A stretch of DNA of 64,000 nucleotides from a virus. Its lineage: Duplodnaviria; Caudoviricetes. Under the pieces are notes generated by a model, which saw only the letters and a program-made list of their open reading frames with translations, made no database searches and had not been told where the DNA came from. The position numbers and the translations under genes are program-made. This document shows positions 1 through 64,000 of this stretch, piece after piece (position 1 is the first letter of the stretch; the number at the start of each line of letters is the position of its first letter). The stretch spans positions 1-64,000 of the IMG/VR virus record IMGVR_UViG_3300020045_008916. One strand, given 5' to 3'.

Positions 1-50
1 AACCCGAACTTCAGAATATGGAAGAACGTATGTGACAGATACTTGTAGAG

Positions 51-3000
51 ATGCAAGATGTTGCCAGAAAAGTTGCTGATGAGTCTGTAACAAAACCTGA
101 GATGGACAAGCTTATAAAATATGCCCGTACGATGTATGATAGTGGCCATATCAAGACAGCACAAGAATTTCAGGATTACTTGCAGGTTGAAAATTCAACA
201 GTAAGAGAAGCATTTGAAAGGGTGCAGCAAGAGCAGACAGACGCTTACGTTGAAAAACAGAAAAAAGGTACTCAGGCACCAATCAAACAAACAATTAAGG
301 TAACTACTGAGGGAGGTACAGACGGAACGATTACACAGACTACCCGACAGGCTTTAAAGAAACAATTTGCTGATTTTAACAGAGGGATAAAAGAAGGTTT
401 AAAACAAGCTAGAGAGCAGACAAAAGAAAAAGCCCAGCTTGTAAAAGATACCAGAACAAACCTTAAAAAAGTCATCAGAGAATTTCCAAAAAGCTTAGAT
501 GGAAAAACAGTTCCTAAGGGAGTTACCTCAAGATTGCTTGTAGAATTGAACAGGGCAGCCGACAATATTGATAAGCTTGAAGATTTTGCCGATACGTTGG
601 AAAGGACAGCAGACGATTTAAACTATCTAACAAAAGTTGATAATGCAAAGACTCTTGTTGATAAAGTTAAGAAATTGGCCAAATCGAAAGAGATGCCATT
701 TGATTTAAGAAACCTTTTGAAACGTGTAGGGAATATCAACACCAAATTTGTACAGGATATCGAAGCGTTTAGTATTGCCCTAGATGAAATTTTAAAATTC
801 AGGATTTCTCCTACAATGGCAATTAGTGCGAAAGATGGTACTCCTCTGGCAAAGAACCTACAACAAAGCGAACAGGCCAAAGAATTGAACCGTCTATTAA
901 ATGAGCTTAGAAAACAGGAAACAGCATACTTACAGGCCAGAGCTGATAAGTTGAGTGAAAAGCTTAAAGCCAAAGGCATTGACCCGACAACTATTCAAAC
1001 ACTTCACGGTACAAACTATGAGGCTATGGTAGCAGCTTTAGAAGAGGTACTTGCAGGTACTAAGGTTTCCCGAGTTCAGCAAATGAGAGACGCTGGTATC
1101 ACATACCAAGCTATGGTGTACTTGAACGTAGACACTTCGGGAATGACCGAACAAGCTAAAAGTGATATTGCAACTCTTTCAAAGTTAGATTTTGAACTGC
1201 TGCCAGAAGCTAAGTTACCACTTGTGGTTGCTGGTTTTGCAAATTTAGTAAACAATAATAGTTTAGCAGGATTGGGACAGGCCATAACACAAAGTAAGAT
1301 ACAAACTAATTTGGCCAATACAACTTTAATGTCTAACATTAGAGCTAACATCAGACAAGCTGGGGCAAGAATGGCCAAAATACAAAAAGCCTTTGGCTCT
1401 GGTTCTGTTCGCATAGCGGCCTTAACAAAAGATATGATGAATGTTGGTTATTTAAATTCTGTGATGGGTTTGACAGATTTGAAAATAGCAACACAAAAAG
1501 TTGTAGTATACAGAGAAAATCTTGTAAAGGAAGAGAATGAACTTATTAAAAAATTCAAAAAAGATTTAGCTAATCCAGTAAATAATATGCTTTTAGGAAT
1601 TTACAGGGATATTGTGAATACGGAAGAGGGCTGGACTCAGGAACAGATTGATGCAGAACCTGCTTTAAGATTAACAGCTTTTGTAAAATCTTTAGAACTA
1701 TTAAAAGAAAAAGCAAAACTAGATGTAGGCTTTGCTAAGGACTACAAAGAATACATAGCCAACTATGAAACAGCCATAAACAAAATTGCTGTAGTAAAAA
1801 GAACAAGTACTGGTGAATTGGAGGCTGTAACTTTAAAAATGACTCCTCAACAACTATATAATTCACTTCCAGCAGGTCAGAGAGCTTACTCTACAATGGC
1901 CACGAGACGTTATGCGGAAAATGAGGCAGGTTTGATTTATAATTCTGAAGTCATGAACAATATTGATTTAGGAAATAAAATAGTAAACTATTCTCCAAGA
2001 ATGTACACGAAACTTGTCACAGGCAAAGATGTAGATTTTGGAGTTTTAGCTAAATCTATAACAGAGGGAGGACAAACCAGTACTAAGGGGCAAGTGTCAG
2101 GTTCTGGTAAGAGTAGGTTATTATCGGGCTCAGAGCTACCATCAAACTTAGCTTTAGACCCTAGCTTTGTAGAAAGATTTAAAGGGGAAATTACTAAAGC
2201 TGTTTATGACGTAGAAACCCAAAGGCATAGAATGTATGCTTACGAGGCAACTAACGAAACCTCATCCCCCTTTATTAAGGAATTGGAAAATGCTATTCCT
2301 GTTCAAACTTATAAAGAGATAATGTTAAACAAGATTAACAATGACCTACTAACATTAGGTGGTAGTCAAATAAAGTTAGAGGCTTGGAAAAGACTGGCAG
2401 GATACTTATCAAAGACAGGAACAGCTATTGGACTGGGAGCTTTAGGTCAATATTTAAAACAAATACCCCCAGTTGTTGATGTTGCTTTAAGAACACAATC
2501 ACAACCCAAAGCAATGTTGTTAGCTATTAAGTACTTAAACAGTGGGGGTACAGATATCGAGGAGTTGTTAAAAATTGCAAATGTTAAAGGAAGAGATGCT
2601 ATAAAACTTTTAAAAATTCCAAGTACAACAAGGGATAGAAAAATAGACACTAAAGAACTAGCAGGACTTTTAAAACAAATTGGTCTGACAGCTGAAGAAG
2701 TATCTAGTGTTTTAGCAGATTTTTCTTTAAAACCACTACAAATGTCAGACAAGTACGTGGCAGATTTAGGCTGGTTAACTTTTTACATGCACCACCAACT
2801 TGAGCATGGAAATTCTATTAATTTAGACCCTAAAAACCTAGATAGGTTGGCGTATGACTATGCAGATACACAAACTTCCGCAGTAATGAATGAGTCAGAC
2901 AATGCAATGCAAGCACAAGGTAAGCTTATTAATAGTAATTATGTTAAATATACAATGCCATTTATTCGTTTTGCTATTAACTCAAAATTAAATCTAATTA

Positions 3001-4097
3001 CAGATATATCTAAGTTAGGAGACAAAGGAAATACCAAAAGAGCTCAAAGTATCAAAGCCCTATCTGGTAATTTAATAGCTACAGCTACATTTATGGGACT
3101 CTCTGCGGGTATAAGATATTTAGCAGGAGGTGCAGCAATTGGTTTTATGTCTGCGGTAATTTTTGGTACTGCGGATGTAGATGATGAGGAAAAAGAAGAG
3201 CTCTTACAAATGATTAGTAAAAGCCAAAAAAATGAAGCTAGAAAGAAGCAAATAAGAGAAATAGGATATCTATCTACAGAGTTTTTAACAGGAGGTATAG
3301 CGGGTAATTTAACAGAGCCTCTCATTCGTCCTCTTAACAATCAATTTGCAAGGTGGGGAGGATATACAGAAGCTGAAATAAAAGAAGCCAATCAAAAACC
3401 AAATTCAGAAAGAGTTTTTGAAATGATAGGTACAGCGGGTATTACAATAAAGACAGCTGTAGACGCTTATCATAGTTTTGAAAATGTGTTCCAAAGCAAT
3501 GAAGATTTTATTGAGCAACATTATGGAGAGTTTGACCCTATAACTGGAAAACTAGTAGTAAACCCTTATCGTTTAGACCCTCAAAATATAGAGAGTTTTG
3601 CCAGACCACACTTCTCGAAAAAAATACAGATTGCATCTGCTTTGATAGAGGCAACTAGCTTGACAGGCCTTTCTCTTCAAGAAGTAAATACCTTCAAAAG
3701 AAATCTACAGAAGTATGACAGGATGGCTGTTGAAAAGTTAAGGGGAAAAGCTACCACCCAAAATCTAAAGGGTATGGTTGAAACCTATAATGACGTAAAA
3801 GAGATAGAAGTAGCCGATGAGAAGATAGCTCTGACACCAGAACAGGTGTTGAAAACCTTGGAGTACAGAGATGAGTTTATTTCTATCCTCACCAAAAAAT
3901 ATCCGTTCATTGAACAGAAGCTTTCACGAGAAGAGTATGCTAAGTTCTTGAGAACAGAAGCTACCAAAGTGGCAAAGGATAGGATAGGTTATGACATATT
4001 TATAGGAGGAGGAACAAGAACACCTACAGAGGCTATGAAAAAAGCAAGAGCCAAAGATGTTAAAAAACAAGTACAAATTGAATATGAAAATAAATAG
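51..4097 (+). CDS. Large helical virion-associated (ejected/inner-core-like) protein; may be the C-terminal part of a longer gene
   Basis: 1348-aa helical, Lys/Glu/Ala-rich ORF at the end of a structural operon; no catalytic motif recognised; the frame looks coding upstream of a TGA at 33-35. Confidence 0.5.
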   Translation: MQDVARKVADESVTKPEMDKLIKYARTMYDSGHIKTAQEFQDYLQVENSTVREAFERVQQEQTDAYVEKQKKGTQAPIKQTIKVTTEGGTDGTITQTTRQALKKQFADFNRGIKEGLKQAREQTKEKAQLVKDTRTNLKKVIREFPKSLDGKTVPKGVTSRLLVELNRAADNIDKLEDFADTLERTADDLNYLTKVDNAKTLVDKVKKLAKSKEMPFDLRNLLKRVGNINTKFVQDIEAFSIALDEILKFRISPTMAISAKDGTPLAKNLQQSEQAKELNRLLNELRKQETAYLQARADKLSEKLKAKGIDPTTIQTLHGTNYEAMVAALEEVLAGTKVSRVQQMRDAGITYQAMVYLNVDTSGMTEQAKSDIATLSKLDFELLPEAKLPLVVAGFANLVNNNSLAGLGQAITQSKIQTNLANTTLMSNIRANIRQAGARMAKIQKAFGSGSVRIAALTKDMMNVGYLNSVMGLTDLKIATQKVVVYRENLVKEENELIKKFKKDLANPVNNMLLGIYRDIVNTEEGWTQEQIDAEPALRLTAFVKSLELLKEKAKLDVGFAKDYKEYIANYETAINKIAVVKRTSTGELEAVTLKMTPQQLYNSLPAGQRAYSTMATRRYAENEAGLIYNSEVMNNIDLGNKIVNYSPRMYTKLVTGKDVDFGVLAKSITEGGQTSTKGQVSGSGKSRLLSGSELPSNLALDPSFVERFKGEITKAVYDVETQRHRMYAYEATNETSSPFIKELENAIPVQTYKEIMLNKINNDLLTLGGSQIKLEAWKRLAGYLSKTGTAIGLGALGQYLKQIPPVVDVALRTQSQPKAMLLAIKYLNSGGTDIEELLKIANVKGRDAIKLLKIPSTTRDRKIDTKELAGLLKQIGLTAEEVSSVLADFSLKPLQMSDKYVADLGWLTFYMHHQLEHGNSINLDPKNLDRLAYDYADTQTSAVMNESDNAMQAQGKLINSNYVKYTMPFIRFAINSKLNLITDISKLGDKGNTKRAQSIKALSGNLIATATFMGLSAGIRYLAGGAAIGFMSAVIFGTADVDDEEKEELLQMISKSQKNEARKKQIREIGYLSTEFLTGGIAGNLTEPLIRPLNNQFARWGGYTEAEIKEANQKPNSERVFEMIGTAGITIKTAVDAYHSFENVFQSNEDFIEQHYGEFDPITGKLVVNPYRLDPQNIESFARPHFSKKIQIASALIEATSLTGLSLQEVNTFKRNLQKYDRMAVEKLRGKATTQNLKGMVETYNDVKEIEVADEKIALTPEQVLKTLEYRDEFISILTKKYPFIEQKLSREEYAKFLRTEATKVAKDRIGYDIFIGGGTRTPTEAMKKARAKDVKKQVQIEYENK

Positions 4098-4099
4098 TT

Positions 4100-4315
4100 A
4101 TGGCTAAAGCGACCAAAAAGATATACAAGGTTCGTGATAAAACAACAGGCGAGTTTGTTTCTTTAGGCTATAGTAGGAAGTCACATTGGGCAACATTTCC
4201 CCATGTGGCTCTCCACTATTATGGAGGAGATAAAGACAATCTAATCATAGAACAATATGAAACAGTATACAAACAAAGTTTTAATGCGAAAGGAGAAGAA
4301 ATAAGTGGCAATTGA
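4100..4315 (+). CDS. Hypothetical protein
   Basis: ORF coupled to the upstream gene, AT-rich start context. Confidence 0.55.
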   Translation: MAKATKKIYKVRDKTTGEFVSLGYSRKSHWATFPHVALHYYGGDKDNLIIEQYETVYKQSFNAKGEEISGN

Positions 4316-4610
4316 CAAAAGCAAGAGAAACCGCAATGCGGGAACAGGAAAGAATAATTCCTATAAGGATATGACACCAGCACAGATTGCAGCCAAACGA
4401 AAGTACGACAGTGCCTATCAGAAATCTGCGTCTCGGGTAGCTTATAGAGTAGAGTTGAATGCAGCCAATAGAAAGAGTCAAAAAGCTGGGACTACTTCTG
4501 TCAATGATTTTAAAGACAAAAGTCATACCAAAAGCGGGAAACTAGTTGACGAGAAGCAGTCGGCAAACAGAGCAAGAAATCGGGCTAACGGGAAATCATC
4601 TAAGAAATAG
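4305..4610 (+). CDS. Small basic protein resembling degenerate podovirus HNH-like proteins
   Basis: KRKYDSAYQK...RVELNAANRK...DKSH...QSANRARN pattern. Confidence 0.4.
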   Translation: MAIDKSKRNRNAGTGKNNSYKDMTPAQIAAKRKYDSAYQKSASRVAYRVELNAANRKSQKAGTTSVNDFKDKSHTKSGKLVDEKQSANRARNRANGKSSKK

Positions 4611-4616
4611 GCAGTT

Positions 4617-4632
4617 AGGGGAGCAATCCCCT
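4617..4632 (+). terminator. GC-rich GNRA hairpin AGGGGA-GCAA-TCCCCT
   Basis: Perfect 6-bp stem just after the stop of 4305..4610; identical copy at 52880..52895. Confidence 0.55.
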
Positions 4633-4647
4633 CACCTATACCCCCAT

Positions 4648-4678
4648 TAAAATGTTTGAAAAAAATTACGTACTTTTG
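4648..4678 (+). promoter_or_regulatory. Late-class Bacteroidota promoter (-7 TACTTTTG)
   Basis: TAnnTTTG at 4671-4678 with TAAAATGT starting 23 nt upstream; precedes the lysis genes. Confidence 0.6.
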
Positions 4679-4716
4679 TACTTATTCAAACAACTAACAA
4701 ATAGCTTTTACATGTA

Positions 4717-5031
4717 ATGGGAAACACATCAATAACTGTCAAAGTAGCTTTATGGTTTTTGACAGCACTAACCTCCCTAGCTGGTTATGTTGCATTCCAA
4801 CAAAAGCAGCAGATAAAAACATTGGAAGAGACTATTAGCAGGAACGACAGGAACTATAAGGAAGAGCTTGTATACTACAAAGATGATGCCAAGAACTCAA
4901 GAAGAGAAAAAGATAGCATTCAGGCTTTGATATTATCAAGAACCGATAACGGATACCTAGAACTTAAAAAGCTGTTAAGGGTCAACGACTCCAATAATAG
5001 TACAATTACAATTACACCAAAAAAGAAATGA
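4717..5031 (+). CDS. Membrane-anchored coiled-coil protein (holin/lysis-associated candidate)
   Basis: N-terminal TM helix (VALWFLTALTSLAGYVAF) followed by coiled coil; adjacent to a lipoprotein gene. Confidence 0.45.
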   Translation: MGNTSITVKVALWFLTALTSLAGYVAFQQKQQIKTLEETISRNDRNYKEELVYYKDDAKNSRREKDSIQALILSRTDNGYLELKKLLRVNDSNNSTITITPKKK

Positions 5032-5690
5032 AAAAAATAGTAGCATTAAGCTTATTACTTGCTTTTATGGCAACGAACGGATGCAGCCTGTTTAAAAACC
5101 GAAAGGTTGAAAAAACTTTAGAGGAGGTAACAACACAGTCCAAAACGGATGTCACCAAAATTTCGATAGACACTTCTTTAGAGGAGCAAAAAGGGATTTC
5201 AGTTGGTAAGACAAAAAACTACACAGAGGAGATTACCTACAAAAACAACGTAGATATGTCCGCTATCGCTTTGACTGCCAACTTTAAGTTGGATACTTCG
5301 TCCTCTATGCGGGGAGACACGGTTGTGAAACTTGTTGACATAGATGATAGTAGAGTCAGCGTTGCAATTTTTCAGAATAAAAAGACCAACGAGCTTATGG
5401 CCAAAATTACTTCGGCTAAGAGAACAACTCAGGTACCATTCTCGGAAATTACTATAAAACGCAACTACGCAGAAACAAGCGATAGTACGGATACCTCAAA
5501 AAGAGTGCAGACCAACACTTATCAAAAACTGGACAGTGTGGGAAAATCTTCAAGTTCTTCCGTATCAACCACTAAAAATGTAAGTTCCAAACCATCAGCA
5601 ACAGCTATCGTATTGGTATTACTATTAGTAGGAGCCGTGGGATTTCTTATCTATAGATTTTGGGACAAAATTAAACAATTTAAACTTTAA
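5028..5690 (+). CDS. Unimolecular spanin candidate (lipoprotein with C-terminal TM)
   Basis: Signal peptide with lipobox-like ATNG-C, Ser/Thr-rich middle, C-terminal TM helix AIVLVLLLVGAVGFLIY. Confidence 0.55.
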   Translation: MKKIVALSLLLAFMATNGCSLFKNRKVEKTLEEVTTQSKTDVTKISIDTSLEEQKGISVGKTKNYTEEITYKNNVDMSAIALTANFKLDTSSSMRGDTVVKLVDIDDSRVSVAIFQNKKTNELMAKITSAKRTTQVPFSEITIKRNYAETSDSTDTSKRVQTNTYQKLDSVGKSSSSSVSTTKNVSSKPSATAIVLVLLLVGAVGFLIYRFWDKIKQFKL

Positions 5691-5697
5691 CAAAACA

Positions 5698-6039
5698 ATG
5701 AGTTCATTATCATCAAATTTAAGTAAATCGAAAAAACTGACCGTAATCTATTCAATTAGTCAAACGGAAAATTCAGCCTTATATACATCTGTATTAAACG
5801 GAACAACCATTCTTCCTGCATACTCAATCGTAGAGCTTGTACCAACTTCGGGACAAAAAGAAATTAGAATTGTTACCAGTCAAAAAACTTGGACTCAAGC
5901 TGCTGGCGGTTCAGCTGCAAATGCAAACAAAGCCGCTTATCAAGCACCTACTACAGCAGTAGATATCGCAGCTATGAGAACTGATTTTAACGCTCTTTTG
6001 ACAAAACTACAGAATGCTGGCCTAATGGCAACCAGCTAA
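5698..6039 (+). CDS. Head fibre/decoration-like protein
   Basis: C-terminal DIAAMRTDFNALLTKLQNAGLMA motif typical of head-fibre proteins. Confidence 0.5.
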   Translation: MSSLSSNLSKSKKLTVIYSISQTENSALYTSVLNGTTILPAYSIVELVPTSGQKEIRIVTSQKTWTQAAGGSAANANKAAYQAPTTAVDIAAMRTDFNALLTKLQNAGLMATS

Positions 6040-6050
6040 TTGTTAATCTG

Positions 6051-6076
6051 AACACAGTTCTTGATTGGGCTGTGTT
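6051..6076 (+). terminator. Stem-loop terminator candidate
   Basis: AACACAGTTC-ttgattg-GGCTGTGTT in the intergenic gap. Confidence 0.45.
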
Positions 6077-6090
6077 CTTAACTACAGAGA

Positions 6091-6489
6091 ATGATAAAAG
6101 ACAGAAAAATCAAAAAGGCGGTTCATAGAAGTTTATATGAAGACGAGACAGCTGCACTATTAACAAAATGTAAGGTTGACTTTGAATACGAAACTCTTCA
6201 ACTGACCTACAGAATACCAGAGTCTGTCCACAAATACACACCCGATTTTATATTACGCAATGGCATAATACTAGAGTGCAAGGGAGTTCTTGACTTAGAA
6301 ACCAGAAAAAAAATGAAACTTGTAATAGAGCAGAACCCTGCACTGGATATCCGAATGGTTTTCCAGAGACCGCAGAACAAGCTCACAAAGGCAAGCAAGA
6401 CTACTTATGCAAAGTGGTGTGAAAAAAACAGTATCAAATGGGGCACGGTAAAGGACATCTTTGAATGGGCGCAAGAGACACCATGTTAA
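6091..6489 (+). CDS. T7 endonuclease I-like Holliday junction resolvase
   Basis: RSLYE, YTPDF, ECKG and IRMVFQ motifs of the phage endonuclease I family. Confidence 0.85.
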   Translation: MIKDRKIKKAVHRSLYEDETAALLTKCKVDFEYETLQLTYRIPESVHKYTPDFILRNGIILECKGVLDLETRKKMKLVIEQNPALDIRMVFQRPQNKLTKASKTTYAKWCEKNSIKWGTVKDIFEWAQETPC

Positions 6490-6501
6490 AATAACAAACA
6501 G

Positions 6502-6738
6502 ATGATTAAAATAATTTTCAATGATAACACCGATTACATCGTAGCAGAAGAGCAGGTAAAAATTATGTTTTCCGAAGTGATGGCATCAAAATGCAAATGC
6601 GAGTGCAAAGATGCTACAGAACTAAGAGCGGGAGCTTTGATTACGGCCATAGATATCGATAGGGCGTACAATTCAGAAAGATGGAAAGCAGATATCAGGG
6701 CTCTCTATAAAATGTTAAAAGCCAGTTGTGATTGCTAA
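6502..6738 (+). CDS. Hypothetical protein
   Basis: ORF in operon context. Confidence 0.5.
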   Translation: MIKIIFNDNTDYIVAEEQVKIMFSEVMASKCKCECKDATELRAGALITAIDIDRAYNSERWKADIRALYKMLKASCDC

Positions 6739-7040
6739 TGGTAACAGAACAGGATATTATAGATGATTTGGCTCAGAGTCGGATTGTCTACTCTGATAAG
6801 ATGCAGGTATGGATAGAAGGCCTTAATAGAGGAACTTACGAAAGAACCGAAGAGCTTTTTACCTTAAAAGATACAATGTCGGCACTACAGATGGCATATA
6901 CGCTGTTAGGTGCTGCAAATGCAACAACGATTACGCTTTCGCTGTGCTTGTCTAGGCTCCTGCCATTTAGCTCTTCAGCCCTAGACCCTAAGAGTTTATA
7001 TGTAGTAAAAGGGTATGTAGTAGATGGTTATGTATATTAA
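6732..7040 (+). CDS. Hypothetical structural protein (ATG start probably at 6738)
   Basis: ORF immediately upstream of the tail fibre gene. Confidence 0.5.
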   Translation: MLMVTEQDIIDDLAQSRIVYSDKMQVWIEGLNRGTYERTEELFTLKDTMSALQMAYTLLGAANATTITLSLCLSRLLPFSSSALDPKSLYVVKGYVVDGYVY

Positions 7041-7052
7041 AAACAAAAGAAC

Positions 7053-9491
7053 ATGGCTTTAGAATATCCAGACATATTAAAAAGGGCAAACAGTACCAAG
7101 CCAATCGTAGACGGGGATGACGTGAGGGGGGTGAACAGAGAGGTAGAAAATCTTACAGAAATGTATGGCCTTGCTATTGTTGCTGACAAATTACGAGAGA
7201 ACGTAACTCGGGTTTACGTAAAACAGCTGGATGTCAGCTATATATTAAAAGACATCGAACAAGTAGATAATATTACAGGCTGGGAGCTAGTTGCAGATGT
7301 AGACCTCTCAGGTATTGAAGTAGATATCGAAACACTACAGAATACTGTACAGTACAAGGCAGAAAAAGGACAGGCCAACGGATATGCAGGATTAGATAGC
7401 GGAGCTAAGCTGCCAACATCTGTATTTCCTGATGAGCTGCTAGGAAATGTAAGGTTTAGAGGACTTTACGATGGAACTGTGGTAACTTCACAATATCCAT
7501 CTTATAATGGAAATCCACTGCCAGCACCGACCACAGTTAATGCTGGGATATATTTTATAGTAACAGCCCCCTTCACTCGTGAGGGCATAGATTACAAAGC
7601 TAAAGATTGGATTGTATCTTTAGGTACCACTGGCTATGACATTATCGACAACTCGGATAGTGTCTCTACGGTCTTCGGCAGGATGGGCAACGTAATTGCT
7701 AACACAGGCGATTACTCCGTCGGACAGATTACAGGTGCAGCACCTTTGGCTAGTCCGACGTTTACTGGTGTAGTTACTTCGCCTATATTTGTCGGGGCTT
7801 TAACTGGTAACGCTACAACAGCTACCACATTAGCCACTTCAAGAACGATATTTGGTCAAAACTTTAACGGTTCGGCAAACGTTACTGGGGCATTATCTGG
7901 TGCAACTACGATAGATGCAACAGGTAGAATAACAGCTACGCTAACAACCGAACAGTTACGCCTAGCCTATGATGCAACGAACAACGCCAAGTTTACAACC
8001 AGTAATGATGGTAATCTAACAATAGCCCCAACGGGAGGATTAACAACTTTTACGGGGAATGGATTTTTTACAGGGAGTATTTCAGCAGGCAGCAACATAA
8101 CTGCCCTCAATGGAAGAATTGAAGCTAGAAGTACATCAGTATCTCAATTAAGGGCATCGAATACGGCAAGTATTTACACTGATTTTACTACTAACAGTTC
8201 AGGTAACCTTACCATTGCGCCTACGGGGGGTCAGACTAGCGTAACAGGCAACGCCCTATTCAGTGGAAGGGTTGGGATAGGGAGTGTAGTTGCCTCAGAT
8301 GCTAACCTTTTTAATAATGCTCAGCTTAATGCGACTATAACTAGGTCGAGCACCATAAACCCGACAATATCAACTTCCGCAAGTTTAATAGAATTAAATT
8401 ATACAGCACCAACGGTTCCAACAGGTGTAACGATTGCTGGAATAACCTATTATCAAGCAAGCCAACCCGCTTATGTGGGTACAGTAGGAACAAATACAGC
8501 TTTTAATGTAAACAGTAATTTTATTGGGGGAGGAAATAATTACGGTTTCCGTGGCGCGATACCTTCTGGTACTGGAAGGTACAACCTCTACATGGATGGT
8601 ACGGCTCAGAATTATATGGCAGGGGCTTTGAGCATAGGTACAACCGCAACTGGAATACCTCTGTACATGAAATCATTTTCAGCAAACAGTTCATCGATAA
8701 GACTCACAAATTTTGGTTCAACGGCATCTATATTTGAAGTTTATGAATTAGCCTCTACTGCGGGAAGAGTGAATATTAGACAGTCTAATAATGTTGACTA
8801 CTTTGTTATAAATGGAGATGGCACTACCTATCAGACCACAGGGGTTTTTGGATTATTAACTAATACCCCAACCCACACATTAACTTTAGGCTCGGCATCT
8901 ACGGGATTAGCTTCTTACAACACTTCCGACCAAACGACAAACTACGAGAGGGTTAGGCAATATTGGAATGCAAACGAATATCAGATTGCAAGTGAGAAAG
9001 GGGGAGCTGGAACTCAAAGGCCAATTAGGATTACAGGACAATTAGTAGTTGACGGTAATGTGTTTTTGAATAGTAACCAAATTTCTGCGGCTATTATTAA
9101 TGCAGGTATTTTAACACACGCGACTAACGGTTTGGCAAGTTTTAGAGGCGATGATACTAGAAGCGCAGGAACTATAAACAAATTTGATTTCGTGCCAACA
9201 TTCAACCAAACTGGTACAGCGGGCTACACAGCACTTAGAATTTCTCCTTACGAACAATCGGTAGGAAGTGGTGCTAAAAACCTATTGGATGTAGGAACAA
9301 ATAGTGCATCAAATGGCAGTGGTACTCACACAAGTAAATTCAGTGTGTCAAATACTGGATTAGTAAGAGCAATTACCATGAACATTTCATTATTGCCAAC
9401 CTACGCAACAGAGATAGACGCTACAACTGGGGGATTGGTTACGGGTGATTTGTACAAAACAACTACGGGAGAATTGAGGATTAAACTTTAA
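7053..9491 (+). CDS. Tail fibre protein
   Basis: Gly/Thr/Asn-rich fibre repeats (ALTGNATTATTLATSRTIFGQNFNGSAN); N-terminus paralogous to 10787..14317. Confidence 0.8.
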   Translation: MALEYPDILKRANSTKPIVDGDDVRGVNREVENLTEMYGLAIVADKLRENVTRVYVKQLDVSYILKDIEQVDNITGWELVADVDLSGIEVDIETLQNTVQYKAEKGQANGYAGLDSGAKLPTSVFPDELLGNVRFRGLYDGTVVTSQYPSYNGNPLPAPTTVNAGIYFIVTAPFTREGIDYKAKDWIVSLGTTGYDIIDNSDSVSTVFGRMGNVIANTGDYSVGQITGAAPLASPTFTGVVTSPIFVGALTGNATTATTLATSRTIFGQNFNGSANVTGALSGATTIDATGRITATLTTEQLRLAYDATNNAKFTTSNDGNLTIAPTGGLTTFTGNGFFTGSISAGSNITALNGRIEARSTSVSQLRASNTASIYTDFTTNSSGNLTIAPTGGQTSVTGNALFSGRVGIGSVVASDANLFNNAQLNATITRSSTINPTISTSASLIELNYTAPTVPTGVTIAGITYYQASQPAYVGTVGTNTAFNVNSNFIGGGNNYGFRGAIPSGTGRYNLYMDGTAQNYMAGALSIGTTATGIPLYMKSFSANSSSIRLTNFGSTASIFEVYELASTAGRVNIRQSNNVDYFVINGDGTTYQTTGVFGLLTNTPTHTLTLGSASTGLASYNTSDQTTNYERVRQYWNANEYQIASEKGGAGTQRPIRITGQLVVDGNVFLNSNQISAAIINAGILTHATNGLASFRGDDTRSAGTINKFDFVPTFNQTGTAGYTALRISPYEQSVGSGAKNLLDVGTNSASNGSGTHTSKFSVSNTGLVRAITMNISLLPTYATEIDATTGGLVTGDLYKTTTGELRIKL

Positions 9492-9501
9492 AAACACAAG
9501 A

Positions 9502-9924
9502 ATGAAAAAAACAGAGATTACAATCGGGGAAAATTTAACATTGGCGGTAGAACTTGAAGGTCTGATAGAGAACAACGAACTTCTATTTGGGGGGCTTCTT
9601 AGAGAAATTCTCCCAATCAAAACCAAGTATTGGCTTTCACGATTAAATGATAAGGTTCAAAGCTATAAGAGTACTTTCAACAGTCAACGGGAAGAGCTTA
9701 TCAAAGCTTTAGGAGAAGAAAAGGATGGAGCTTTTAATATAGCTCCCCTATCAGACGGTGAAAAGCCAAACCCTAAATATCAAGAGTTTATAACAGAACT
9801 CAACTCGTTGGTTGATGAAAAGATAGAATTGGAACATTCAGAGTTTACAATTGAAATGTTTAGCGACCTTAAGACTGGCTCTAACTACCCCGTATTCTTC
9901 AAATTTCTATCAGACCTAGATTAG
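9502..9924 (+). CDS. Tail fibre-associated/chaperone-like protein
   Basis: Acidic helical 140-aa ORF directly after the fibre gene. Confidence 0.45.
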   Translation: MKKTEITIGENLTLAVELEGLIENNELLFGGLLREILPIKTKYWLSRLNDKVQSYKSTFNSQREELIKALGEEKDGAFNIAPLSDGEKPNPKYQEFITELNSLVDEKIELEHSEFTIEMFSDLKTGSNYPVFFKFLSDLD

Positions 9925-9948
9925 AAACAACAATTAAATTAAAAAATT

Positions 9949-10785
9949 ATGGCAATAACATTAAGACAGGATAAGGGTTCCCCACTTACACATGCCGAGT
10001 TAGATGACAACTTCGTAACCTTAGAGGACGAGGTAGACAGTAAGCTTGATATTGGTGCGATAACCAATAAACCGTTGGTGAGTCCGACGATAACCCCTGC
10101 TTGGACACTTTACAAGGCCGATGGAACTACACCCTATACGCCCCCAACCTCAACAGATAAGAACATACTAGTTGATAATGGTGTAAAAGCCAATCTATCT
10201 GCTACGTACAAATATCCAGTACCGACAGCTGACCAATCGGCACCCACAAGTGTTTCGGGTTCTTTTGGAACAACTCTACCAGCAGCTGATGTTAACTCAC
10301 CTACTTTGGTGATACAGACGATTACAAGCCCTACAACGGTAAGCACTACCTTGGCCAAGCCTAAGACAGGTCTTCCAGTAGTTGATGGCTTCGTGACACT
10401 ACCTACAGGCTCAGAAACGAAAAGTGATAGTGTAAGCATTTCCTTTGCAAGCAGAATGTACCTAATCAACTCTACGAACGGAAACTTATCTGGTACAGAT
10501 ATCTCTAACATTATAGGAGGTTTGGCTTCTGAATACAGCAAGTTACAAAATGGTGTGAATGCTACGTTCAACAACGTTACGAGCGGAGGAAGCGGATATA
10601 CCTACCTTATTTCGGAGGGTACAATCACTCAGGTATTTCAGAACGATGTTCTCCCAGTAATAGGGGCTTTTACCTATCTTGGTAATGTGGATATTACAAA
10701 TCCTGCGGGAGCTACCGTTACGGTAAGAAGAATTAGAACCAACGATACAGGTTCATTTAACAGTGTAAAATTAACAACCCAATAA
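9949..10785 (+). CDS. Tail/baseplate structural protein
   Basis: N-terminal LRQDKGSPLTHAELDDNF motif seen at the start of phage tail proteins; Thr-rich beta content. Confidence 0.6.
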   Translation: MAITLRQDKGSPLTHAELDDNFVTLEDEVDSKLDIGAITNKPLVSPTITPAWTLYKADGTTPYTPPTSTDKNILVDNGVKANLSATYKYPVPTADQSAPTSVSGSFGTTLPAADVNSPTLVIQTITSPTTVSTTLAKPKTGLPVVDGFVTLPTGSETKSDSVSISFASRMYLINSTNGNLSGTDISNIIGGLASEYSKLQNGVNATFNNVTSGGSGYTYLISEGTITQVFQNDVLPVIGAFTYLGNVDITNPAGATVTVRRIRTNDTGSFNSVKLTTQ

Positions 10786-10786
10786 T

Positions 10787-13700
10787 ATGCCATTAGAATA
10801 TCCAGATATTTTGACAAGAGCTAACGACTCTCTGCCAATAGTAGACAGCGAAGATGTCAAGGGAGCTGACAGGGCTGTAGCTACTCTTGCTGAGATGTAT
10901 GCACTTTCTTCCCAAATAGGCAAGCTCACACTTAACGTAACAAAAGTTTACGTAACAACTACGGGAGATACCTACTTGCTCAGAGACTTGGCGCAAATCA
11001 CCAGTTCGGCAGGTTGGGAGCTAATACCTTTCCTAGATGAAGCTCAAGTACAGACTATTGCAGATGCTGCGTTTCAGGCTGGACTGCCTGAAATAGCTGA
11101 TATGATTGCAGCAGCTTTGGCACTCGGTGCCGTACCTAGAAAAGTGCCTTCAACAACTTTGGGAGCACCATCGGAACCTAAACTATATTTTGCCACGCCA
11201 GATACTTATAGCCTATACGCAGGGGAAGATATAGAAACAGTAACTGTGGAAGCCCCTTTGACCATCTTTTTATGGGATGGCACTACATGGGACTATATAG
11301 AAATTCCAATCGAGGTAGACCTTTCTGGGGTGCGCTTAAAATCAGAATTGATTAAGACCAGCGATACTGACTTTTTTGTAAGGGGAAAAAATCTTTTTAA
11401 TAAAGATAGTCAAGATAATCTTATGGGTTATTTTCTTTTAGATGATGGTACTCAGGTTGCAAACGGTTCTTTTTTTATAAGCCACGAAATAGATGTAAAT
11501 CAGAACACACAATACTCATTTTTGAACTTTGATACAGGTGGCGCATACAACGTATACTTGAACGAAGCTCACGAGGTAATAGGTGGTTTTCAAACAAACC
11601 CAACAACCACACCTACAGGTACGAAGTATGTAAAAATGAGCGGTGTTATTTCCAAGCTTGCTACTCAACAGTTTGAATTAGGAGCCACAAATACAGCTTA
11701 TGAAGATTATAAGGAGTCTTTAAATCCTTCTAACTTGACAGTTCCTGTAACCAACACTATTGCAAGAGCAAACACAACTACCGCTGTAACTGGTAATGCT
11801 GTTTTACAAGCACTAGCCTACAAGCTGGACAAAACTGTAGGAAAGAACAAGTTCAACCCCAACGACCCTGAAATTATAGTTGAAAAGTTTATCCAAGATA
11901 CAGGAGAGTACATTACCAACTCAGCTTTTAACATAACAGCCCCAATACCTATTGGTACAGGACAAACACTGCGGGCAAACTACAGTTCGGGAGGGTTTAG
12001 ACATGCTCTTTATAATGAAAAAAATCAGATAATATACATATCAGCCAGTGGGGTAAGCTCTTTAACACACCAGACGGGGGCTGTATATGCTAGGTTTACC
12101 TACAGCGTATCCGAGCCTAACGTACAGATAGAGTTGGGAAGCACAATAACTGGTTATACACCTTACGAAGTCTCGATACCTAATCTTAAACTCATAGTAC
12201 GTAATATTGTAGAGGCTCTTAACAATACGATACCTGTTACAGGCTTTGCCGTTGATAGGTCACTTGGTGACAAGCTGGACAAAACTGTAGGAAAGAACAA
12301 GTTCAACCCCAACGACTCGGGTATAATTGCAAATGCCTATATACAAGACGGGGTGTTATATACAAATGCCAATCCTGACTTTCACTTATCAGTTACAGGG
12401 TATATCCCTATTTCTTCAGGACAGACTTTAAAGGGGAATTTTTCTCTGGGTGGAGATGTTGACGCTGCTCTATTTGATGTCAATGGCAACATTATGCCTA
12501 GTACTTCTGTAAACAGTAATAGCATTACACACCAGACGGGGGCTGTATATGCTAGGTTTACCTACCAGAACACGTTTGTAAATATGCAAATTGAAATAGG
12601 TAGTGTGTCTACAGTATACGAGAAGTATACAAGCAGTACTGTAATAGATAAAAAGTTAGATGTGGTTGTAGGGAAGAACAAGTATAATGTTAACGACCCA
12701 GATGTCATCGAAAATGCCTATATAAATGATATTGGCCAGATTGTTACAGGGTTGCCACCAGATTACAATATCGATGTTTCTGGTTTTATACCTATCGCAA
12801 ACGGTCAGACCCTTAAAGCTAATTATGCAAAAGGAAACACATATCAGGCACTTTATGATAATAATAAAAACTACATATCTGGGAGTGCTACAGATGAAGT
12901 CTCTATAACAGGTACAAGTGCCTCTGCATACGCCCGTTTTTCGACCACGGGTACTAATCCTGTACAGATTGAGACAGGAACCATATCTACAGTGTATGCA
13001 CCTTACACTACATTAGGATTTTTAGAGAGCCTTACACCCTTTGTCCCCGACTATCCGATAGAGAGTGTGCTGCCAAACAAATTGTATTTTGCCAAAAATA
13101 AACCTTTGAGCTTTTACCACGAGAATATAATCTTTAAAGGCATAGATGACCCTACAAAGCCACACTTTAGTCTAGGTACCAACTACACCAGACAGACTGT
13201 TTTCGGATTTACAGAAGCACAGGGAGAAACAACCTTAAACCTAGAGCTTGCCAGAAACCTTAAAAAAGTAGAACAAAAAAGTTATAAATTTGAAGTTGTA
13301 GATGGTGCCAATAATAGTGGCAAAACAGTGGTATGGCTTGCAGTTGGTGATAGTTTTACAGATATTAGAGATTACATTTCAGAACTAAAAAACCAATTGA
13401 CAGCTGATGGAGCCAATGTTACTTTGATAGGTACAACTGGAACTCAAGCCATTAGAGCAGAAGGGCTGAGTGGTGGGACTCTGGCTAACACTTTCTTGAA
13501 TGCGAGTTCTGGTAGTGCTAGACTAGTGACCACCACCGATTTAACACTTAGGCCAGATACGGGATTTCCTGGCGCAGAATACAAAGATACTAATAATAAT
13601 GTATTTTTGGTAAGAGGTACTGGAAATGTAGTGGGAGGAGTTTCTAAGGTTATCGTAACCAGATTTGGAGCGGTAGATAGTGATTTTGCAACTTTTCCCC

Positions 13701-14317
13701 CATCAGGAACACTTACAAAAGTGCAGCCAGAAAGAGAGGGACAGGATGTGATTACCTACTCGGGAGCAATAGCTGGATACTTTAATCCATTCATTAATCC
13801 TAGTACTGGCAATTTGGACATTACAAACTATATCAGTTACTACGGTTTCGCTGCGCCCACACTAGTTAGTTTCCAATTCACTTGGAACGACTTACCTGAC
13901 TGGGCAAATGTGGCACAGATTACGGAATTAGTCGCTAATTTTAAATTGGCAGTAGACCACGTTCATAGTGCATTCCCTTTGGCTAAGATTATTTTGTCGG
14001 TGGAACCATTTGGAGCTTATGGAGGTAATAGTACAAATATCAATCAGAATGGTAAAAAATACTCTGTCCTTATGTTTGTAAAAGCTCTTCTTGCAATGTT
14101 TGAGCAAAATACCACCTATGATGCCTTTGTAAAAATTGCACCTTCATATGCAGGAGTGGATTTGGTAAATGCTTACTCTACAACGAGTGTGGCACCGAAC
14201 GCTAACAGATTTCCAACCATAACCGAACGGTCTGGGGGAGATGGTGTTCACCCTTATGGTATTGGAATGCTACAGATAGCAGATGTAATGTACCCTATTG
14301 CAACAAAGTTAATATAA
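10787..14317 (+). CDS. Tail spike/fibre with repeated beta-sandwich domains and a C-terminal SGNH/GDSL esterase
   Basis: GDS(FT) nucleophile block, GLSGG oxyanion block and DGVHP catalytic block; four GKN(L/K)(F/Y)N-starting repeat units. Confidence 0.8.
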   Translation: MPLEYPDILTRANDSLPIVDSEDVKGADRAVATLAEMYALSSQIGKLTLNVTKVYVTTTGDTYLLRDLAQITSSAGWELIPFLDEAQVQTIADAAFQAGLPEIADMIAAALALGAVPRKVPSTTLGAPSEPKLYFATPDTYSLYAGEDIETVTVEAPLTIFLWDGTTWDYIEIPIEVDLSGVRLKSELIKTSDTDFFVRGKNLFNKDSQDNLMGYFLLDDGTQVANGSFFISHEIDVNQNTQYSFLNFDTGGAYNVYLNEAHEVIGGFQTNPTTTPTGTKYVKMSGVISKLATQQFELGATNTAYEDYKESLNPSNLTVPVTNTIARANTTTAVTGNAVLQALAYKLDKTVGKNKFNPNDPEIIVEKFIQDTGEYITNSAFNITAPIPIGTGQTLRANYSSGGFRHALYNEKNQIIYISASGVSSLTHQTGAVYARFTYSVSEPNVQIELGSTITGYTPYEVSIPNLKLIVRNIVEALNNTIPVTGFAVDRSLGDKLDKTVGKNKFNPNDSGIIANAYIQDGVLYTNANPDFHLSVTGYIPISSGQTLKGNFSLGGDVDAALFDVNGNIMPSTSVNSNSITHQTGAVYARFTYQNTFVNMQIEIGSVSTVYEKYTSSTVIDKKLDVVVGKNKYNVNDPDVIENAYINDIGQIVTGLPPDYNIDVSGFIPIANGQTLKANYAKGNTYQALYDNNKNYISGSATDEVSITGTSASAYARFSTTGTNPVQIETGTISTVYAPYTTLGFLESLTPFVPDYPIESVLPNKLYFAKNKPLSFYHENIIFKGIDDPTKPHFSLGTNYTRQTVFGFTEAQGETTLNLELARNLKKVEQKSYKFEVVDGANNSGKTVVWLAVGDSFTDIRDYISELKNQLTADGANVTLIGTTGTQAIRAEGLSGGTLANTFLNASSGSARLVTTTDLTLRPDTGFPGAEYKDTNNNVFLVRGTGNVVGGVSKVIVTRFGAVDSDFATFPPSGTLTKVQPEREGQDVITYSGAIAGYFNPFINPSTGNLDITNYISYYGFAAPTLVSFQFTWNDLPDWANVAQITELVANFKLAVDHVHSAFPLAKIILSVEPFGAYGGNSTNINQNGKKYSVLMFVKALLAMFEQNTTYDAFVKIAPSYAGVDLVNAYSTTSVAPNANRFPTITERSGGDGVHPYGIGMLQIADVMYPIATKLI
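11820..12565 (+). repeat. Two pairs of perfect direct repeats (47 bp and 39 bp) inside the tail spike repeat units
   Basis: 11820-11866 = 12270-12316 and 12065-12103 = 12527-12565. Confidence 0.85.
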
Positions 14318-14327
14318 AAAAACAATT

Positions 14328-14993
14328 ATGGCATTAGATATTAGTAAAATCATACAATATCCTGCACCAGAAAGCGAATATCACAGGGTTGAATACCCCA
14401 AATCACAAGTAGTCATACATCATACCGCTTCGGGAGGAAACTCTCGGGGCGATATTGATTACCTAAACAAACTTGCTGGTAAGGTTCACGTAGCTTTCTG
14501 GATTGACAGGGATGGCCAGATATGGCAAGCATTCAGCAGCAAATATTACGCTCCGCACTTGGGCACGCCAGCTTCTACATTTAAAAAGTTTGGAGTGAAC
14601 AATACAATTGAAGATATCCATAAACACTCGATAGGCATTGAGCTTGATAGTTGGGGATGGCTAACGCTTAAAGATGGCAAATACTACTCCTATACAGGAG
14701 AGACTGTAAAACCAGAGAACGTTGTCACCTTCCCTAAAGGTTTCAGAGGCTACAAATACTATGAAAGGTATACAGATGCCCAGATAGCAGCCCTAAAAAA
14801 TTTGCTAATCTATCTTTGCAACACCTACAAAATCTCCAAAAAATACAACAGTGATATGTGGGATGTTTCAGCCAATGCCTTGAGAGGTCAGAATGGTATT
14901 TACGCCCACGTAAGTTACCGTGAAAGTGGAAAATGGGATGCGGCACCCGAAGAGCACCTTATACAGATGCTGGAAAATTTAGAAAAATCTTAA
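14328..14993 (+). CDS. N-acetylmuramoyl-L-alanine amidase endolysin (Amidase_2)
   Basis: VIHHTASG, SIGIEL, YAH and DAAP zinc-amidase motifs. Confidence 0.85.
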   Translation: MALDISKIIQYPAPESEYHRVEYPKSQVVIHHTASGGNSRGDIDYLNKLAGKVHVAFWIDRDGQIWQAFSSKYYAPHLGTPASTFKKFGVNNTIEDIHKHSIGIELDSWGWLTLKDGKYYSYTGETVKPENVVTFPKGFRGYKYYERYTDAQIAALKNLLIYLCNTYKISKKYNSDMWDVSANALRGQNGIYAHVSYRESGKWDAAPEEHLIQMLENLEKS

Positions 14994-14994
14994 T

Positions 14995-16590
14995 ATGGGA
15001 AGAAAAACAGATAAAAAACACTATGAACAGGAGAATGTTGATTTTGTGGTGAAATTGGTTGATGAAGGAGTCTCAGCTAGAAAAGCCACAAGAGAAATGT
15101 GCAAGCATTTTGGACTTGAATGTGATGAGGTGGTAGAAAGAGCTTTCAGACAGCGTATTGCTAATCTTAATAAGTCAAAAGCCCCTAACACGCTGGAAAA
15201 TTCAGACGAGTTCAAAAAAGCTAGAGAAAAACAGTTCGATACTACTAAAAAACGCTTCATTATATCGTGGGCACAGGCCGATACGAAAATCCATGAACAG
15301 TTTCTGGAAAATATTGAGGCATACGCTGAAGATATTGATGCAGAAATTTTGATTATTGCGGGAAGGTATAAATCTCCTACAAGTTTGGAGGCAAGCAAGG
15401 CTCAGGAGAAAAAGGATAAGAACAAGAACTTTTGGGATGTAAACGTTACGAAATACTTGACAGCTACTCGTCAGAATTTGCATGAGTATTTGTCAGTACT
15501 AGCAGAGTTGAAGATACAGCCAACTGCATCTACACCTTTGAGCGGGTTGAATGGCATGTCAGGATTGGAAAGCTGTATTATTGGTTCGCCCTCAGTTCAC
15601 CTAAAATCTCTTCCAGTTCTTCCAAACTATCCGAAAAAGCTTTTACTAACAACAGGAGCTGTAACATTACCAAACTATACAGATACTAAGGCGGGTAAAA
15701 AAGGGGAGTTTCATCATCAGCTTGGGTTTGTGATAGTTGAACTTGATGAGGATATATTCCACATGAGACAAGTACAGTGTGATGATAATGGAACTTTCTA
15801 TGATTTGATTTATAAAGTAAAAAACGGAGTGGTTTCAGTATATCACAAACAATGCCCTGCAATAGTATTTGGAGATTTGCACTTAGGAGAAGAAGACTCT
15901 GAAGTAGTAGAAGCTGCCTTTTCTCTTGTAGATAGGATTGGTGCTGAGAAGATTATTTTGCACGATGTATTTTCAGGCTATTCAGTATCACATCATGAAT
16001 TGAACAACCCTTTCATTTTAGCACAAAGAGAGTTAGATAATTCTTGGAAATTGGCAGAAGAGTTGGATTATATGGTACAGTGGTTTTTAGACAGACCTCA
16101 GTACAATTTTGTATCTGTAGCCAGCAACCACAATACGTTTATCGATAGATGGTTAATGTCAAACGATTGGCGTAAAAGCCCTAACAAGAATAAGTACTTG
16201 GAATTAGCCTACACAGTTTCTCAAGGGAAGGCTCCTAAAGGCATTATTCCCTACTTGTTGGACAATAACACCTCTAACGTAATATCGTTGAGCTACGACG
16301 ACTCCTTTAGGGTGAAAAGCTGGGAATTGGGTATTCATGGATGCCACGGTACAAATGGGAGCAGGGGAAGTATTTCTCAGTACAAGAATTTGAATACAAA
16401 AACAATTGTTGCACACTCGCACACACCAGCTAGAGAGTTAGGTTCCGTACAGGTAGGTACTTTTACAAAATTGAAACTTAACTACGTTTCAGGACTTTCA
16501 TCTTGGTTAGCTTCAATGGCTATTGTTTATCCAAATGAAAAGGTTTCTCAAATTCACATTTTAAACGGAAAATTTACAACACTATTTTAA
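14995..16590 (+). CDS. Calcineurin-like metallophosphoesterase with an N-terminal HTH-like region
   Basis: FGDLHLG, HDVFSG, SNHN, HGCHG and AHSHT motifs. Confidence 0.75.
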   Translation: MGRKTDKKHYEQENVDFVVKLVDEGVSARKATREMCKHFGLECDEVVERAFRQRIANLNKSKAPNTLENSDEFKKAREKQFDTTKKRFIISWAQADTKIHEQFLENIEAYAEDIDAEILIIAGRYKSPTSLEASKAQEKKDKNKNFWDVNVTKYLTATRQNLHEYLSVLAELKIQPTASTPLSGLNGMSGLESCIIGSPSVHLKSLPVLPNYPKKLLLTTGAVTLPNYTDTKAGKKGEFHHQLGFVIVELDEDIFHMRQVQCDDNGTFYDLIYKVKNGVVSVYHKQCPAIVFGDLHLGEEDSEVVEAAFSLVDRIGAEKIILHDVFSGYSVSHHELNNPFILAQRELDNSWKLAEELDYMVQWFLDRPQYNFVSVASNHNTFIDRWLMSNDWRKSPNKNKYLELAYTVSQGKAPKGIIPYLLDNNTSNVISLSYDDSFRVKSWELGIHGCHGTNGSRGSISQYKNLNTKTIVAHSHTPARELGSVQVGTFTKLKLNYVSGLSSWLASMAIVYPNEKVSQIHILNGKFTTLF

Positions 16591-16591
16591 T

Positions 16592-16996
16592 ATGATTACA
16601 CAATATGAAGAACAAATAAAAACAACTCCTTTAGATACCACTAGCAACCCCTTACCAGAAGGAGCCAGAGAATTTAGTACAGGCTCTAGGCGTGATGCAG
16701 CAGACGATAAGCCTCTTGTTAATCATTTAGATGCTTATTTAAGATTACGATTTGGCTATGTGTTGCTGGAAGGTGGTAAAAAGTACGGTAAGGGGAATTG
16801 GCGGTTAGGCCAACCTACAGAAACAGCTTTGGAAAGTCTTCACAGACACTTAGCCAAATGGGAGTTAAATTATCAAAATGGTGTAGAACAAGACGAAGAC
16901 CATTTAATAAATATGGTATTCAACATCATGATGATATTAAAAAATGAGGAGCGGGAAGGTATTCCTGTTGACCATTATGCAGGTAAATTAAAATAA
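16592..16996 (+). CDS. dATP/dGTP diphosphohydrolase (DUF5664-like)
   Basis: FSTGSRRD, GGKKYGKGNWRLG, SLHRHL and EDHL motifs. Confidence 0.8.
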   Translation: MITQYEEQIKTTPLDTTSNPLPEGAREFSTGSRRDAADDKPLVNHLDAYLRLRFGYVLLEGGKKYGKGNWRLGQPTETALESLHRHLAKWELNYQNGVEQDEDHLINMVFNIMMILKNEEREGIPVDHYAGKLK

Positions 16997-16998
16997 CC

Positions 16999-17346
16999 AT
17001 GAAAGACAAGGTTAAAGAAATTTTGAAAACTCTTGGAGTGGCAGAAGAAAACCTTGACAAGGGAGTTACCATGATAGTAAAAGCCGTAGAGTCGTTTGCT
17101 GAAAGTGTAGAAGATAGAAAATTAAACTTTAAAAAGGAACTGGCCAGCAACAAAGCAGATTATTCTGTAGAGATGCTGAAAAAATTTTGGGATTATTGGA
17201 CTGAGATTTCTCCTAACGGCAAACGGCTCCGATTTGAGAAAGAAAAAGCTTTTGACATGAAGAAGCGACTAAAAACATGGCAAGCAAGAAGCAAGGCCTA
17301 CACTATAGTAGGAATGTTAAACGCTAAGAAGGAGTATGGAAAATAG
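16999..17346 (+). CDS. Replication initiator/helicase-loader-like protein
   Basis: FWDYWTE...RLRFEKEKAFDMKKRLKTW domain typical of Bacteroidota phage replication proteins; upstream of the helicase. Confidence 0.6.
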   Translation: MKDKVKEILKTLGVAEENLDKGVTMIVKAVESFAESVEDRKLNFKKELASNKADYSVEMLKKFWDYWTEISPNGKRLRFEKEKAFDMKKRLKTWQARSKAYTIVGMLNAKKEYGK

Positions 17347-17349
17347 ACT

Positions 17350-18471
17350 ATGGTTAAAAATTATCACAGAGCCTTTGAAGACCCAGAGGCTCTTTTAAAC
17401 AGCAGGAATACGGCATTTAAAAAAGGAACGCCTACAGGATTTCATCTGTTAGACCAGATAGCTTCCTTTGTACCTTGCCACACTACGGTTATCTATGCAC
17501 CACCACATGTGGGTAAGTCGGTAATCACACTTGATATTCTTGTAGGTATAGCTGAACGGGAGGGTAAGAAAATAGCAATCTACTCTCCCGAATTTAGAAG
17601 GAAAGAAGAGCTTTTCCAATCTTTAATACAGACTAGGCTGTCAACCGCAATGTATGGTGAGAAAGCTGATACGATTACTGACGAGGAGTTTCTAGAAGCC
17701 GCTAAATTTGTAGATGAGCACTTTGTTGTATTGTCAAAACCTAAACGGTTGAAAGATGACACTCAGGAAAAGATGACTCTCAGGAAAATCTATGGTCTTG
17801 TTAAGGAAGCTCAGGACGATTATGGCTGGAAATTTGATTTCTTGCTGATTGACCCTGCAAACTTTATTGACAAATCACAAAAAGAGTCCACCATGCAATT
17901 ACAGGACTATGTATTAGACCTTAACGATATGATGGCAGAATTTTCTGAGGCTTTGAACCTACATACGATTGTAACAGCCCACACAAGGGATATGGAACTT
18001 ATTAGAGATACCGATACTGGTATTACTTACTATCCGTATCCTCACCCTAGCCAGATTATGAATGGTCAGTCGTGGTTTAGAGCTTCTTATCAGATTATAG
18101 CGTATTGGAGAGCTCCTGCGGGTGTTATCGACAAAGAAACAGCAATGCCCTATCCAGAGAATGCTACTGAAATTCTTGTACAAAAAAGCAAGCCGTTTGG
18201 ATGTGGAAAGCTGGGCAAGATTAGAATATTCTTTGACCCTTTAAGGCACAGGATGTATGAAGAGATTGATGGTCAGAAATATTACGTCAACGACTACTAC
18301 AAGAAACATCCAGCCAAGGTTGAAGTAAAAGCTAACAGTCAAAAACAGACCACTAACAAAAAGTTAGTGCCTCAGAATGATAGTGGAAGCGCATTAAGGC
18401 CTAGCACTGCATTCGATACGCCAGCTAAACAAGAAGTAAATATTGAAGAAGAAATGTCAAATTGGATATAA
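17350..18471 (+). CDS. dnaB: DnaB-like replicative helicase
   Basis: Walker A YAPPHVGKS, Walker B LLIDP, QKSKP arginine-finger region. Confidence 0.75.
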   Translation: MVKNYHRAFEDPEALLNSRNTAFKKGTPTGFHLLDQIASFVPCHTTVIYAPPHVGKSVITLDILVGIAEREGKKIAIYSPEFRRKEELFQSLIQTRLSTAMYGEKADTITDEEFLEAAKFVDEHFVVLSKPKRLKDDTQEKMTLRKIYGLVKEAQDDYGWKFDFLLIDPANFIDKSQKESTMQLQDYVLDLNDMMAEFSEALNLHTIVTAHTRDMELIRDTDTGITYYPYPHPSQIMNGQSWFRASYQIIAYWRAPAGVIDKETAMPYPENATEILVQKSKPFGCGKLGKIRIFFDPLRHRMYEEIDGQKYYVNDYYKKHPAKVEVKANSQKQTTNKKLVPQNDSGSALRPSTAFDTPAKQEVNIEEEMSNWI

Positions 18472-19563
18472 ATGGGAAAGATTAAACGAATAAAATGGAA
18501 AGATGGTGATTTCAGTGAATGGGAAAATCAGAGAAAGGAGATGGAAGGTGTTGGCCTTGACTATGATTATGTTAGGATAGGTGCCTCTGATATTTCGGTA
18601 GTAACTGGAACAAATCGCTGGAAAGAAAAGCGTAGATTGTTTATGCACCTTACTGGTGAGTATTCCAACTTTCAACTCTCTGAAACAACTGTCTCAGGCC
18701 ATCTTCTTGAAGAAGTGATAGTTAAGAGGTGGGAAAGTTATGATAAAGATGACCAGCAAGCGGGATTAACAAACACGCTAAGAGGTATAAAAGTCAGGAA
18801 CCTAGAGAAAGCAAGATTTTTCCTGCTCAACTCAGACTACCCAGACTTCTTTATCTCGCTAGACTACATACCAGATGGAGAACAGTACTCACCGTTTACG
18901 GGAGAGCTTTATCACGAGCTTACACCACACGAATTAAAGCACACAAACTACAACTACTTCTGCCAATGGGAGAACGGTATCACTAAGGCCTATTATGACC
19001 AGATACAGACCCAAATGCTTTTGACCAATACAGATTTAGCTGTGTTCCACGTACTTGTTGATGGGGTTAAATACCACGTTAAGGAGTTTGCAAGAGACCA
19101 GAAAAGGATAGATGAGATTGTAGCTGAAGTGAAAGCGTTTTGCAAGCTTGTGAGGGACGGTAAGGATGCCTATCGTGGAATGCTGACAGCACCTACAGAG
19201 GAAATGAGAGAAGCTTTCAAGAATATCTATGAGAATATGCTTCCACCTTTTGAAGGGATGAAAGATGGGGTAGCTCTTGCAGATGAACTGTGGCTACCAT
19301 CAGAGGCAATTGATAAAGATGTAAACTTTAAAATCGCCAGCAAGAAAGAAGACCAGATGATGCACGACTACTATAGTATGCTGCGGTTAGAGGAGCAAGT
19401 GTGTACTAACAAACAAATGTTACAGGCCACCTTGAAAACAGCGTCAAGCAAATGGGAGGGTATTAAATCAGACCGATACAAATTAATAAGTAGAGGCATC
19501 AACTCAGTGAAAGGTAAATATTTTTCAATTAAACCGATTAAAGAAAAAGCACCAAAGAAATAA
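18472..19563 (+). CDS. YqaJ/lambda-exonuclease-family recombination nuclease
   Basis: RIGASD, GHLLE, SLD, ELK and QIQTQM motifs. Confidence 0.75.
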   Translation: MGKIKRIKWKDGDFSEWENQRKEMEGVGLDYDYVRIGASDISVVTGTNRWKEKRRLFMHLTGEYSNFQLSETTVSGHLLEEVIVKRWESYDKDDQQAGLTNTLRGIKVRNLEKARFFLLNSDYPDFFISLDYIPDGEQYSPFTGELYHELTPHELKHTNYNYFCQWENGITKAYYDQIQTQMLLTNTDLAVFHVLVDGVKYHVKEFARDQKRIDEIVAEVKAFCKLVRDGKDAYRGMLTAPTEEMREAFKNIYENMLPPFEGMKDGVALADELWLPSEAIDKDVNFKIASKKEDQMMHDYYSMLRLEEQVCTNKQMLQATLKTASSKWEGIKSDRYKLISRGINSVKGKYFSIKPIKEKAPKK

Positions 19564-19564
19564 T

Positions 19565-19825
19565 ATGAAAAAACAAACAGCACCAAAAGCACCAGCAAAG
19601 CCAAAATTAGTACCAGTAAAGAGAATTAAAGAAGTATCGGACAGTTTGGCAATGTCTGGTCTAGCCAAAACAAAACTAGCTAGTGACCTATCAAAAAGAA
19701 AAACCCCAGCATCAGAAAAATTAGCTAAAGAGTTCAAGTCAGGAGCTAAGAGTGATTTAGATAGAGCAGTAAGATACGATAATATTCAAAAACAGGCTGT
19801 TAACAAAGCAAAGAAAAAGAAATAG
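19565..19825 (+). CDS. Small basic hypothetical protein
   Basis: Lys-rich ORF in operon. Confidence 0.5.
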   Translation: MKKQTAPKAPAKPKLVPVKRIKEVSDSLAMSGLAKTKLASDLSKRKTPASEKLAKEFKSGAKSDLDRAVRYDNIQKQAVNKAKKKK

Positions 19826-19826
19826 T

Positions 19827-20555
19827 ATGGAAGAATTAACATTAGATGAACGCTTAGTAGCTGTTCAAAACGCATTAAAAGTAACAAAAGACAAGTATAA
19901 CGTTTTCGGAAAATACAGTTTCCGCAACCAAGAGGCTATTCTTGAAGCGGTAAAGCCTTTACTATTAGAACATAGCTTGAGATTGTCCCTGTCAGATAGA
20001 ATTGAACTGATTGGCGATAGGTATTACATCGTAGCCTCTGCCACATTGAAATACAAAGAGGAAGAGTTGATTGTAGAGGCGAGAGCTCGTGAAGACTTGA
20101 CGCAGGCAGGTATGGCCGCTAGTCAGGTAACTGGAAGTACATCATCATACGCACGTAAATACTGTTTAGGCGGTCTCTTCTTACTGGATGATAATAAAGA
20201 CCCAGATGAGGATGATAAAGTGAACAAACCAAAGACATTAGCACCTACACAGCCTAAAGCTCCTGTAAGAACTCCTGCTCAGCCAGTAGCTAAAACACCT
20301 GTTAAGGTAGAAGCAGCCAAGACAGAAGCGGCAAAAGAGGAAGTAAAAGCAGAGACTCCGAAAGATGATAGTGCAGACAGAGCTAAAGCATTGACAGCCT
20401 TTCAAGCATTAGATGAAGCTAAGGTTTTAGCACATTTGATTGGCACTGAGAAAATCCTTAAATACGTGAAGCTTGAGGACTATGTGAACAAAGAGCCGTT
20501 AGATGACATAAGGGCTGTATATGCTAAAGTATTAAAAACCTGTAAGAAAAATTAA
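19827..20555 (+). CDS. erf: ERF-family ssDNA annealing protein
   Basis: YNVFGKYSFRNQEAILEAVKPLL and QVTGSTSSYARKY motifs. Confidence 0.9.
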   Translation: MEELTLDERLVAVQNALKVTKDKYNVFGKYSFRNQEAILEAVKPLLLEHSLRLSLSDRIELIGDRYYIVASATLKYKEEELIVEARAREDLTQAGMAASQVTGSTSSYARKYCLGGLFLLDDNKDPDEDDKVNKPKTLAPTQPKAPVRTPAQPVAKTPVKVEAAKTEAAKEEVKAETPKDDSADRAKALTAFQALDEAKVLAHLIGTEKILKYVKLEDYVNKEPLDDIRAVYAKVLKTCKKN

Positions 20556-20580
20556 CTAGTAACGATAAAAAAAGAATAGG

Positions 20581-20856
20581 ATGGAAATATCTGGTAAAAT
20601 CATAGAGATAGGAAGTGTTCAGCAAGTAAGCGAGACATTCAGAAAAAGAGAGTTAGTGATTGAATATGCTGAGAACGAAAGTTATCCTGAGTATATCAAA
20701 TTTGAGTTGCTACAAGATAAGGTAGCCTTGCTTGATGGATTAAGAGTGGGTGAAAAGGTAGATGTTTCCTACAATTTAAAGGGAAAAGCTTTTACCAACA
20801 GGGAAGGAGTTACAGGCTATTTTACTAGTCTAGTGGTTTGGAGAATTTCTAAGTGA
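20581..20856 (+). CDS. DUF3127-family OB-fold ssDNA-binding protein
   Basis: FRKRELVIEY...YPEYIKFELLQDK...LKGK...YFTSLVVWRI. Confidence 0.85.
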   Translation: MEISGKIIEIGSVQQVSETFRKRELVIEYAENESYPEYIKFELLQDKVALLDGLRVGEKVDVSYNLKGKAFTNREGVTGYFTSLVVWRISK

Positions 20857-21131
20857 AAACCCAATTCATAATCTATAAAATCTACTGGCCTAGCAAAGCA
20901 TATTACTTTGGAAAGACCAGAGGTTTTGGGAAGCGAAGGAACAGGCATTTGAGAGAGATGCGAGAAGGTACGCACCATAACATCAACTTGGTAAAGATGT
21001 TTGAAAAATACGGGGTACCCAAGATTAAAATCTGTGCATACGCTCACTCGGATGAGGAGCTTCATGTGATGGAGAAACAATTTCTTGCAGCCTATAAGGG
21101 AAACAGGAGATGTTTAAATCTTAACTTTTAA
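20853..21131 (+). CDS. Stand-alone GIY-YIG endonuclease domain (GTG start)
   Basis: IIYKI...YYFGKT...R...RH...E...NL pattern. Confidence 0.7.
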   Translation: MKTQFIIYKIYWPSKAYYFGKTRGFGKRRNRHLREMREGTHHNINLVKMFEKYGVPKIKICAYAHSDEELHVMEKQFLAAYKGNRRCLNLNF

Positions 21132-21133
21132 AT

Positions 21134-21166
21134 AAAGGGAGGGGCTTAGTTGCTGCCTCCCTTTTT
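21134..21166. terminator. Bidirectional intrinsic terminator between convergent operons
   Basis: AAAGGGAGG...CCTCCCTTT stem with A/T runs on both sides. Confidence 0.75.
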
Positions 21167-21173
21167 GCTTTTA

Positions 21174-21374
21174 CTATTTAATTGTTTTTACAAATGGTAG
21201 ACCACCACCTGAATAAGTAGAAGGCAATACTCCGTTCCATTTATCAATAGCTGCTTGTTGTAAGATTTCTGGTGTGATGCCTTTAGATTTGATAATATTC
21301 TCTTCAGCTTGTAACTCTGAAGCTATGTCCGTCCTTTGTTGTAAAAGAACTGAAAGCTCTAAAAGAGAATGCTT
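21174..21374 (-). pseudogene. C-terminal remnant of an SPFH/prohibitin (band 7) gene
   Basis: Open frame ...SKGITPEILQQAAIDKWNGVLPSTYSGGGLPFVKTIK* with an in-frame TAA at 21375-21377 and no start codon. Confidence 0.6.
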
Positions 21375-21397
21375 TTATTAAAGTTCCTCTCAACCAT

Positions 21398-21694
21398 TTA
21401 ACTATTTCCATAATATTGCCTCCTTAGTTTGTCTTTTAATTCGTAAATGATAGTTGCTTCTGGAAATTCTGCAAGCAGTTTCTCTCTTCCCACATTATCG
21501 TACAGGTGATGTATCCTAGGTTGAACCATCAGTATATTTTCTGGTAAAAGCCTAAAGCTTGGATAGGCTCCCTTGCCAAGGATGTGAGCAAAATTATTGA
21601 CATTGAAGGGTATCCACTGTCCTGTAATTTCACAGCACTCGTTCCTCTGTTCGTAGATTTCTTTGAAGAGCTTTAACTCGCCAGTAGCTGTCAT
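21398..21694 (-). CDS. NinG/HNH-like nuclease
   Basis: CEITG...FAHILGKGAYP...ENI...HHLYD. Confidence 0.6.
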   Translation of the reverse strand: MTATGELKLFKEIYEQRNECCEITGQWIPFNVNNFAHILGKGAYPSFRLLPENILMVQPRIHHLYDNVGREKLLAEFPEATIIYELKDKLRRQYYGNS

Positions 21695-22653
21695 GATAAG
21701 TTTTTAAAATACCACTGTCTAACGTAAGGGGCTAATTTTCCCGTAATCTTTTTCCACTCAAGTTTGCTGCTTACCACAACATCCTCTTCTTCTTTCAAGA
21801 TGTCTTTCATGACCCACTGGATAAACTCTCCCGTATTTTTAGGTGAAAGCTCTATCCCGTTCGATGATAGTACTTCTAGGCCTTGTTTAAGCCTGTTCTC
21901 AGTTGCCGCATATTCGATGAACTGTTGAATGTTTTCTAGCTCTTCCGTATCAACTGAAGCTATCTTTGTAACCTTTGAGCTGGAATGCTTTTCACCTTTA
22001 GATTTGAATTTCAAGTTAGGGTCAGAGTCGCAGGTAAAAACAATACCTTCACCAATGCCAGACACTCCAAACGCTTTTGCAAACGGACACTCATCTTCTA
22101 CGGCAATTGTGAGCTCTATCAATTTGTTCTGGATAGCTTCTGGACTGTTAAAATCGATATCTACCTTCCAAGTAGGGAAATTATCTATATGGTAAATGCC
22201 CTGTTCTCTGTCATTAGAGTTAAAATAATCTATCCAAACCCCATCAATCATAGCACCGAAAATAACAAAGACTTTAGGAAGCTCATTAAGTGCAACACCT
22301 TTTTGGATGTTACCGCCACACCATTCTCCAAATATTGCAATATATTCGTTGAATTGCATACCGCTGAATAACCAACCCAATTCTTTACCTGACATTGCTG
22401 TGGCAAAACCTGCATTGTCGGAGCCGACAGAAAGTACTCTCTCTCTCGATTGAAATTCAATCCTGTCCTTATACTTCACAACCGCTGCATTAGTGCCGTG
22501 CAGCTTGACCCTACCAGTAAAACTAAGTGTTGGGTAGGGTGATGTGTTTCTGTAGATTGGACTACCATCAGCATCTTTGCCTTGATAATCATGTTTTGTT
22601 CTGACAGCTCTTACTATATTTCTGAACTGTTCAATTGAAGGATATTTTACCAT
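21691..22653 (-). CDS. RNA ligase, Rnl2 family
   Basis: KLHGTNA (motif I), QSR, FGEWCG, FVIF, GEGIV and FKSKGEKH motifs. Confidence 0.85.
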   Translation of the reverse strand: MVKYPSIEQFRNIVRAVRTKHDYQGKDADGSPIYRNTSPYPTLSFTGRVKLHGTNAAVVKYKDRIEFQSRERVLSVGSDNAGFATAMSGKELGWLFSGMQFNEYIAIFGEWCGGNIQKGVALNELPKVFVIFGAMIDGVWIDYFNSNDREQGIYHIDNFPTWKVDIDFNSPEAIQNKLIELTIAVEDECPFAKAFGVSGIGEGIVFTCDSDPNLKFKSKGEKHSSSKVTKIASVDTEELENIQQFIEYAATENRLKQGLEVLSSNGIELSPKNTGEFIQWVMKDILKEEEDVVVSSKLEWKKITGKLAPYVRQWYFKNLS

Positions 22654-22832
22654 TATGATAATTCTTTAATTTTTTCGTGAATAACTGCTCTCTGAAATAG
22701 GATGCTGCAAACACAATACAGGCAGGTATAGGTCAAGCAATGTGTGAAGGTATAGAACCAAATCCAGAGCGCGATAATTATGATAGTGAGAATGTTATTT
22801 AGGACTTTATAGGCTGTTAGCGTAGTCCTCAT
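22653..22832 (-). CDS. Small membrane protein (not in ORF track)
   Basis: MRTTLTAYKVLNNILTIIIIALWIWFY... 59 aa, stop overlaps the ligase start. Confidence 0.5.
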   Translation of the reverse strand: MRTTLTAYKVLNNILTIIIIALWIWFYTFTHCLTYTCLYCVCSILFQRAVIHEKIKELS

Positions 22833-23274
22833 AATATTTTAGGTTTTCTAAATAGTTTTCTGTTGTAAGTGTTGGAAGTTGGAAGGTTGGTGGTGGTAGT
22901 TCTGAAAAACCACAGCATTTTGCTGCACAGTTATAGCCTCCGAAATAACCTTTACGAAGATAATCCATAGCCACTTCAAAGCTGTCTATAAAATATTTTT
23001 CTTGCTCCTCAGAGAAGGTAAGGTTGAAAACATCCCCGCCCACAAGAAGCTCGGCTGCTGTCTTGATACCTAATTTATCTTCTACCGTCCAAGCTTTTCC
23101 CCTAATCTCGCAGATAGTGTTAGTTGCAGCACATCCGAAGCAGATATTATCTCTAGTATCTCCATAAGTGTCCATATCAATCTCAACGTGCTTAGCTTTT
23201 AAGCCATTAACCATAGCCATAACAATATCCTTACCTGACATGGCTTTTACTATTTCACTGAATTTCTTTTCCAT
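22807..23274 (-). CDS. Hypothetical protein
   Basis: Coupled ORF in the early cluster. Confidence 0.6.
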   Translation of the reverse strand: MEKKFSEIVKAMSGKDIVMAMVNGLKAKHVEIDMDTYGDTRDNICFGCAATNTICEIRGKAWTVEDKLGIKTAAELLVGGDVFNLTFSEEQEKYFIDSFEVAMDYLRKGYFGGYNCAAKCCGFSELPPPTFQLPTLTTENYLENLKYYEDYANSL

Positions 23275-23650
23275 TTCTTTCGATTTTTAAATTGTAAAAC
23301 AATGTGTCCTCAGTGAAATGTACGCTCTCTTGCATATCCTCAATCACTGTTGGTATTCCCTTGCTATTGTACTTGGCTTTCCCACCTTTAAGGGTTTCTT
23401 TGCTTGCTTCAGGGTCGATAGCCTCTTCGTCTTGTAGGTTTGTAATCTTTGTAACGTTAAACTCACCTTCTGGCAAGATGATAGTATCACCTATGTTAAC
23501 CTCAGTGTTTGAGAATAGGTTGATTGTGTTGGGAGTTGAAAGGAATTGGTGGTAGCTTGGGTATTCTTTATAGTTGTTAAGGTCGTGTTTCATTATAGGG
23601 GTTTTAGTTTTTAAAATTCTATGTCTTTCTGACATCAATACTTTCTTCAT
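23255..23650 (-). CDS. Hypothetical protein
   Basis: Coupled ORF in the early cluster. Confidence 0.6.
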   Translation of the reverse strand: MKKVLMSERHRILKTKTPIMKHDLNNYKEYPSYHQFLSTPNTINLFSNTEVNIGDTIILPEGEFNVTKITNLQDEEAIDPEASKETLKGGKAKYNSKGIPTVIEDMQESVHFTEDTLFYNLKIERNGKEIQ

Positions 23651-23662
23651 GGTTAAAAGCTT

Positions 23663-24274
23663 TTACTTAACAAAATTAATAAGAAAGTCTAGCAATAGTT
23701 GTTTGTAATTTACAGCAGCACCTAAAACAGCAGCAGCAGCATCAGCAGCATAAGCAGCATAAGCAGCATAAGCAGCATAAGCAGCATAAGCAGCAGCAGC
23801 AGCAGCAGCATCAGCAGCATAAGCAGCATAAGCAGCATAAGCAGCAGCAGCAGCAGCAGCATCAGCAGCATAAGCAGCATAAGCAGCACCAAAAGCAGCA
23901 GCAGCATCAGCAGCATAAGCAGCATCAGCAGCAGCCCTTCTTTTTATCCTCAAAAACTCTAAGTCGACAGTACCATTCAAATAATCTTGTGTCGCTTGTA
24001 TAGCCTCTCTTGGGGCTTTACTTGGATACTTTTTCTCGTAGATAGGTAATACAATCAATGCAACACCAATGGCAAGTAATCTAAACTCTTTATCTTGTAA
24101 TTGGCAATTGTTTCTTACAAACCAAAACTTATCCTTTAAGGAAATATCTAGATTTAAAATCTGTTGGATTGACATCTCTTGTGCCTCGCCAATGATAGTT
24201 TCAGATTTGCCAGCAGTTTCTTTATAGCAGCCACTACCCGCTAAAATTTCTTTTCTTGAAAATAATGTTTTCAT
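23663..24274 (-). CDS. Helical protein with an Ala/Tyr/Asp low-complexity tail (AAYAAYAADAAA)
   Basis: Imm5-like N-terminal helices (LPIYEKKYP...PREAIQA) followed by tandem repeats. Confidence 0.65.
   Translation of the reverse strand: MKTLFSRKEILAGSGCYKETAGKSETIIGEAQEMSIQQILNLDISLKDKFWFVRNNCQLQDKEFRLLAIGVALIVLPIYEKKYPSKAPREAIQATQDYLNGTVDLEFLRIKRRAAADAAYAADAAAAFGAAYAAYAADAAAAAAAYAAYAAYAADAAAAAAAYAAYAAYAAYAAYAADAAAAVLGAAVNYKQLLLDFLINFVK
23722..23938 (-). repeat. GCT/GCTTAT/GCTGAT microsatellite-like coding repeat
   Basis: Forward-strand gcagcataa/gcagca/gcatca units. Confidence 0.9.
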
Positions 24275-24278
24275 AATT

Positions 24279-24530
24279 TTACTTATAATAAGTTAATAAT
24301 TGTCCGATAGGTTCACAAATATAATAGTAGGTCTTGACAAAACTCCTGTACTTGGGATGGTATCTATAAATAGCCGACTTTCTCCGTCTCTTAGGAGTTT
24401 CAACTTTCAATATACGCTCCCCCATTTTATGAGCTTTCTCAGCTACCTCGTGTAAATGTGTGAAGTACTGGTACTTGTTGCCGTAATAGCGTACCGTATA
24501 GGGCAAATCGAAAAGTTCTATGCTGTTCAT
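24279..24530 (-). CDS. Hypothetical protein
   Basis: Coupled ORF. Confidence 0.5.
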   Translation of the reverse strand: MNSIELFDLPYTVRYYGNKYQYFTHLHEVAEKAHKMGERILKVETPKRRRKSAIYRYHPKYRSFVKTYYYICEPIGQLLTYYK

Positions 24531-24745
24531 TATGATAGTACGCTAGGATTGATATCTTTGATTGGTATCCCACCCTTGACAGTCTCTATGTCAATATTCC
24601 CGTTACGATAGATGGCTGTGATAAAGAACCACCTGCCCAAGTAAGGAGCCTCAAGTTCTGTCCGAAACTCGGGAGATATCTCTACCTTTATCCCAGAGAG
24701 CATCTTACTCAGGAGGTGTTTTAGTTCTTTGGTCTTCATATCCAC
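24530..24745 (-). CDS. Hypothetical protein
   Basis: Coupled ORF. Confidence 0.5.
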   Translation of the reverse strand: MDMKTKELKHLLSKMLSGIKVEISPEFRTELEAPYLGRWFFITAIYRNGNIDIETVKGGIPIKDINPSVLS

Positions 24746-24933
24746 TGTTCTTCTTTGGAATGTTTAATTACGTTATTTATAAACCGACTATTTTTGTGAG
24801 GATTTAAAGAAGTTGGATAGTGCTTCGCTAAAATCATTGTTTGATTATTTCTCATCAAGGCGAGTTTCCCTCGTATGCTAATTATCCTCTGAATATCCCC
24901 TTTTGCAGGTTTACTGTAATCTGGTTTATACAT
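24736..24933 (-). CDS. Hypothetical protein
   Basis: Coupled ORF. Confidence 0.5.
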   Translation of the reverse strand: MYKPDYSKPAKGDIQRIISIRGKLALMRNNQTMILAKHYPTSLNPHKNSRFINNVIKHSKEEQWI

Positions 24934-24935
24934 AG

Positions 24936-25712
24936 TTATAGGTTGGCAATAATTTGAAAAAGATTGTCGGTCGCTAGATTAAGCAGATGTTCTTTTATCT
25001 GTTCGTACTCTGCCTCAATTTTTCCAAGATTGAAACCATAATCTGCCACTAGAATTGCATAACAAGCAGCAGCATCTTTATGCGTATAGTCCTTGTCAAG
25101 GATAAGTTTCAAAAGTCTTGACTTTTCACGCAAATCTGCGGCTTCTACTGGTAAGTATAAGTCTAAAAACAGTTCTGGCTCTATATTGAAAAGATTGCCA
25201 CCCGAAGTAAGGTCTATCAGACCGTTTGTATTGAACAGCACATTAATAATCTCAAAATCAGGTTGTTCGACTTCCAACAACTCTAGGCTTTCCAAATTTC
25301 CATAGGCAATGTGTTTTGCATAGGCATTCATTTGGGAATAAGTGCCAACTTTCTGGCCTGTTACGGGAACTCTGAGAGCTACCTTGTTCTGGACATCGTA
25401 GATGCTGTATTGATTTCTGATTATGCCAAAATAAAGGGCATCTTCTTTGGCCTGTATGTTCTGGCTGATATCCAGTGTGGCAGTTTTGCCATTCACCCAC
25501 ACACTGAAGTAGGTGTTATCTTTGATATGGTTTTTATATTCTGCAATATAATTTTCCAAACTTGGCAAAAAATTTGTGATATCCGACTGATGTGAATATG
25601 GTGATAGTGCTACCATAAATCCAGTTGTAGGGGTCTGTCCCTCTAGGTTAAAAGACAAACCTCCGTTTGCTAAGGCAAGTACTGCCATTCTGATAATGTT
25701 TTGCTTGTTCAT
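24936..25712 (-). CDS. Conserved phage protein
   Basis: TGFMVA...W...TLDIS...EDALYFG...QYSIYD motif pattern seen in phage proteins; function unknown. Confidence 0.6.
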   Translation of the reverse strand: MNKQNIIRMAVLALANGGLSFNLEGQTPTTGFMVALSPYSHQSDITNFLPSLENYIAEYKNHIKDNTYFSVWVNGKTATLDISQNIQAKEDALYFGIIRNQYSIYDVQNKVALRVPVTGQKVGTYSQMNAYAKHIAYGNLESLELLEVEQPDFEIINVLFNTNGLIDLTSGGNLFNIEPELFLDLYLPVEAADLREKSRLLKLILDKDYTHKDAAACYAILVADYGFNLGKIEAEYEQIKEHLLNLATDNLFQIIANL

Positions 25713-25723
25713 GTTGCTTTAGA

Positions 25724-26704
25724 TTAAAAATTAGGATTGATAAGTGATTGGCATTCTTGTTCGCTGACTTCTCTAAGAACCAAGAGTTTAGGAGTTCTTA
25801 CCTTTCCATCACAATCCGCTGACACAATAATATCAGCAGCATCTACCTCACACTCTAAAATCACCATATCTGACCAATTACGACCAAAATCTATAGCCCA
25901 CTTCAAATGAGAGACATGAATGCCTTGAGAACAACTATTTTTAGAATTGTTATCTGTTTTCTTTTCTTGCTTAAGCTCTCCAATAACATACTTAAAACTC
26001 CTGTCATAGTCTGAACAGTAATTTTCACCCACCTTGTGAACAGCTTTGTAAAGAATTGCCTTATCACCCACCATTTTAACTGGATAATTTTTTCGATAGA
26101 CATCAAAATTGTTTTCAATGGTAGGTATTTCAATTAAAATAGAAGTGTCGTTCAATGATAGTTTTAAATTCTTAACATTATCAGAAAAAACACGAAGAGA
26201 GTTATAACCGAAACAAACCACAGTATTTGCGCCCTTCAGCAAATTGACCTGTGAGCTTCCCCACATTTCTTTGACCTGTGAGCTTCCCCGCATTTCTTTG
26301 ACCTGTGAGCTTTCCCGCATTACATTGACCTGTGAGCTTCCCCGCATTACATTGACCTGTGAGCTTTCCCGCATTTCTTTGACCTGTGAGCTTCCCCGCA
26401 TTACATTGACCTGTGAGCTTCCCCGCATTACATTGACCTGTGAGCTTTCCCGCATTTCTTTGACCTGTGAGCTTCCCCACATTTCTTTGACCTGTGAGCT
26501 TTCCCACATTTCTTTGACCTGTGAGCTTTCCCGCATTACATTGACCTGTGAGCTTCCCCGCATTTGCAAGATGATAGTTGTACCTAGTACGCAGTCAATT
26601 TTTGCATTGACTAAAATATATACGCCACCCTCTAGTATTATTGGTGACGTGTTATTTTCAATTCTGAAAGGATTTAATAAAGTACCTTTGTTTATTCTTT
26701 CCAT
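25724..26704 (-). CDS. Beta-helix repeat protein with a C-terminal DUF7666-like domain
   Basis: 12 x 9-aa (R/W)(G/E)SSQV(NV/KE)M repeats, then LYKAVH...FKYVIG...CSQGIH...GKVRT. Confidence 0.7.
   Translation of the reverse strand: MERINKGTLLNPFRIENNTSPIILEGGVYILVNAKIDCVLGTTIILQMRGSSQVNVMRESSQVKEMWESSQVKEMWGSSQVKEMRESSQVNVMRGSSQVNVMRGSSQVKEMRESSQVNVMRGSSQVNVMRESSQVKEMRGSSQVKEMWGSSQVNLLKGANTVVCFGYNSLRVFSDNVKNLKLSLNDTSILIEIPTIENNFDVYRKNYPVKMVGDKAILYKAVHKVGENYCSDYDRSFKYVIGELKQEKKTDNNSKNSCSQGIHVSHLKWAIDFGRNWSDMVILECEVDAADIIVSADCDGKVRTPKLLVLREVSEQECQSLINPNF
26237..26560 (-). repeat. Coding tandem repeat, 12 x 27 bp
   Basis: Invariant ttgacctgtgagct core with binary variable positions. Confidence 0.95.
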
Positions 26705-26749
26705 TGTTATTTTAGATATTTTTAAGTTTTAACCTGTTAATCTTATCTA

Positions 26750-27031
26750 CTATCTGTTCTCTTGAGAAAACATGCCACATTCACCTAAAAACCAGTCTAT
26801 AATATCATATCTGGGGTCATAGGTCGTATCTTTAACAACTCTTCCGTCTACACTATTAATCCACAAATCTACATGCAAGCCATAAGGTAGGTGGTTATCC
26901 TTATTCTTCCAATAGAATGCAAAAGCATCCCACAAATCTTCTGTTCTAAAAATTGTTTCTGTACCCTGTGCGGAAGATAATAATACTTGATACTCTGCCG
27001 TATCTCCTTCCAAAAATTCCAGTTGTTCCAT
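26750..27031 (-). CDS. Hypothetical protein
   Basis: Acidic ORF in the early cluster. Confidence 0.55.
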   Translation of the reverse strand: MEQLEFLEGDTAEYQVLLSSAQGTETIFRTEDLWDAFAFYWKNKDNHLPYGLHVDLWINSVDGRVVKDTTYDPRYDIIDWFLGECGMFSQENR

Positions 27032-27036
27032 GATTT

Positions 27037-27192
27037 TTAAATTTCGTCTATAAATATATCGTTGATGTGTTTTAACATACCAACACCGTTTTTAATTTTT
27101 TGTTTTACTTTTCTCTTAGCCTCTGTTTTGTTTTTGGCTTTTATCGTCATTACAATCGAGTAAAAATCGACATCTACTGTGTAACTTTTCAT
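27037..27192 (-). CDS. Small hypothetical protein (not in ORF track)
   Basis: MKSYTVDVDFYSIVMTIKAKNKTEAKRK... 51 aa, start overlaps the upstream stop. Confidence 0.55.
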   Translation of the reverse strand: MKSYTVDVDFYSIVMTIKAKNKTEAKRKVKQKIKNGVGMLKHINDIFIDEI

Positions 27193-27458
27193 GGCTCAAG
27201 CTCTATTACCCGTACAATGTCCTTGCCAAACCCTAACTCCTTAGCAGTTGCCTCGTCCGCAGTAAATTTATCGTGACCATACTCCTCTTTAAATTTAAAT
27301 AAGACTCCATTTACAGTAGTATGTTTTGAACCTGTTCTTACATCACAGCCTGAAAGGACTCTCTTACAAGCCTTACTAACTGCACAATTTCCGTTGCTAA
27401 TGTAGGAAGTATCTTTAAAGTCGCTTGCAATAAGCACTAATACTTTTGGATTTTTCAT
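27189..27458 (-). CDS. Hypothetical protein, paralogous to 28243..28536
   Basis: Shared DF..T.Y..NGNCA(V/I)SKA.KR...YG...F..D...A...G(F/Y)G...(V/I)R.I.L pattern. Confidence 0.6.
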   Translation of the reverse strand: MKNPKVLVLIASDFKDTSYISNGNCAVSKACKRVLSGCDVRTGSKHTTVNGVLFKFKEEYGHDKFTADEATAKELGFGKDIVRVIELEP

Positions 27459-27856
27459 GATAAGAATAATGAAGTTATATCGGTTTTGTTAATTGGATTT
27501 TTGAATATTGTTTGGAAACGTGATTGATGATAGTCGTTAACCTCGTAAAGGTACACACGAAACCCCAATTTTTCAACAGCTTCTTTGACCTCTTCATTGG
27601 TAAAAGCTATTTTAAAACGCTCTATGGTGTTAAAAGCAAACTTATAAGGGTCACAAGCGGCTGCTCCCAAAGAAGCTACTAATTCCCAATCTGCATGTAG
27701 GGGTGGGAACATATTACAATTCGAATGTCTGCCCCTAATAGTCGCTTGCATAGAATGCTGAAATATTCTACTGTAGCCGTCATCTCCACGAGAATGCCAA
27801 AGGCCTTTACAATCAGAAGGGTGTTCAATCCTGAAAACTTGAATTACACGTTTCAT
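27455..27856 (-). CDS. Hypothetical protein
   Basis: Coupled ORF. Confidence 0.55.
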   Translation of the reverse strand: MKRVIQVFRIEHPSDCKGLWHSRGDDGYSRIFQHSMQATIRGRHSNCNMFPPLHADWELVASLGAAACDPYKFAFNTIERFKIAFTNEEVKEAVEKLGFRVYLYEVNDYHQSRFQTIFKNPINKTDITSLFLS

Positions 27857-27868
27857 AAGCTTTTACTA

Positions 27869-28243
27869 TTAAGGTGCTGTTAACTCTTCGAAAGTGAATA
27901 AACCAAGTTCAGTAATACCTCTACTAATCTTAAACTTACCCTTGATAGCTATCCCATCATGGATTGTTTGAAGTGCTTGCCACTGGTCAATCGTTAGTTT
28001 TCCAACTGCTTCAGGTCTGAGAATACCTGCGTTTTCTCGTAAAATATAGTCAGCAGATTTGTCTCTCAAATACGGGCTAGTGTTTATTTCCTTGGCATTT
28101 AAAAGGTTTTTACCAAGGACACACTGTCTACCATCTTTGGTGTCATATCTACAAGAACCACCCTCATATCCACATGTTGAAGGGTCTTTATAGTAAGGTC
28201 TGATTTGCTCTAAAGCAAACTCTTTTGCTGTTTGATTTTCCAT
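27869..28243 (-). CDS. Hypothetical protein
   Basis: C.Y...DGRQCVLG motif, LQTIHD. Confidence 0.55.
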   Translation of the reverse strand: MENQTAKEFALEQIRPYYKDPSTCGYEGGSCRYDTKDGRQCVLGKNLLNAKEINTSPYLRDKSADYILRENAGILRPEAVGKLTIDQWQALQTIHDGIAIKGKFKISRGITELGLFTFEELTAP

Positions 28244-28536
28244 TACGCTCTTTTTGTTAAGATGATAGTTCTGATTACATTTTCTCCGTAGCCCGAGTGA
28301 TAAGCCTTGTCTTTATCATCTCCAAACTCTGTCTCTCCGTAGTAGTCAAAAGCATAGTACACCCTCTCTGTCTGTGCAAGGTCAGGGTATAGGAATACAC
28401 TGTCCGTACCTGTATTCGGAAATTGTTGTCCCTCTTGTCTTTTGAGAGCTTTTGATATCGCACAGTTACCATTGTCTGTGTATCTTGTGTTTACAAAGTC
28501 AATGCCTTTTAATTCTAATGTGATTGTGTTTTTCAT
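28243..28536 (-). CDS. Hypothetical protein, paralogous to 27189..27458
   Basis: Likely start MKNTITL at 28536; shared NGNCAISKA motif. Confidence 0.6.
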   Translation of the reverse strand: MKNTITLELKGIDFVNTRYTDNGNCAISKALKRQEGQQFPNTGTDSVFLYPDLAQTERVYYAFDYYGETEFGDDKDKAYHSGYGENVIRTIILTKRA

Positions 28537-28538
28537 AT

Positions 28539-28874
28539 CTAAATGTATAAATAAATTTCTTGTTCCTCTTTGTTTTGTACCCAAGCAAAAGCACGTCCGC
28601 TAACCTCAATCCCAAATCCACCGATTGTCCATTTCTCATCCGCATCAATACATACTTTCAAGTTACAGACAAAGTATCCCGCCCAACTACCAGATGAGGT
28701 GTAAGCAAGTCCCAAACAATTTAAAAGGTTATTCCAAGCACTTCGCCCTGTAAACTTAGGCAAGGCGCACCGTTTGGGCAGTCTTGCAACGTGGGTGTTA
28801 TTTTTGAAATAAGTTACGATAGCTTTTTCTAGGTAGTTGAAATCGCTTTCTGAAAATGTTGTTAGTGCGTTCAT
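28539..28874 (-). CDS. Hypothetical protein
   Basis: Likely start MNALTT at 28874. Confidence 0.55.
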   Translation of the reverse strand: MNALTTFSESDFNYLEKAIVTYFKNNTHVARLPKRCALPKFTGRSAWNNLLNCLGLAYTSSGSWAGYFVCNLKVCIDADEKWTIGGFGIEVSGRAFAWVQNKEEQEIYLYI

Positions 28875-28875
28875 A

Positions 28876-29355
28876 TTAAATTCTCCCCGATGATAGTACA
28901 TTAATGGTAAAAGCTCTTTGGTTTTCTACAAACTCCCCTGTCTTTTGATGAGAAGCCGCCTGTGCTATAACCTCAATCAAAATCAACTCTCTTTCTAAGT
29001 GCCAGTCCTCAGGCAGTTCCGCACACTGTGCAAACGCTACACGTGCCTCGCTCATGTACTCAAAATCTTCGTTTAATTCTAAGTGCTTAGCATCGTGCCA
29101 AGCTCTGAATAGTATGTTTATATAGGGGTCTCCGAAAATTGTATTATCGCAATGGTCTCCCGATATAGGCATGTATCCGTGTTTTTTGGTGGCTTTTTTG
29201 AACTCTTCAAAGGACATTTCTTCTCCACACTCTACAGTGAATTTTAAATTATTTGTTCTGTTGACAATCCAGTCGTTCAACCTTTGACTGAATGGTGTAC
29301 TAGCTTTTAACCTTAATAGCTGTTCGATTGAGTACCCGTTTTTGTTGTTTTCCAT
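28876..29355 (-). CDS. Conserved phage protein with an N..FRAWHD..H motif (putative metal-binding)
   Basis: NILFRAWHDAKHL...F...E.RVA; gene directly downstream of the twister ribozyme. Confidence 0.65.
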   Translation of the reverse strand: MENNKNGYSIEQLLRLKASTPFSQRLNDWIVNRTNNLKFTVECGEEMSFEEFKKATKKHGYMPISGDHCDNTIFGDPYINILFRAWHDAKHLELNEDFEYMSEARVAFAQCAELPEDWHLERELILIEVIAQAASHQKTGEFVENQRAFTINVLSSGRI

Positions 29356-29365
29356 TTCGTGATTT

Positions 29366-29444
29366 GTTTTAGTACTCTGTGTTTTACAGGCTTGTAACCG
29401 TCTTTGGCCACATTGCTAGGTGCTTTTCAGGTTAAGCACCAAAC
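29366..29444 (-). ncRNA. Twister ribozyme, type P1
   Basis: Minus strand: UAG-CAA-UGUG-GC-CAAAG-ACGG-UUACAAGC-CUGU-AAAA-CACA-GAGUA-CUA; P2, P4, T1 (UAC/GUA) and T2 (GC/GC) all pair; P1 is extended by GUUU/AAAC around an inserted 7-bp hairpin. Confidence 0.85.
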
Positions 29445-29452
29445 CGTCTACT

Positions 29453-29596
29453 CTAGTAGCTTGATAGGTTGAAAATAGTTCCGTTGATATGTGCCACAAC
29501 CAACATAGAGATGATAGTTGCCAAGAACAGGATGCCGCCAACGATAGCGCACTTCTCGTTTATAGGCTTTGACCTAAAATAGTGGATAGCTTTCAT
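29453..29596 (-). CDS. Small membrane protein (not in ORF track)
   Basis: MKAIHYFRSKPINEKCAIVGGILFLATIISMLVVAH... 47 aa, one TM. Confidence 0.55.
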   Translation of the reverse strand: MKAIHYFRSKPINEKCAIVGGILFLATIISMLVVAHINGTIFNLSSY

Positions 29597-29597
29597 T

Positions 29598-29945
29598 TTA
29601 ATCTTTGGTTAGGTCTACTTCAACAAGTTCTTTTATTTCCAACGTAATATGGTTAGCATATAGTTTTCTTTGACCACGCTCCCACAAATCTAAAGCGGTA
29701 GCTCTCGGCTGCTCGTTATGTTCATCCACCAAACACGATGTTTGAATGTTACCGTCTTCAACCTCACAGTTAGCAAAGTCCAAATTAAATCCAACGTGTT
29801 GAAAGTATTTGCCTATTGCATCTTTCCAGTTTTCAGCCTCTACAATTTCATCTAGCGTATAGGCGTTAACACTTTCTAATTGTTCGCCCTCTAAATAGAT
29901 GTCTTCATAAACATCGTGCATGGAAGTTATATAAAATCTTTTCAT
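29598..29945 (-). CDS. Hypothetical protein
   Basis: Likely start MKRFYITS at 29945. Confidence 0.6.
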   Translation of the reverse strand: MKRFYITSMHDVYEDIYLEGEQLESVNAYTLDEIVEAENWKDAIGKYFQHVGFNLDFANCEVEDGNIQTSCLVDEHNEQPRATALDLWERGQRKLYANHITLEIKELVEVDLTKD

Positions 29946-29949
29946 GTTG

Positions 29950-30318
29950 TTAGTTTTTATGTTTAGCAAATATTTCAATTATCTTAACATCTCTTCCACT
30001 CTTAGCGTAGTGGTTACGTCCATCATTAAATTGTACTACATTTTTATTGTAAAATCTCACACGGCTTCTGTTGACTAACAAATCCTTAACCAGTGGGTTT
30101 TCAAAAATGGAAACTTGTACAGCTTCTTTTCTTTTAGCCCTTAATTTTTTCTTAGTACGAATTTCATCTATGTTAATAGTTAGCCTTAATTTTGCTATTT
30201 CTGATTTAATTTCACGGCTTAATTTAAACCGCATATCTAGTTTTGGCAGTCGCCCACATAAGACAAACGCTGTCGATGTTACGGCTTTTATTGCAATTAG
30301 CTTTGCTTTCTTATTCAT
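29950..30318 (-). CDS. Basic hypothetical protein
   Basis: Lys/Arg-rich ORF. Confidence 0.55.
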   Translation of the reverse strand: MNKKAKLIAIKAVTSTAFVLCGRLPKLDMRFKLSREIKSEIAKLRLTINIDEIRTKKKLRAKRKEAVQVSIFENPLVKDLLVNRSRVRFYNKNVVQFNDGRNHYAKSGRDVKIIEIFAKHKN

Positions 30319-30319
30319 G

Positions 30320-30436
30320 TTACAAAAGTTTAGGGTTTTTAATTGAGGGGATAAAATCGTTTTCCATCCATTCGACGAACAACAACCAGCGTTTAGCTTG
30401 GCGTGTTTTATATCTTCTTAGCGTGTTGGTTTTCAT
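30320..30436 (-). CDS. Small hypothetical peptide (not in ORF track)
   Basis: MKTNTLRRYKTRQAKRWLLFVEWMENDFIPSIKNPKLL, fills the gap exactly. Confidence 0.45.
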   Translation of the reverse strand: MKTNTLRRYKTRQAKRWLLFVEWMENDFIPSIKNPKLL

Positions 30437-30438
30437 AT

Positions 30439-30825
30439 TTATAGGAATTTATGTTTAACTCTCTTTTTTGCTTCGCTGTAAAACTCCCCATCTTCATCTT
30501 CCAAGTCCATCAATACTATTTGCAATCCCTCCCGAGTGCCTCCATTATCAGCCCATTCTAATTGGTTAGGAGAATAGTCTTTGAAATACTCGTCTTCAAC
30601 ATCACCAACACCTACAGTTAAAAAGCTTAACAACGCTATAGAACTTTCTAAGCTATCCCACGAATGAAAAATAGAGGGTTTATAATCAGCCCCTTTAAAA
30701 AGCAACTTACCATCTACGTACATTTTATAAGCTACTTTATCACCACAATAGTAAGTGGTTAGGCTAATACCTAAATCTTTGATTTTAGTAGAGGCTAGTT
30801 TTTGCGTAAAATAGTTAGTTTTCAT
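30439..30825 (-). CDS. Hypothetical protein
   Basis: Coupled ORF. Confidence 0.6.
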   Translation of the reverse strand: MKTNYFTQKLASTKIKDLGISLTTYYCGDKVAYKMYVDGKLLFKGADYKPSIFHSWDSLESSIALLSFLTVGVGDVEDEYFKDYSPNQLEWADNGGTREGLQIVLMDLEDEDGEFYSEAKKRVKHKFL

Positions 30826-31037
30826 AGCTTTATGGTTTCTAAATCTCCTCTTAAAATCCTACCTAGATAGGCGGTTTTGCCCTCATCAACTAAAAATAAT
30901 AATCTACCTATCTGCTTTAAGTCTTTTTTGAAACGTCCGTTTAACAAGCCTTCAAATACGCTTGGTGCAAGAATGCTTTTATGAGTTTCTACTAAAGCAA
31001 GTAATTGCTCGTTTGTTGTTAAGATATACTGTTTCAT
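30822..31037 (-). CDS. Hypothetical protein whose start codon lies in hammerhead stem III
   Basis: ATG at 31037-31035 within GAAACAATG. Confidence 0.6.
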   Translation of the reverse strand: MKQYILTTNEQLLALVETHKSILAPSVFEGLLNGRFKKDLKQIGRLLFLVDEGKTAYLGRILRGDLETIKL

Positions 31038-31086
31038 TGTTTCGTTATTTTTAACTCATCAGGCTAGACACACATCTAGCGACAAT
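31036..31086 (-). ncRNA. Hammerhead ribozyme, type III
   Basis: AUUG-UC|GCUAGA-UGUGUG-UCUAGC-CUGAUGA-GUUA-AAAA-UAAC-GAAA-CAAU; complete core and three paired stems; predicted cut between 31081 and 31080. Confidence 0.92.
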
Positions 31087-31540
31087 TTATTTACCCAAAC
31101 TCGTTGCCTAGTCTTTGGGGGCTCGCAATACCTGTACACTTTTATCGGTGTTATGGCTCAAATAGTCCTGTTTATGTGACTAATGCGGATTTGTTTTTGT
31201 TTCGGGTTGGAGTATCTCTTAATTCCCTACATTACGTTTTAAAGTTGCTATGTAATATTTAACCTAATCGCTTTGCGACATTTCACAACGTCCTACTAAC
31301 TTTCGGGATAAAACCCATATTCAATTGGTAACAACTAATTTGTTTGACTTGACATTTAATAAGCCATTGAGTTTATTCTCAATCCACCATTTAGAGGACG
31401 TGGAAAACCTGCATCTTTTAAGTCCCTGCAAGACTTTTTAGAAAATGTAACAGTCGTCTATATAGACCTCTCTTTTGTATAGACTTATCCTTATTTCATG
31501 ATTTAGCCACTGTTACATTCTTGTTGGTTACTTTCAACAC
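31087..31540 (-). ncRNA. Candidate ~455-nt structured non-coding RNA
   Basis: No ORF longer than about 11 codons on the minus strand; own promoter at 31543-31574; hairpins include AAUGUAACAGU/ACUGUUACAUU, AUUGAG/CUCAAU and GACGUU-GUGA-AAUGUC. Confidence 0.5.
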
Positions 31541-31542
31541 TT

Positions 31543-31574
31543 CAAAGGTAAGTATAAGATTTGGTATTTGCAAG
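31543..31574 (-). promoter_or_regulatory. Early-class Bacteroidota promoter
   Basis: CTTG-20 nt-TACCTTTG. Confidence 0.75.
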
Positions 31575-31749
31575 GGTTATTTTAAAATACTTGTATCATT
31601 GCTTTATTTGTGTGCTAGCTTGTAATTTGATAAGTGCTAACCTACTTTAAAGTTTTAGGTTCAAAGCCTCTTAATCATACTGCAAGCGTAACTTACTAAT
31701 TGGCGTGTATTGAACACTAATATATTTTAAACTCTATACAAAGAACTAT

Positions 31750-31814
31750 CTTTTGCTTAACTCATCAGAATAGGCTCAAAAGCTACCTATTGACGGCTGT
31801 TAGACCGTTTCGTT
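31750..31814 (-). ncRNA. Hammerhead ribozyme, type II, with pseudoknot
   Basis: AAC-GAAA-CGG-ucuaacag-CCG-UC|AAUAGG-uagCUUUUGag-CCUAUU-CUGAUGA-GUU-aag-CAAAAG; loop I CUUUUG pairs 6/6 with the 3' tail CAAAAG; predicted cut between 31792 and 31791. Confidence 0.92.
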
Positions 31815-31817
31815 TTT

Positions 31818-32027
31818 TTACTTGTTTGCTTTGTGCATTTCTCTTTCGTGTGTTAAAACATCAGCACACCACCTTACTTTATTCATTAAGGCAGTAGAGT
31901 TACCAAAACCATATTCAAAACTATTACAACCCAAATATATGTCACCTATTACATTTTTTAATTCTGCTGATAATTTAGCGGCTTTTGCAAACTTTGCATC
32001 TAATTGTTTTACTGTAAGTGTTTTCAT
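31818..32027 (-). CDS. Small early protein
   Basis: Own promoter; stop codon lies 3 nt before the type II hammerhead. Confidence 0.65.
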   Translation of the reverse strand: MKTLTVKQLDAKFAKAAKLSAELKNVIGDIYLGCNSFEYGFGNSTALMNKVRWCADVLTHEREMHKANK

Positions 32028-32081
32028 AATGCTAATATTTTTAGTTTTAAGGTGATTTCCTGCTTGTCACTTCCGACATAA

Positions 32082-32113
32082 CAAAGGTGTGAATAATATT
32101 TGATATACACAAT
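32082..32113 (-). promoter_or_regulatory. Early-class promoter
   Basis: ATTG-20 nt-CACCTTTG. Confidence 0.6.
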
Positions 32114-32866
32114 AGCAAGACAAAAATAAATACAATAAAGTTTAATATAATTTGTAAAGTGCTGATAATGAGAGAGATTAATTTTATATAAGATTTAAGA
32201 TAAAGCGGGATAGCTATAAGGTAGTAGGATATTTTGAGCTAAAAGTTGTTAGCTAACCATATCACAGGATTTAAAGGATAAGAGCTAATTAGCTACTACC
32301 TATAGGTGAATAACAAAGAGTGACACAATGACACGTATAAGATGACACGATATGATAGTTTGTCATGCTATAATAAATTGACAGCTAACAGAATATACCG
32401 AGCGGTATAATTAGTGGATGCTAAAATTGTTAGCAAAGGATGGATGTTATCAGCTAACCTACTAATTTAAGAGATAAGTAATATATACTATAAGATAGAT
32501 AACAAGACATAGGAGATATAAGGGTAAACAGGGGAGAGAGCAAGAGAGCGTGTAACGTGTTGCGGGATATCGTGCGGATTAGGTTGTTATTGTGCCTCAG
32601 ATAAGCTGAAAGGGTGATTATAGACTAGATGGATAAGTGAGGGAATATTAAAAGCACAATAGTATTATACCCTCATCTCACAAACATCTATCTAAATCTC
32701 TTTCAAAATACCCTCAAATCAATACTTAGTGTATCAAAGTGCCTCTAATTAGCCTCAAATATCCCAATTAACAAAGTGCCTTTAAAGCATCGTGAATAAA
32801 CTATTCCTCTAGGGCAGAGACTTGAATATCAATCACCCCCTTAGTGTATTTAGAACCGATTGGACG

Positions 32867-32900
32867 TAAAAAAGCCCTTAACAATTGCTTGCAAGGGCTT
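32867..32900 (-). terminator. Intrinsic terminator of the small-membrane-protein operon
   Basis: AAGCCCTT...AAGGGCTT followed by a T run on the minus strand. Confidence 0.7.
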
Positions 32901-32923
32901 CAACCATTAATAGCTGTCAATAT

Positions 32924-33031
32924 TCAGCTCATCTGCTTTATCCAATATGCCATCAGCACACACAAGATAAAGAAAGCTAACATAGCTAAATCAAATTGCT
33001 TTGGGTTTCTCGGGTTGCTAGCGTAGTTCAT
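32924..33031 (-). CDS. 35-aa membrane peptide (not in ORF track)
   Basis: MNYASNPRNPKQFDLAMLAFFILCVLMAYWIKQMS; ATGA overlap with the upstream gene. Confidence 0.5.
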   Translation of the reverse strand: MNYASNPRNPKQFDLAMLAFFILCVLMAYWIKQMS

Positions 33032-33183
33032 TTCAATAGGGTTATGTAAGCGATTGAATAAACAGCTAACAAAGCGACAGCTAAGCAGATTAGCACGGGT
33101 TTTAAACGTGACAAAGTGGCAGACAAGCCTCTGTACTTGTAGGTTGTGGCTAGAACTTCAAGGGTAAGTTTTAAATCTTTCAT
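33028..33183 (-). CDS. 51-aa membrane peptide (not in ORF track)
   Basis: MKDLKLTLEV...VLICLAVALLAVYSIAYITLLK. Confidence 0.55.
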   Translation of the reverse strand: MKDLKLTLEVLATTYKYRGLSATLSRLKPVLICLAVALLAVYSIAYITLLK

Positions 33184-33210
33184 TGTGATTATGTTTAAGG
33201 TTAAAGGGGT

Positions 33211-33342
33211 TTAGTAGCCCCCAAGAAATGTGATTTGAATATCTCCATTAGGTAGTTCGATAGCTTGGAATGTTACCCCGCTTTCGATGATGCCACTAAG
33301 CATCTCGCAAAATGTCTCGTTAGTTACTGTTAGTTGTTTCAT
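33211..33342 (-). CDS. 43-aa peptide (not in ORF track)
   Basis: MKQLTVTNETFCEMLSGIIESGVTFQAIELPNGDIQITFLGGY. Confidence 0.55.
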   Translation of the reverse strand: MKQLTVTNETFCEMLSGIIESGVTFQAIELPNGDIQITFLGGY

Positions 33343-33344
33343 AA

Positions 33345-33515
33345 CTATTTGCTGTTAGGTGAGAAGATAAAGAACACACTTGCAACGATAACGGCTAACA
33401 GCCCTGCAACGTAGTAGTTTGCAGGATTAACCGAGCTAACAGCAAATAAAGAGATGAGGCAAGCGAAAGCTAATGCTAAGAATGCGATTGAGATGATTTG
33501 GTGAGTAGTTTTCAT
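33345..33515 (-). CDS. Two-TM small membrane protein
   Basis: Likely start MKTTHQII at 33515, downstream of the promoter at 33563-33594. Confidence 0.6.
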   Translation of the reverse strand: MKTTHQIISIAFLALAFACLISLFAVSSVNPANYYVAGLLAVIVASVFFIFSPNSK

Positions 33516-33562
33516 AATGCTAATATTTTTAGTAAAAGCCGTAGCGTCATTGCTTGGCACTT

Positions 33563-33594
33563 CAAAGGTGCAAAATAGTATTGACATATGCAAG
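33563..33594 (-). promoter_or_regulatory. Early-class promoter
   Basis: CTTG-20 nt-CACCTTTG, followed by AAGTG as at 31543. Confidence 0.65.
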
Positions 33595-34107
33595 TGGCTA
33601 GTTGATATAGTGCAGATATTTCACGCTGTTAGTGTCACAATTACGTTACAAAAGAAATCAGCTAGCAATTTGCCCCATCACAGAGTGAAGCGGAGATATA
33701 GCCCAAAGGTATGAGCAACAAGCGATTTAGATAGCGAAGTGGTACAAGGGTACGTTTGCCACATCCGAAACGTTTGAGGGTAGCACCTTGAGATGAAAGA
33801 ATTGTTTTGGGATTGAAAGAGGGGGGAGGGGTGAAGGAGATTAAAAACCCGAGAGAGGGGGGTGATGAAGATGGGATGGGATAGACCCATGAAATCATAG
33901 ATATAATCCTGAAATCATATTCACGTTATTTCCCCCTAAAATTTTTAAATTTTCTGGCCTAAATTTTTCGAACTCCTTAGACGTACCCTTAAAAATCCTT
34001 TTAAAGATACCCAGCTGAGTAAGCCATCCAGAATAGAAAGATAATTGAAAATGTGATACTACCCTACACGAATTTTGGATAAAGAAGCTCTCACCATAGA
34101 AGTGGAA

Positions 34108-34150
34108 ATTGTTTATAACGCAAAAATCCCCGACTGTTAGGCCGAGGACT
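34108..34150 (-). terminator. Intrinsic terminator ending the middle-gene operon
   Basis: GTCCTCGGC-ctaaca-GTCGGGGAT followed by TTTT. Confidence 0.65.
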
Positions 34151-34153
34151 CTT

Positions 34154-34381
34154 TTAAATTGTTATTTCTTTTATAGTTTTTAACTTGTCTGGTTTCTGAC
34201 TTAAAATCCAATACTCTGCTAAGGCTGCTGTTTCAAAGACTAATACCTCAGACCAGCTGTCAAACATATCGGAATACTCCTGATACTGTCTCCACCAAAA
34301 TCCCATTACCTTCCTATAAACATGATATTCAACATTTTTTGTAGATACTGGTGGTGTTACCTGTACAATTTTAAATTTCAT
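34154..34381 (-). CDS. Hypothetical protein
   Basis: ORF in operon. Confidence 0.55.
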   Translation of the reverse strand: MKFKIVQVTPPVSTKNVEYHVYRKVMGFWWRQYQEYSDMFDSWSEVLVFETAALAEYWILSQKPDKLKTIKEITI

Positions 34382-34383
34382 AA

Positions 34384-34545
34384 TTACTTTACTAATACTG
34401 CGTAATATCCACTAAACGTAGGTAGATTGCCTCCACCCTCACGTGTTACCTCTAAGCCTAACTCCCTTAATTTTTCAACTATTTGGTAGAGCTCATGTCT
34501 TTTGTTTTCGGCCACTAGGATTTTGACCTCTATTTGATTTTCCAT
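34384..34545 (-). CDS. Small hypothetical protein (not in ORF track)
   Basis: MENQIEVKILVAENKRHELY... 53 aa fills the gap. Confidence 0.5.
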   Translation of the reverse strand: MENQIEVKILVAENKRHELYQIVEKLRELGLEVTREGGGNLPTFSGYYAVLVK

Positions 34546-34557
34546 TTTTTGGTGTAA

Positions 34558-35040
34558 TTAATAATTTGAGTGTAAATAGTCTAAGAAATAATCTGCTGCG
34601 GTATTCTCGTAGTTACTCTCTTTGGTTAATTCTTTTAATCTCTTTTGAAAGTCAAAACAAATATCATCACAACCTAAGGTTTCAGGCACATCCCAAACAA
34701 TAGCTACAAAACGAGAGCCTATTCTATTATGCTGGTACAGTCCGTGAAGCTTATTTCCATCAAACCTGATAATATCTCCTGATTGAATAACCATCTCACA
34801 GAACTCATGGTTAAAAGATAAACCTCCGTCTGCAACCAGTACGAGCATTACAGTATCCTTGCCTTTAACAGTACCATCGGTATGTAAGGGTACGTAGCCA
34901 TCAGATAAAACCAAATCTTCTCCTATTCGCATAATATTGATACTTTCAAGATTAGATAATTTTACGTTCCTGTAATACTCTTTCAGCTTTTTTGGGATAA
35001 CTATATCACGAAATCGCCATTGGTAAACTTTCTTACTCAT
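34558..35040 (-). CDS. 2OG-Fe(II) oxygenase superfamily protein
   Basis: VPLHTDG (HxD) and GDIIRFDGNKLHG (distal His) motifs. Confidence 0.65.
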   Translation of the reverse strand: MSKKVYQWRFRDIVIPKKLKEYYRNVKLSNLESINIMRIGEDLVLSDGYVPLHTDGTVKGKDTVMLVLVADGGLSFNHEFCEMVIQSGDIIRFDGNKLHGLYQHNRIGSRFVAIVWDVPETLGCDDICFDFQKRLKELTKESNYENTAADYFLDYLHSNY

Positions 35041-35041
35041 T

Positions 35042-35239
35042 CTACTTAGAGTTTAGCTCAATTCTGTTTGCCAAAATGTCACTATATTCCGACATAACAA
35101 CTTCTTGGTTAAAGAGGAGTTCTCTGTTTTGCGGTGATAAGTTTTTAAAAGCAGGAGTCTCTAAAAATTCAGTCAGCTTAGACAGTTTTGTATCCAGCTC
35201 TTTTTGCTCCTCTTGCAATCTTTCTAAAAATGTACTCAT
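35042..35239 (-). CDS. Conserved small phage protein (crAss001_48-like)
   Basis: FLERLQEEQKELDTKLSKL..F......F..L...RELL..Q...M..Y..IL..RI. Confidence 0.65.
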   Translation of the reverse strand: MSTFLERLQEEQKELDTKLSKLTEFLETPAFKNLSPQNRELLFNQEVVMSEYSDILANRIELNSK

Positions 35240-35625
35240 ATTTTATTGGTTAAGAGCCTATAAGAAAGCTCAAAGGTTAAAAAATAAACTGTTATAAAAA
35301 TTAGGAAGTTAGCTGCTAACATCAGCCCAATCGATAAACCAACTATCGGGAAAGCAGTAAAAGGTAGTAGGCACGTACAGAAAATCATCAAGGCCTTGAA
35401 CAAGTGCCAGCCATCCATGAACATCACAAAGACTGTACTGCTGCCCCAAAACTTCTCTCCCTGAGATTTGTCCCCATTTTTCCACTTATTTACCCAAGCG
35501 GTATCTTTTCGCCAGAACATCTGGTTCCAAGTCTTTATACGGCTCCCTAAAAAGAAAGGCTCAATCATTGTATCCATGCCAGCGGATAAAAGAGCTATTA
35601 CCATAATTAATAGGATAGCTGTCAT
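35236..35625 (-). CDS. Membrane protein
   Basis: Three hydrophobic segments; DGWHLFK motif. Confidence 0.6.
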   Translation of the reverse strand: MTAILLIMVIALLSAGMDTMIEPFFLGSRIKTWNQMFWRKDTAWVNKWKNGDKSQGEKFWGSSTVFVMFMDGWHLFKALMIFCTCLLPFTAFPIVGLSIGLMLAANFLIFITVYFLTFELSYRLLTNKI

Positions 35626-35819
35626 AGTGCGGTCATTCCTTTAATAAACACTTTCAAATCCTCAAGACTGTAAATCTGTGCAATAAACATTCTTCCAAAA
35701 TCGTGGTACTCAAATCTGATTGTTCCTTCTACGTCTACAGTAATCTCATCTGTAATATTGTAGTAGCCATTTTCGTAAGTTGGGAGACCTAACTCCTCAA
35801 GCATTCCTTCTGTTATCAT
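35622..35819 (-). CDS. Hypothetical protein
   Basis: Coupled ORF. Confidence 0.5.
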   Translation of the reverse strand: MITEGMLEELGLPTYENGYYNITDEITVDVEGTIRFEYHDFGRMFIAQIYSLEDLKVFIKGMTAL

Positions 35820-36274
35820 AATTGTATGGGTTGGTAATACTCGTAATTCATCGGTAAAATCCCACTACTCTCTAGCATAGCTTCACAAGCTGACCAGTTA
35901 ACATAGTGTCTCTGAGTTTTAGGGTCAAATAATAAGGGACATCCCAAAGCAGCATCATCGATGTAAAGCTGAGCAAAGCACTTAGGACTAGTTGTCCAGT
36001 TGCACTGTGTAGGGTTACATTGAACTCCGTACAATGGAATACCATTTTCTTTGAACCAGTTTTCTGCCTCTGTTAAGAAAGCTCCTATCCTGTCTTCAAT
36101 CAAATCATCCCCTGTAGCCTTGTGGGTATCCCTATCGGAGCGCATTGTATAAAGAATTAGCTGATGACCTGCATCAACCAATCTTCTGAGAACTCTTGCT
36201 GCTCCAATATCCTCTCCTATATGGGGAAAGTTGTGTGTGGTACACGTACCATCAAAGTCGACAGCTATTACCAT
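35816..36274 (-). CDS. HAD-superfamily phosphatase (BT0820-like / PNK phosphatase-like)
   Basis: IAVDFDGTC, LILYTMR and LYIDD motifs. Confidence 0.8.
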   Translation of the reverse strand: MVIAVDFDGTCTTHNFPHIGEDIGAARVLRRLVDAGHQLILYTMRSDRDTHKATGDDLIEDRIGAFLTEAENWFKENGIPLYGVQCNPTQCNWTTSPKCFAQLYIDDAALGCPLLFDPKTQRHYVNWSACEAMLESSGILPMNYEYYQPIQL

Positions 36275-36597
36275 TAGAATAAAGAATTAGTTCTTTCTAC
36301 AATAATGTCCAGTTGGATTTCCAAATCTTTAGCTAAATCAATACTGCCTTCTAGCCGTTCTACAAAACTCTTTTCAGAGAAAGGTCTTTCTGGTGCAAGA
36401 GGCATAGGTGATGGATTTTTGTTTGGATTGTCATGTGTTTTTATTCTGTTTATAAAATAGGTCACATTATTAACGCGAGCCTCGATACGTTCTAATACTC
36501 GATTAAGTTTTTCGGATAGCTCATCTAACTCAGGACGCTGATTTGCTGTTTTTACGCAAGGTGCTCCACTATACACTACGTTGCAAGTATCGCTCAT
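36274..36597 (-). CDS. Hypothetical coiled-coil protein
   Basis: Coupled ORF. Confidence 0.5.
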   Translation of the reverse strand: MSDTCNVVYSGAPCVKTANQRPELDELSEKLNRVLERIEARVNNVTYFINRIKTHDNPNKNPSPMPLAPERPFSEKSFVERLEGSIDLAKDLEIQLDIIVERTNSLF

Positions 36598-36598
36598 C

Positions 36599-37105
36599 CT
36601 ATTTGTTTTTAGATTTCTTAGCAGCTACTTTATTGGTAGAGGCCGCAGGAGTTTGTACTGGTTCTTCTTTTTCGACTACTACAGGCTCAGCGTCAGCTGC
36701 TGGCGAGCTTATCTCTTCTGTTGTGGCCGTTACACCACTCTCTGCAATTTCTTCGCTTGTATCGCCTGCCTCAGGGTCAAATTCTTGTGGATGTAAATCT
36801 TCATCGCCTGCAAGGTTGTCATCTTCTGCTGCATCGAAAGTAATTACTTCGCCAACTTCTACACCCTCTTCAACCAATTCTGGATTTGAGTCCAAAGTTT
36901 CTTGAGTCACAATGTGCTCTACAGGGCTTTCACCTAAAATATCATTTAATACAGACTGTTGAGGCTCTTCAACCTGTCCTAGGTCGCATTGATGTTTTGC
37001 AACGTCCCAAGAGAACATCACTTCTCCACAATTATCACATTTTGTCATATCTTTGTTTTTATAATTCGTCAAATTCTTTTTGTAGTTTTTCAATATAAGC
37101 TTCAT
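36599..37105 (-). CDS. Highly acidic protein with an N-terminal CxxC...HxC knuckle (start probably MTKCDNC)
   Basis: Glu/Asp-rich low-complexity body with a basic C-terminal tail. Confidence 0.55.
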   Translation of the reverse strand: MKLILKNYKKNLTNYKNKDMTKCDNCGEVMFSWDVAKHQCDLGQVEEPQQSVLNDILGESPVEHIVTQETLDSNPELVEEGVEVGEVITFDAAEDDNLAGDEDLHPQEFDPEAGDTSEEIAESGVTATTEEISSPAADAEPVVVEKEEPVQTPAASTNKVAAKKSKNK

Positions 37106-37322
37106 CTATGGCACACAGGTCTTGGATGAACTTTTCTATTAAAGGCTTAATTTCCTTTCTCACATCTTTTAAAGAGATTGTCGTGGTTTTTAACACTTCA
37201 CCAGAGCTTTCAAGATGGATGAATTTAGTAGCATGAATAGCTCGCAAACCAAATTTCGTCTGCCTTATCCGCTGTAGCAGATTACTTCCTTTTTCAAGGC
37301 GTTCTAATTCTTGCTCTGTCAT
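37059..37322 (-). CDS. Hypothetical protein
   Basis: Coupled ORF. Confidence 0.5.
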   Translation of the reverse strand: MTEQELERLEKGSNLLQRIRQTKFGLRAIHATKFIHLESSGEVLKTTTISLKDVRKEIKPLIEKFIQDLCAIDEAYIEKLQKEFDEL

Positions 37323-37789
37323 TACTTGCTCAATCTACTGTGAAATCTCCACTTAGCTAATTTTGTTACAGGAATATCAATTCCCATTCCAGCTCCGTTT
37401 CCAATGTTTGTCACAACATCTACAGGCATTAGTCTTGCCATCTTGTCAGGAAGAGGATTTATGATAACAGCTCTTACTCTTTTATTATTAATGCGTTTTT
37501 TGATAATATCGCCTTTCAAAAGAAGCCTTCCATCTTTATCGGTAGTATTCCATTCTATCTGAGACTCTGCGGTCTGCACATAAGGGTCAACACCTGCGGA
37601 GTAGTAGGGTATTGAAGGGTTTTCTGCCGTACTCGGACGATGATGATAAACAACTACACCATTTCCCCGCAGTTTCTTTCCCAATTTGGCGTTAACCTCT
37701 ATAGCCGCCTGTTGTTCGTATTCCAATATTTTTGCTTTGCCTTCAAAAAGACTAACAATCGTCAGCCAGATAAGTTTTAAAAATTTCAT
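37322..37789 (-). CDS. Hypothetical protein
   Basis: Coupled ORF. Confidence 0.55.
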   Translation of the reverse strand: MKFLKLIWLTIVSLFEGKAKILEYEQQAAIEVNAKLGKKLRGNGVVVYHHRPSTAENPSIPYYSAGVDPYVQTAESQIEWNTTDKDGRLLLKGDIIKKRINNKRVRAVIINPLPDKMARLMPVDVVTNIGNGAGMGIDIPVTKLAKWRFHSRLSK

Positions 37790-37998
37790 ATAAGTTTTGT
37801 GTTTGTTAATTTTTCGTAAATCTCTTCCATCGACTCTTTGACCTGAATATATCTTCCTGTTTTTAAATAGATAATGGTTGATTGAAAGCTTCTTTCATTT
37901 CCACACGCTTCCATGTAATCTATGTTATCTTTAAATAGGGTTACCTTAGATGCTTCTTCATCAAATTCTCGAACTGCTGTAAAAACCGCCCCTAACAT
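37786..37998 (-). CDS. Hypothetical protein
   Basis: Coupled ORF. Confidence 0.5.
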   Translation of the reverse strand: MLGAVFTAVREFDEEASKVTLFKDNIDYMEACGNERSFQSTIIYLKTGRYIQVKESMEEIYEKLTNTKLI

Positions 37999-38243
37999 TC
38001 TTCAAACAAATTATCAGGTTCCACATTGTTTAACCAAACCTCTGCATCTAATGCCGCATTTACAGTGTTAAGGTCATAACCACCTTCTTCATAATCCGCA
38101 GATGTTGATACGCCTCGCAAGACTGCTACTTTAGCGTCAGCCATATCCCAGACATTGCGTCCCCAGAAGTCTTTCTCTGGTGTAGTCTGTCTTTCTTCCA
38201 AGATGCCTTGGACTTGATAATCGATTTCTTCCTGTGTTCTCAT
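37992..38243 (-). CDS. Hypothetical protein
   Basis: Likely start MRTQEE downstream of the promoter at 38265-38296. Confidence 0.55.
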   Translation of the reverse strand: MRTQEEIDYQVQGILEERQTTPEKDFWGRNVWDMADAKVAVLRGVSTSADYEEGGYDLNTVNAALDAEVWLNNVEPDNLFEEC

Positions 38244-38264
38244 TTTCTGTTGTTTAATGTAAGG

Positions 38265-38296
38265 CAAATATATACAAACATTTTGACTCTCACAAA
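38265..38296 (-). promoter_or_regulatory. Middle-class promoter
   Basis: AAATAAATTTG-20 nt-TATATTTG. Confidence 0.75.
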
Positions 38297-38335
38297 TTTA
38301 TTTTAAACTTTTTGTTTGGAGCATAGATAGTCATA

Positions 38336-38689
38336 TTACCATTTTACTGTTGCTAGGCCTAGGCCTACGTTAGTTATTGAATAGCCTAAAGATGTAAATT
38401 CCAAAAGAAAAATATCAAGCCCTTTGTATGGTACATTGATAACCACATCTCTAAAGCCAGACTGACAAGCCTTCTCAATTAGAGTAAAAGCTTTTTCTAC
38501 TTGAACATCAATACTCGCTTGAAAATTTTCAGCAATTTCCCTTGCCGCAGTTGCGGGTAATCTTTTTGGTTTATCACACATACAGTAGTTTAAAAAATGT
38601 CCACATAATATACACGTATTCGTAGCTAGAAATTTTTCTAAATAAACAACTGCTTCGCTATTCATCTTGTCTGGGTTTTTCTGGTACAA
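38336..38689 (-). CDS. Hypothetical protein with a CxxC...CxC motif
   Basis: CILCGHFLNYCMC. Confidence 0.5.
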   Translation of the reverse strand: MYQKNPDKMNSEAVVYLEKFLATNTCILCGHFLNYCMCDKPKRLPATAAREIAENFQASIDVQVEKAFTLIEKACQSGFRDVVINVPYKGLDIFLLEFTSLGYSITNVGLGLATVKW

Positions 38690-38951
38690 CTAAAACATGT
38701 GTAGAGCAAGCAAAAGGCCAGTCTTCATTGAAATATTTAGTTTCTCCATTGTCAAATAGCACCATAAGATTTTCAGTCTTAACACCACCTTTTAAGAGTT
38801 CTAAGCCTTCTTGACTATTTACATCAATCCACTCAGACTTAAATTGTTTAGCGTAGGCATGAGCTACGATTTCTAAAAGCTGCTCCATACTGGTAGTGTC
38901 AAACTGCCGCATGAAAGATACTTCGTTGTAGATTTCGAATACAGATTTCAT
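38658..38951 (-). CDS. Hypothetical protein
   Basis: Coupled ORF. Confidence 0.5.
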   Translation of the reverse strand: MKSVFEIYNEVSFMRQFDTTSMEQLLEIVAHAYAKQFKSEWIDVNSQEGLELLKGGVKTENLMVLFDNGETKYFNEDWPFACSTHVLVVPEKPRQDE

Positions 38952-39117
38952 AACGAAGCCCTCCTATCTACAACTCTCCCAGAACCGTTTCTGATAATGT
39001 CCACAAGACTTTTGTATGACACTGATATCCTATTCTTGCGATATTTATCTAAAGCTTCTGCATCCATTCTACGCTCTTTAAGCTGTTGTTTGGATATTGG
39101 ATTTGTTTGGTGTCTTT

Positions 39118-39450
39118 TCATATAACTTTCAACTTAGCTACATTTCTTGGTGTAGCATAAAAATGTAAATTTGGTGCCGTATTGGGATTATCAAGATATG
39201 CTAAGCTATCCTTTAAATACTCTTTTTCAGGCAAGAGTACAAACCCAAACCTATGCTGAGGTGTACAGAATATACATAAACATTTTTGACCCTTACCTAT
39301 AAAAGAAACTTTACTTACAACTTCAACCGTAGAGCCATTTAAAATCTCATTGCCAAACTTATCTTTAAGTCCTATTGGCTTTCCTATTTCAACCATTTTC
39401 GATAAAATAACCCCCGTACCGAATTGCACGAGGGGCAACAGATTAAACAA
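39118..39450 (-). CDS. YopX-like hypothetical protein
   Basis: IGLKDKFGNEILNGSTV motif. Confidence 0.5.
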   Translation of the reverse strand: MFNLLPLVQFGTGVILSKMVEIGKPIGLKDKFGNEILNGSTVEVVSKVSFIGKGQKCLCIFCTPQHRFGFVLLPEKEYLKDSLAYLDNPNTAPNLHFYATPRNVAKLKVI

Positions 39451-39492
39451 CTAATTAGAAAATTAGCTAAGAATGGCTATTTGCCAAGTATT

Positions 39493-39900
39493 TTAAATCC
39501 ATAGTGGTAGTGCATCTTTTTGAAGAGGTCTCCAATGTGAGTGCATTTTAACGGTTAACTGGGGGTCATAAGAACCCTTACCTATAAAAACACCCTTATA
39601 AAGATAAGGCTCTCCTTTGCCATTCACATTACATCTACTTAGACACTCTACCCTCACAAGGCCTTCTGGTAAGTCGTCAATAGAATGGATAGCTGTCCAG
39701 CCATTATTCTCTTCTAAGTCAGTTAAAACTTCTGGTCTCCACATCGTGAAAAGTGGTGCATTCCGTTCGATACTCCCTGTAAACACACTATTAGATGCAT
39801 CACCAGACCAAATCCAGCCATTCTCATTAATATATTTCTTTAAAGTCTCGTACAAATCCCCGTAGGCTTCTACTATTAATTCCTGTTTAGTTTTCATCAT
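39493..39900 (-). CDS. Hypothetical protein
   Basis: LEENNGWT..HS..DLP...SHWRP pattern. Confidence 0.55.
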   Translation of the reverse strand: MMKTKQELIVEAYGDLYETLKKYINENGWIWSGDASNSVFTGSIERNAPLFTMWRPEVLTDLEENNGWTAIHSIDDLPEGLVRVECLSRCNVNGKGEPYLYKGVFIGKGSYDPQLTVKMHSHWRPLQKDALPLWI

Positions 39901-40069
39901 CCAATGTGGGAAAAGGTATTTCTACCTGTGGGTTCTCTTGTCTATACTTCTCACCTAGCTGGTTCCAAAGAGCATCTGCTTCTTCAAGATATTTCTCAGT
40001 TAAGAGTTCATTTTCTAATTCTATGAGCCTTTCCATATTAAAGACATGGCCTTGGTTTATCTCACTCAT
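39887..40069 (-). CDS. Hypothetical protein
   Basis: Coupled ORF. Confidence 0.45.
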   Translation of the reverse strand: MSEINQGHVFNMERLIELENELLTEKYLEEADALWNQLGEKYRQENPQVEIPFPTLDDEN

Positions 40070-40337
40070 GCTCTGTTCTATCTAAAAGTTCCATTGCCGC
40101 AATACTGAGAGTTGCTTGCTGAAGAACTCGTTTTCTAAGTTCTACTCTTGCAGATTTTTGTGTGAAATCAATCTCAAGTATCTTATCTACTCTCTTTTGA
40201 AATACATAGCCCCAAGTTTCTTTGTTGAATGTTTCGTCAGCCGATAACGTAGCCCCACCCCAGATATACTCCTGAACATCTCGTGCAGCTATGATTGCAT
40301 TGAACACAATCTGTTCTTCTGGTGAAAGCTCTTCCAT
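40062..40337 (-). CDS. Hypothetical helical protein
   Basis: Coupled ORF. Confidence 0.5.
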   Translation of the reverse strand: MEELSPEEQIVFNAIIAARDVQEYIWGGATLSADETFNKETWGYVFQKRVDKILEIDFTQKSARVELRKRVLQQATLSIAAMELLDRTEHE

Positions 40338-40663
40338 TAGTTTACCAACTCATCAGCCCAAGAAACATGGACAACTGTCGTTTTGTCAGATGCAGCTCCA
40401 AGAGTAGTTTTTAAGGAGTTCTGAGGTAATTGTAACTCTTCTACCACAGCCTTGAGCACTTCATTGGGAACTGGATATTTACTCTCAAACTTTCCCTGAG
40501 TCGCTTCGGCCTGAGCAGCTTTTACTATTTTCATCATAGTCTGATTTCTAAGACCATTCTCATCAGCAATTGCTTGCAATACACCTTTCAATGTTTGTCT
40601 GTTAGCTGGTACGTTAGCTTCTGCTGGTTTCTCAGCCGCTACAAATGTTTCGTTATTTTCCAT
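40337..40663 (-). CDS. Hypothetical protein
   Basis: Coupled ORF. Confidence 0.5.
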   Translation of the reverse strand: MENNETFVAAEKPAEANVPANRQTLKGVLQAIADENGLRNQTMMKIVKAAQAEATQGKFESKYPVPNEVLKAVVEELQLPQNSLKTTLGAASDKTTVVHVSWADELVN

Positions 40664-40928
40664 ATTTTTGTAATTCTTGTTTTTCTTCTAGTTCGTGTAC
40701 AACTCTCATGCTGTCAAGGATATCTATCTCCCGTTCGATTTGAAACAGCCGACCTTTCTTAAAGCCCCACTGTTCTCCCTCTACCCTTCCCCTAAGATAC
40801 TCGCACCTTAGAGTATTCTCGTAACTGATGCTGCTCCACACTCCGATACTGACTACAGCACAGATTGCCAGCATTATTATAATAAGCTTCTTTGCCATTA
40901 TTTCCAGATTATTTTTAAGTTCACACAA
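40653..40928 (-). CDS. Membrane-anchored hypothetical protein
   Basis: TM helix LIIIMLAICAVVSIGVW. Confidence 0.5.
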   Translation of the reverse strand: MCELKNNLEIMAKKLIIIMLAICAVVSIGVWSSISYENTLRCEYLRGRVEGEQWGFKKGRLFQIEREIDILDSMRVVHELEEKQELQKYGK

Positions 40929-41140
40929 TCACCTACATCGGGAAGTTCTTCTATCCACAGGCCACAGTTCTCTAGGAATTTGATAACAAAATCCTTTCGG
41001 GAGATATGTATCTTACGGTAGTACATAAACTTGCCTCTTCTTGCTTCAAGTTCACACTCGTCAAGGATGTTGTTTACTATACCAACCCCACCATTTCTGT
41101 GGGTCGCTATCAGGTTGAGATATTCTTTGATGTTTTTCAT
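40898..41140 (-). CDS. Hypothetical protein
   Basis: Likely start MKNIKEY just after the promoter at 41146-41177. Confidence 0.5.
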   Translation of the reverse strand: MKNIKEYLNLIATHRNGGVGIVNNILDECELEARRGKFMYYRKIHISRKDFVIKFLENCGLWIEELPDVGDCVNLKIIWK

Positions 41141-41145
41141 TGGTG

Positions 41146-41177
41146 TAAAAGTAGTCAATAGTTTTGATGTGTGCAAA
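41146..41177 (-). promoter_or_regulatory. Middle-class promoter
   Basis: AAATAAATTTG-20 nt-TACTTTTA. Confidence 0.6.
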
Positions 41178-41240
41178 TTTATTTTGATATTTTTGCTAAA
41201 TTTGAAAAATTTGGCTAGAGAGCGGGCAAAACCTGAGGTT

Positions 41241-41741
41241 TTATTTATACTTGGTCGGGTCGATGTTTATTGTGAACTTTCCAATTTTTGTTGCATAGGC
41301 CACGCAATTTGCTGTCCCACCTTCGGTTCCATCCCAAACAGATAAAACCATGTTGCAATTATCGCACATCCACACATTACGTGCTTGCATACACCATTTT
41401 GTAAAAGGTTCTTCTGAAACATAAACAACTTTATCCGCTTTACTTGTAATTTCTTTCCATAATTTTTTGGAAGAAGCTACCCACTTTGAACTGTGGTCTT
41501 TGCAAGGTATTGCGCATATCAGTTTTATGTATGGATATTTTTCTTTTAGCTTCAAAACAGAAAGTGCTGCCCAAGTATCTATGCCTAAAGCCATGCCAGA
41601 AATAAACACATTTGCCTTATTTTCTAGTATGAGCTTTTCAATTCTTTCGTGCAAAGCCCAGAGAAGCTCTTTGTTGTCTTTAGCCTCGTAGCCGTTCAGA
41701 GACGCTGGCCTATGGCCTGTAAATGCTACTATATAGTTCAT
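41241..41741 (-). CDS. YspA/SLOG-family (DUF1273-like) protein
   Basis: VAFTGHRP, FISGMALGIDTW, ARNVWM and WDGTEGGTANCV motifs. Confidence 0.85.
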   Translation of the reverse strand: MNYIVAFTGHRPASLNGYEAKDNKELLWALHERIEKLILENKANVFISGMALGIDTWAALSVLKLKEKYPYIKLICAIPCKDHSSKWVASSKKLWKEITSKADKVVYVSEEPFTKWCMQARNVWMCDNCNMVLSVWDGTEGGTANCVAYATKIGKFTINIDPTKYK

Positions 41742-41754
41742 ACTTTCTTTTTAG

Positions 41755-41827
41755 CGCATTCTCTCGGAGTCGAACCGAGGTACATCAGAGTCTGTCAGTC
41801 TGTGCTCTACCGCTGAGCTAAGAATGC
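41755..41827 (-). tRNA. Atypical tRNA with a non-canonical anticodon loop and no encoded CCA
   Basis: Acceptor GCATTCT/AGAATGC, D-arm GCTC-AGCGGTA-GAGC, T-arm CTCGG-TTCGACT-CCGAG; anticodon arm CAGA-CTGACAGAC-TCTG. Confidence 0.8.
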
Positions 41828-41833
41828 TTCTGT

Positions 41834-42088
41834 TTAATATTTTTCTAAGACAATTACAGCTCTTTGCCAGCCTTCGTCCTCGCTGAGAACCACGGACTTT
41901 ACAATATAGCCTCCTTTAACTTGCTGAAGGATATAAGCAGCAACGTCATCTTGTATTCCCCATTTTCCGTGAAAAGCTTTTACTATTACGGAAGTAGGCC
42001 TAGCTGGTTTCATTGTACTCTCAACACCAGCGGCAATTGATACGGTCAGGAATATTCCCAACACAAAACTTAATAGTATCTTTCTCAT
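41834..42088 (-). CDS. Small secreted/membrane protein
   Basis: N-terminal signal-like helix; promoter at 42093-42124. Confidence 0.55.
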   Translation of the reverse strand: MRKILLSFVLGIFLTVSIAAGVESTMKPARPTSVIVKAFHGKWGIQDDVAAYILQQVKGGYIVKSVVLSEDEGWQRAVIVLEKY

Positions 42089-42092
42089 GATG

Positions 42093-42124
42093 CAATATTA
42101 CGTTAAATTATTTAATCCTACAAA
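42093..42124 (-). promoter_or_regulatory. Middle-class promoter
   Basis: AAATAAATTTG-20 nt-TAATATTG. Confidence 0.65.
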
Positions 42125-42130
42125 TTTATT

Positions 42131-43102
42131 TTAAAATTCTTCGTCTGTACTAAAAATCCTGTCAATCAAATCTCCAAGCCAATTACTATCCATTTTAAAA
42201 TCTGGATGTCTTTCAACATGCTCTCTTAAAACTTTAATCAAAGTTTCAAAGTAAGCAACATCAACGCCAATCAACTGTTCCTCAAGCACATCGGGATTTG
42301 TTAAATCAAGCTCAGAAGTCTGAAATAACATTTTAAGATAATCGCCAGCACTTACAGTCCATTTTCTGTTGATAAATTTCTTTGTGCGAATTACAGAAGT
42401 TAGAGGATATTTAGAACCTTGATACTTCAGCTGTTTTGTTAAGATTGAGACAAGGGCAGATGAGTTTACAACTAGACCATCATTAAAAGTAAAATAATTT
42501 GTAGCATGGATAAAGTCGAATGTACTGTGGATTTTCTCAGGAGTTCCCGTAAATCTTAGTACAATCTGAATATTATCGTGCAAGCTGATTGCATTTGGAG
42601 AGATGTAAGAAGGTTGATAAGGTTTTGGTTCTTGTGCTGGTTCTCCTTCTTTAGGAAGTGGCTGCTCAATCTTTTTACCTCCCGACTCATAAAAGAAAAT
42701 TTTAATCTGCTCTGGCTGCAAGGTTCTCAATGCAACTGTTTTCTTTGCATCGTGAGTATCAAAACTGAAAATTCCATCCTCATCTTCAGCCTCTTTAGGT
42801 TTACCTCCTGTAAGCTCTCCTCGCCAATACCCTGATATTAATCCTTGTTTTAATCTTCCATCAAATATCTCTATTCCTGAAATGCCTTTAGTGTAATAAG
42901 TAGCTAAATCTTTTGCTACTTGCTGACTCTGAATATAAACATCATAATCGTTTACCTCTTCATTTAAAAATAGAGACGTAATACTGCCACCACTTAAAAG
43001 CAAAGACTCTTTTACTTTTTCTCTGAGAGGTTTGTCTTCGATACTTTCTAGCCACGCTAAAAGTTTTTTCTTAATTACCTTTTCAATTGTTTTTATTTGC
43101 AT
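42131..43102 (-). CDS. Pol-beta superfamily nucleotidyltransferase
   Basis: LSGGSITS...NDYDVY (hGG...DxD) and FDFIHA motifs. Confidence 0.65.
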   Translation of the reverse strand: MQIKTIEKVIKKKLLAWLESIEDKPLREKVKESLLLSGGSITSLFLNEEVNDYDVYIQSQQVAKDLATYYTKGISGIEIFDGRLKQGLISGYWRGELTGGKPKEAEDEDGIFSFDTHDAKKTVALRTLQPEQIKIFFYESGGKKIEQPLPKEGEPAQEPKPYQPSYISPNAISLHDNIQIVLRFTGTPEKIHSTFDFIHATNYFTFNDGLVVNSSALVSILTKQLKYQGSKYPLTSVIRTKKFINRKWTVSAGDYLKMLFQTSELDLTNPDVLEEQLIGVDVAYFETLIKVLREHVERHPDFKMDSNWLGDLIDRIFSTDEEF

Positions 43103-44136
43103 TTTTTTTGATTTTTAATAATAAATTCTACGACCTGAAATACATCCCAGTCGGTGTCTGCTAAATCCCAGCCTGAAGGATACTGTTTTACGTGTTCAGG
43201 TTTTACCCAATACAAGGTAGTTCCCCAAGTGCCCACTAACTCCTGACGTATATGGTTAAAAGCTTTAGGACTTGGCTGCTCAATATACGGTCTAGCTTCA
43301 GTAGTAGAGGCCATAGCATCATAGTCATTATCAGGTACTAGATAAACCTCTCTCCCAATAAGTACCGACCAGTCAGCCCTAGCCACAGTTTCTGCACCTC
43401 CCTGCCAGCATATGACAACTACCTTTGCAGGGTCGAACATCTTTTGCAGAAAATCTACACACTTCTCACCCTCAACTACCAGTACCTTTGCTACAGGGTT
43501 CTCTCTCAATCGCTCAAGGCCATAAATTGGCTTACTTTCACCAAAACCTATAAACCTAGGAACGATATCTCCAACTTTGTGAAATTTTCCAGCACCTTTA
43601 CCCTCATACTCATATTCCCACCCCTCTTTTACACACGTTGCCCAGTTGAATGGGAGTATCTGCTTTTTACCGTGTTTATCGTAATACCTTAACACATATC
43701 CAACCACATCACGAAACTCGTTAAAATAGGGGTACGTATCAGCTGGTTTGCCAAATTTAGAATGTATAAACTTGATTGGGTCTATAGGTTCTTTTCTTCG
43801 GATATAAATCCACTCTGCTAAGGGTACAAGCACTCTTACGGGCTTCTTTTCAATTCCTGCAAGAGTGACACCTTCCTTCAATGCCTCTACGGTCTCTTTA
43901 AAGCTTTTACCTAAATTAGTAAGAAAACCGATAACATCTCCACCAGAACCGCAGCTGTAGCACTTATAGCTTTGCTTTCTTTCGTCAACTTTAAAAGACC
44001 CTATATTCTCATCGGGGTGAAAGCAGCATAAGCCTGTATAGTAGTTCCCAACTTTTTGTAAAGTCGTAACCTGACCGATAACATCAACTATGTTCACCTT
44101 ATCTTTTAGCTCTTCAATTTCTTCTTCAGGTATCAT
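43093..44136 (-). CDS. dnaG: DNA primase (CHC2 zinc finger plus TOPRIM)
   Basis: CCFHPD...SFKV...YKCYSCGSGGDVI, VVEGEKCVD and PDND motifs. Confidence 0.85.
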   Translation of the reverse strand: MIPEEEIEELKDKVNIVDVIGQVTTLQKVGNYYTGLCCFHPDENIGSFKVDERKQSYKCYSCGSGGDVIGFLTNLGKSFKETVEALKEGVTLAGIEKKPVRVLVPLAEWIYIRRKEPIDPIKFIHSKFGKPADTYPYFNEFRDVVGYVLRYYDKHGKKQILPFNWATCVKEGWEYEYEGKGAGKFHKVGDIVPRFIGFGESKPIYGLERLRENPVAKVLVVEGEKCVDFLQKMFDPAKVVVICWQGGAETVARADWSVLIGREVYLVPDNDYDAMASTTEARPYIEQPSPKAFNHIRQELVGTWGTTLYWVKPEHVKQYPSGWDLADTDWDVFQVVEFIIKNQKKCK

Positions 44137-44420
44137 TATAGTGAGGTTACTAGTTCTGCATACTTTAAAATAGCTCTGTCCCTGTCTCTACCTACGCTCC
44201 ATGCTGTAATCCCAAAGTTCTCTGTACTAGGATAGCTTTCACGTTCTGGCATCATTATCCCAAATACTTCTCCCTCTTGCAAAATTTTTACAAGAAACAG
44301 TTCATGCCCTACGATACTACCTTCATCATCTACCTGTTCATACAGGGCTACTTTTTCGCTCCTCACCACTTGATTGAAGGTGAAGCCTACTCTTTTTATC
44401 GTTATCTCTAGTTCTTGCAT
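44136..44420 (-). CDS. Conserved hypothetical protein
   Basis: E.YP..E.FG..AWS motif. Confidence 0.55.
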   Translation of the reverse strand: MQELEITIKRVGFTFNQVVRSEKVALYEQVDDEGSIVGHELFLVKILQEGEVFGIMMPERESYPSTENFGITAWSVGRDRDRAILKYAELVTSL

Positions 44421-44877
44421 TGTTCTGTTTTTTAAATTCCTTGTACTTTATTAAAGCTACTTTGTAGGTTATGTGGATAGCGTCAAAAACATTACCTAAA
44501 AGATAAGCATATGGTTCTTCAGAAGAAGCTGTTTTATCAATTTCCATTCCTCTAGGAAAAAGAATATCTTTAACAACGTGAAAGGCTTCGTGTACTCCTG
44601 TATTGTTTGTATATCTGTTAATGTCAAATATTACAAGGTTCCAGCTTTTACCATTTTTTAACTTAACATTCGTAACTTGGGCGCACACATTTTTACTATA
44701 AGGTAGATGATGTTTTATTTCTTTTTCCGTTGCCCCGTTGCTTTTAAGTGTTTCAGTTATTTCCTGTTTCAGATTATTTGTAAAGACTATCTGCCAATTG
44801 TGGTGATAAATACTATTGTCATAATCAGCTACATGGGTAAACAGTTTTTCTTTTATCTTAGTTTTTGAAGCGGTCAT
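44338..44877 (-). CDS. Zincin-like metallopeptidase candidate
   Basis: GVHEAFH (HExxH) plus downstream EEPYAYL. Confidence 0.55.
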   Translation of the reverse strand: MTASKTKIKEKLFTHVADYDNSIYHHNWQIVFTNNLKQEITETLKSNGATEKEIKHHLPYSKNVCAQVTNVKLKNGKSWNLVIFDINRYTNNTGVHEAFHVVKDILFPRGMEIDKTASSEEPYAYLLGNVFDAIHITYKVALIKYKEFKKQNNARTRDNDKKSRLHLQSSGEERKSSPV

Positions 44878-45205
44878 ATTTACTTTTATCTAATGTCATG
44901 TGTCTGTCTGTGCTGCTATTGAGCCAAGCTGTTTTTACTGTTCCGTTAGCTAGTATGGCCATTATCAAATCGAATTTGCTACAGTGCGGTATTCTTACAA
45001 GAACTTTGCTGGTTGTCAGATTATCTTGAGTTTCCACTTCAATGATATTCCACTTGCTAACAACTATTGAGCTGGGAAGTTTAATTCTCCCATAACGGTC
45101 AATCGTAGCTTCAGAAACTGCATGAGAGCTATACGTTAGTTCAAAGAGCTTGTTGATGGGCAAATCCAAACTTTTTGGAAAGCCTAATTGTTTATGATAA
45201 AGCAT
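44858..45205 (-). CDS. RelE/DUF4258-like ribonuclease-fold protein candidate
   Basis: YSSHA...VKTAWLN...D.H.TL pattern. Confidence 0.4.
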   Translation of the reverse strand: MLYHKQLGFPKSLDLPINKLFELTYSSHAVSEATIDRYGRIKLPSSIVVSKWNIIEVETQDNLTTSKVLVRIPHCSKFDLIMAILANGTVKTAWLNSSTDRHMTLDKSKYDRFKN

Positions 45206-45321
45206 TGTCAGCTAACATATTAATTAATAGTAAAAGCCATTCGCATCCCGTAACAGCACAATATCTGGACTGCATCAAGTATAGCTGCACTCCTGTGCCT
45301 AGGTTGAGTATTTTCATGTTA

Positions 45322-45351
45322 CAAAGGTAATTGATTTTTCGGGATTACAAA
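45322..45351 (-). promoter_or_regulatory. Middle-class promoter
   Basis: AAATAAATTTTG-18 nt-TACCTTTG. Confidence 0.65.
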
Positions 45352-45363
45352 ATTTATTTAAAA

Positions 45364-48300
45364 TTAGTGGCAACCAGCCCAAGTTTTGTTACAAATCCAT
45401 TCATGGCCGAGGGCTACATTAAGGTTCATCAGATTTCCTGTTTTCTGAATAGCATTAGCTATGGCTCTTGAAATATCGTTTGGCATAGTTATATACCACT
45501 TTTTACCGTGGGATACTGCACTAAGCTGTTCACCCTTCCATTCCTTAGCAAAAGCATTTGCCTCATCTTCTGTTTCAAAAACCTTGAACTCCATAAGCGT
45601 GGGATTAACAGCTAGTTGGTTCTCATCGTGGTACTCAATCATGCTACAACAATCTGGCCTACCTACAAAAGGGTCGGTACAATATCCTTTTTCTTCAAGC
45701 TCTTGCATCAAAAACATGGTTGTATATTTTGCACAGATAACCCCAGCACTCTGGAACAAGGCGTTAAGAATACTGTGCTGGCTCCTAATGTTTATTTTTC
45801 TACCATCGATACTCCTAATGTATTTTTTACCAGTGCTTAACCACTCCTTTTCCATAGCATCCTTAGCTTCTTTCAAAGCAGGTGCCGCTTCCCAAAAACC
45901 ATTATACAGTTCTTCGCCTCTTTCTCTCCCCACCACAAACATCTTCATTATTTTAGCTATTTGAGCACCATACGTTATGGAGTATTTGAAACTTTTAGCA
46001 TCTGACCTGCTGATACTCAGCACTTTAGCATTTACGGAGTGGATGTCATCGGGCTTTTCTGCAATCATAGCTTTTGAATATGCTATTCCATCTGTACCTC
46101 TGTAGCAATAGTGGCCTTCTATTCTAGCCTCCAAGCTACTGAAGTCAAAACCACATTGAAGAAAACCTACTCCTGCTCCAAACAAACTTCGCATTTCTAC
46201 CCCATACGTTGATGTTGGTCTAGCCACATTAGCAACACCTATGTGCTTGTACCTGTGTGTGTTGTGAGTTACAATACCGTTTGAAACATAGCTGTGTGCA
46301 TTTTCAATAGTAAGGTCATAAGTAGACTCTCTTCCTTTATAAATTAGAGATTTTATTTTTGTAGGTTTATAGTCTGGCTTGAAAGTATATTCTAAATATT
46401 GGTCATTCTCAATGTTCCATCTAATACCTCTACGTATTTGGCTGACAGTTTCTCTACAAACGCCATATTTTTCGGCTACTCTTCTATCGTCTCCCTTGTT
46501 ATATCCTTTTTTAAAATACTCCCTAATCTCTTCTATATCTTTTTGCTTTAGTTTTGTATCGGAACCCTGTCTCCTTCGCTTACCAATGCCCCCATGTAAT
46601 TTTATATCAAATTTATTTTCTTTGGAAGTGCCATATTTCAAATTGCTTAGGAAATTATTAAAAGTATTACCATCTAAATGTCTACACTCTAAATCTGACA
46701 AGCCTTGAAAAGTTTCAAGAACAGCTCTTCCGATAGATTTTCTTACTTTTGTTCTTCCATCTCCAACATAGAAATCAAAGGTTACAGGCCTTCCAGAGTG
46801 TTTCTCAGCAACCATCGGACTTAAGTACCTACCACGCTTTGTCCTAATTCTTCCCCAAGAGGATACTTCATACTTATCAAAACTGGGATATTCCTTCCAA
46901 ATTTCTTCCCCTTCATAAGAAAACACCAAATCGTTATCCTGTAATTCTTGGCACGTGACCCAACCCCTCTCAGTTAAAAATGGATGATTACCCGTGCATC
47001 TTAGCGTAGCTAAATTTTCTAGAGTCACTTCCCAAACATCTTTTATACCATTCTCAATTTTATCAATCGCTTTTTCGTATTTTCCAGTGTGTGTTAAAAC
47101 TCTATCTACATTTTCAATCACATCAACAATCCTTTTCAAACCATTGTTTGTAATTATTAACGTATCCTCAGTGACACAGGAAGCACCAATTTCTATTGCT
47201 GGTGTTGGTACTCGGCCATCCTCCTCGCGATAGTTTTTCAGAAATCCCGTATTTGGCACCTCGGTATCCATATCCATCTCCTCAATATCTCCACCTGCTA
47301 TGGTAGACTTTCTGTGGCGATATGTCAGGTAATCTGCAAAGTCTTTAGCAAAGGCAACTTTCTCTCCCAAGGCTATCAGATTAGGACAAAGCTCTTTCTC
47401 CACTCCAACCCGTACGGCAGGAGATGTTGGCACACGAACAGGTTTTCTATCTCCCAATCGCTTTTTGATTTTCATATACACCGTATCTTCATCAGCCTTT
47501 AGAAATTCCAATCGTTGTGCCTTGTATTTTCCTCCCATTGTGTCAGCGTACCACCTATCTAGGGCTTTAATCCTTTTGTCCAGTGGAATGGTCTGTTTCT
47601 TGCTATCCTTCGTTAAATCCCTCTCCTTCCAATCGCTCGGGTTCCAGCCCAGTTCTATTAAATACATTTTTACAGTATCCAAGTCATCAATCTCCGCTGG
47701 TACTTCTGTTTTCAAAGGTTCGGTCAGTGGAAGCGTATAGGTCGTTCCCTCGTATAAAAAGCTTTCACCATTTAAAGTAGCTCCCAAGTTTTCTGCAAAC
47801 CTAAGCATACTCTGGGTATAACTCCCATCTTTTTTGACCTGCTGTACAGGGGGAGTATAGAAACTCTTCTCTGTTTGGGTCAACTTCCTTTTGGGTAGTA
47901 TCGGATTTACCTTGTTCGCAAGTTCGGTAAGCTTATTGTCCAAGTCAATCAGAAGTCTCAATGCAAGCGGCTTATCAAAGAAGAAACCCAAAGTCTCCCG
48001 CCTGATTGCGATATCCGCTAGTTTATGTTCCTGCTTAATGGCCATTCGCCAGCCATCATATCCTGCCAGTTCCTGTGTAAGAGCTTTATATGTAGAAGCT
48101 GTGGATGAGCAATCCTGGATACAGTAGTCTGTCATTAAATCATTGAACTCCCAAAACTCTGCACCTTTAGGGTCACTCTTGTCAATATACCCTGCCTCAA
48201 TGCACTTTTCCCTATAATCTGTCTTGAAATTTCCTGTACGTAAACCCCAAGCCATCAGTCCATGCCCTCCCAATCTATCTGGATTTGACATTCTAGAAAG

Positions 48301-48639
48301 GATAAGCGTATCGAGAAATCGCATTTCCCTTCCAAAACACGTGTCTGATTGTTCCAAATATCCAATAGTATATTCAAGAACTCCAAACAATCTTAGAGCA
48401 GGTAAATCGAATTTTATACCATTGTGAGCTAGAATATAATCATAGGGCTCCAATGCGGCCTTCATCCAGTCTTTTGTGATATCTTCTTTTTCTGCTGAGA
48501 CATATTCACCAGTAGCATAGTCTCGAACTACCACACACCATAATCTTGCTGTATCTTTTAACTTGTAAGGAAAACTCCTATGGTCAATCATTTCTTCAAG
48601 AAGGTTGTTGGACTCTATATCTATGATACCTATTTTCAT
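45364..48639 (-). CDS. polA: Family A DNA polymerase (T7-like, 3'-5' exonuclease) interrupted by an intein
   Basis: IDIE, HNGIKFD and YCIQD exonuclease motifs; DFSSLEARI, KSFKYSITYG and YHDE polymerase motifs. Confidence 0.92.
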   Translation of the reverse strand: MKIGIIDIESNNLLEEMIDHRSFPYKLKDTARLWCVVVRDYATGEYVSAEKEDITKDWMKAALEPYDYILAHNGIKFDLPALRLFGVLEYTIGYLEQSDTCFGREMRFLDTLILSRMSNPDRLGGHGLMAWGLRTGNFKTDYREKCIEAGYIDKSDPKGAEFWEFNDLMTDYCIQDCSSTASTYKALTQELAGYDGWRMAIKQEHKLADIAIRRETLGFFFDKPLALRLLIDLDNKLTELANKVNPILPKRKLTQTEKSFYTPPVQQVKKDGSYTQSMLRFAENLGATLNGESFLYEGTTYTLPLTEPLKTEVPAEIDDLDTVKMYLIELGWNPSDWKERDLTKDSKKQTIPLDKRIKALDRWYADTMGGKYKAQRLEFLKADEDTVYMKIKKRLGDRKPVRVPTSPAVRVGVEKELCPNLIALGEKVAFAKDFADYLTYRHRKSTIAGGDIEEMDMDTEVPNTGFLKNYREEDGRVPTPAIEIGASCVTEDTLIITNNGLKRIVDVIENVDRVLTHTGKYEKAIDKIENGIKDVWEVTLENLATLRCTGNHPFLTERGWVTCQELQDNDLVFSYEGEEIWKEYPSFDKYEVSSWGRIRTKRGRYLSPMVAEKHSGRPVTFDFYVGDGRTKVRKSIGRAVLETFQGLSDLECRHLDGNTFNNFLSNLKYGTSKENKFDIKLHGGIGKRRRQGSDTKLKQKDIEEIREYFKKGYNKGDDRRVAEKYGVCRETVSQIRRGIRWNIENDQYLEYTFKPDYKPTKIKSLIYKGRESTYDLTIENAHSYVSNGIVTHNTHRYKHIGVANVARPTSTYGVEMRSLFGAGVGFLQCGFDFSSLEARIEGHYCYRGTDGIAYSKAMIAEKPDDIHSVNAKVLSISRSDAKSFKYSITYGAQIAKIMKMFVVGRERGEELYNGFWEAAPALKEAKDAMEKEWLSTGKKYIRSIDGRKINIRSQHSILNALFQSAGVICAKYTTMFLMQELEEKGYCTDPFVGRPDCCSMIEYHDENQLAVNPTLMEFKVFETEDEANAFAKEWKGEQLSAVSHGKKWYITMPNDISRAIANAIQKTGNLMNLNVALGHEWICNKTWAGCH
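46261..47178 (-). mobile_element. 306-aa intein with a NUMOD4/HNH homing endonuclease
   Basis: Starts CVTEDT (residue 488), ends YVSNGIVTHN before Thr+1; internal WKEYP..KYEVSSWGRI and CRHLDGNTFNNFLSNLKY. Confidence 0.9.
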
Positions 48640-48852
48640 CTATTTGTCTTTGGTTAGCTGAAGATGTAGTGCGCCACCTACTAGTCTTGTTTTTACAATG
48701 CTATGCTTAGAAAGTTTAAAGCCAACTTCGAACATATCTTTTAATAAGTCATCAGCTATTACCAATGTTAGTTCTTCTTGTTCTTGATTTTGTTTGTACT
48801 GTGCATTCAAAGCTACTATTTTTTCATATAGCTCTATATCGTTATCTGTCAT
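48640..48852 (-). CDS. Hypothetical protein
   Basis: Coupled ORF. Confidence 0.5.
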   Translation of the reverse strand: MTDNDIELYEKIVALNAQYKQNQEQEELTLVIADDLLKDMFEVGFKLSKHSIVKTRLVGGALHLQLTKDK

Positions 48853-49350
48853 CTAAAATCCTCCTCTTTTAATTAATTTTTCAATCTGACTTTCTGATAG
48901 GTATTTAAAGCCTGTACGTGCAGCGTTTACGGTGTTCAAAACTTTGAAGGTGCCATTCTCTAGGAGAGCCTTAGAAAACTCTTCTGTGGCGATAGCCTTA
49001 CCCTCTATGTCGTAATCCTCGTGTTCGAAGTAATAGGCTAGCTTATAATTCCCGTTTAATTCAGGTTGAAGCTCAAAACCTTTTGCCCTTAATTCGGATA
49101 ATGTGAAATATTCTTTCCCGCCCGAACTCTTAATATATAGTGAAAGCTGCTGCTCATCTAGCGGAAATTTACCATCCCAGACTTTAACATACTCGCCAAT
49201 AGCATTTACATTTAATGAGTCTGTTGTTAAATACTTACTTGTTGCATAATTATCTCGGTCTGCTATAAATTGAAGGTAAATTTCATCACCATCTGTAACT
49301 TGTTCAAAACCTTTTGCTAGTAATTCTTGTTTACTAAATGTGTTCTTCAT
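48853..49350 (-). CDS. Hypothetical protein with an internal two-fold repeat
   Basis: FSKQELLAKGFEQ / FTLSELRAKGFEL. Confidence 0.55.
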   Translation of the reverse strand: MKNTFSKQELLAKGFEQVTDGDEIYLQFIADRDNYATSKYLTTDSLNVNAIGEYVKVWDGKFPLDEQQLSLYIKSSGGKEYFTLSELRAKGFELQPELNGNYKLAYYFEHEDYDIEGKAIATEEFSKALLENGTFKVLNTVNAARTGFKYLSESQIEKLIKRGGF

Positions 49351-49542
49351 ATTATGTGTTCTAGTTCTTATGCTTGTTGGTAAGGGAATTTTGCTTTTAA
49401 AGGGTCAGCTGTATTAGAAGTTGCTCTCACCAAATAGGGAGTTTTAGTCAACTCGTTAAACTTTACTGCTACGTGGCCACGTTTGATGGCTCTACTAAGT
49501 GATTTGAACTTTTTCATATTGTTTATTAAATTTTAACTTCGA

Positions 49543-49574
49543 CAAACATACGGACATTTTGCTTACCCCACAAA
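49543..49574 (-). promoter_or_regulatory. Middle-class promoter of the replication operon
   Basis: GATAAATTTG-20 nt-TATGTTTG; near mirror of the promoter at 51661-51708. Confidence 0.8.
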
Positions 49575-49628
49575 TTTATCTGAAAATAGTTTTTAAAAAA
49601 TAAATTTTAGAATACGAAATCTTTTATA

Positions 49629-49636
49629 TACTTTTG
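49629..49636 (+). promoter_or_regulatory. Divergent -7 element
   Basis: TACTTTTG 23 nt before the ATG at 49660. Confidence 0.5.
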
Positions 49637-49659
49637 TCGAAACAAATATCAAAGCGTAT

Positions 49660-50088
49660 ATGACGATACAAAGAAAAGACAGAGATTTAGCCGTAACAGT
49701 AGAAGATTTAATGCTAAGCCAACGTTTAAAGATTGCTACCCTTTATTATGAACACGCACCTGACCTTTTAAAAGACTTATTTCTAACGCTCGGTGAAGCA
49801 GCACAACAGGCCACCAAAAGCATCATCATTTCCGAATACAACAAGTACGGTTCCCCTAAGAAGGCCAAAAAAACTTCGGAGGATGGTATCGAGCCTGTAA
49901 GTGTTGACGGGCTTCCACAGTATGAAATGGTACCTTATCTAAGAGCTATCAAAGATTTTAGGAAGTACAACACTTGGTGGAAGATTAAGGAAGGATTGGA
50001 ACGTGACATTTATTTGGCCGACCCGTTGTTTAAATTAGACGCATCTGGTAGAAAGGCTTTGATTGAAAAACTAAGGGGTAGCAATTAA
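49660..50088 (+). CDS. Hypothetical protein
   Basis: ORF with own promoter and a downstream hairpin GGGGTAGC/GCTGCTCC. Confidence 0.6.
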   Translation: MTIQRKDRDLAVTVEDLMLSQRLKIATLYYEHAPDLLKDLFLTLGEAAQQATKSIIISEYNKYGSPKKAKKTSEDGIEPVSVDGLPQYEMVPYLRAIKDFRKYNTWWKIKEGLERDIYLADPLFKLDASGRKALIEKLRGSN

Positions 50089-50204
50089 GCTGCTCCTTTA
50101 AAACTTGAATTTTGAAAGAGACCCTTGGCCAGATATTGTGATTTCTCAAACTCTGGAAATGCAGAATGCTTGGGACAAAGTTTTTAGAGATTGGATTATA
50201 AATT

Positions 50205-50423
50205 GTGAAAATGAAAATAACAAAAATACTTGAGAAAAACGACAGGAAATTTGTTGAAGACCTTAAAAGGGTTTCCGAGTGTCTTGTTATTCCTAATGCT
50301 TCTAATGCTTATCTTCCCGTAACAAAAACCAGACTTGCAAAAGAAGCTGAAAGTGAAAAAATTGTTTACTACTTGACTAAGAAAATTTATAAAGTTGGTC
50401 GGGAGGTTATGGTAATAGTTTAA
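50205..50423 (+). CDS. Hypothetical protein
   Basis: Basic ORF convergent with 50407..50967. Confidence 0.45.
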   Translation: MKMKITKILEKNDRKFVEDLKRVSECLVIPNASNAYLPVTKTRLAKEAESEKIVYYLTKKIYKVGREVMVIV

Positions 50424-50967
50424 AAATTTCATCTAATTTCTCTTGCAAAAAATCCTGAACATGGTACGGAAAAGTAATAAGTTTAATACCTTTCTTTTTA
50501 GCATATCTTATTTTTAGTTTATCTCTATATTTTTGGTCGGCCAATTTTGCAAAAGTATTGTTAAATCTACAAAGCTTATAATGTTGTATGCCATGAAACT
50601 CTATCAAAAGATTGTGGGTTTCTACAAAGAAATCATAACGCAAATACAAGCCAGACATCGGATTTTTACAATCCGAGAATGTTTTCTCCATCACAAAGTC
50701 AATATTTTTAGATTTTAAATATTTTTCTATGATACGTTCTCCTGTAGAACAACCTTTTAAGCCTCTACCTTTAGATGTTGTTTTATCTTTGGGCTGTTTC
50801 CGAACTTTAGTTGCAACTGGATTTTCTAATTCTCGAAGTCTTTTTTGCTCAGCTCTTATTTTTCTTAACTTTTTTAAATTCTCGACATTATCAAGACCGT
50901 ATTTACTTTTAAAACCCATTATATTTTTACTTTGTTGATTAGATACACGTAGCCTTATACCCCTCAA
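50407..50967 (-). CDS. PD-(D/E)xK (Vsr/DUF559-like) endonuclease, probable free-standing homing endonuclease
   Basis: STGERII, LRYDFF, LLIEFHGIQHY and QKYRDKLK motifs; start possibly MGFKSK. Confidence 0.7.
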   Translation of the reverse strand: MRGIRLRVSNQQSKNIMGFKSKYGLDNVENLKKLRKIRAEQKRLRELENPVATKVRKQPKDKTTSKGRGLKGCSTGERIIEKYLKSKNIDFVMEKTFSDCKNPMSGLYLRYDFFVETHNLLIEFHGIQHYKLCRFNNTFAKLADQKYRDKLKIRYAKKKGIKLITFPYHVQDFLQEKLDEIFKLLP

Positions 50968-51391
50968 ATCCTCTTAGCTCAGCACTGAGTGTATTGATTA
51001 GGTTTTATACTGTTAATATTCCCCATAGTAGGGCTCTCTTTCAGTACATTCATTTGCAATAAGTCTACCCATTACCCCTCCCCCAAGCTTAGCTAATTAC
51101 TGTTAGCTAACATCCATGTATCTTACGTTTCTCTTGGTTCTTTTAAAATGGCGGTTTAGAACTTTCGTTTAGCTTACGCTAATTTTGAGGTCATCTAGTT
51201 GCTGGCTTTACCTTATAGCATTGCTAGTTGATATTTGTTCTTCCTAACTTAAATACAGGTTGTTTTTGATTAAGGCTCGTGATTTCCTTTAGCTGTACTA
51301 CCTATACAACAGCTAATAATATGTGAAAGCCTATACTCCGTAACAGTAAAAGCTTTTTAATAGTTTAAAAATGGAAAAATTCCAGACATGC

Positions 51392-51610
51392 AAAAAACAC
51401 CCCCAGATAGTCTGAAGGTGCTCTTGTATAACACACAACCAAGGTCTTTATAAGAACGAACCAGTTTAGAGCCCTTACGGCTTAGAAGTTTGCCCCGTTG
51501 TGTTGGAATGAAAAACAAAGATAGGAAAAATAATCGACCTATTTTTACATAGGTTAATTTGTTACAAGATTGGGAGTCGAACCCAAACAGTACCACATTT
51601 ACTAACTTGA
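51392..51610 (-). ncRNA. Candidate ~220-nt small RNA beginning with a tRNA-like T-arm
   Basis: Late promoter 51615-51645; TTGGG-TTCGACT-CCCAA at 51570-51586; 12-bp terminator hairpin 51397-51422 plus T run. Confidence 0.45.
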
Positions 51611-51614
51611 AGAA

Positions 51615-51645
51615 CAAAGGTAAGTAAAATAATTGAAAGTTTTTA
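51615..51645 (-). promoter_or_regulatory. Late-class promoter
   Basis: CCCCTGTTAAAAACT-15 nt-TACCTTTG, near-identical to 59756-59793. Confidence 0.7.
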
Positions 51646-51676
51646 ACAGGGGTGCATAAAACTATTTTCAGATAAA

Positions 51677-51708
51677 TTTGTGAGTATAAAAAATTAGCAT
51701 TATGTTTG
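51677..51708 (+). promoter_or_regulatory. Middle-class promoter
   Basis: GATAAATTTG-20 nt-TATGTTTG. Confidence 0.8.
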
Positions 51709-51730
51709 CATCAGATTAATAAACAACGAT

Positions 51731-51928
51731 ATGAAAAATACAACAACAATTGAAAAAATTGAAGCAGGAGAAGAAGGATACAAAGCTTTTCTTTTCACAG
51801 ACACTTACGAAACTACTTTAGGATTTTTAAGGCATCCAGATAATGAAGTAACTATTCACACAACTGGCATCATAAAGCTTGATGAAGCAGCACAACAAAC
51901 TTTGTCTGACCTTTTAGCAAACAAATAG
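51731..51928 (+). CDS. Hypothetical protein
   Basis: First ORF after the promoter. Confidence 0.55.
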   Translation: MKNTTTIEKIEAGEEGYKAFLFTDTYETTLGFLRHPDNEVTIHTTGIIKLDEAAQQTLSDLLANK

Positions 51929-51929
51929 G

Positions 51930-52172
51930 ATGAAAACAATAAGTGCTTGGCTAAAGAAGCTTCCCGACCCGCACAGAACGCAAGCTCTTGCTAATTTGAA
52001 ATCACGAGATAAGAATAAAGTAATTGCAAAAACCAAAGTAGAAAAACTCAGTAATGCTGTTCAATCTGCTTTTATTTGGAACACTACGCCTGAAGGCCAT
52101 GTTTATTGGGAAAACTTAATAATTAACATAGAATTACAAGAATATGAACGGAAAAATAGCAAGAGGTCTTAG
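51930..52172 (+). CDS. Hypothetical protein
   Basis: AFIWNTTPEGHVYW motif. Confidence 0.55.
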   Translation: MKTISAWLKKLPDPHRTQALANLKSRDKNKVIAKTKVEKLSNAVQSAFIWNTTPEGHVYWENLIINIELQEYERKNSKRS

Positions 52173-52317
52173 AAAAATGGCCAAGCAAGCAGTAGCAGAA
52201 AAACGCAGTGACTCTAAAAGAGATGCTGTTCTCATCCAACAGGAAACAAGACAATTGTATCAAGGCCTGAAGAGAGGCTATGTAATCGAACGTAAAACTT
52301 TTAACAATTTAAAATAA
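52144..52317 (+). CDS. Small basic protein (not in ORF track)
   Basis: MNGKIARGLRKMAKQ... 57 aa. Confidence 0.5.
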   Translation: MNGKIARGLRKMAKQAVAEKRSDSKRDAVLIQQETRQLYQGLKRGYVIERKTFNNLK

Positions 52318-52318
52318 A

Positions 52319-52591
52319 ATGGCAGACAAAGTATTTGTAGATGGTATCTTCTTGAAAGAGAGAACCTTCCCCAACGGTGGTACCGTAACCTCGGCAGGAT
52401 TTGCAATCGACAAGTTCGTAGCTTTCCTGAAGGCCAATGATAACGGCAAGGGTATGGTGAACATCGATATAAAAAAATCACTTAACGGTGAAAAGATTTA
52501 TGCAGAACTAAATACATACGTTCCACAACAAGAACAGCAAGCGGCTGCTCCTGAAACACCAGCTGAAGAAGAAGGCGAGCTCCCATTTTAA
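52319..52591 (+). CDS. Putative ssDNA-binding protein with an acidic ...EEEGELPF tail
   Basis: Beta-rich body and SSB-type acidic/aromatic C-terminus. Confidence 0.6.
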   Translation: MADKVFVDGIFLKERTFPNGGTVTSAGFAIDKFVAFLKANDNGKGMVNIDIKKSLNGEKIYAELNTYVPQQEQQAAAPETPAEEEGELPF

Positions 52592-52625
52592 TCAAAACAT
52601 TAAACAGCAATTAGAAAAAACAAAG

Positions 52626-52874
52626 ATGAAAAAAATTACCAACTATCTAGTGTTCCTCATCAAAGGTTCATTGGCCGCACGAAGTGCTAAAGCTTCAAAC
52701 CTATTTACAAAAGCTTACAAAAACATCAGCAAAGTCAATGAGGCTATTATCGATGAAAATAACGATATTCAAAAAGCCATTGACAAAGCAAAACAAAAAG
52801 CAGCCGACAACAACCAAGTGCTGAAAGGTAATATGCGCTTGTTGAACAAGCTGGATGAGTTTCTTGTAGGGTAG
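52626..52874 (+). CDS. Coiled-coil hypothetical protein
   Basis: ORF in operon. Confidence 0.55.
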   Translation: MKKITNYLVFLIKGSLAARSAKASNLFTKAYKNISKVNEAIIDENNDIQKAIDKAKQKAADNNQVLKGNMRLLNKLDEFLVG

Positions 52875-52879
52875 ATAAA

Positions 52880-52895
52880 AGGGGAGCAATCCCCT
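52880..52895 (+). terminator. GNRA hairpin identical to 4617..4632
   Basis: AGGGGA-GCAA-TCCCCT then ATTTT. Confidence 0.55.
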
Positions 52896-52903
52896 ATTTT
52901 ATT

Positions 52904-53698
52904 ATGGAAAAGAGAACCGACAAGATTAAAAAAGTTAGCTATGGAGGTTTTTATGCTGATATCAGGAATTGGAACCCCAAGGGCAGAAGTACTCTTGAGA
53001 AGACCCGAATAATCCACGACCAGAAAAACTGCATCATCCACCAATTGACCCGAATTAGAAAACTCAAGTACGTCATCGAATGTTTGGAAAAAGAACGGGA
53101 TGCTAGGGTAAGTATCGAGAAGGTCAGAGAAGTGCGCTCACAGTACAGACGTAAGCTCGAAAATCAGAAGAATAAGGTAGCTGTCAGGGATAACCACTTA
53201 GAAAAGTATGAAGCAGAAATAAAAATTCTTACCGAGAACCTAAAAGTGTATGCAAAAGAAAACGATAAACTTCTCCGAACAGAAGCTAAGAACAAGGATA
53301 TTATCTCCGAACTCAAAGCTACTAAAAGAAAAGTTGTTGTCAAGGAAATCCCAAAGGCTCTTACAGCTTCAGAAAAGCGAGTGGAAAGACTAGCTGGGCA
53401 ACCTCTGTCTGAAAGGGGAGTCAATACTATGGAAGCTACGATAAAAATGGGTAAGTTCTCAGCTGACAATAACATCAGTGTAACAAATTTATCTATTCTC
53501 ATGCAGATTGACCAGTTTAAGAGTGTAAAATTCAGCGAGCTTATCTTGGGGACTAGGGTCAACCTTAAATTTCTTGTGGACAATGAGTACATAAACCACC
53601 AGCTAACAAAGCAGGTCAAGAATTATTTCCTTACAGCTAAGGGAGATAAAATAGTAAAAGCCCTAAAAGACTATATAAGTTACAACAAAGTGATATGA
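52904..53698 (+). CDS. Coiled-coil protein with a C-terminal winged-helix-like domain
   Basis: NLSILMQI...FSEL...LKFLVDNEYI...YFLTAKG MarR-type wing pattern. Confidence 0.5.
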   Translation: MEKRTDKIKKVSYGGFYADIRNWNPKGRSTLEKTRIIHDQKNCIIHQLTRIRKLKYVIECLEKERDARVSIEKVREVRSQYRRKLENQKNKVAVRDNHLEKYEAEIKILTENLKVYAKENDKLLRTEAKNKDIISELKATKRKVVVKEIPKALTASEKRVERLAGQPLSERGVNTMEATIKMGKFSADNNISVTNLSILMQIDQFKSVKFSELILGTRVNLKFLVDNEYINHQLTKQVKNYFLTAKGDKIVKALKDYISYNKVI

Positions 53699-54363
53699 TA
53701 CCAAGAATAAAAGACACAGACGAATATTATGAGCAGGGGTATTATATCTGTACAGCCGATGCCTATCACAATGATACGAGAAAACTCAAAGACGAGAACG
53801 GCAAAGAGATAAAACTACAAATGCTCAACGAGTTGAACCTAAACCACAGAATATCCCACGGAAATATGGCCACCATAGTCAAGACCGTAGGGAAGACCAA
53901 CTTCAAGGTAGGCGACACTATCATAGTGCATCATTTTGCACTAACAGGTTCAGATAGAAAAAAGAAAATCCATTACGAGGAAAACGGTGTAGAGTACTAT
54001 AAGATTTCTATGCGGGAAACTTTCTTCAAATTAGGCAAGGATGGAAAACTTACTCCAAGAGAGGGAGTTCTACTCTGTAAGGGAGTGAAGTATAAGCCTG
54101 AGCAATCTAAGATTTTAGATGACAGGCGGGATTTGGTGCAGGTGGTGGACAAGTGGATGGGATGCAAAGAGTTCAAGCCAAATGACTACCTGTTGTTGGC
54201 AAAGGGAGCGGACTACCAGTTTGAAAATCCGATTACAGGAGAAAGTCATATAAAAGTGGATGTCTACTTTAAAGATGTCTGGGCGATTGTTGACTCGCCA
54301 GATTGGATGCTTACCGAAATCAGAGAACACATTAAAGATTATAATACAAAAGTAACTATATAA
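53695..54363 (+). CDS. GroES-like (tandem) protein
   Basis: ATIVKTVG...FKVGDTIIVHHF GroES-like barrel pattern. Confidence 0.5.
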   Translation: MIPRIKDTDEYYEQGYYICTADAYHNDTRKLKDENGKEIKLQMLNELNLNHRISHGNMATIVKTVGKTNFKVGDTIIVHHFALTGSDRKKKIHYEENGVEYYKISMRETFFKLGKDGKLTPREGVLLCKGVKYKPEQSKILDDRRDLVQVVDKWMGCKEFKPNDYLLLAKGADYQFENPITGESHIKVDVYFKDVWAIVDSPDWMLTEIREHIKDYNTKVTI

Positions 54364-54365
54364 CT

Positions 54366-54671
54366 ATGAGCAAAATAGGCTTTAGACCAAGATTAGATAT
54401 GGTATTGGCAAGACCACTAACAACTATATCAGAAGAAGAGTATGTGATTGGAGATGTAAGAAATCCCATCATTGTAGAAAAGGGAGATGTAATTCCTGTA
54501 GATGATTGGGCTGTTATTGTAGAGGGAAACAAAAGTATTCCAGACCTTAAAGCTGACGACCAAGTATTTTTTAAAGGAAAAGTAGAACAAGTATCTTTCA
54601 ACGGAGACGTTTACTACCTCATAAGAAATGACAGCTGCCTAGGGGTAGCTGATGAGATAGACACCCCATAG
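54366..54671 (+). CDS. groES: Co-chaperonin GroES homologue
   Basis: FRPRLDMVLARP...LKADDQVFF...V..NG..YYLIR...LGV. Confidence 0.7.
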   Translation: MSKIGFRPRLDMVLARPLTTISEEEYVIGDVRNPIIVEKGDVIPVDDWAVIVEGNKSIPDLKADDQVFFKGKVEQVSFNGDVYYLIRNDSCLGVADEIDTP

Positions 54672-54705
54672 AAATTTCATCAAATAAAATTCTTAGATTT
54701 GTCAC

Positions 54706-55200
54706 TTGAGCTTAACCGCTTGGTGGCTTTTTGCGTTTAAACAAAAATATATGGAAAAAGAAAAATTTAAGATTAATCTGTTTTGGGAAACACTGACCAA
54801 AATTGAGCTGAAAGAGTATGTGGAAGAAATGCATGAATATCTCTTAGCTTCGGATACAAGTGCAATCAAACAAATGATTATCTCCCTCAACAAACTATGC
54901 CTTACACTGCGAGATGACATTGAGAGTATTTCTGATGGAAATCCCAACCCCTTCGATTTACAAATACTTTCTTCAGACAAAGACGATAAGACCTTCGATA
55001 AACTGATGAAGATTGTGGAAAAGGTAAAATACTTCAAAGAAATCAACGAGATGGCTGAAACCTATAAACCAGAAATTCTTAAAAAAGAACAGGATGATGC
55101 AGCTAAGAGAGCAAAGGAAAATGGAACTGCTCTTGAAATAAAAGGAGGTAATGTATTCGAAACACTACAACTAGAAGCTATTAAGAAAGGAAGAACATGA
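54706..55200 (+). CDS. Possible terminase small subunit (start probably MEKEKF at 54751)
   Basis: Helical ORF overlapping the terL start. Confidence 0.4.
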   Translation: MSLTAWWLFAFKQKYMEKEKFKINLFWETLTKIELKEYVEEMHEYLLASDTSAIKQMIISLNKLCLTLRDDIESISDGNPNPFDLQILSSDKDDKTFDKLMKIVEKVKYFKEINEMAETYKPEILKKEQDDAAKRAKENGTALEIKGGNVFETLQLEAIKKGRT

Positions 55201-57254
55201 GAAGTGAAATGAAAGAGGGCAAGCTTTTTATAGAGGGGCTTGAATACATCTTTCCTGAAAAACCTTCACTTAAAAAGATTAGAAACTTTAAAACTCCAAA
55301 GAAACAGCAAAAATGGTCAAGGGTTACAGAGTATGAAGACTACGACTGGTCGGAAGGCTGGGAAGAGCGAATAGTTCTGGAAGAGAATGCCAAGCAATTA
55401 GAGTACCTAAGAGCCGAGCTTGACCGTCTTGCAAACGGGGAGTGGTTGTTTATTAACGGAGAGCTGACCTACTTTAACAACTACACGTATTTCTTTTTAC
55501 AATGGTTCATATTGGAAGATACTGGCGAGTATCCAGAGTTTAGGGATACCTCGCTCCACTATTACCGCTTTGTAGAAATATGCGATAAGGCTAAGCTCTG
55601 TACAGGACACACACTTTTAAAGGCCAGACGTTTGGGAGCTACATCAATGATTATTGCAAGGCTCTTACTTAAAATGTTATTGTCCCGAAACAAGTCTTTT
55701 GGTATTACATCCAAAACAGGAGATGATGCTAAAGTAGCTTTTGGTTTCTTAGTAAATGCTTTTCAAGCCCTGCCAGTATTCTTAAAACCCCAGACCGAAG
55801 GTAACGATGACCCGAAGAAAGTGCTTGCAATGAAAAAGCAATCTTCTCGTATCAAGAAAGACCAGAAAGTCGCAGGAGCGAGAGAGGGATTGAACAACAA
55901 GGCCGATTGGAGAGCAACAGGAATGAACACCTATGACTCTGGTGCCTTTGAAGATATTCTAGTCGATGAAACGGGAAAATACAGTAAGGACATTCCAGTA
56001 TCAAAATATTTAGGTGTCGTAACAAAATGTGTTAAAAAAGGTACACTTGTAACAGGAAAATTAGCCCTACCGACAACGGTAAATCCACCAGCTTTGGGAG
56101 GTAGTGAATATAAGAAAATTTGGGAAGGTTCAAATCAGGAAGATAGAAGTAGGTTGGGAGAAACAACTACTGGGCTGTACAGGATTTTTATTCCAAGCTA
56201 CTGTGGAGCTGCTGGTTATATTGGAGAGTTTGGAGAAAGTGTTTGGGATACCCCAACACCAGAACAAACAGAATTTCTGAAAACAACAGGATGTCCAGAC
56301 CCTTATATAGGGGCTAAGGAATATCTGCAAAGTGTTAGGGATGCCAAAATGGCCAAAGACCCAGCAGATGCGGAAGAGGAGATAAGGATGAACCCTTTTA
56401 CCCCTCAAGAGGTTTTCGATAGTGCCAACGATAGATGTCTGTTTGACTTGCAAGCTTTAATCGAAAGAGAGAAACAACTGAAAGAAGAACTTTTAAAGTT
56501 AGGCTTAGACCCAGATAAGGGGGAGTTAGGTAGAAGAGGATGGTTTGATAAGCACCCTAATGGTAGGGTAATGTTCCGAGACGACCCAGAAGGTTTGTGG
56601 TACGTTCTTCAGTTTTTAGAGCCCAACGAGTCCAACAGGTTTGAAATCAAGGGAGGAAAGCAAACGCCAACCAATGAAGAGCTAGGAGCAGCTGGGCTCG
56701 ACCCTATTGCTTCAGGAGATGCTACTGTAGATAAAGGCTCTGATGCTTGCTGCATGATACGTTCACGCTACAGCTCAATGAACCCAGATAGAACAGGTAT
56801 TCCTATGGCAATGTTTTTGGGAAGAATGAAAAGTCCTACCAAACTCAATGAACAGGTTTTTAATGGCCTTACCTACTATGGTATAAAAGTGTTGGCAGAG
56901 AGAGCTCCAATTTCTTGGTTAACCTATGCCGAGGACAATAAGCTCGAGAACTACTGTTATGGAACAAAAAGAAGTGATGGAACCGAAGTAAAAGGGATTT
57001 CTGCCTCAGGAGGTAAAGCGGTTCAAGATGAACATGCCGAAGCTCAGGTATTGGCCTCTCTTCATGACCACGATAAGATTGGTTTTATGAGATTGGTAAG
57101 GGACAGAAAAGCTTTCAGCATAACAGATAGAACAGACTATGATGCTGGAATGGCCGATGGTTATGCAAACATTGCTATGAAAATACCATTCAAAAAGCCT
57201 AAAAAAGAAGTAAGGGTTATTAAATACGTCAAAAGAGGAAGGGTTCTCACCTAG
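55197..57254 (+). CDS. terL: Terminase large subunit
   Basis: LKARRLGAT Walker A, ILVDETGK Walker B, GLDP and DAC nuclease motifs. Confidence 0.9.
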   Translation: MRSEMKEGKLFIEGLEYIFPEKPSLKKIRNFKTPKKQQKWSRVTEYEDYDWSEGWEERIVLEENAKQLEYLRAELDRLANGEWLFINGELTYFNNYTYFFLQWFILEDTGEYPEFRDTSLHYYRFVEICDKAKLCTGHTLLKARRLGATSMIIARLLLKMLLSRNKSFGITSKTGDDAKVAFGFLVNAFQALPVFLKPQTEGNDDPKKVLAMKKQSSRIKKDQKVAGAREGLNNKADWRATGMNTYDSGAFEDILVDETGKYSKDIPVSKYLGVVTKCVKKGTLVTGKLALPTTVNPPALGGSEYKKIWEGSNQEDRSRLGETTTGLYRIFIPSYCGAAGYIGEFGESVWDTPTPEQTEFLKTTGCPDPYIGAKEYLQSVRDAKMAKDPADAEEEIRMNPFTPQEVFDSANDRCLFDLQALIEREKQLKEELLKLGLDPDKGELGRRGWFDKHPNGRVMFRDDPEGLWYVLQFLEPNESNRFEIKGGKQTPTNEELGAAGLDPIASGDATVDKGSDACCMIRSRYSSMNPDRTGIPMAMFLGRMKSPTKLNEQVFNGLTYYGIKVLAERAPISWLTYAEDNKLENYCYGTKRSDGTEVKGISASGGKAVQDEHAEAQVLASLHDHDKIGFMRLVRDRKAFSITDRTDYDAGMADGYANIAMKIPFKKPKKEVRVIKYVKRGRVLT

Positions 57255-57256
57255 TG

Positions 57257-57287
57257 TAAAAACTATCAAATAAAATGATTAACTTTG
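57257..57287 (+). promoter_or_regulatory. Late-class promoter
   Basis: TAAAAACT-15 nt-TAACTTTG. Confidence 0.7.
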
Positions 57288-57314
57288 TAAACTAATAAAA
57301 ACAAATAACAGCTA

Positions 57315-59753
57315 ATGAGTACAACATACAGTATTGCGGGTGTCTTTCCTAACGGATTGGCACCCAAGTCTGTTAAGGACACGCACAAGTATGGGGAACA
57401 AGTTGCAAGTGCAATATTAGCTTCGACTCAGGAATACCGAGAATATGTAAGAGCAAAAGCTTTCGAGTGTAGAAAGTTTGTAGATGCCCGACAATCAATC
57501 AAGGAATACTTGGACGAGCTGGATATTGATGGCCAAAAGATGTATGCAAATATATCCTACAAGCCCAGACCTATTATACAGAAATTCTTAAAAGTAGTAG
57601 TTGACGGTTATATTCTAAGAAGAGAGTATCCGAACGTTACAGCTACTTCTAAGCATATCAAGGATAGGAAGGATAAGCGAATAGCAGATGCCGAGTTTAG
57701 AATGAACTACGGAAACGATATTGGCCAACTATCCCAAGAGTCTGGATTGCAATTGGAAGACCCCAAAGACTTCACACCCAAGTCTGTAGAAGAGCTTGAA
57801 ATCTACAAAACATTAAGCGATAAGGAGAGAGAAGAACTTTTGATGCAGGAGATGGTTTCTTTCGCCTTAAAAGACAACAACATCAAGGAAAAGAAAAGAA
57901 CTTTCCTAACAGAAACATTTGTAACATCCCTTTGCGGTTATTATAATCACATCGACGAGAACGGAAGGTTAGATATAACTGCCATTCAGGCAGAAGATGC
58001 CATTATGTCAGACTCTCACAAGAGTGTTATGACAGATGTTCATTACGCAGGACATTTTTTGCGAATGAAAGTTTCTGAATTAAGAAGTATTTTTGCAATC
58101 TCAGGAGCTAAGGAAAAAGAACTTTTCTCAGCTGCAAAGAACTGTCTGGGCAAATACGGAAATCCGTTGATGACTATGCGCTGGCAAGAAGATTACAGGA
58201 TGTCAGATGCCAGACCTTATGACAATGTGACAGTAGAGCTTTACCACGTATGGTGGAAAACCTCTCAGATTATAGGTTTGGCCGATGGTGTTGATGCCTC
58301 TGGTAAGAAAATTAGAAAAGCCAGCTACGATTATGATAGTGACGCTTGGAGACAGGAAAATGAAAGTCTACTACTAACCAGAAAGTTTCCACAGACCGCA
58401 TACGAAGGCTATTTTTTAGCTGCAAACAACATGTGTCTTGAATGGGGAGAGCAAAAGAATGTTCTAAAGAAAGGCAAGGATAAACAAACACTGTTATGTC
58501 CTTACATCTATGCCATGCCGTATAATAACGGAAACATGAAAACTCCATCTTCTGTTCACATCATTTTAGATAGCGTTCGAAACATGGACGTTGCTATTCT
58601 GAAGATTAAGCAGATAATTGTAAACATGGCTCCTGATGATATGATGATTGATTTAGACTCCTTACTGAACATTGATTTGGGAGATGGAGAACTTAATCCT
58701 TTGGATATTATTACCATATACAAACAGACAGGTAATCTATTTTGGCGAAGCAGACAAGAAGATGGAGATAAAGAATTTGCACCACCAGTAAGGGCAGGAC
58801 AGGCAGGTGTAGGTAGTAATTTACAGCACCTAATTACTTGGTACAATACAGAGCTCCAAAATATTAAGGAGTATTTAGGTATTAATGATTTTAGGGATGG
58901 TAGTGCTTCTCAGGCTAGAACAGGCTTTAGGTTTCAACAAGCCCAACTAGAGGCTTCAAACACAGCCACATTCTTTCTGTACGACTCTTACGTGAGTGCT
59001 ACAGAGGAGTTGATTAAACAGGTTGCTATACGTATCTGGGATGCCCTGCTTTACGGAGATGCCAACGAAGGTTATCTACAGTACATAGGAAAAGAAAACG
59101 TCGATTGGCTCAAGAGCAGAAAAGAAATAACTGACTCAAGCTATGACATAGAGTTTTCTATGGGGATGACAGATGCAGACAAGGCTAATCTTGAAGCTAA
59201 GATACAAGGTGCCATCGAAAAAGGACAGTTGGAACTACCTGACGCTCTTATGCTCGAAGATATTGAAGACCCTAAAAAAGCGTACAAGCTCTTGACGTAT
59301 GTCTACAATGTTAGGAGAAGAGAAAGAATGGAGGAAGCTCAGGCAAACCAAAAATCAGCAGCAGACTACTCTGCTCAGGCAGGTGTAGCAGTAGAAGAGG
59401 CCAAGCAACAGACAGCTAAGATTATGGCTGATTTGGAAATGGCCAAAGAACGTGAGAGAGGTAAGAACGCCCAGCTACAGTTATATCAAAAGACAGCTCT
59501 TGATTTATTAGTAGAAGCCTTTAAATCTGGAAAGGAAATCCCAGAAACATTGACACCTCTGATTGCATCGGCCTTAGAGCCTCTACAGATTAAAAATGAA
59601 ATGGATGCCAATGCCGCAGAACAAGAAATGCAGCAGATGGAACAAGCTCAAAATCAGCAAGCTATGCTCCAAGAGTTACAGTCCGCAGTAGAGAGTGGGG
59701 AGATAACAGCAGAGGAAGCACAAGAGATGGCAAGTGAAAATGGACTGGTATAA
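57315..59753 (+). CDS. Portal protein
   Basis: 812 aa, directly after terL, Gln/Glu-rich crown C-terminus. Confidence 0.8.
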   Translation: MSTTYSIAGVFPNGLAPKSVKDTHKYGEQVASAILASTQEYREYVRAKAFECRKFVDARQSIKEYLDELDIDGQKMYANISYKPRPIIQKFLKVVVDGYILRREYPNVTATSKHIKDRKDKRIADAEFRMNYGNDIGQLSQESGLQLEDPKDFTPKSVEELEIYKTLSDKEREELLMQEMVSFALKDNNIKEKKRTFLTETFVTSLCGYYNHIDENGRLDITAIQAEDAIMSDSHKSVMTDVHYAGHFLRMKVSELRSIFAISGAKEKELFSAAKNCLGKYGNPLMTMRWQEDYRMSDARPYDNVTVELYHVWWKTSQIIGLADGVDASGKKIRKASYDYDSDAWRQENESLLLTRKFPQTAYEGYFLAANNMCLEWGEQKNVLKKGKDKQTLLCPYIYAMPYNNGNMKTPSSVHIILDSVRNMDVAILKIKQIIVNMAPDDMMIDLDSLLNIDLGDGELNPLDIITIYKQTGNLFWRSRQEDGDKEFAPPVRAGQAGVGSNLQHLITWYNTELQNIKEYLGINDFRDGSASQARTGFRFQQAQLEASNTATFFLYDSYVSATEELIKQVAIRIWDALLYGDANEGYLQYIGKENVDWLKSRKEITDSSYDIEFSMGMTDADKANLEAKIQGAIEKGQLELPDALMLEDIEDPKKAYKLLTYVYNVRRRERMEEAQANQKSAADYSAQAGVAVEEAKQQTAKIMADLEMAKERERGKNAQLQLYQKTALDLLVEAFKSGKEIPETLTPLIASALEPLQIKNEMDANAAEQEMQQMEQAQNQQAMLQELQSAVESGEITAEEAQEMASENGLV

Positions 59754-59762
59754 CACCCCTGT

Positions 59763-59793
59763 TAAAAACTTTAAAAAATTTTACATACCTTTG
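59763..59793 (+). promoter_or_regulatory. Late-class promoter
   Basis: TAAAAACT-15 nt-TACCTTTG. Confidence 0.75.
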
Positions 59794-59819
59794 TAATCAA
59801 CAAAAAGGAAATAATAATT

Positions 59820-60905
59820 ATGAGTAAATTTCTTGAAAGTGTTTTGGATAAACAAACCACTCCTCAAGCTGTAACTCCCGAACCAGTACCAGCAGTTCCC
59901 GTAACGCCAGTAGCAGAGACTCCAAGTCCAGACCCGCTGATTATCGAAACTCCTGCTGTTGTTCCTGAGCCAGCACCAATAGTGCCCATTGTTGAAACAC
60001 CAACAATCGTGCCAGAAAAGAAAAAAGTTCAGGTAGATGTTAAAGAGTACTTGACTGGAAATAAAGAAACAGTCTTAAAGCTTTTACAGGAAACGGATTA
60101 TTCAGCAGTTAGACCAGAAGAGGCGATTAGGATTAAGCTCTTAAAAGAAAATCCAGAATGGGATGCAGAAGATGTAGCAGCAGAGTTGGAAACGAAATAT
60201 GGTGTAGGCCTCAAGGTCAAAGAAATTGACACCACAACGATGACCGACGACGAAATTACAGAAGCTGAAGCACACAATAAGCATTTGGCCTCTTTAAAAA
60301 GAAGCTTGAAAAAAGATGGAAATGTAGCCAAGACAGAATTAACTGAAGAGCTTCAAAGCTTAGAGCTACCCCTTTTTGAACATGAGATTGATGTAGAAGC
60401 CCCTGTAGTTCTTGATAAGAGTGCAGCCATAGCAGATTATCTTAAAGAAGGTCAGGATGCGCTAAAGAAAACAGTAGAAGAAGTTTGGGTGCCAGCATTA
60501 AGTGATGCTTTCAAAGGAGTTGAGAAAGTAACTGAAAAAGTTGTTTTCAAAGACGATGAAGGTACGGAACAAACATTAGATGTAGATATCACCCTCACCC
60601 CAGAAGACAAGGAAAAGATTGTTAGTACACTTGCGTACTATACTGCAACAGAAGAAGACAACAAGTATATGGATGCAGAAGGCAACGTAGATTATGTTAA
60701 ATTCTTAACAGACAAATCCCCAGCTGTTCTTCGGGAAAAGATTAATGCGGAAATTGCAAGACAATCAGCGGAGAAGGCCGTACAGGACTATATTAGGACT
60801 AAAGTTGTAAACTACAGTTCAGGCGTAAGAAACAATGCCACTCACGAACAAACAGAAGGAGACCCTGCTCGTGGTATCTGGAAATCTAGTAAAAACAGAG
60901 CATAA
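59820..60905 (+). CDS. Capsid scaffolding protein
   Basis: Acidic, Pro-rich N-terminus; lies between portal and MCP. Confidence 0.65.
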   Translation: MSKFLESVLDKQTTPQAVTPEPVPAVPVTPVAETPSPDPLIIETPAVVPEPAPIVPIVETPTIVPEKKKVQVDVKEYLTGNKETVLKLLQETDYSAVRPEEAIRIKLLKENPEWDAEDVAAELETKYGVGLKVKEIDTTTMTDDEITEAEAHNKHLASLKRSLKKDGNVAKTELTEELQSLELPLFEHEIDVEAPVVLDKSAAIADYLKEGQDALKKTVEEVWVPALSDAFKGVEKVTEKVVFKDDEGTEQTLDVDITLTPEDKEKIVSTLAYYTATEEDNKYMDAEGNVDYVKFLTDKSPAVLREKINAEIARQSAEKAVQDYIRTKVVNYSSGVRNNATHEQTEGDPARGIWKSSKNRA

Positions 60906-60940
60906 TAAAAACAAATATTAGAAAACTAAATAAATAACAA

Positions 60941-62281
60941 ATGCCACAAGTATTTCCAAATGGCTTTTCAACGCCAATGATTACATTACCAATCTTATCT
61001 AACTTGGGATTGATTAACAGCACTAATTACGATGGGTACGTCAAAGATTTTCCTGATTTGGTTAAGGACTCGTACATCATGGCCGCAGAGGCAGCAGGTA
61101 AGTTGAAGTATACCCCTCAAATGAAATTCAGACAATGGATTGATGCAAACAAACCAATGTCGGCTTTCAAGGTGACAGCAAACGTTTCAGGTTCGGCAGG
61201 TGCTACTGTAACTGTAACATTAACAGCAGCTTCTCATGAAGGTACAGGTAACACATTATCTCCTGTAGCAGTAGGCTTATTGTTCGAGAATGATGCGGAT
61301 GGTAAAGAGTATGAAGTAGTTGCAGTTAACAAAAACGTAGCAGGTGCTCACACAGCAGATTTATCTCCAACATCACTAAGCGTTTCTGCTACAATTGTTG
61401 CAACAACCGCCTACTTTAAGTGGTTAGGCCGCCCATCAGTTCAAGAAGCATCATTTCAACAAGACGGTACTTACGAAACTTGGGAACCAAGAGAGCGTAC
61501 GTTATCTATTATCCGTACCAACAAAAAATATTCTGATTTAGCTAAATTTGAAAAATTAGAATACAAAGGCGAGTCTTACTACGGTATCGACAAAACCAAC
61601 TTGGACAAACAACACATTCAGGCTACTGAGATGCAATTGATGTTCGGTAGAAAACGTGATAACATGAAAGCTGTTGGTAACGCCAACACAGAGGCAGAGG
61701 GCATGATACCTCAAATCTTACGTTGGGGTACTGACTTAACTGGTCAAACAACCTTAACCGACACTTTCTTTGAAGATTTAGCACGTTCTAACGATGGTGA
61801 CGGTTTCACTGACACCTATGACATCTTGGCAGAGACTGACTTCTCAATCGCTTGGCAGAATTACTTACGTAACGCAGGTTCAAACTTGACAGTTAACGTA
61901 GATATTGACAACGGAGAAATCAGAGGTATCTTTGACTTCTCAGATGCTGTGAAAATGTATGGTATCACATACAGCGTTAAGAAATATGCTTACTTTAACT
62001 CAGCCCGCACACACGGTAATACTGCTGGTGTAGGTTTCTGGTCTGGTGCTGCAATCTTCATACCAACTGGTACATTCTACCACTCAGAAGAAGGAGAGTC
62101 AATGCCATTCTACAGAGTACGTTATATGTCAGATGATGAAGGTGGAGTAATCAACCGTTTCACAACTGACGGTGGTTTAGTAGGTAAAAACACTACAATG
62201 AACGTAGAGTTGGCTTTAACCTCTTATAAAGGTTTAGAGATGTACCACTTACCATCATTTAAATTTGCTAAAATCGGCTAA
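60941..62281 (+). CDS. Major capsid protein
   Basis: 446 aa after the scaffold gene; ELMFG-like (QLMFG) and GMIPQI motifs; biased codon usage. Confidence 0.8.
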   Translation: MPQVFPNGFSTPMITLPILSNLGLINSTNYDGYVKDFPDLVKDSYIMAAEAAGKLKYTPQMKFRQWIDANKPMSAFKVTANVSGSAGATVTVTLTAASHEGTGNTLSPVAVGLLFENDADGKEYEVVAVNKNVAGAHTADLSPTSLSVSATIVATTAYFKWLGRPSVQEASFQQDGTYETWEPRERTLSIIRTNKKYSDLAKFEKLEYKGESYYGIDKTNLDKQHIQATEMQLMFGRKRDNMKAVGNANTEAEGMIPQILRWGTDLTGQTTLTDTFFEDLARSNDGDGFTDTYDILAETDFSIAWQNYLRNAGSNLTVNVDIDNGEIRGIFDFSDAVKMYGITYSVKKYAYFNSARTHGNTAGVGFWSGAAIFIPTGTFYHSEEGESMPFYRVRYMSDDEGGVINRFTTDGGLVGKNTTMNVELALTSYKGLEMYHLPSFKFAKIG

Positions 62282-62296
62282 TAACTGATTTTTAAT

Positions 62297-62328
62297 AGGG
62301 GAGAGCCTAAGAAACTTTCCCCTTTCTT
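62297..62328 (+). terminator. Intrinsic terminator after the MCP gene
   Basis: AGGGGAGAG...CTTTCCCCT then TTCTT. Confidence 0.65.
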
Positions 62329-62352
62329 ATTTTAGAACACAAAAACAACACT

Positions 62353-63186
62353 ATGCCACCAAAAGGAACTGAAAAACCCCACCCACTATCCAAAGAAGCA
62401 AGAGCTGTAAGAGCTCGTGAGAACTTTAAGATTGACCCTAAAAAATCGTACACGTTCAAAATGACGAACGGTTCTGAAGGTCTCTCAATTATTCCAAGAA
62501 CTCAGAGGGTATGGTGCGAGACAGAAGGAAAAATTAGAGATATTAGATATTGTAAGACTGAGGACTCACCGTTCGTAGATGAACAGACCGAGGGTGCAAG
62601 AGAAGAAAGACTACCCCTTTCTTTTTTCAAGGGAGAACTTACAATAGAAGGTACAGATGCTTCGGCAATCAAATACCTTATGGCCTCTGACCAGATTGCA
62701 GGTAGAAAAAGAATTTTACCTCAAAACGAGTCAGTAAGAGGTCGTTATTACCTTATAGATACAGAAGCAGATATTGAAGCGGCTCTTGAAGATGAAGAGG
62801 CAACAAACGAAGCTAAAGAAATTATCAAAGCAGCTAAGGAAGAAGATTTGGAAGCTTTTATCAGAAGCCAATTCCATCCGAGCAGCGAAAAGATTGCAGA
62901 TGCAAAATCTTTAAGATTGTATGCCTACTCGCAAGCAAAAGGCCACTCTGCCAAGTTTATCAAAGATTTTAACAACCCCCTTCACCAATTGAAGGCTAAA
63001 GTTCAAAAAATGTTTGAAGCAGGACTTTTAGATGATACGAGTGGTGTTGTATCCTACAAAGATACAAAAGGACAAATCCTAGTATATTCTGAGGGTAGAG
63101 CTGATGAGGCTTTAGCAAAATGGATTTTAGAGGGAAGTAAAGAAGCTTTGACCTTTAAAGAAGTTTTAGAAGAAAAGACCAAATAA
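62353..63186 (+). CDS. Structural/head-associated protein
   Basis: Follows MCP; IRYC...SPFVDEQ pattern. Confidence 0.6.
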   Translation: MPPKGTEKPHPLSKEARAVRARENFKIDPKKSYTFKMTNGSEGLSIIPRTQRVWCETEGKIRDIRYCKTEDSPFVDEQTEGAREERLPLSFFKGELTIEGTDASAIKYLMASDQIAGRKRILPQNESVRGRYYLIDTEADIEAALEDEEATNEAKEIIKAAKEEDLEAFIRSQFHPSSEKIADAKSLRLYAYSQAKGHSAKFIKDFNNPLHQLKAKVQKMFEAGLLDDTSGVVSYKDTKGQILVYSEGRADEALAKWILEGSKEALTFKEVLEEKTK

Positions 63187-63204
63187 AATTGGGAGTTAAA
63201 CTGA

Positions 63205-63238
63205 GCCACCTTTCTGTCACGGAATAGGTGGTTTTTTA
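63205..63238 (+). terminator. Intrinsic terminator
   Basis: GCCACCT...AGGTGGT followed by TTTTT. Confidence 0.65.
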
Positions 63239-63276
63239 GTTTTATACCCTTATCAAATAGTATGCCAGAAATTTAG

Positions 63277-63284
63277 TACTTTTG
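63277..63284 (+). promoter_or_regulatory. Late-class -7 element
   Basis: TACTTTTG with CCCT-TAT-CAAATAGT upstream at the same spacing. Confidence 0.55.
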
Positions 63285-63308
63285 TAATGTTAATTTAAAA
63301 ACCCAAAG

Positions 63309-63959
63309 ATGATAAATATTTATGAAAATTACAAATACGTAAATGACCTCATCTCTAAAAACAATGGAAGCTACATGTCTCCCGAGGAGTATTCTCGCTA
63401 TGCGGAAATAGCTTCAGATGGAGAGTTCTCAACCTTAGCGGGAGAAAAGAACCAGAATACTGCTGCTTATGGAAGAAGCCGAACCTTGGATAAACGTCTG
63501 AGAGTTTTTAGAAAAAGAGAGCCACTTAGTTTTGTAAACAGTATAGCACAAATTCCAACAGACTGTAGAATGGTAAGAGCCATTTCGACGGTAGATGGTA
63601 AGGTGGTGCGACCTCTTGATGAAGATAGAGAAGCACCTGTACTTAAAGACCCACTAGCTAAACCAGATATCAACGATATTTACTATGTTGAGGATGAAAT
63701 AGAGTATAGACTGTTGGGAACCATTAGGAATTTGGACTGTTTTATAGAGTACCTTAAACAGCCAGCCAAGCCAGTGTTTGGTTATACAACCATAAACAAC
63801 GGAAGAACCATAGTATATGACCCAACCACCTCTACGGATTTTGAATGGGAAGAAAGAATGGAAGAAGCAATCACGAGCAGAATACTAGCTCAGATAGGCC
63901 TATCTATGAACAACGGCACTGTGATACAGGTAGCCAATAACTCTATGGCAAAAGAATAA
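63309..63959 (+). CDS. Head-tail connector/ring protein
   Basis: Y..V..L..K....YMSPEEY pattern of crAss-like ring proteins. Confidence 0.6.
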   Translation: MINIYENYKYVNDLISKNNGSYMSPEEYSRYAEIASDGEFSTLAGEKNQNTAAYGRSRTLDKRLRVFRKREPLSFVNSIAQIPTDCRMVRAISTVDGKVVRPLDEDREAPVLKDPLAKPDINDIYYVEDEIEYRLLGTIRNLDCFIEYLKQPAKPVFGYTTINNGRTIVYDPTTSTDFEWEERMEEAITSRILAQIGLSMNNGTVIQVANNSMAKE

Positions 63960-63963
63960 GACG

Positions 63964-64000
63964 ATGACAACAGAAGAAATTATATACGCTCTTTGGAGAA
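63964..64000 (+). CDS. Next structural gene, truncated by the window edge
   Basis: ATG ACA ACA GAA GAA, open to the end. Confidence 0.5.
   Translation, partial: MTTEEIIYALWR

Follow-up and report, generated by a model that had tools for sequence, protein, structure and literature searches.

The DNA analysed here (the window) comprises the first 64 kb (64,000 nt) of a 74,165-bp virus record. Its large terminase (55197-57254) shows 27-28% identity to those of the Cellulophaga phages phi18:3 and phi46:3 and of Flavobacterium elemo phages, and we take the phage to be one of a Flavobacteriia-type host. The genes near the stretch under study are all encoded on the minus strand; Table 1 lists the features of the locus in this reading direction. 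The conserved 128-aa protein encoded there has eight relatives (45-61% identity), all on Logan or ENA contigs, and seven of the eight were fetched for comparison, while zero homologues were found for the flanking proteins of 69 aa and 71 aa. Searching IMG/VR and GTDB genomes with peptide patterns of the flank proteins (128 aa, 69 aa, terminase) returned none in either collection, and blastn of 30800-32100 against INPHARED phages gave no match. Elsewhere in the window, a family A DNA polymerase (45364-48639, minus strand) is split by an intein with a NUMOD4 (homing endonuclease) motif.

Table 1. Features of the locus, listed 5' to 3' along the minus strand.
Feature	Position	Strand	Remark
Repeat-rich non-coding region	32900-32100	-	first element of the layout
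Promoter, then 69-aa ORF	ORF 32027-31818	-	precedes the type II hammerhead
Type II hammerhead	31815-31750	-	followed by 245 nt up to the second promoter
Bacteroidota-type promoter	31573-31543	-	TTG-N20-TAccTTTG
ORF-free leader RNA, ~455 nt	31538-31081	-	begins at about 31539-31536 (inferred) and ends at the hammerhead cut
5'-terminal hairpin UGUUG / CAACA	31522..31539	-	8-nt loop; predicted
Long hairpin, 13 pairs	31441..31522	-	55-nt loop; 11 perfect pairs 31444-31454 / 31509-31519; predicted
A/C-rich 46-nt block	31184..31229	-	80% identity to L018 329-374, E 3e-5
Type III hammerhead	31088-31034	-	RF00008
71-aa ORF, first after the ribozyme	31037-30822	-	without homologues
128-aa conserved gene	30825-30439	-	next after the 71-aa ORF
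Twister-P1 candidate	29419-29369	-	34.2 bits (gathering score 67.2)

The stretch was originally predicted to be preceded by a consensus promoter. A promoter motif is present, but its type is that of Bacteroidota and not sigma-70, i.e., a -33 TTG (31573-31571), a 20-nt spacer and a -7 box TAccTTTG (31550-31543), followed by the start motif AGUGUUGAAAG. The element thus has the features expected of a Bacteroidota sigma-A promoter (-33 TTG, -7 TAnnTTTG, spacer of ~19-21 nt, intergenic, gene-facing) and is predicted to act as such. Genome-wide, 15 motifs of this type are found compared to 6.9 in shuffled sequences, and several of them, including the one studied here, are intergenic and point at the next gene. 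The box and the AGTGTT start also align with promoters of an unrelated IMG/VR contig (L001), of a contig that carries a 134-aa homologue of the 128-aa protein (L009) and of Flavobacterium phage elemoA. Since the AGUGUU start is common to these phages, it belongs to the promoter context and is not specific to the 455-nt RNA.

At the other end of the stretch, a ribozyme had been proposed to define the 3' end of the RNA, which our search corroborates with a type III hammerhead whose predicted cut is 31081|31080. It scores 36.5 bits (E 1.2e-5 in the 2.3-kb search, E 9e-8 genome-wide), which is under the Rfam gathering threshold of 48.5 bits; its stem II of 3-4 bp is shorter than that of the model. 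The core is exact, i.e., CUGAUGAG, CGAAAC and GUC all match (CUGAUGA ... GAAA, NUH cleavage triplet). Compared across the window, L001, a marine phage (L002/L021) and L018, a contig with a 127-aa homologue of the 128-aa protein, stem I keeps six perfect base pairs while its sequence differs in each of the four. Stem III, a 5-bp helix with an open end, shows three different sequences across the same four phages, and both loop I (UGUGUG-like) and loop II (AAAA) are kept in the four homologues. With stems that covary in four phages, the type III hammerhead is, judged by its sequence, convincing and genuine. The 3' strand of its stem III reaches into the AUG at 31037. In the L018 copy, which may be impaired, an A-A mismatch adjoins the core. 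An exact 24-mer of the hammerhead was found in IMG/VR and the JGI metagenomes only in L001 and in the one marine phage (L002 = L022, and L021), and Cellulophaga phage phi18:3 gave no type III hammerhead or twister-P1 match. An unannotated intergenic sequence of Photobacterium phage PhCF1.2 (PQ521129.1, 2519-2570) is 80% identical to the window's type III hammerhead and is probably another phage hammerhead.

The type II hammerhead (RF02276, 25.6 bits, E 0.0013) has its predicted cut at 31792|31791, and its loop I CUUUUG pairs with the 3'-tail CAAAAG, which is the pseudoknot described in PMC3088659. As it is located upstream of the second promoter, read-through from the upstream promoter would yield a species of 711 nt. 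We also considered a circularised form of this 711-nt piece, which is unsupported: its ends come from different hammerheads, for which inspection revealed no joint helix. The twister-P1 candidate, ~14 nt upstream of a 159-aa ORF (28876-29355), is the third self-cleaving ribozyme on the minus strand within 2.5 kb.

Between promoter and cut, the stretch is ORF-free as originally predicted: 31081-31540 contains no ORF, and the longest minus-strand stop-to-stop frame spans 38 aa. A codon log-odds score trained on 59 long ORFs from the same genome gives positive values for the genes on either side but is negative in all three minus frames from ~31800 to 31080. Plus-strand values over the stretch do not exceed 0.05, whereas coding windows have 0.28 on average and 0.06 at the 5th percentile. 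Furthermore, tblastx against the phage itself and all fetched relatives revealed no protein remnant. With neither a coding signal in the six frames nor such a remnant, the idea of a recent pseudogene was dropped. The leader is A-rich (38% A) and in this resembles the sense strand of the adjoining genes, whereas the upstream control region is T-rich. No second copy of the stretch was found in the genome, and no rRNA-type boxA was seen by eye. A mini-ORF (AUG-AAA-UAA, 31499-31491) is placed inside the loop of the long hairpin.

This mini-ORF bears on the idea that the stretch is an inert spacer from a lost gene cassette, i.e., leftover or acquired DNA that is tolerated since the hammerhead removes it from the message. 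Two cassettes located upstream (promoter, ~50-nt UTR, ATGAAAAC...) are similar to the promoter and the initial ~45 nt of the stretch, in which, however, AAA TAA comes after the ATG. In an alignment with these cassettes, their gene starts at 33515 and 32027 coincide with the ATG of the mini-ORF (31499-31497), and the distance to the -7 box is similar (43 nt vs. 47 and 54 nt in the two cassettes). The interior of the stretch, unconserved and folding like random sequence (see below), would fit such an origin as well. However, the UTR similarity to the other cassettes is modest past the promoter, and since no frame retains a coding signal and no tblastx remnant was found, the decay would have to be old, while phage genomes normally delete old junk. 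It also leaves the conservation of the 46-nt block in L018 to be accounted for. We therefore consider a lost cassette unlikely.

Next, we turn to the folding of the RNA, for which stability was compared to that of dinucleotide shuffles. The original prediction of a structured RNA is not borne out, i.e., the z-score is -0.88 for the 465-nt RNA and -0.64 for the 711-nt RNA between the hammerheads. Only the first 116 nt, which comprise the 5' hairpin and the 13-bp stem, deviate with z = -2.47, compared to -0.44, +0.02 and -0.56 for the other three segments of ~120 nt. Among 100-nt windows, only two show z < -2, namely 31525-31426, which holds the 11-bp inverted repeat, and 31700-31601, which is upstream of the promoter. 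For the hairpin window (31426-31525), we obtained z = -2.75 on the minus strand and z = -4.26 on the plus strand. That is, the window is relatively more stable on the plus strand, such that the signal is not assignable to RNA rather than DNA.

The individual hairpins that had been listed for the stretch do exist, but most of them are of a kind that shuffled sequence yields as well. The 11-bp stem is present as a perfect inverted repeat, extends to 13 pairs in the RNA and arises in 33/2000 shuffles of the region. The inner pairing GUCUAUA/UAUAGAC is found as part of a 12-bp palindrome, GTCTATATAGAC at 31467-31456, within the 55-nt loop of the long hairpin. The smaller hairpins are present too, but the numbers of 5-, 6- and 7-bp hairpins match those of shuffles. 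Inverted repeats of 11 bp are not commoner genome-wide than expected (4 hits at 2 loci vs. 3.3 in shuffles). Apart from the repeat in the stretch, a single long perfect inverted repeat is present genome-wide, with 13-bp arms (33346-33358 / 33436-33448) and a 77-nt spacer, within a small ORF (33345-33515). In L009, 18 nt of the 5'-terminal hairpin recur at 5379-5396 with one loop change.

Given the strand preference of the hairpin window, the features may act as DNA, with the nested palindromes being repressor operators or part of a replication origin in a ~3-kb gene-poor early control region. The palindromes are perfect in Watson-Crick terms (11-bp arms and the 12-bp GTCTATATAGAC), and TCTATACAAA occurs in exact form just twice in the window (31733-31742 and 31474-31483), in inverted orientation and on either side of the promoter. 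In addition, the adjoining region 32100-32900 is repeat-rich, non-coding and partly common to L009. We nevertheless hold a role as DNA to be very unlikely, given that the motifs are not enriched genome-wide, that the palindromes span less than 100 of the 455 nt and are not conserved in L009, L001 and elemoA, and that the stretch contains no iteron-like repeats.

The stability of the 5' part could also indicate that only the first ~95 nt form a discrete small RNA, in which the 5' hairpin and the 13-bp stem are followed by UUUUCU as a weak terminator or attenuator, the remainder being read-through. The two-hairpin 5' domain alone is more stable than shuffles, and U residues do follow the stem. 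To this we give hardly any weight, since the stem encloses a loop of 55 nt, the U-run is short and partly inside the stem, a simple terminator scan had no match there, and the leaders of L009, L001 and elemoA lack the element.

A function as sponge or decoy, which had been suggested for the RNA, finds no backing in its motif content: repeats of 5- to 8-mers occur at or below the shuffle expectation, and internal direct repeats of at least 11 nt are absent from the stretch. With no short motif repeated above chance, the stretch is without a sponge-like architecture. Pairing of the leader with the hammerhead or the start region, as in a switch, was tried and rejected, the duplex energy being unremarkable (209/300 shuffles are as good). 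That the RNA matches neither tmRNA, RNase P, 6S nor a group I intron is in agreement with our Rfam scan. Here, cmscan of 30300-32600 at E up to 10, which covers GOLLD, ROOL, 6S, tmRNA, RNase P, group I intron and riboswitches, gave only the hammerhead and two chance-level hits, and ARAGORN found no tmRNA. Outside this region, the window shows an Rfam match to isrG (23677-23943, minus strand, 44.9 bits, E 1.6e-8, gathering score 100), which is within a 203-aa ORF (23663-24274) and is probably coding-sequence similarity and not an sRNA.

The arrangement of the locus is found again in other phages, i.e., a promoter with a TAnnTTTG-N-AGUGUU start, a gene-free leader of 170-455 nt, a self-cleaving ribozyme and the first ORF follow each other in the window, L009, L001 and elemoA. 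In L009, a terminator is followed by ~800 nt of repeat-rich non-coding DNA (partly alignable to 32799-32764), the promoter, the same first 18 transcript nt, ~180 nt without a gene, a twister-P1 ribozyme, an uncalled ORF and the 134-aa homologue. This twister-P1 (5557-5617, 43.3 bits) occupies the position of the window's type III hammerhead, ~20 nt upstream of an 88-aa ORF (5637-5903) that the gene caller had missed. L001 shows the promoter, the same AGUGUUGAAAG start, ~165 nt, a hammerhead of the same subtype and then an ORF. In the marine phage L021, the same hammerhead subtype follows several hundred nt that, by eye, look gene-free.

The cultured phage vB_FspP_elemoA_7-9A (L033, NC_055852.1) has two tandem promoters with the same TAtaTTTG-N-AGUGU start and a leader (19140-19550) of 175-415 nt that holds no convincing gene. 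Its leftward operon begins with gp62, and directly upstream of this gene lies a type III hammerhead (19083-19139, minus strand, 36.3 bits) that is not annotated; the ~1 kb upstream of the ribozyme (19140-20170) carries only tiny opposite-strand ORFs (30-55 aa) as annotation. The 68 elemo phages are at least 99% identical over the leader and thus yield no covariation. L018 probably shares the layout: a 41-aa ORF directly precedes the 127-aa homologue, a variant type III hammerhead extends up to the ATG of this small ORF, and the 344 nt upstream of the ribozyme hold one called ORF (51 aa, over the block) with no real homologues. No promoter motif was found upstream of the L018 hammerhead.

Beside the ribozyme-bearing leaders, window and L009 have further non-coding sequence in common. 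The start region CTAAAAATATTAGCATTATGAAAAC (23-25 nt) occurs twice in the window (33535-33511 and 32045-32023, minus strand) and is 100% identical at L009 4042-4066. This conservation is unusually strong for a 5' UTR, with the proteins shared by window and L009 being only about 55-64% identical. Both phages also contain, after a terminator, ~800 nt of gene-free T-rich DNA (window 32100-32900, minus strand; L009 4560-5340) with recurring TACACTAAG and GGTTAGC-like motifs, within which window 32799-32764 is 83% identical to L009 4627-4662. The region 32100-32900 is possibly an origin or operator array.

For the interior of the leader, in contrast, conservation is minimal. When aligned locally to the leaders of L009 and L001, it scores no higher than shuffles do. 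As a control, other non-coding pieces of window and L009 do align (a 25-nt initiation region with 100% and a 36-nt piece with 83% identity), so the lack of alignment is not simply a matter of divergence. Two sequence patterns searched in IMG/VR were discarded: GTGTTGAAAGNAACCAAC has 8 matches, which is the chance level, all in coding sequence without promoter context, and the 4 matches of CAACCCGAANCAAAANCAAA are likewise at chance and coding.

The 46-nt block is the only interior part with a detectable homologue. It is predicted to be mostly single-stranded, and its distance to the downstream hammerhead is similar in the window and in L018. Counted on the alignment by L018 codon position, the differences amount to 5 at first, 1 at second and 3 at third positions. 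This pattern is not coding-like and, together with stop codons of the window in the L018 frame, argues that the block is conserved as nucleic acid and not as protein. A consensus fold of window and L018 has 8 pairs, two of them with double changes, of which only 3+2 are in the block, and it relies on one partial homologue. The block is about as conserved as the adjoining coding DNA, i.e., at least part of the leader is under constraint. Two roles considered for it were rejected by inspection: a pairing with codons 4-7 of the 71-aa gene is absent in L018, and a plus-strand promoter lacks a TAnnTTTG box in either phage.

This block is among the observations that favor a trans-acting early phage RNA, where the ribozyme would serve to free the fragment, which would bind a host or phage factor via its 5' two-hairpin domain or via the block. 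In support, the block is conserved without a coding pattern, the 5' domain has the z-score of -2.47 reported above, and the A-richness is that of a transcribed sense strand, unlike the T-rich upstream control region. Moreover, the ribozyme class is interchangeable at the junction of leader and ORF, being a hammerhead in the window and L018 and a twister in L009. On the other hand, we see no global structure signal, no repeated binding motifs, no Rfam match and no homology to the counterpart leaders of L009 and L001, and the consensus structure with L018 is limited to 5 pairs in the block. On balance, a trans-acting RNA is a serious candidate but appears doubtful to us.

Instead, with about an even chance of being correct, we read the 455 nt as an early operon's untranslated 5' leader, which the hammerhead removes such that the released fragment is a by-product. 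This reading agrees with a stretch that is non-coding on both strands and ends in a hammerhead with exact core and covarying stems. Beyond the first ~116 nt, the fold equals that of shuffles; repeated motifs are missing and there is no significant pairing of leader and ribozyme. The counterpart leader interiors are unalignable while other non-coding elements align with L009, and the layout recurs in L001, in L009 (with twister-P1) and in the cultured elemoA. As the stretch folds like scrambled sequence and is barely conserved, a long discarded leader is likelier than a new regulatory RNA. A precedent is known from the haloviruses HF1/HF2 (PMC3088659).

For the use of the promoter, cleavage in vivo and what becomes of the fragment, we infer the following course. 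The host RNA polymerase would start at the TAccTTTG promoter of the early operon (71-aa ORF, 128-aa gene and onwards). As the RNA emerges, the small 5' hairpin and the 13-bp stem would form first, whereas the next ~350 nt are A-rich and would fold weakly. Cleavage by the type III hammerhead, 44 nt before the AUG, would then free a leader with a 5'-triphosphate and a 2',3'-cyclic phosphate, while the remaining mRNA would start with a 5'-OH and the stem I hairpin. The 5' end of the mRNA would be identical whether transcription comes from the promoter at 31573-31543 or as read-through from an upstream one. If the leader acts at all, it would do so in cis, i.e., by promoter-proximal control or by insulation of the message from upstream sequence.

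Provided that promoter and hammerhead are both functional, a ~455-nt RNA whose 3' end is made by the ribozyme has to arise. To this extent the original prediction stands, while its reading as a structured RNA, sponge or decoy is unsupported. Some observations speak against a mere leader. This reading does not explain why a gene-dense phage keeps 455 nt, or 711 nt when counted from one hammerhead to the other, of sequence that appears unconstrained, and the 46-nt block shared with L018 is conserved at about the level of adjoining coding DNA. Furthermore, different ribozyme classes at one junction equally fit a selection for release of the upstream RNA.

In size range and location within a phage genome, the RNA is comparable to GOLLD, ROOL, 6S, tmRNA and RNase P, but in contrast to these, it has no Rfam match and no ornate or conserved structure. 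The stretch itself is ordinary-looking, and there is no evidence for a structured or conserved RNA. A parallel to the proposed leader is given by synthetic insulators, i.e., RiboJ-type hammerheads between promoter and ORF, which cut off the promoter-derived leader and leave one defined 5' end with a hairpin irrespective of the promoter used. These are engineered devices, while a natural insulator role of the hammerhead studied here is a proposal.

Among natural systems, the haloviruses HF1/HF2 carry a hammerhead 13 nt before the first early ORF, with a mapped mRNA 5' end at the cut (Perreault 2011, PMC3088659). As in these, the hammerhead of the window is shortly upstream of the first ORF of an early polycistronic transcript, and the upstream leader is (here by prediction) removed. 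The differences are that the host is bacterial (Flavobacteriia-type) and not archaeal, that the core is canonical type III and not a variant, that the leader is very long (~455 nt) and that a second, upstream hammerhead brackets 711 gene-free nt. Hammerhead and twister ribozymes are also known to cluster along prophage transcripts, where they flank genes (PMC3088659; review PMC6765202). The type II hammerhead, type III hammerhead and twister-P1 candidate on one strand within 2.5 kb are similar to such clusters, and the three would cut a long phage transcript into pieces. In contrast to the published clusters, two of the ribozymes flank a gene-free segment with an internal promoter and not genes. 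That is, ribozyme-bearing early leaders and ribozyme-punctuated phage transcripts are already known, while the gene-free segment bracketed by two hammerheads is unusual.

The purpose of genomic self-cleaving ribozymes in bacteria and phages is still undefined (review PMC6765202). With respect to this question, the locus is a clear case, with a long gene-free leader on one side of the ribozyme and the first early ORF on the other, and a related phage has a different ribozyme class at the same junction. Extending the trans-acting reading, early RNAs of Flavobacteriia-type phages might constitute a class in which selection on the interchangeable ribozymes (type III hammerhead or twister) favors RNA release and not trimming of the message, with the 455-nt RNA binding a host factor at the onset of infection via the 46-nt block or the 5' two-hairpin domain. 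We deem such a class rather improbable; if it is true, conceivable host factors would be an RNA-binding protein, an RNase or the RNA polymerase. Since the same layout is present in the cultured pair vB_FspP_elemoA / Flavobacterium sp. BAL314, the question of whether the ribozymes serve trimming or release is testable at the bench.

What the first reader, a model, noticed from the sequence alone, without database searches (positions are those of the whole stretch)
31750..31814. Type II hammerhead with a perfect 6-bp loop I/3'-tail pseudoknot, 3 nt after a stop codon
The core is exact (CUGAUGA, GAAA, GUC). Stem II is only 3 bp, but CUUUUG in loop I pairs with CAAAAG 3 nt past stem II, the tertiary contact described for bacterial and phage type II hammerheads. 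It would clip the monocistronic mRNA of 31818..32027 right after its stop.
Basis: partly seen in the sequence, partly recalled or inferred. Interest (0 to 1): 0.7.

Follow-up and report, generated by a model that had tools for sequence, protein, structure and literature searches.

The report
Phage type II hammerhead ribozyme

Summary
The motif is real. Minus strand 31814..31750 has every invariant hammerhead core base in the type II order, with stem I of 6 bp plus a U-G pair, stem III of 4 bp plus A15.1-U16.1, and stem II of 3 bp. It starts 3 nt after the TAA of a 69-aa gene. My descriptor finds it once in the 74-kb phage, against 0.004 hits per simulated genome. Rfam Hammerhead_II aligns full length at 25.6 bits, below its 37-bit cut-off, and only when the short stretch is searched. 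The same cut-off also missed 16 of 17 comparable phage hammerheads.

A distant phage (G051, large terminase (TerL) 26% identical) has the same layout: terminator, promoter, unrelated small ORF, type II hammerhead. There all stems still pair, with four compensatory changes in stem I and an inserted pair in stem III.

The 6-bp CUUUUG/CAAAAG pairing exists, but 3 of its 6 pairs fail in G051. An overlapping 4-bp register directly after stem II (GCUU/AAGC) is kept there with one compensatory change. Which register is the tertiary contact is unresolved.

Sitting on a stop codon is typical: 26 of 36 related hammerheads do. This scan has noted the same kind in about 100 other genomes. It is a new member of a known kind.

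The parts
31750..31814 (-). Type II hammerhead ribozyme, including the 3' tail that carries both candidate pseudoknot registers
   Evidence: Own descriptor, single hit in the genome; RF02276 full-length match at 25.6 bits; homologue in G051 with compensatory changes
31792..31792 (-). C17; predicted cut between 31792 and 31791, leaving a 2',3'-cyclic phosphate on the ORF69 RNA and a 5'-OH on the downstream RNA
   Evidence: GUC triplet follows stem III; the end chemistry comes from established hammerhead knowledge (PMC8782182) and was not tested here
31769..31791 (-). Stem I (6 Watson-Crick pairs plus U-G) with the 9-nt loop I, AGCUUUUGA, at 31784-31776
   Evidence: Compared with G051, 4 of 7 pairs changed on both sides and 1 on one side, and all still pair
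31794..31807 (-). Stem III hairpin, CGGU-CUAACA-GCCG. After cleavage it stays at the 3' end of the ORF69 RNA
   Evidence: G051 has one extra A-U pair, and U-A where the window has U-G, with loop GUAACA
31762..31768 (-). Core CUGAUGA (C3-A9)
   Evidence: Exact match
31808..31811 (-). Core GAAA (G12, A13, A14, A15.1)
   Evidence: Exact match
31755..31758 (-). Tail AAGC: 4-bp pseudoknot register directly after stem II, pairing with loop GCUU 31783-31780
   Evidence: Kept in G051 as AGGC/GCCU, with one pair changed on both sides; this geometry is typical of the class
31750..31755 (-).
   Evidence: Perfect complement in the window; 3 of 6 pairs are broken in G051; chance p 0.014-0.056
31818..32027 (-). 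ORF69, a small conserved protein of unknown function, whose stop lies 3 nt before the ribozyme
   Evidence: No hit in the word-based search, but three homologues of 67-94 aa at 48-57% identity in the exhaustive search. No Pfam or PHROG family
32064..32089 (-). Probable promoter and start of the leader of ORF69 (CACCTTTG ... GTCGGAAGTGACAA)
   Evidence: 48-nt stretch 77% identical to G001 2625-2672, which also lies ahead of an early region; that it acts as a promoter is inferred
32868..32900 (-). Terminator-like hairpin (8-bp stem then a T run) that closes the upstream operon
   Evidence: Read from the sequence; not flagged by the scan tool because its loop exceeds 8 nt
31671..31746 (-). Start of the downstream ORF-free RNA, with GTTCTTT (31746-31740) and GTTACGCTTGCAGTATGATTAA (31692-31671) shared with phages G051 and G002
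31034..31088 (-). Context: type III hammerhead on the same strand, 711 nt downstream of the type II cut
   Evidence: RF00008 at 36.5 bits, E 9.8e-6; own descriptor
29369..29419 (-). Context: twister-P1 ribozyme on the same strand
   Evidence: RF03160 at 34.2 bits, E 3.6e-5

Best explanation
This is a functional type II hammerhead ribozyme in the early, minus-strand transcription unit of an uncultured 74-kb phage of Flavobacteriia-like hosts. When RNA polymerase transcribes past ORF69, the RNA folds into stems I, II and III around the canonical core. A pseudoknot between loop I and the tail just past stem II holds stems I and II side by side, and the RNA cuts itself after C31792. The ORF69 message is then released as an RNA of roughly 285 nt (inferred). 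It ends 26 nt after its stop codon in the stem III hairpin, with a 2',3'-cyclic phosphate. The downstream ORF-free RNA starts with a 5'-OH at the stem I hairpin. No intrinsic terminator was seen between ORF69 and the next promoter, so the ribozyme acts as the boundary that uncouples the two RNAs. Shown here: the motif, its rarity by chance, conservation with compensatory changes, and the typical position at stop codons. Inferred: that cleavage occurs, which pseudoknot register is used, and what cleavage does to stability or translation.
For: All invariant core bases and the G10.1-C11.1 pair are present. The descriptor hits once in the genome, against 0.0043 per simulated genome and 0 of 3000 with stems this long. 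RF02276 aligns full length at 25.6 bits. G051 has the same order of elements (terminator, promoter, an unrelated 47-aa ORF whose stop overlaps stem II by 1 nt, type II hammerhead, then about 590 nt free of ORFs that shares sequence blocks with the window) and all stem pairs stay intact. Stem I shows 4 changes on both sides and 1 on one side. Stem III has a whole pair inserted. When the 3' partners are slid by 1-3 columns as a control, pairing falls from 100% to 24-34%. The upstream ORFs are unrelated, so the conservation is not a by-product of coding sequence. Among 40 type II hammerheads with the same AAC/GUU stem II, 26 of 36 start within 5 nt of, or overlap, an upstream stop codon (median 0). 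The 7 with a 3-bp stem II have long loops I (6-17 nt) and 3-6 bp pseudoknots starting 0-2 nt after stem II. The 33 with 4-6 bp stems II mostly have 3-5 nt loops and no pseudoknot. Two other self-cleaving ribozymes lie on the same strand within 2.5 kb. The literature reports type II hammerheads with this pseudoknot, stems II as short as 1-2 bp, and clusters flanking genes in prophages (PMC3088659). Three predicted type II hammerheads of Desulfovibrio vulgaris were shown to cleave in vivo (PMC8782182).
Against: The Rfam score is below the 37-bit gathering cut-off, and the motif is missed in larger searches. Only one homologue was found, so the covariation rests on two sequences: 23 of 500 shuffles reach the observed value. 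The hammerhead fold without the pseudoknot (-9.2 kcal/mol) is less stable than a competing fold (-12.3), and the 76-nt stretch folds no better than shuffles (z -0.86). None of 5 fully scanned and 50 CM-scanned relatives by large terminase has a type II hammerhead. Relative G002 carries the downstream conserved block behind a promoter with no ribozyme. So the element is dispensable for this phage group. No cleavage data exist.
Confidence: 0.85

Rival explanations
1. The ribozyme exists mainly to make the 5' end of the downstream ORF-free RNA, or together with the type III hammerhead at 31034-31088 to excise a defined 711-nt RNA that a host RtcB-type ligase could circularise. Trimming the ORF69 message would then be secondary.
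For: In G051 the hammerhead stays with downstream sequence blocks (GTTCTTT directly after the tail; GTTACGCT.TGCAGTATG.TTAA further on), while the upstream ORF is unrelated. Two hammerheads bracket 711 nt free of ORFs in the window. Both cuts would leave a 5'-OH and a cyclic phosphate.
Against: G051 has no second hammerhead in the 14 kb downstream. G002 has the conserved block behind a promoter with no hammerhead. The phage encodes no RtcB. Most class members have a start codon within 40 nt downstream, 29 of 38, which points to a general role as a separator between genes. An internal promoter box (TACCTTTG at 31550-31543) lies inside the 711 nt.
Confidence: 0.2
2. It is a chance look-alike or a decayed, inactive relic of a hammerhead.
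For: The score is below the Rfam cut-off. Stem II has only 3 bp, two of them A-U. The thermodynamic signal is not better than shuffles. The scan has read about 250,000 windows, so some chance hits to a relaxed descriptor are expected overall.
Against: No simulated genome gave stems this long (0 of 3000). The core is perfect. The homologue shows compensatory changes. The position at a stop codon and the architecture are typical of the class. Two more ribozymes lie on the same strand. Rfam's cut-off also missed 16 of 17 descriptor-perfect hammerheads of this class.
Confidence: 0.06
3. The hairpin at 31792-31809 followed by a T run is a plus-strand intrinsic terminator, and the hammerhead reading is incidental.
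For: The consensus scan lists it as terminator-like on the plus strand. The equivalent plus-strand sequence in G051 is also a hairpin followed by T-rich sequence.
Against: The stem is weak (5 pairs including G-U, 8-nt loop). No credible plus-strand gene ends upstream; the plus strand of 31038-31817 holds only short TTG-started ORFs of 52 aa or less. The T run is simply the complement of the TAA stop plus A-rich spacer and of the GAAA core. A terminator does not explain the conserved CUGAUGA or the compensatory changes in stem I, which lies outside that hairpin.
Confidence: 0.03

Closest known systems
Type II hammerhead ribozymes with a loop I / 3'-tail pseudoknot (Perreault et al. 2011, PMC3088659; Rfam RF02276)
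   Same: Same core, same circular permutation (stem II open, stems I and III capped), very short stem II, and a Watson-Crick contact between loop I and the bases after stem II. Found in phage DNA between or after small genes.
   Different: The stems are AT-rich and stem II is AAC/GUU, where the Rfam consensus has GC...GC followed by AGCCAAAG. The score is 25.6 bits against a 37-bit cut-off. The U-rich loop and A-rich tail allow two overlapping pseudoknot registers (4 bp at 0 nt, or 6 bp at 3 nt after stem II).
Type II hammerhead of IMG/VR phage contig IMGVR_UViG_3300032373_000004 (G051; L491 1200-1130, minus strand)
   Same: Direct homologue (76% identity over the ribozyme). Same stem lengths for stems I and II, near-identical loop III (GUAACA against CUAACA), the same 9-nt loop I frame, and the same layout of terminator, promoter, small ORF, ribozyme and long ORF-free stretch.
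   Different: Large terminase (TerL) is only 26% identical. The upstream ORF is unrelated. Stem III is one pair longer. Only the 4-bp pseudoknot register can form. No second hammerhead lies downstream.
Clustered hammerheads flanking single genes in prophages (Perreault et al. 2011, Figure 3; PMC3088659)
   Same: Several self-cleaving ribozymes on one strand at gene boundaries of a phage early region: here type II, type III and twister within 2.5 kb.
   Different: Here three different ribozyme architectures are mixed. The type II unit is followed by about 700 nt free of ORFs rather than by the next start codon.
Type II hammerheads of Desulfovibrio vulgaris shown to cleave in vivo (cyPhyRNA-seq, PMC8782182)
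   Same: Same ribozyme type, near phage-like genes. That study shows predicted type II hammerheads are active in cells.
   Different: Different host phylum. No sequence relationship was tested here.

Membership tests
Hammerhead ribozyme, type II (RF02276) | Invariant core: C3 U4 G5 A6 N7 G8 A9, G12 A13 A14, A15.1-U16.1, and H17 not G | tested here: met
   CUGAUGA 31768-31762, GAAA 31811-31808, U31793, C31792
Hammerhead ribozyme, type II (RF02276) | Three helices around the core in the type II order: stem II open, stems III and I closed by loops, with a G10.1-C11.1 pair | tested here: met
   Stems of 7 / 3 / 4(+1) pairs; G31761-C31812 closes stem II
Hammerhead ribozyme, type II (RF02276) | Score at or above Rfam's gathering cut-off (37 bits) | tested here: not met
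   25.6 bits, full-length alignment, E 9.5e-4 in an 89-nt search. The same cut-off reported only 1 of 17 descriptor-perfect hammerheads of the AAC/GUU class, so this is a limit of the model and not a structural failure
Hammerhead ribozyme, type II (RF02276) | [quoted passage not shown] | tested here: met
   GCUU/AAGC at 0 nt spacing and CUUUUG/CAAAAG at 3 nt spacing are both present. Which one is used is inconclusive
Hammerhead ribozyme, type II (RF02276) | Helices supported by compensatory changes in homologues | tested here: met
   One homologue only: 100% of cells paired, 5 pairs changed on both sides, and slid controls at 24-34% paired. With two sequences this is weak statistically
Hammerhead ribozyme, type II (RF02276) | Site-specific self-cleavage giving a 2',3'-cyclic phosphate and a 5'-OH | not testable with these tools
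   Needs an in vitro transcript or RNA from infected cells
Rho-independent terminator (plus strand) | Stable GC-rich hairpin followed by a U run, at the end of a gene on the same strand | tested here: not met
   5-pair stem including G-U, with an 8-nt loop; no credible plus-strand gene upstream

The most novel reading that the evidence does not exclude
The U-rich loop I and A-rich tail give this ribozyme two mutually exclusive pseudoknot registers: 4 bp stacked on stem II, and 6 bp three bases further on. If one register supports catalysis and the other does not, the slip between them could set or regulate the cleavage rate, for example with temperature, Mg2+ or a ribosome terminating 3 nt upstream. 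Separately, ribozymes in these phages may be interchangeable boundary modules. A twister in the window and a type I hammerhead in a relative occupy the same slot, 13 nt before homologous genes. A type II hammerhead in the window and a promoter in G002 both precede the same conserved RNA.
Probability: 0.12. Interest if true: 0.55.

Novelty: new member of a known kind. Interest (0 to 1): 0.27.

Why it matters
The element adds one well-supported example to a class whose biological role is still unproven (PMC6765202). There are three practical points. First, Rfam's cut-off and filters miss most AT-rich phage type II hammerheads, so standard annotation undercounts them. Second, the ribozyme is conserved between two distantly related phages while the gene in front of it is swapped, which fits a boundary module and not a gene-specific regulator. 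Third, the two competing pseudoknot registers give a clean and cheap mutational test of which contact geometry a 3-bp-stem-II hammerhead uses.

Tried and rejected
1. Close relatives by single protein: ORF69 and the large terminase against viral contigs gave nothing. Megablast of 4 kb against cultured phages gave nothing.

2. An exact 19-mer of the ribozyme in viral contigs gave 0 hits.

3. The pattern CGTC..CTGATGA..AGCNAAAG retrieved only the GC-rich canonical type II group, including arrays of 10 and 5 copies. These are not relatives of this element, and their tail pairs through GCCA, not AAAG.

4. A pattern fixing the 6-bp pseudoknot (CTTTTG..CTGATGA..CAAAAG) gave more than 114 matches. All were coding-sequence coincidences; the two weak descriptor hits are not credible. 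No other hammerhead using that pairing was found.

5. RF02276 through the genome search found nothing on 5 cultured Cellulophaga/Flavobacterium phages or on 50 IMG/VR relatives by large terminase. The same tool misses the window's own element, so these negatives are weak. My descriptor on 5 complete relatives found only one type I hammerhead.

7. No further Rfam family was found in 31990-33700. No RtcB is encoded in the phage.

8. I did not build a covariance model from the AAC/GUU-class hits to score the window. The retrieval pattern was derived from the window, so the score would be circular.

Full report
**What is there.** The window is 64 kb of a 74,165-bp IMG/VR phage record estimated 96% complete. 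Its large terminase (TerL) is 27-28% identical to those of Cellulophaga phages phi18:3 and phi46:3 (Pachyviridae) and Flavobacterium 'elemo' phages. The host is therefore probably a member of the Flavobacteriia. Genes from about 21 to 51 kb run on the minus strand.

On that strand ORF69 (32027..31818) ends in TAA. Three A's follow, and then the order is:
- AAC (stem II, 5' arm)
- GAAA
- CGGU-CUAACA-GCCG (stem III)
- U, then C (the cut site)
- AAUAGGU-AGCUUUUGA-GCCUAUU (stem I and loop I)
- CUGAUGA
- GUU (stem II, 3' arm)
- AAGCAAAAG (tail)

Every invariant hammerhead position is consensus, including G10.1-C11.1, A15.1-U16.1 and C17. The order of the elements is the type II permutation.

**More than chance.**
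- A relaxed type II descriptor, with no pseudoknot required, finds exactly this site in the whole genome on both strands.
- In 3000 simulated genomes with the same dinucleotide statistics it found 13 sites (0.0043 per genome). None had stems of at least 6/4/3 bp.
- Rfam's Hammerhead_II model aligns end to end (positions 1-66 of 66) at 25.6 bits, E 9.5e-4, when only 89 nt are searched.
- The model missed the site at the gathering threshold on the whole window, in a 361-nt E-value scan and through the genome search.

The sub-threshold score is not a sign of a defective motif. Of 17 loci that each hold a descriptor-perfect type II hammerhead of the same stem II class, Rfam at its cut-off reported that hammerhead in only one. 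The Rfam consensus is GC-rich, with GC...GC followed by AGCCAAAG.

**Homologue and covariation.** No close relative of the phage is available. A collection-wide pattern that fixed only the core plus AAC/GUU gave 51 viral and 93 genomic stretches, of which 40 are distinct, well-formed type II hammerheads.

One of them is a true homologue, in the 76.6-kb contig G051 (L491). BLAST aligns the ribozyme at 76% identity, and the surroundings have the same layout:
- a terminator hairpin
- a Bacteroidetes-type promoter
- a 47-aa ORF whose TAA overlaps stem II by one base
- the hammerhead
- GTTCTTT directly after the tail
- about 590 nt free of ORFs, containing the block GTTACGCT.TGCAGTATG.TTAA that the window has at 31692-31671

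The two phages are distant (TerL 26% identical) and the two upstream ORFs are unrelated. On the pairwise alignment all stem pairs form in both sequences. In stem I, 4 of 7 pairs differ on both sides and one on one side. Stem III gains a whole A-U pair and changes U-G to U-A. Sliding the 3' partners by 1-3 columns drops pairing from 100% to 24-34%. With only two sequences the shuffle control is modest (23 of 500). The pattern is nonetheless what a conserved RNA structure predicts, and what a coding or terminator reading does not.

**The pseudoknot.** By chance it has p of about 0.014 with random tails and 0.056 when the genome's own tail is shuffled. In G051, however, 3 of these 6 pairs cannot form.

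An overlapping, mutually exclusive register lies directly after stem II. Loop G31783-C-U-U31780 pairs with tail A31758-A-G-C31755. It is present in both phages, with one pair changed on both sides: U-A in the window, C-G in G051.

Three further points bear on the geometry:
- In my set, the seven hammerheads with a 3-bp stem II have loops I of 6-17 nt and 3-6 bp pseudoknots starting 0-2 nt after stem II. The 33 with 4-6 bp stems II mostly have 3-5 nt loops and no pseudoknot.
- With the 4-bp register, stem II (3 bp) plus the pseudoknot (4 bp) equals stem I (7 bp) in both phages. This is my own geometric inference.

A 4-bp match at that position is not rare by chance, though (p 0.075-0.20). Nearest-neighbour energies are similar: -2.8 kcal/mol for the 6-bp duplex and -1.8 for the 4-bp duplex, against -4.2 for the 4-bp duplex in G051. 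I therefore regard the register as unresolved. Conservation favours the 4-bp contact, and rarity favours the 6-bp one.

**Context and likely role.**
- ORF69 is a real small gene. The word-based search found nothing, but the exhaustive search found three homologues of 67-94 aa at 48-57% identity. It has no Pfam or PHROG family.
- Upstream lie a terminator-like hairpin (32900-32868), about 740 nt free of ORFs, and a promoter/leader block (32089-32064) shared with relative G001.
- No intrinsic terminator was found on the minus strand between the ribozyme and the next promoter-like box at 31550-31543.
- A type III hammerhead (36.5 bits) lies 711 nt downstream of the cut and a twister-P1 (34.2 bits) lies further on. 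Both are on the same strand.
- Among the 40 related type II hammerheads, 26 of 36 begin within 5 nt of, or overlap, the stop codon of an upstream same-strand ORF (median gap 0). In 29 of 38 the next start codon is within 40 nt.

The best-supported mechanism is therefore co-transcriptional self-cleavage that separates neighbouring RNAs. The ORF69 RNA would end in the stem III hairpin with a cyclic phosphate, and the downstream RNA would begin with a 5'-OH at the stem I hairpin. What follows for stability or translation is inference. The literature still calls the function of such bacterial and phage ribozymes unproven and suggests processing of polycistronic transcripts (PMC6765202).

**Limits.**
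- The hammerhead fold without the pseudoknot (-9.2 kcal/mol) is less stable than a competing fold (-12.3). The 76-nt stretch is not better than shuffles (z -0.86). This is common for three-way-junction ribozymes, but it gives no positive support.
- The element is sporadic. Five fully scanned relatives have only one hammerhead, a type I. Fifty relatives gave no RF02276 match, although that tool also misses this element.
- Relative G002 (TerL 43%) carries the conserved downstream block behind a promoter and has no ribozyme.
- The plus-strand terminator-like call is the complement of stem III plus the A-rich spacer. It has no gene to terminate.

**Standing.** This is a new member of a known kind. 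The architecture, the pseudoknot and the placement next to small phage genes were described in 2011. Type II hammerheads have been shown to cleave in vivo.

Noticed in passing
window 29369-29419 (-) and L337:710-769 (+): Ribozyme class swap at one slot. In the window a twister-P1 ends 13 nt before the ATG (29355) of a 159-aa gene, with leader AACAAATCACGAA. In a metagenome contig the 61%-identical homologue is preceded, also 13 nt upstream, by a type I hammerhead with leader AAAAATCACGATT. G001 and L425 also carry type I hammerheads upstream of homologues of this gene.
   Followed up: partly
window 31671-31692 (-); L604:1533-1554 (+); L491:923-945 (-): A 22-nt block, GTTACGCTTGCAGTATGATTAA, is conserved within ORF-free RNA of three phages whose large terminases are 26-43% identical to the window's. 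In G002 it follows a promoter, not a hammerhead.
   Followed up: partly
L461-L499 (17 loci): Rfam at its gathering threshold reported only 1 of 17 descriptor-perfect type II hammerheads with an AAC/GUU(C) stem II in phage contigs. AT-rich phage hammerheads are systematically undercounted.
   Followed up: partly
L337:431-490 and 710-769; L491 1200-1143; window 31798-31803: Type I and type II hammerheads of these phages share a stem III capped by a (G/C)UAACA loop. The window's type II and type III copies also share CUGAUGAGUUAA and AACGAAAC. This suggests that the permuted types are related to each other.
   Followed up: no
window 32064-32089 (-) and L207:2625-2672 (+): An early promoter/leader block, CACCTTTG..GTCGGAAGTGACAA, is shared with relative G001. 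There it precedes an ORF-free stretch that appears to contain a tRNA-like sequence, read by eye and not run through a tRNA finder.
   Followed up: partly
window 32130-32865 (-): About 740 nt free of ORFs between a terminator-like hairpin and the ORF69 promoter, with repeated GTGTCA and TTAGCT words. It could be a replication origin or a regulatory region. No Rfam family matches.
   Followed up: no
window 45364-48639 (-): The 1091-aa DNA polymerase ORF carries an internal segment that matches HNH endonuclease and intein-containing PHROG families (residues about 480-790). This suggests an intein or homing-endonuclease insert. Several large-terminase homologues of relatives also carry intein Pfam domains.
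   Followed up: no
L013 (minus strand, 210-4132); L035 8647-11079: GC-rich viral contigs with arrays of 10 and 5 canonical type II hammerheads within about 4 kb and 2.5 kb.
   Followed up: no
window 41755-41827 (-): The single tRNA gene of the window, with an unusual anticodon arm (48.7 bits, 4-nt insert at the anticodon loop).
   Followed up: no
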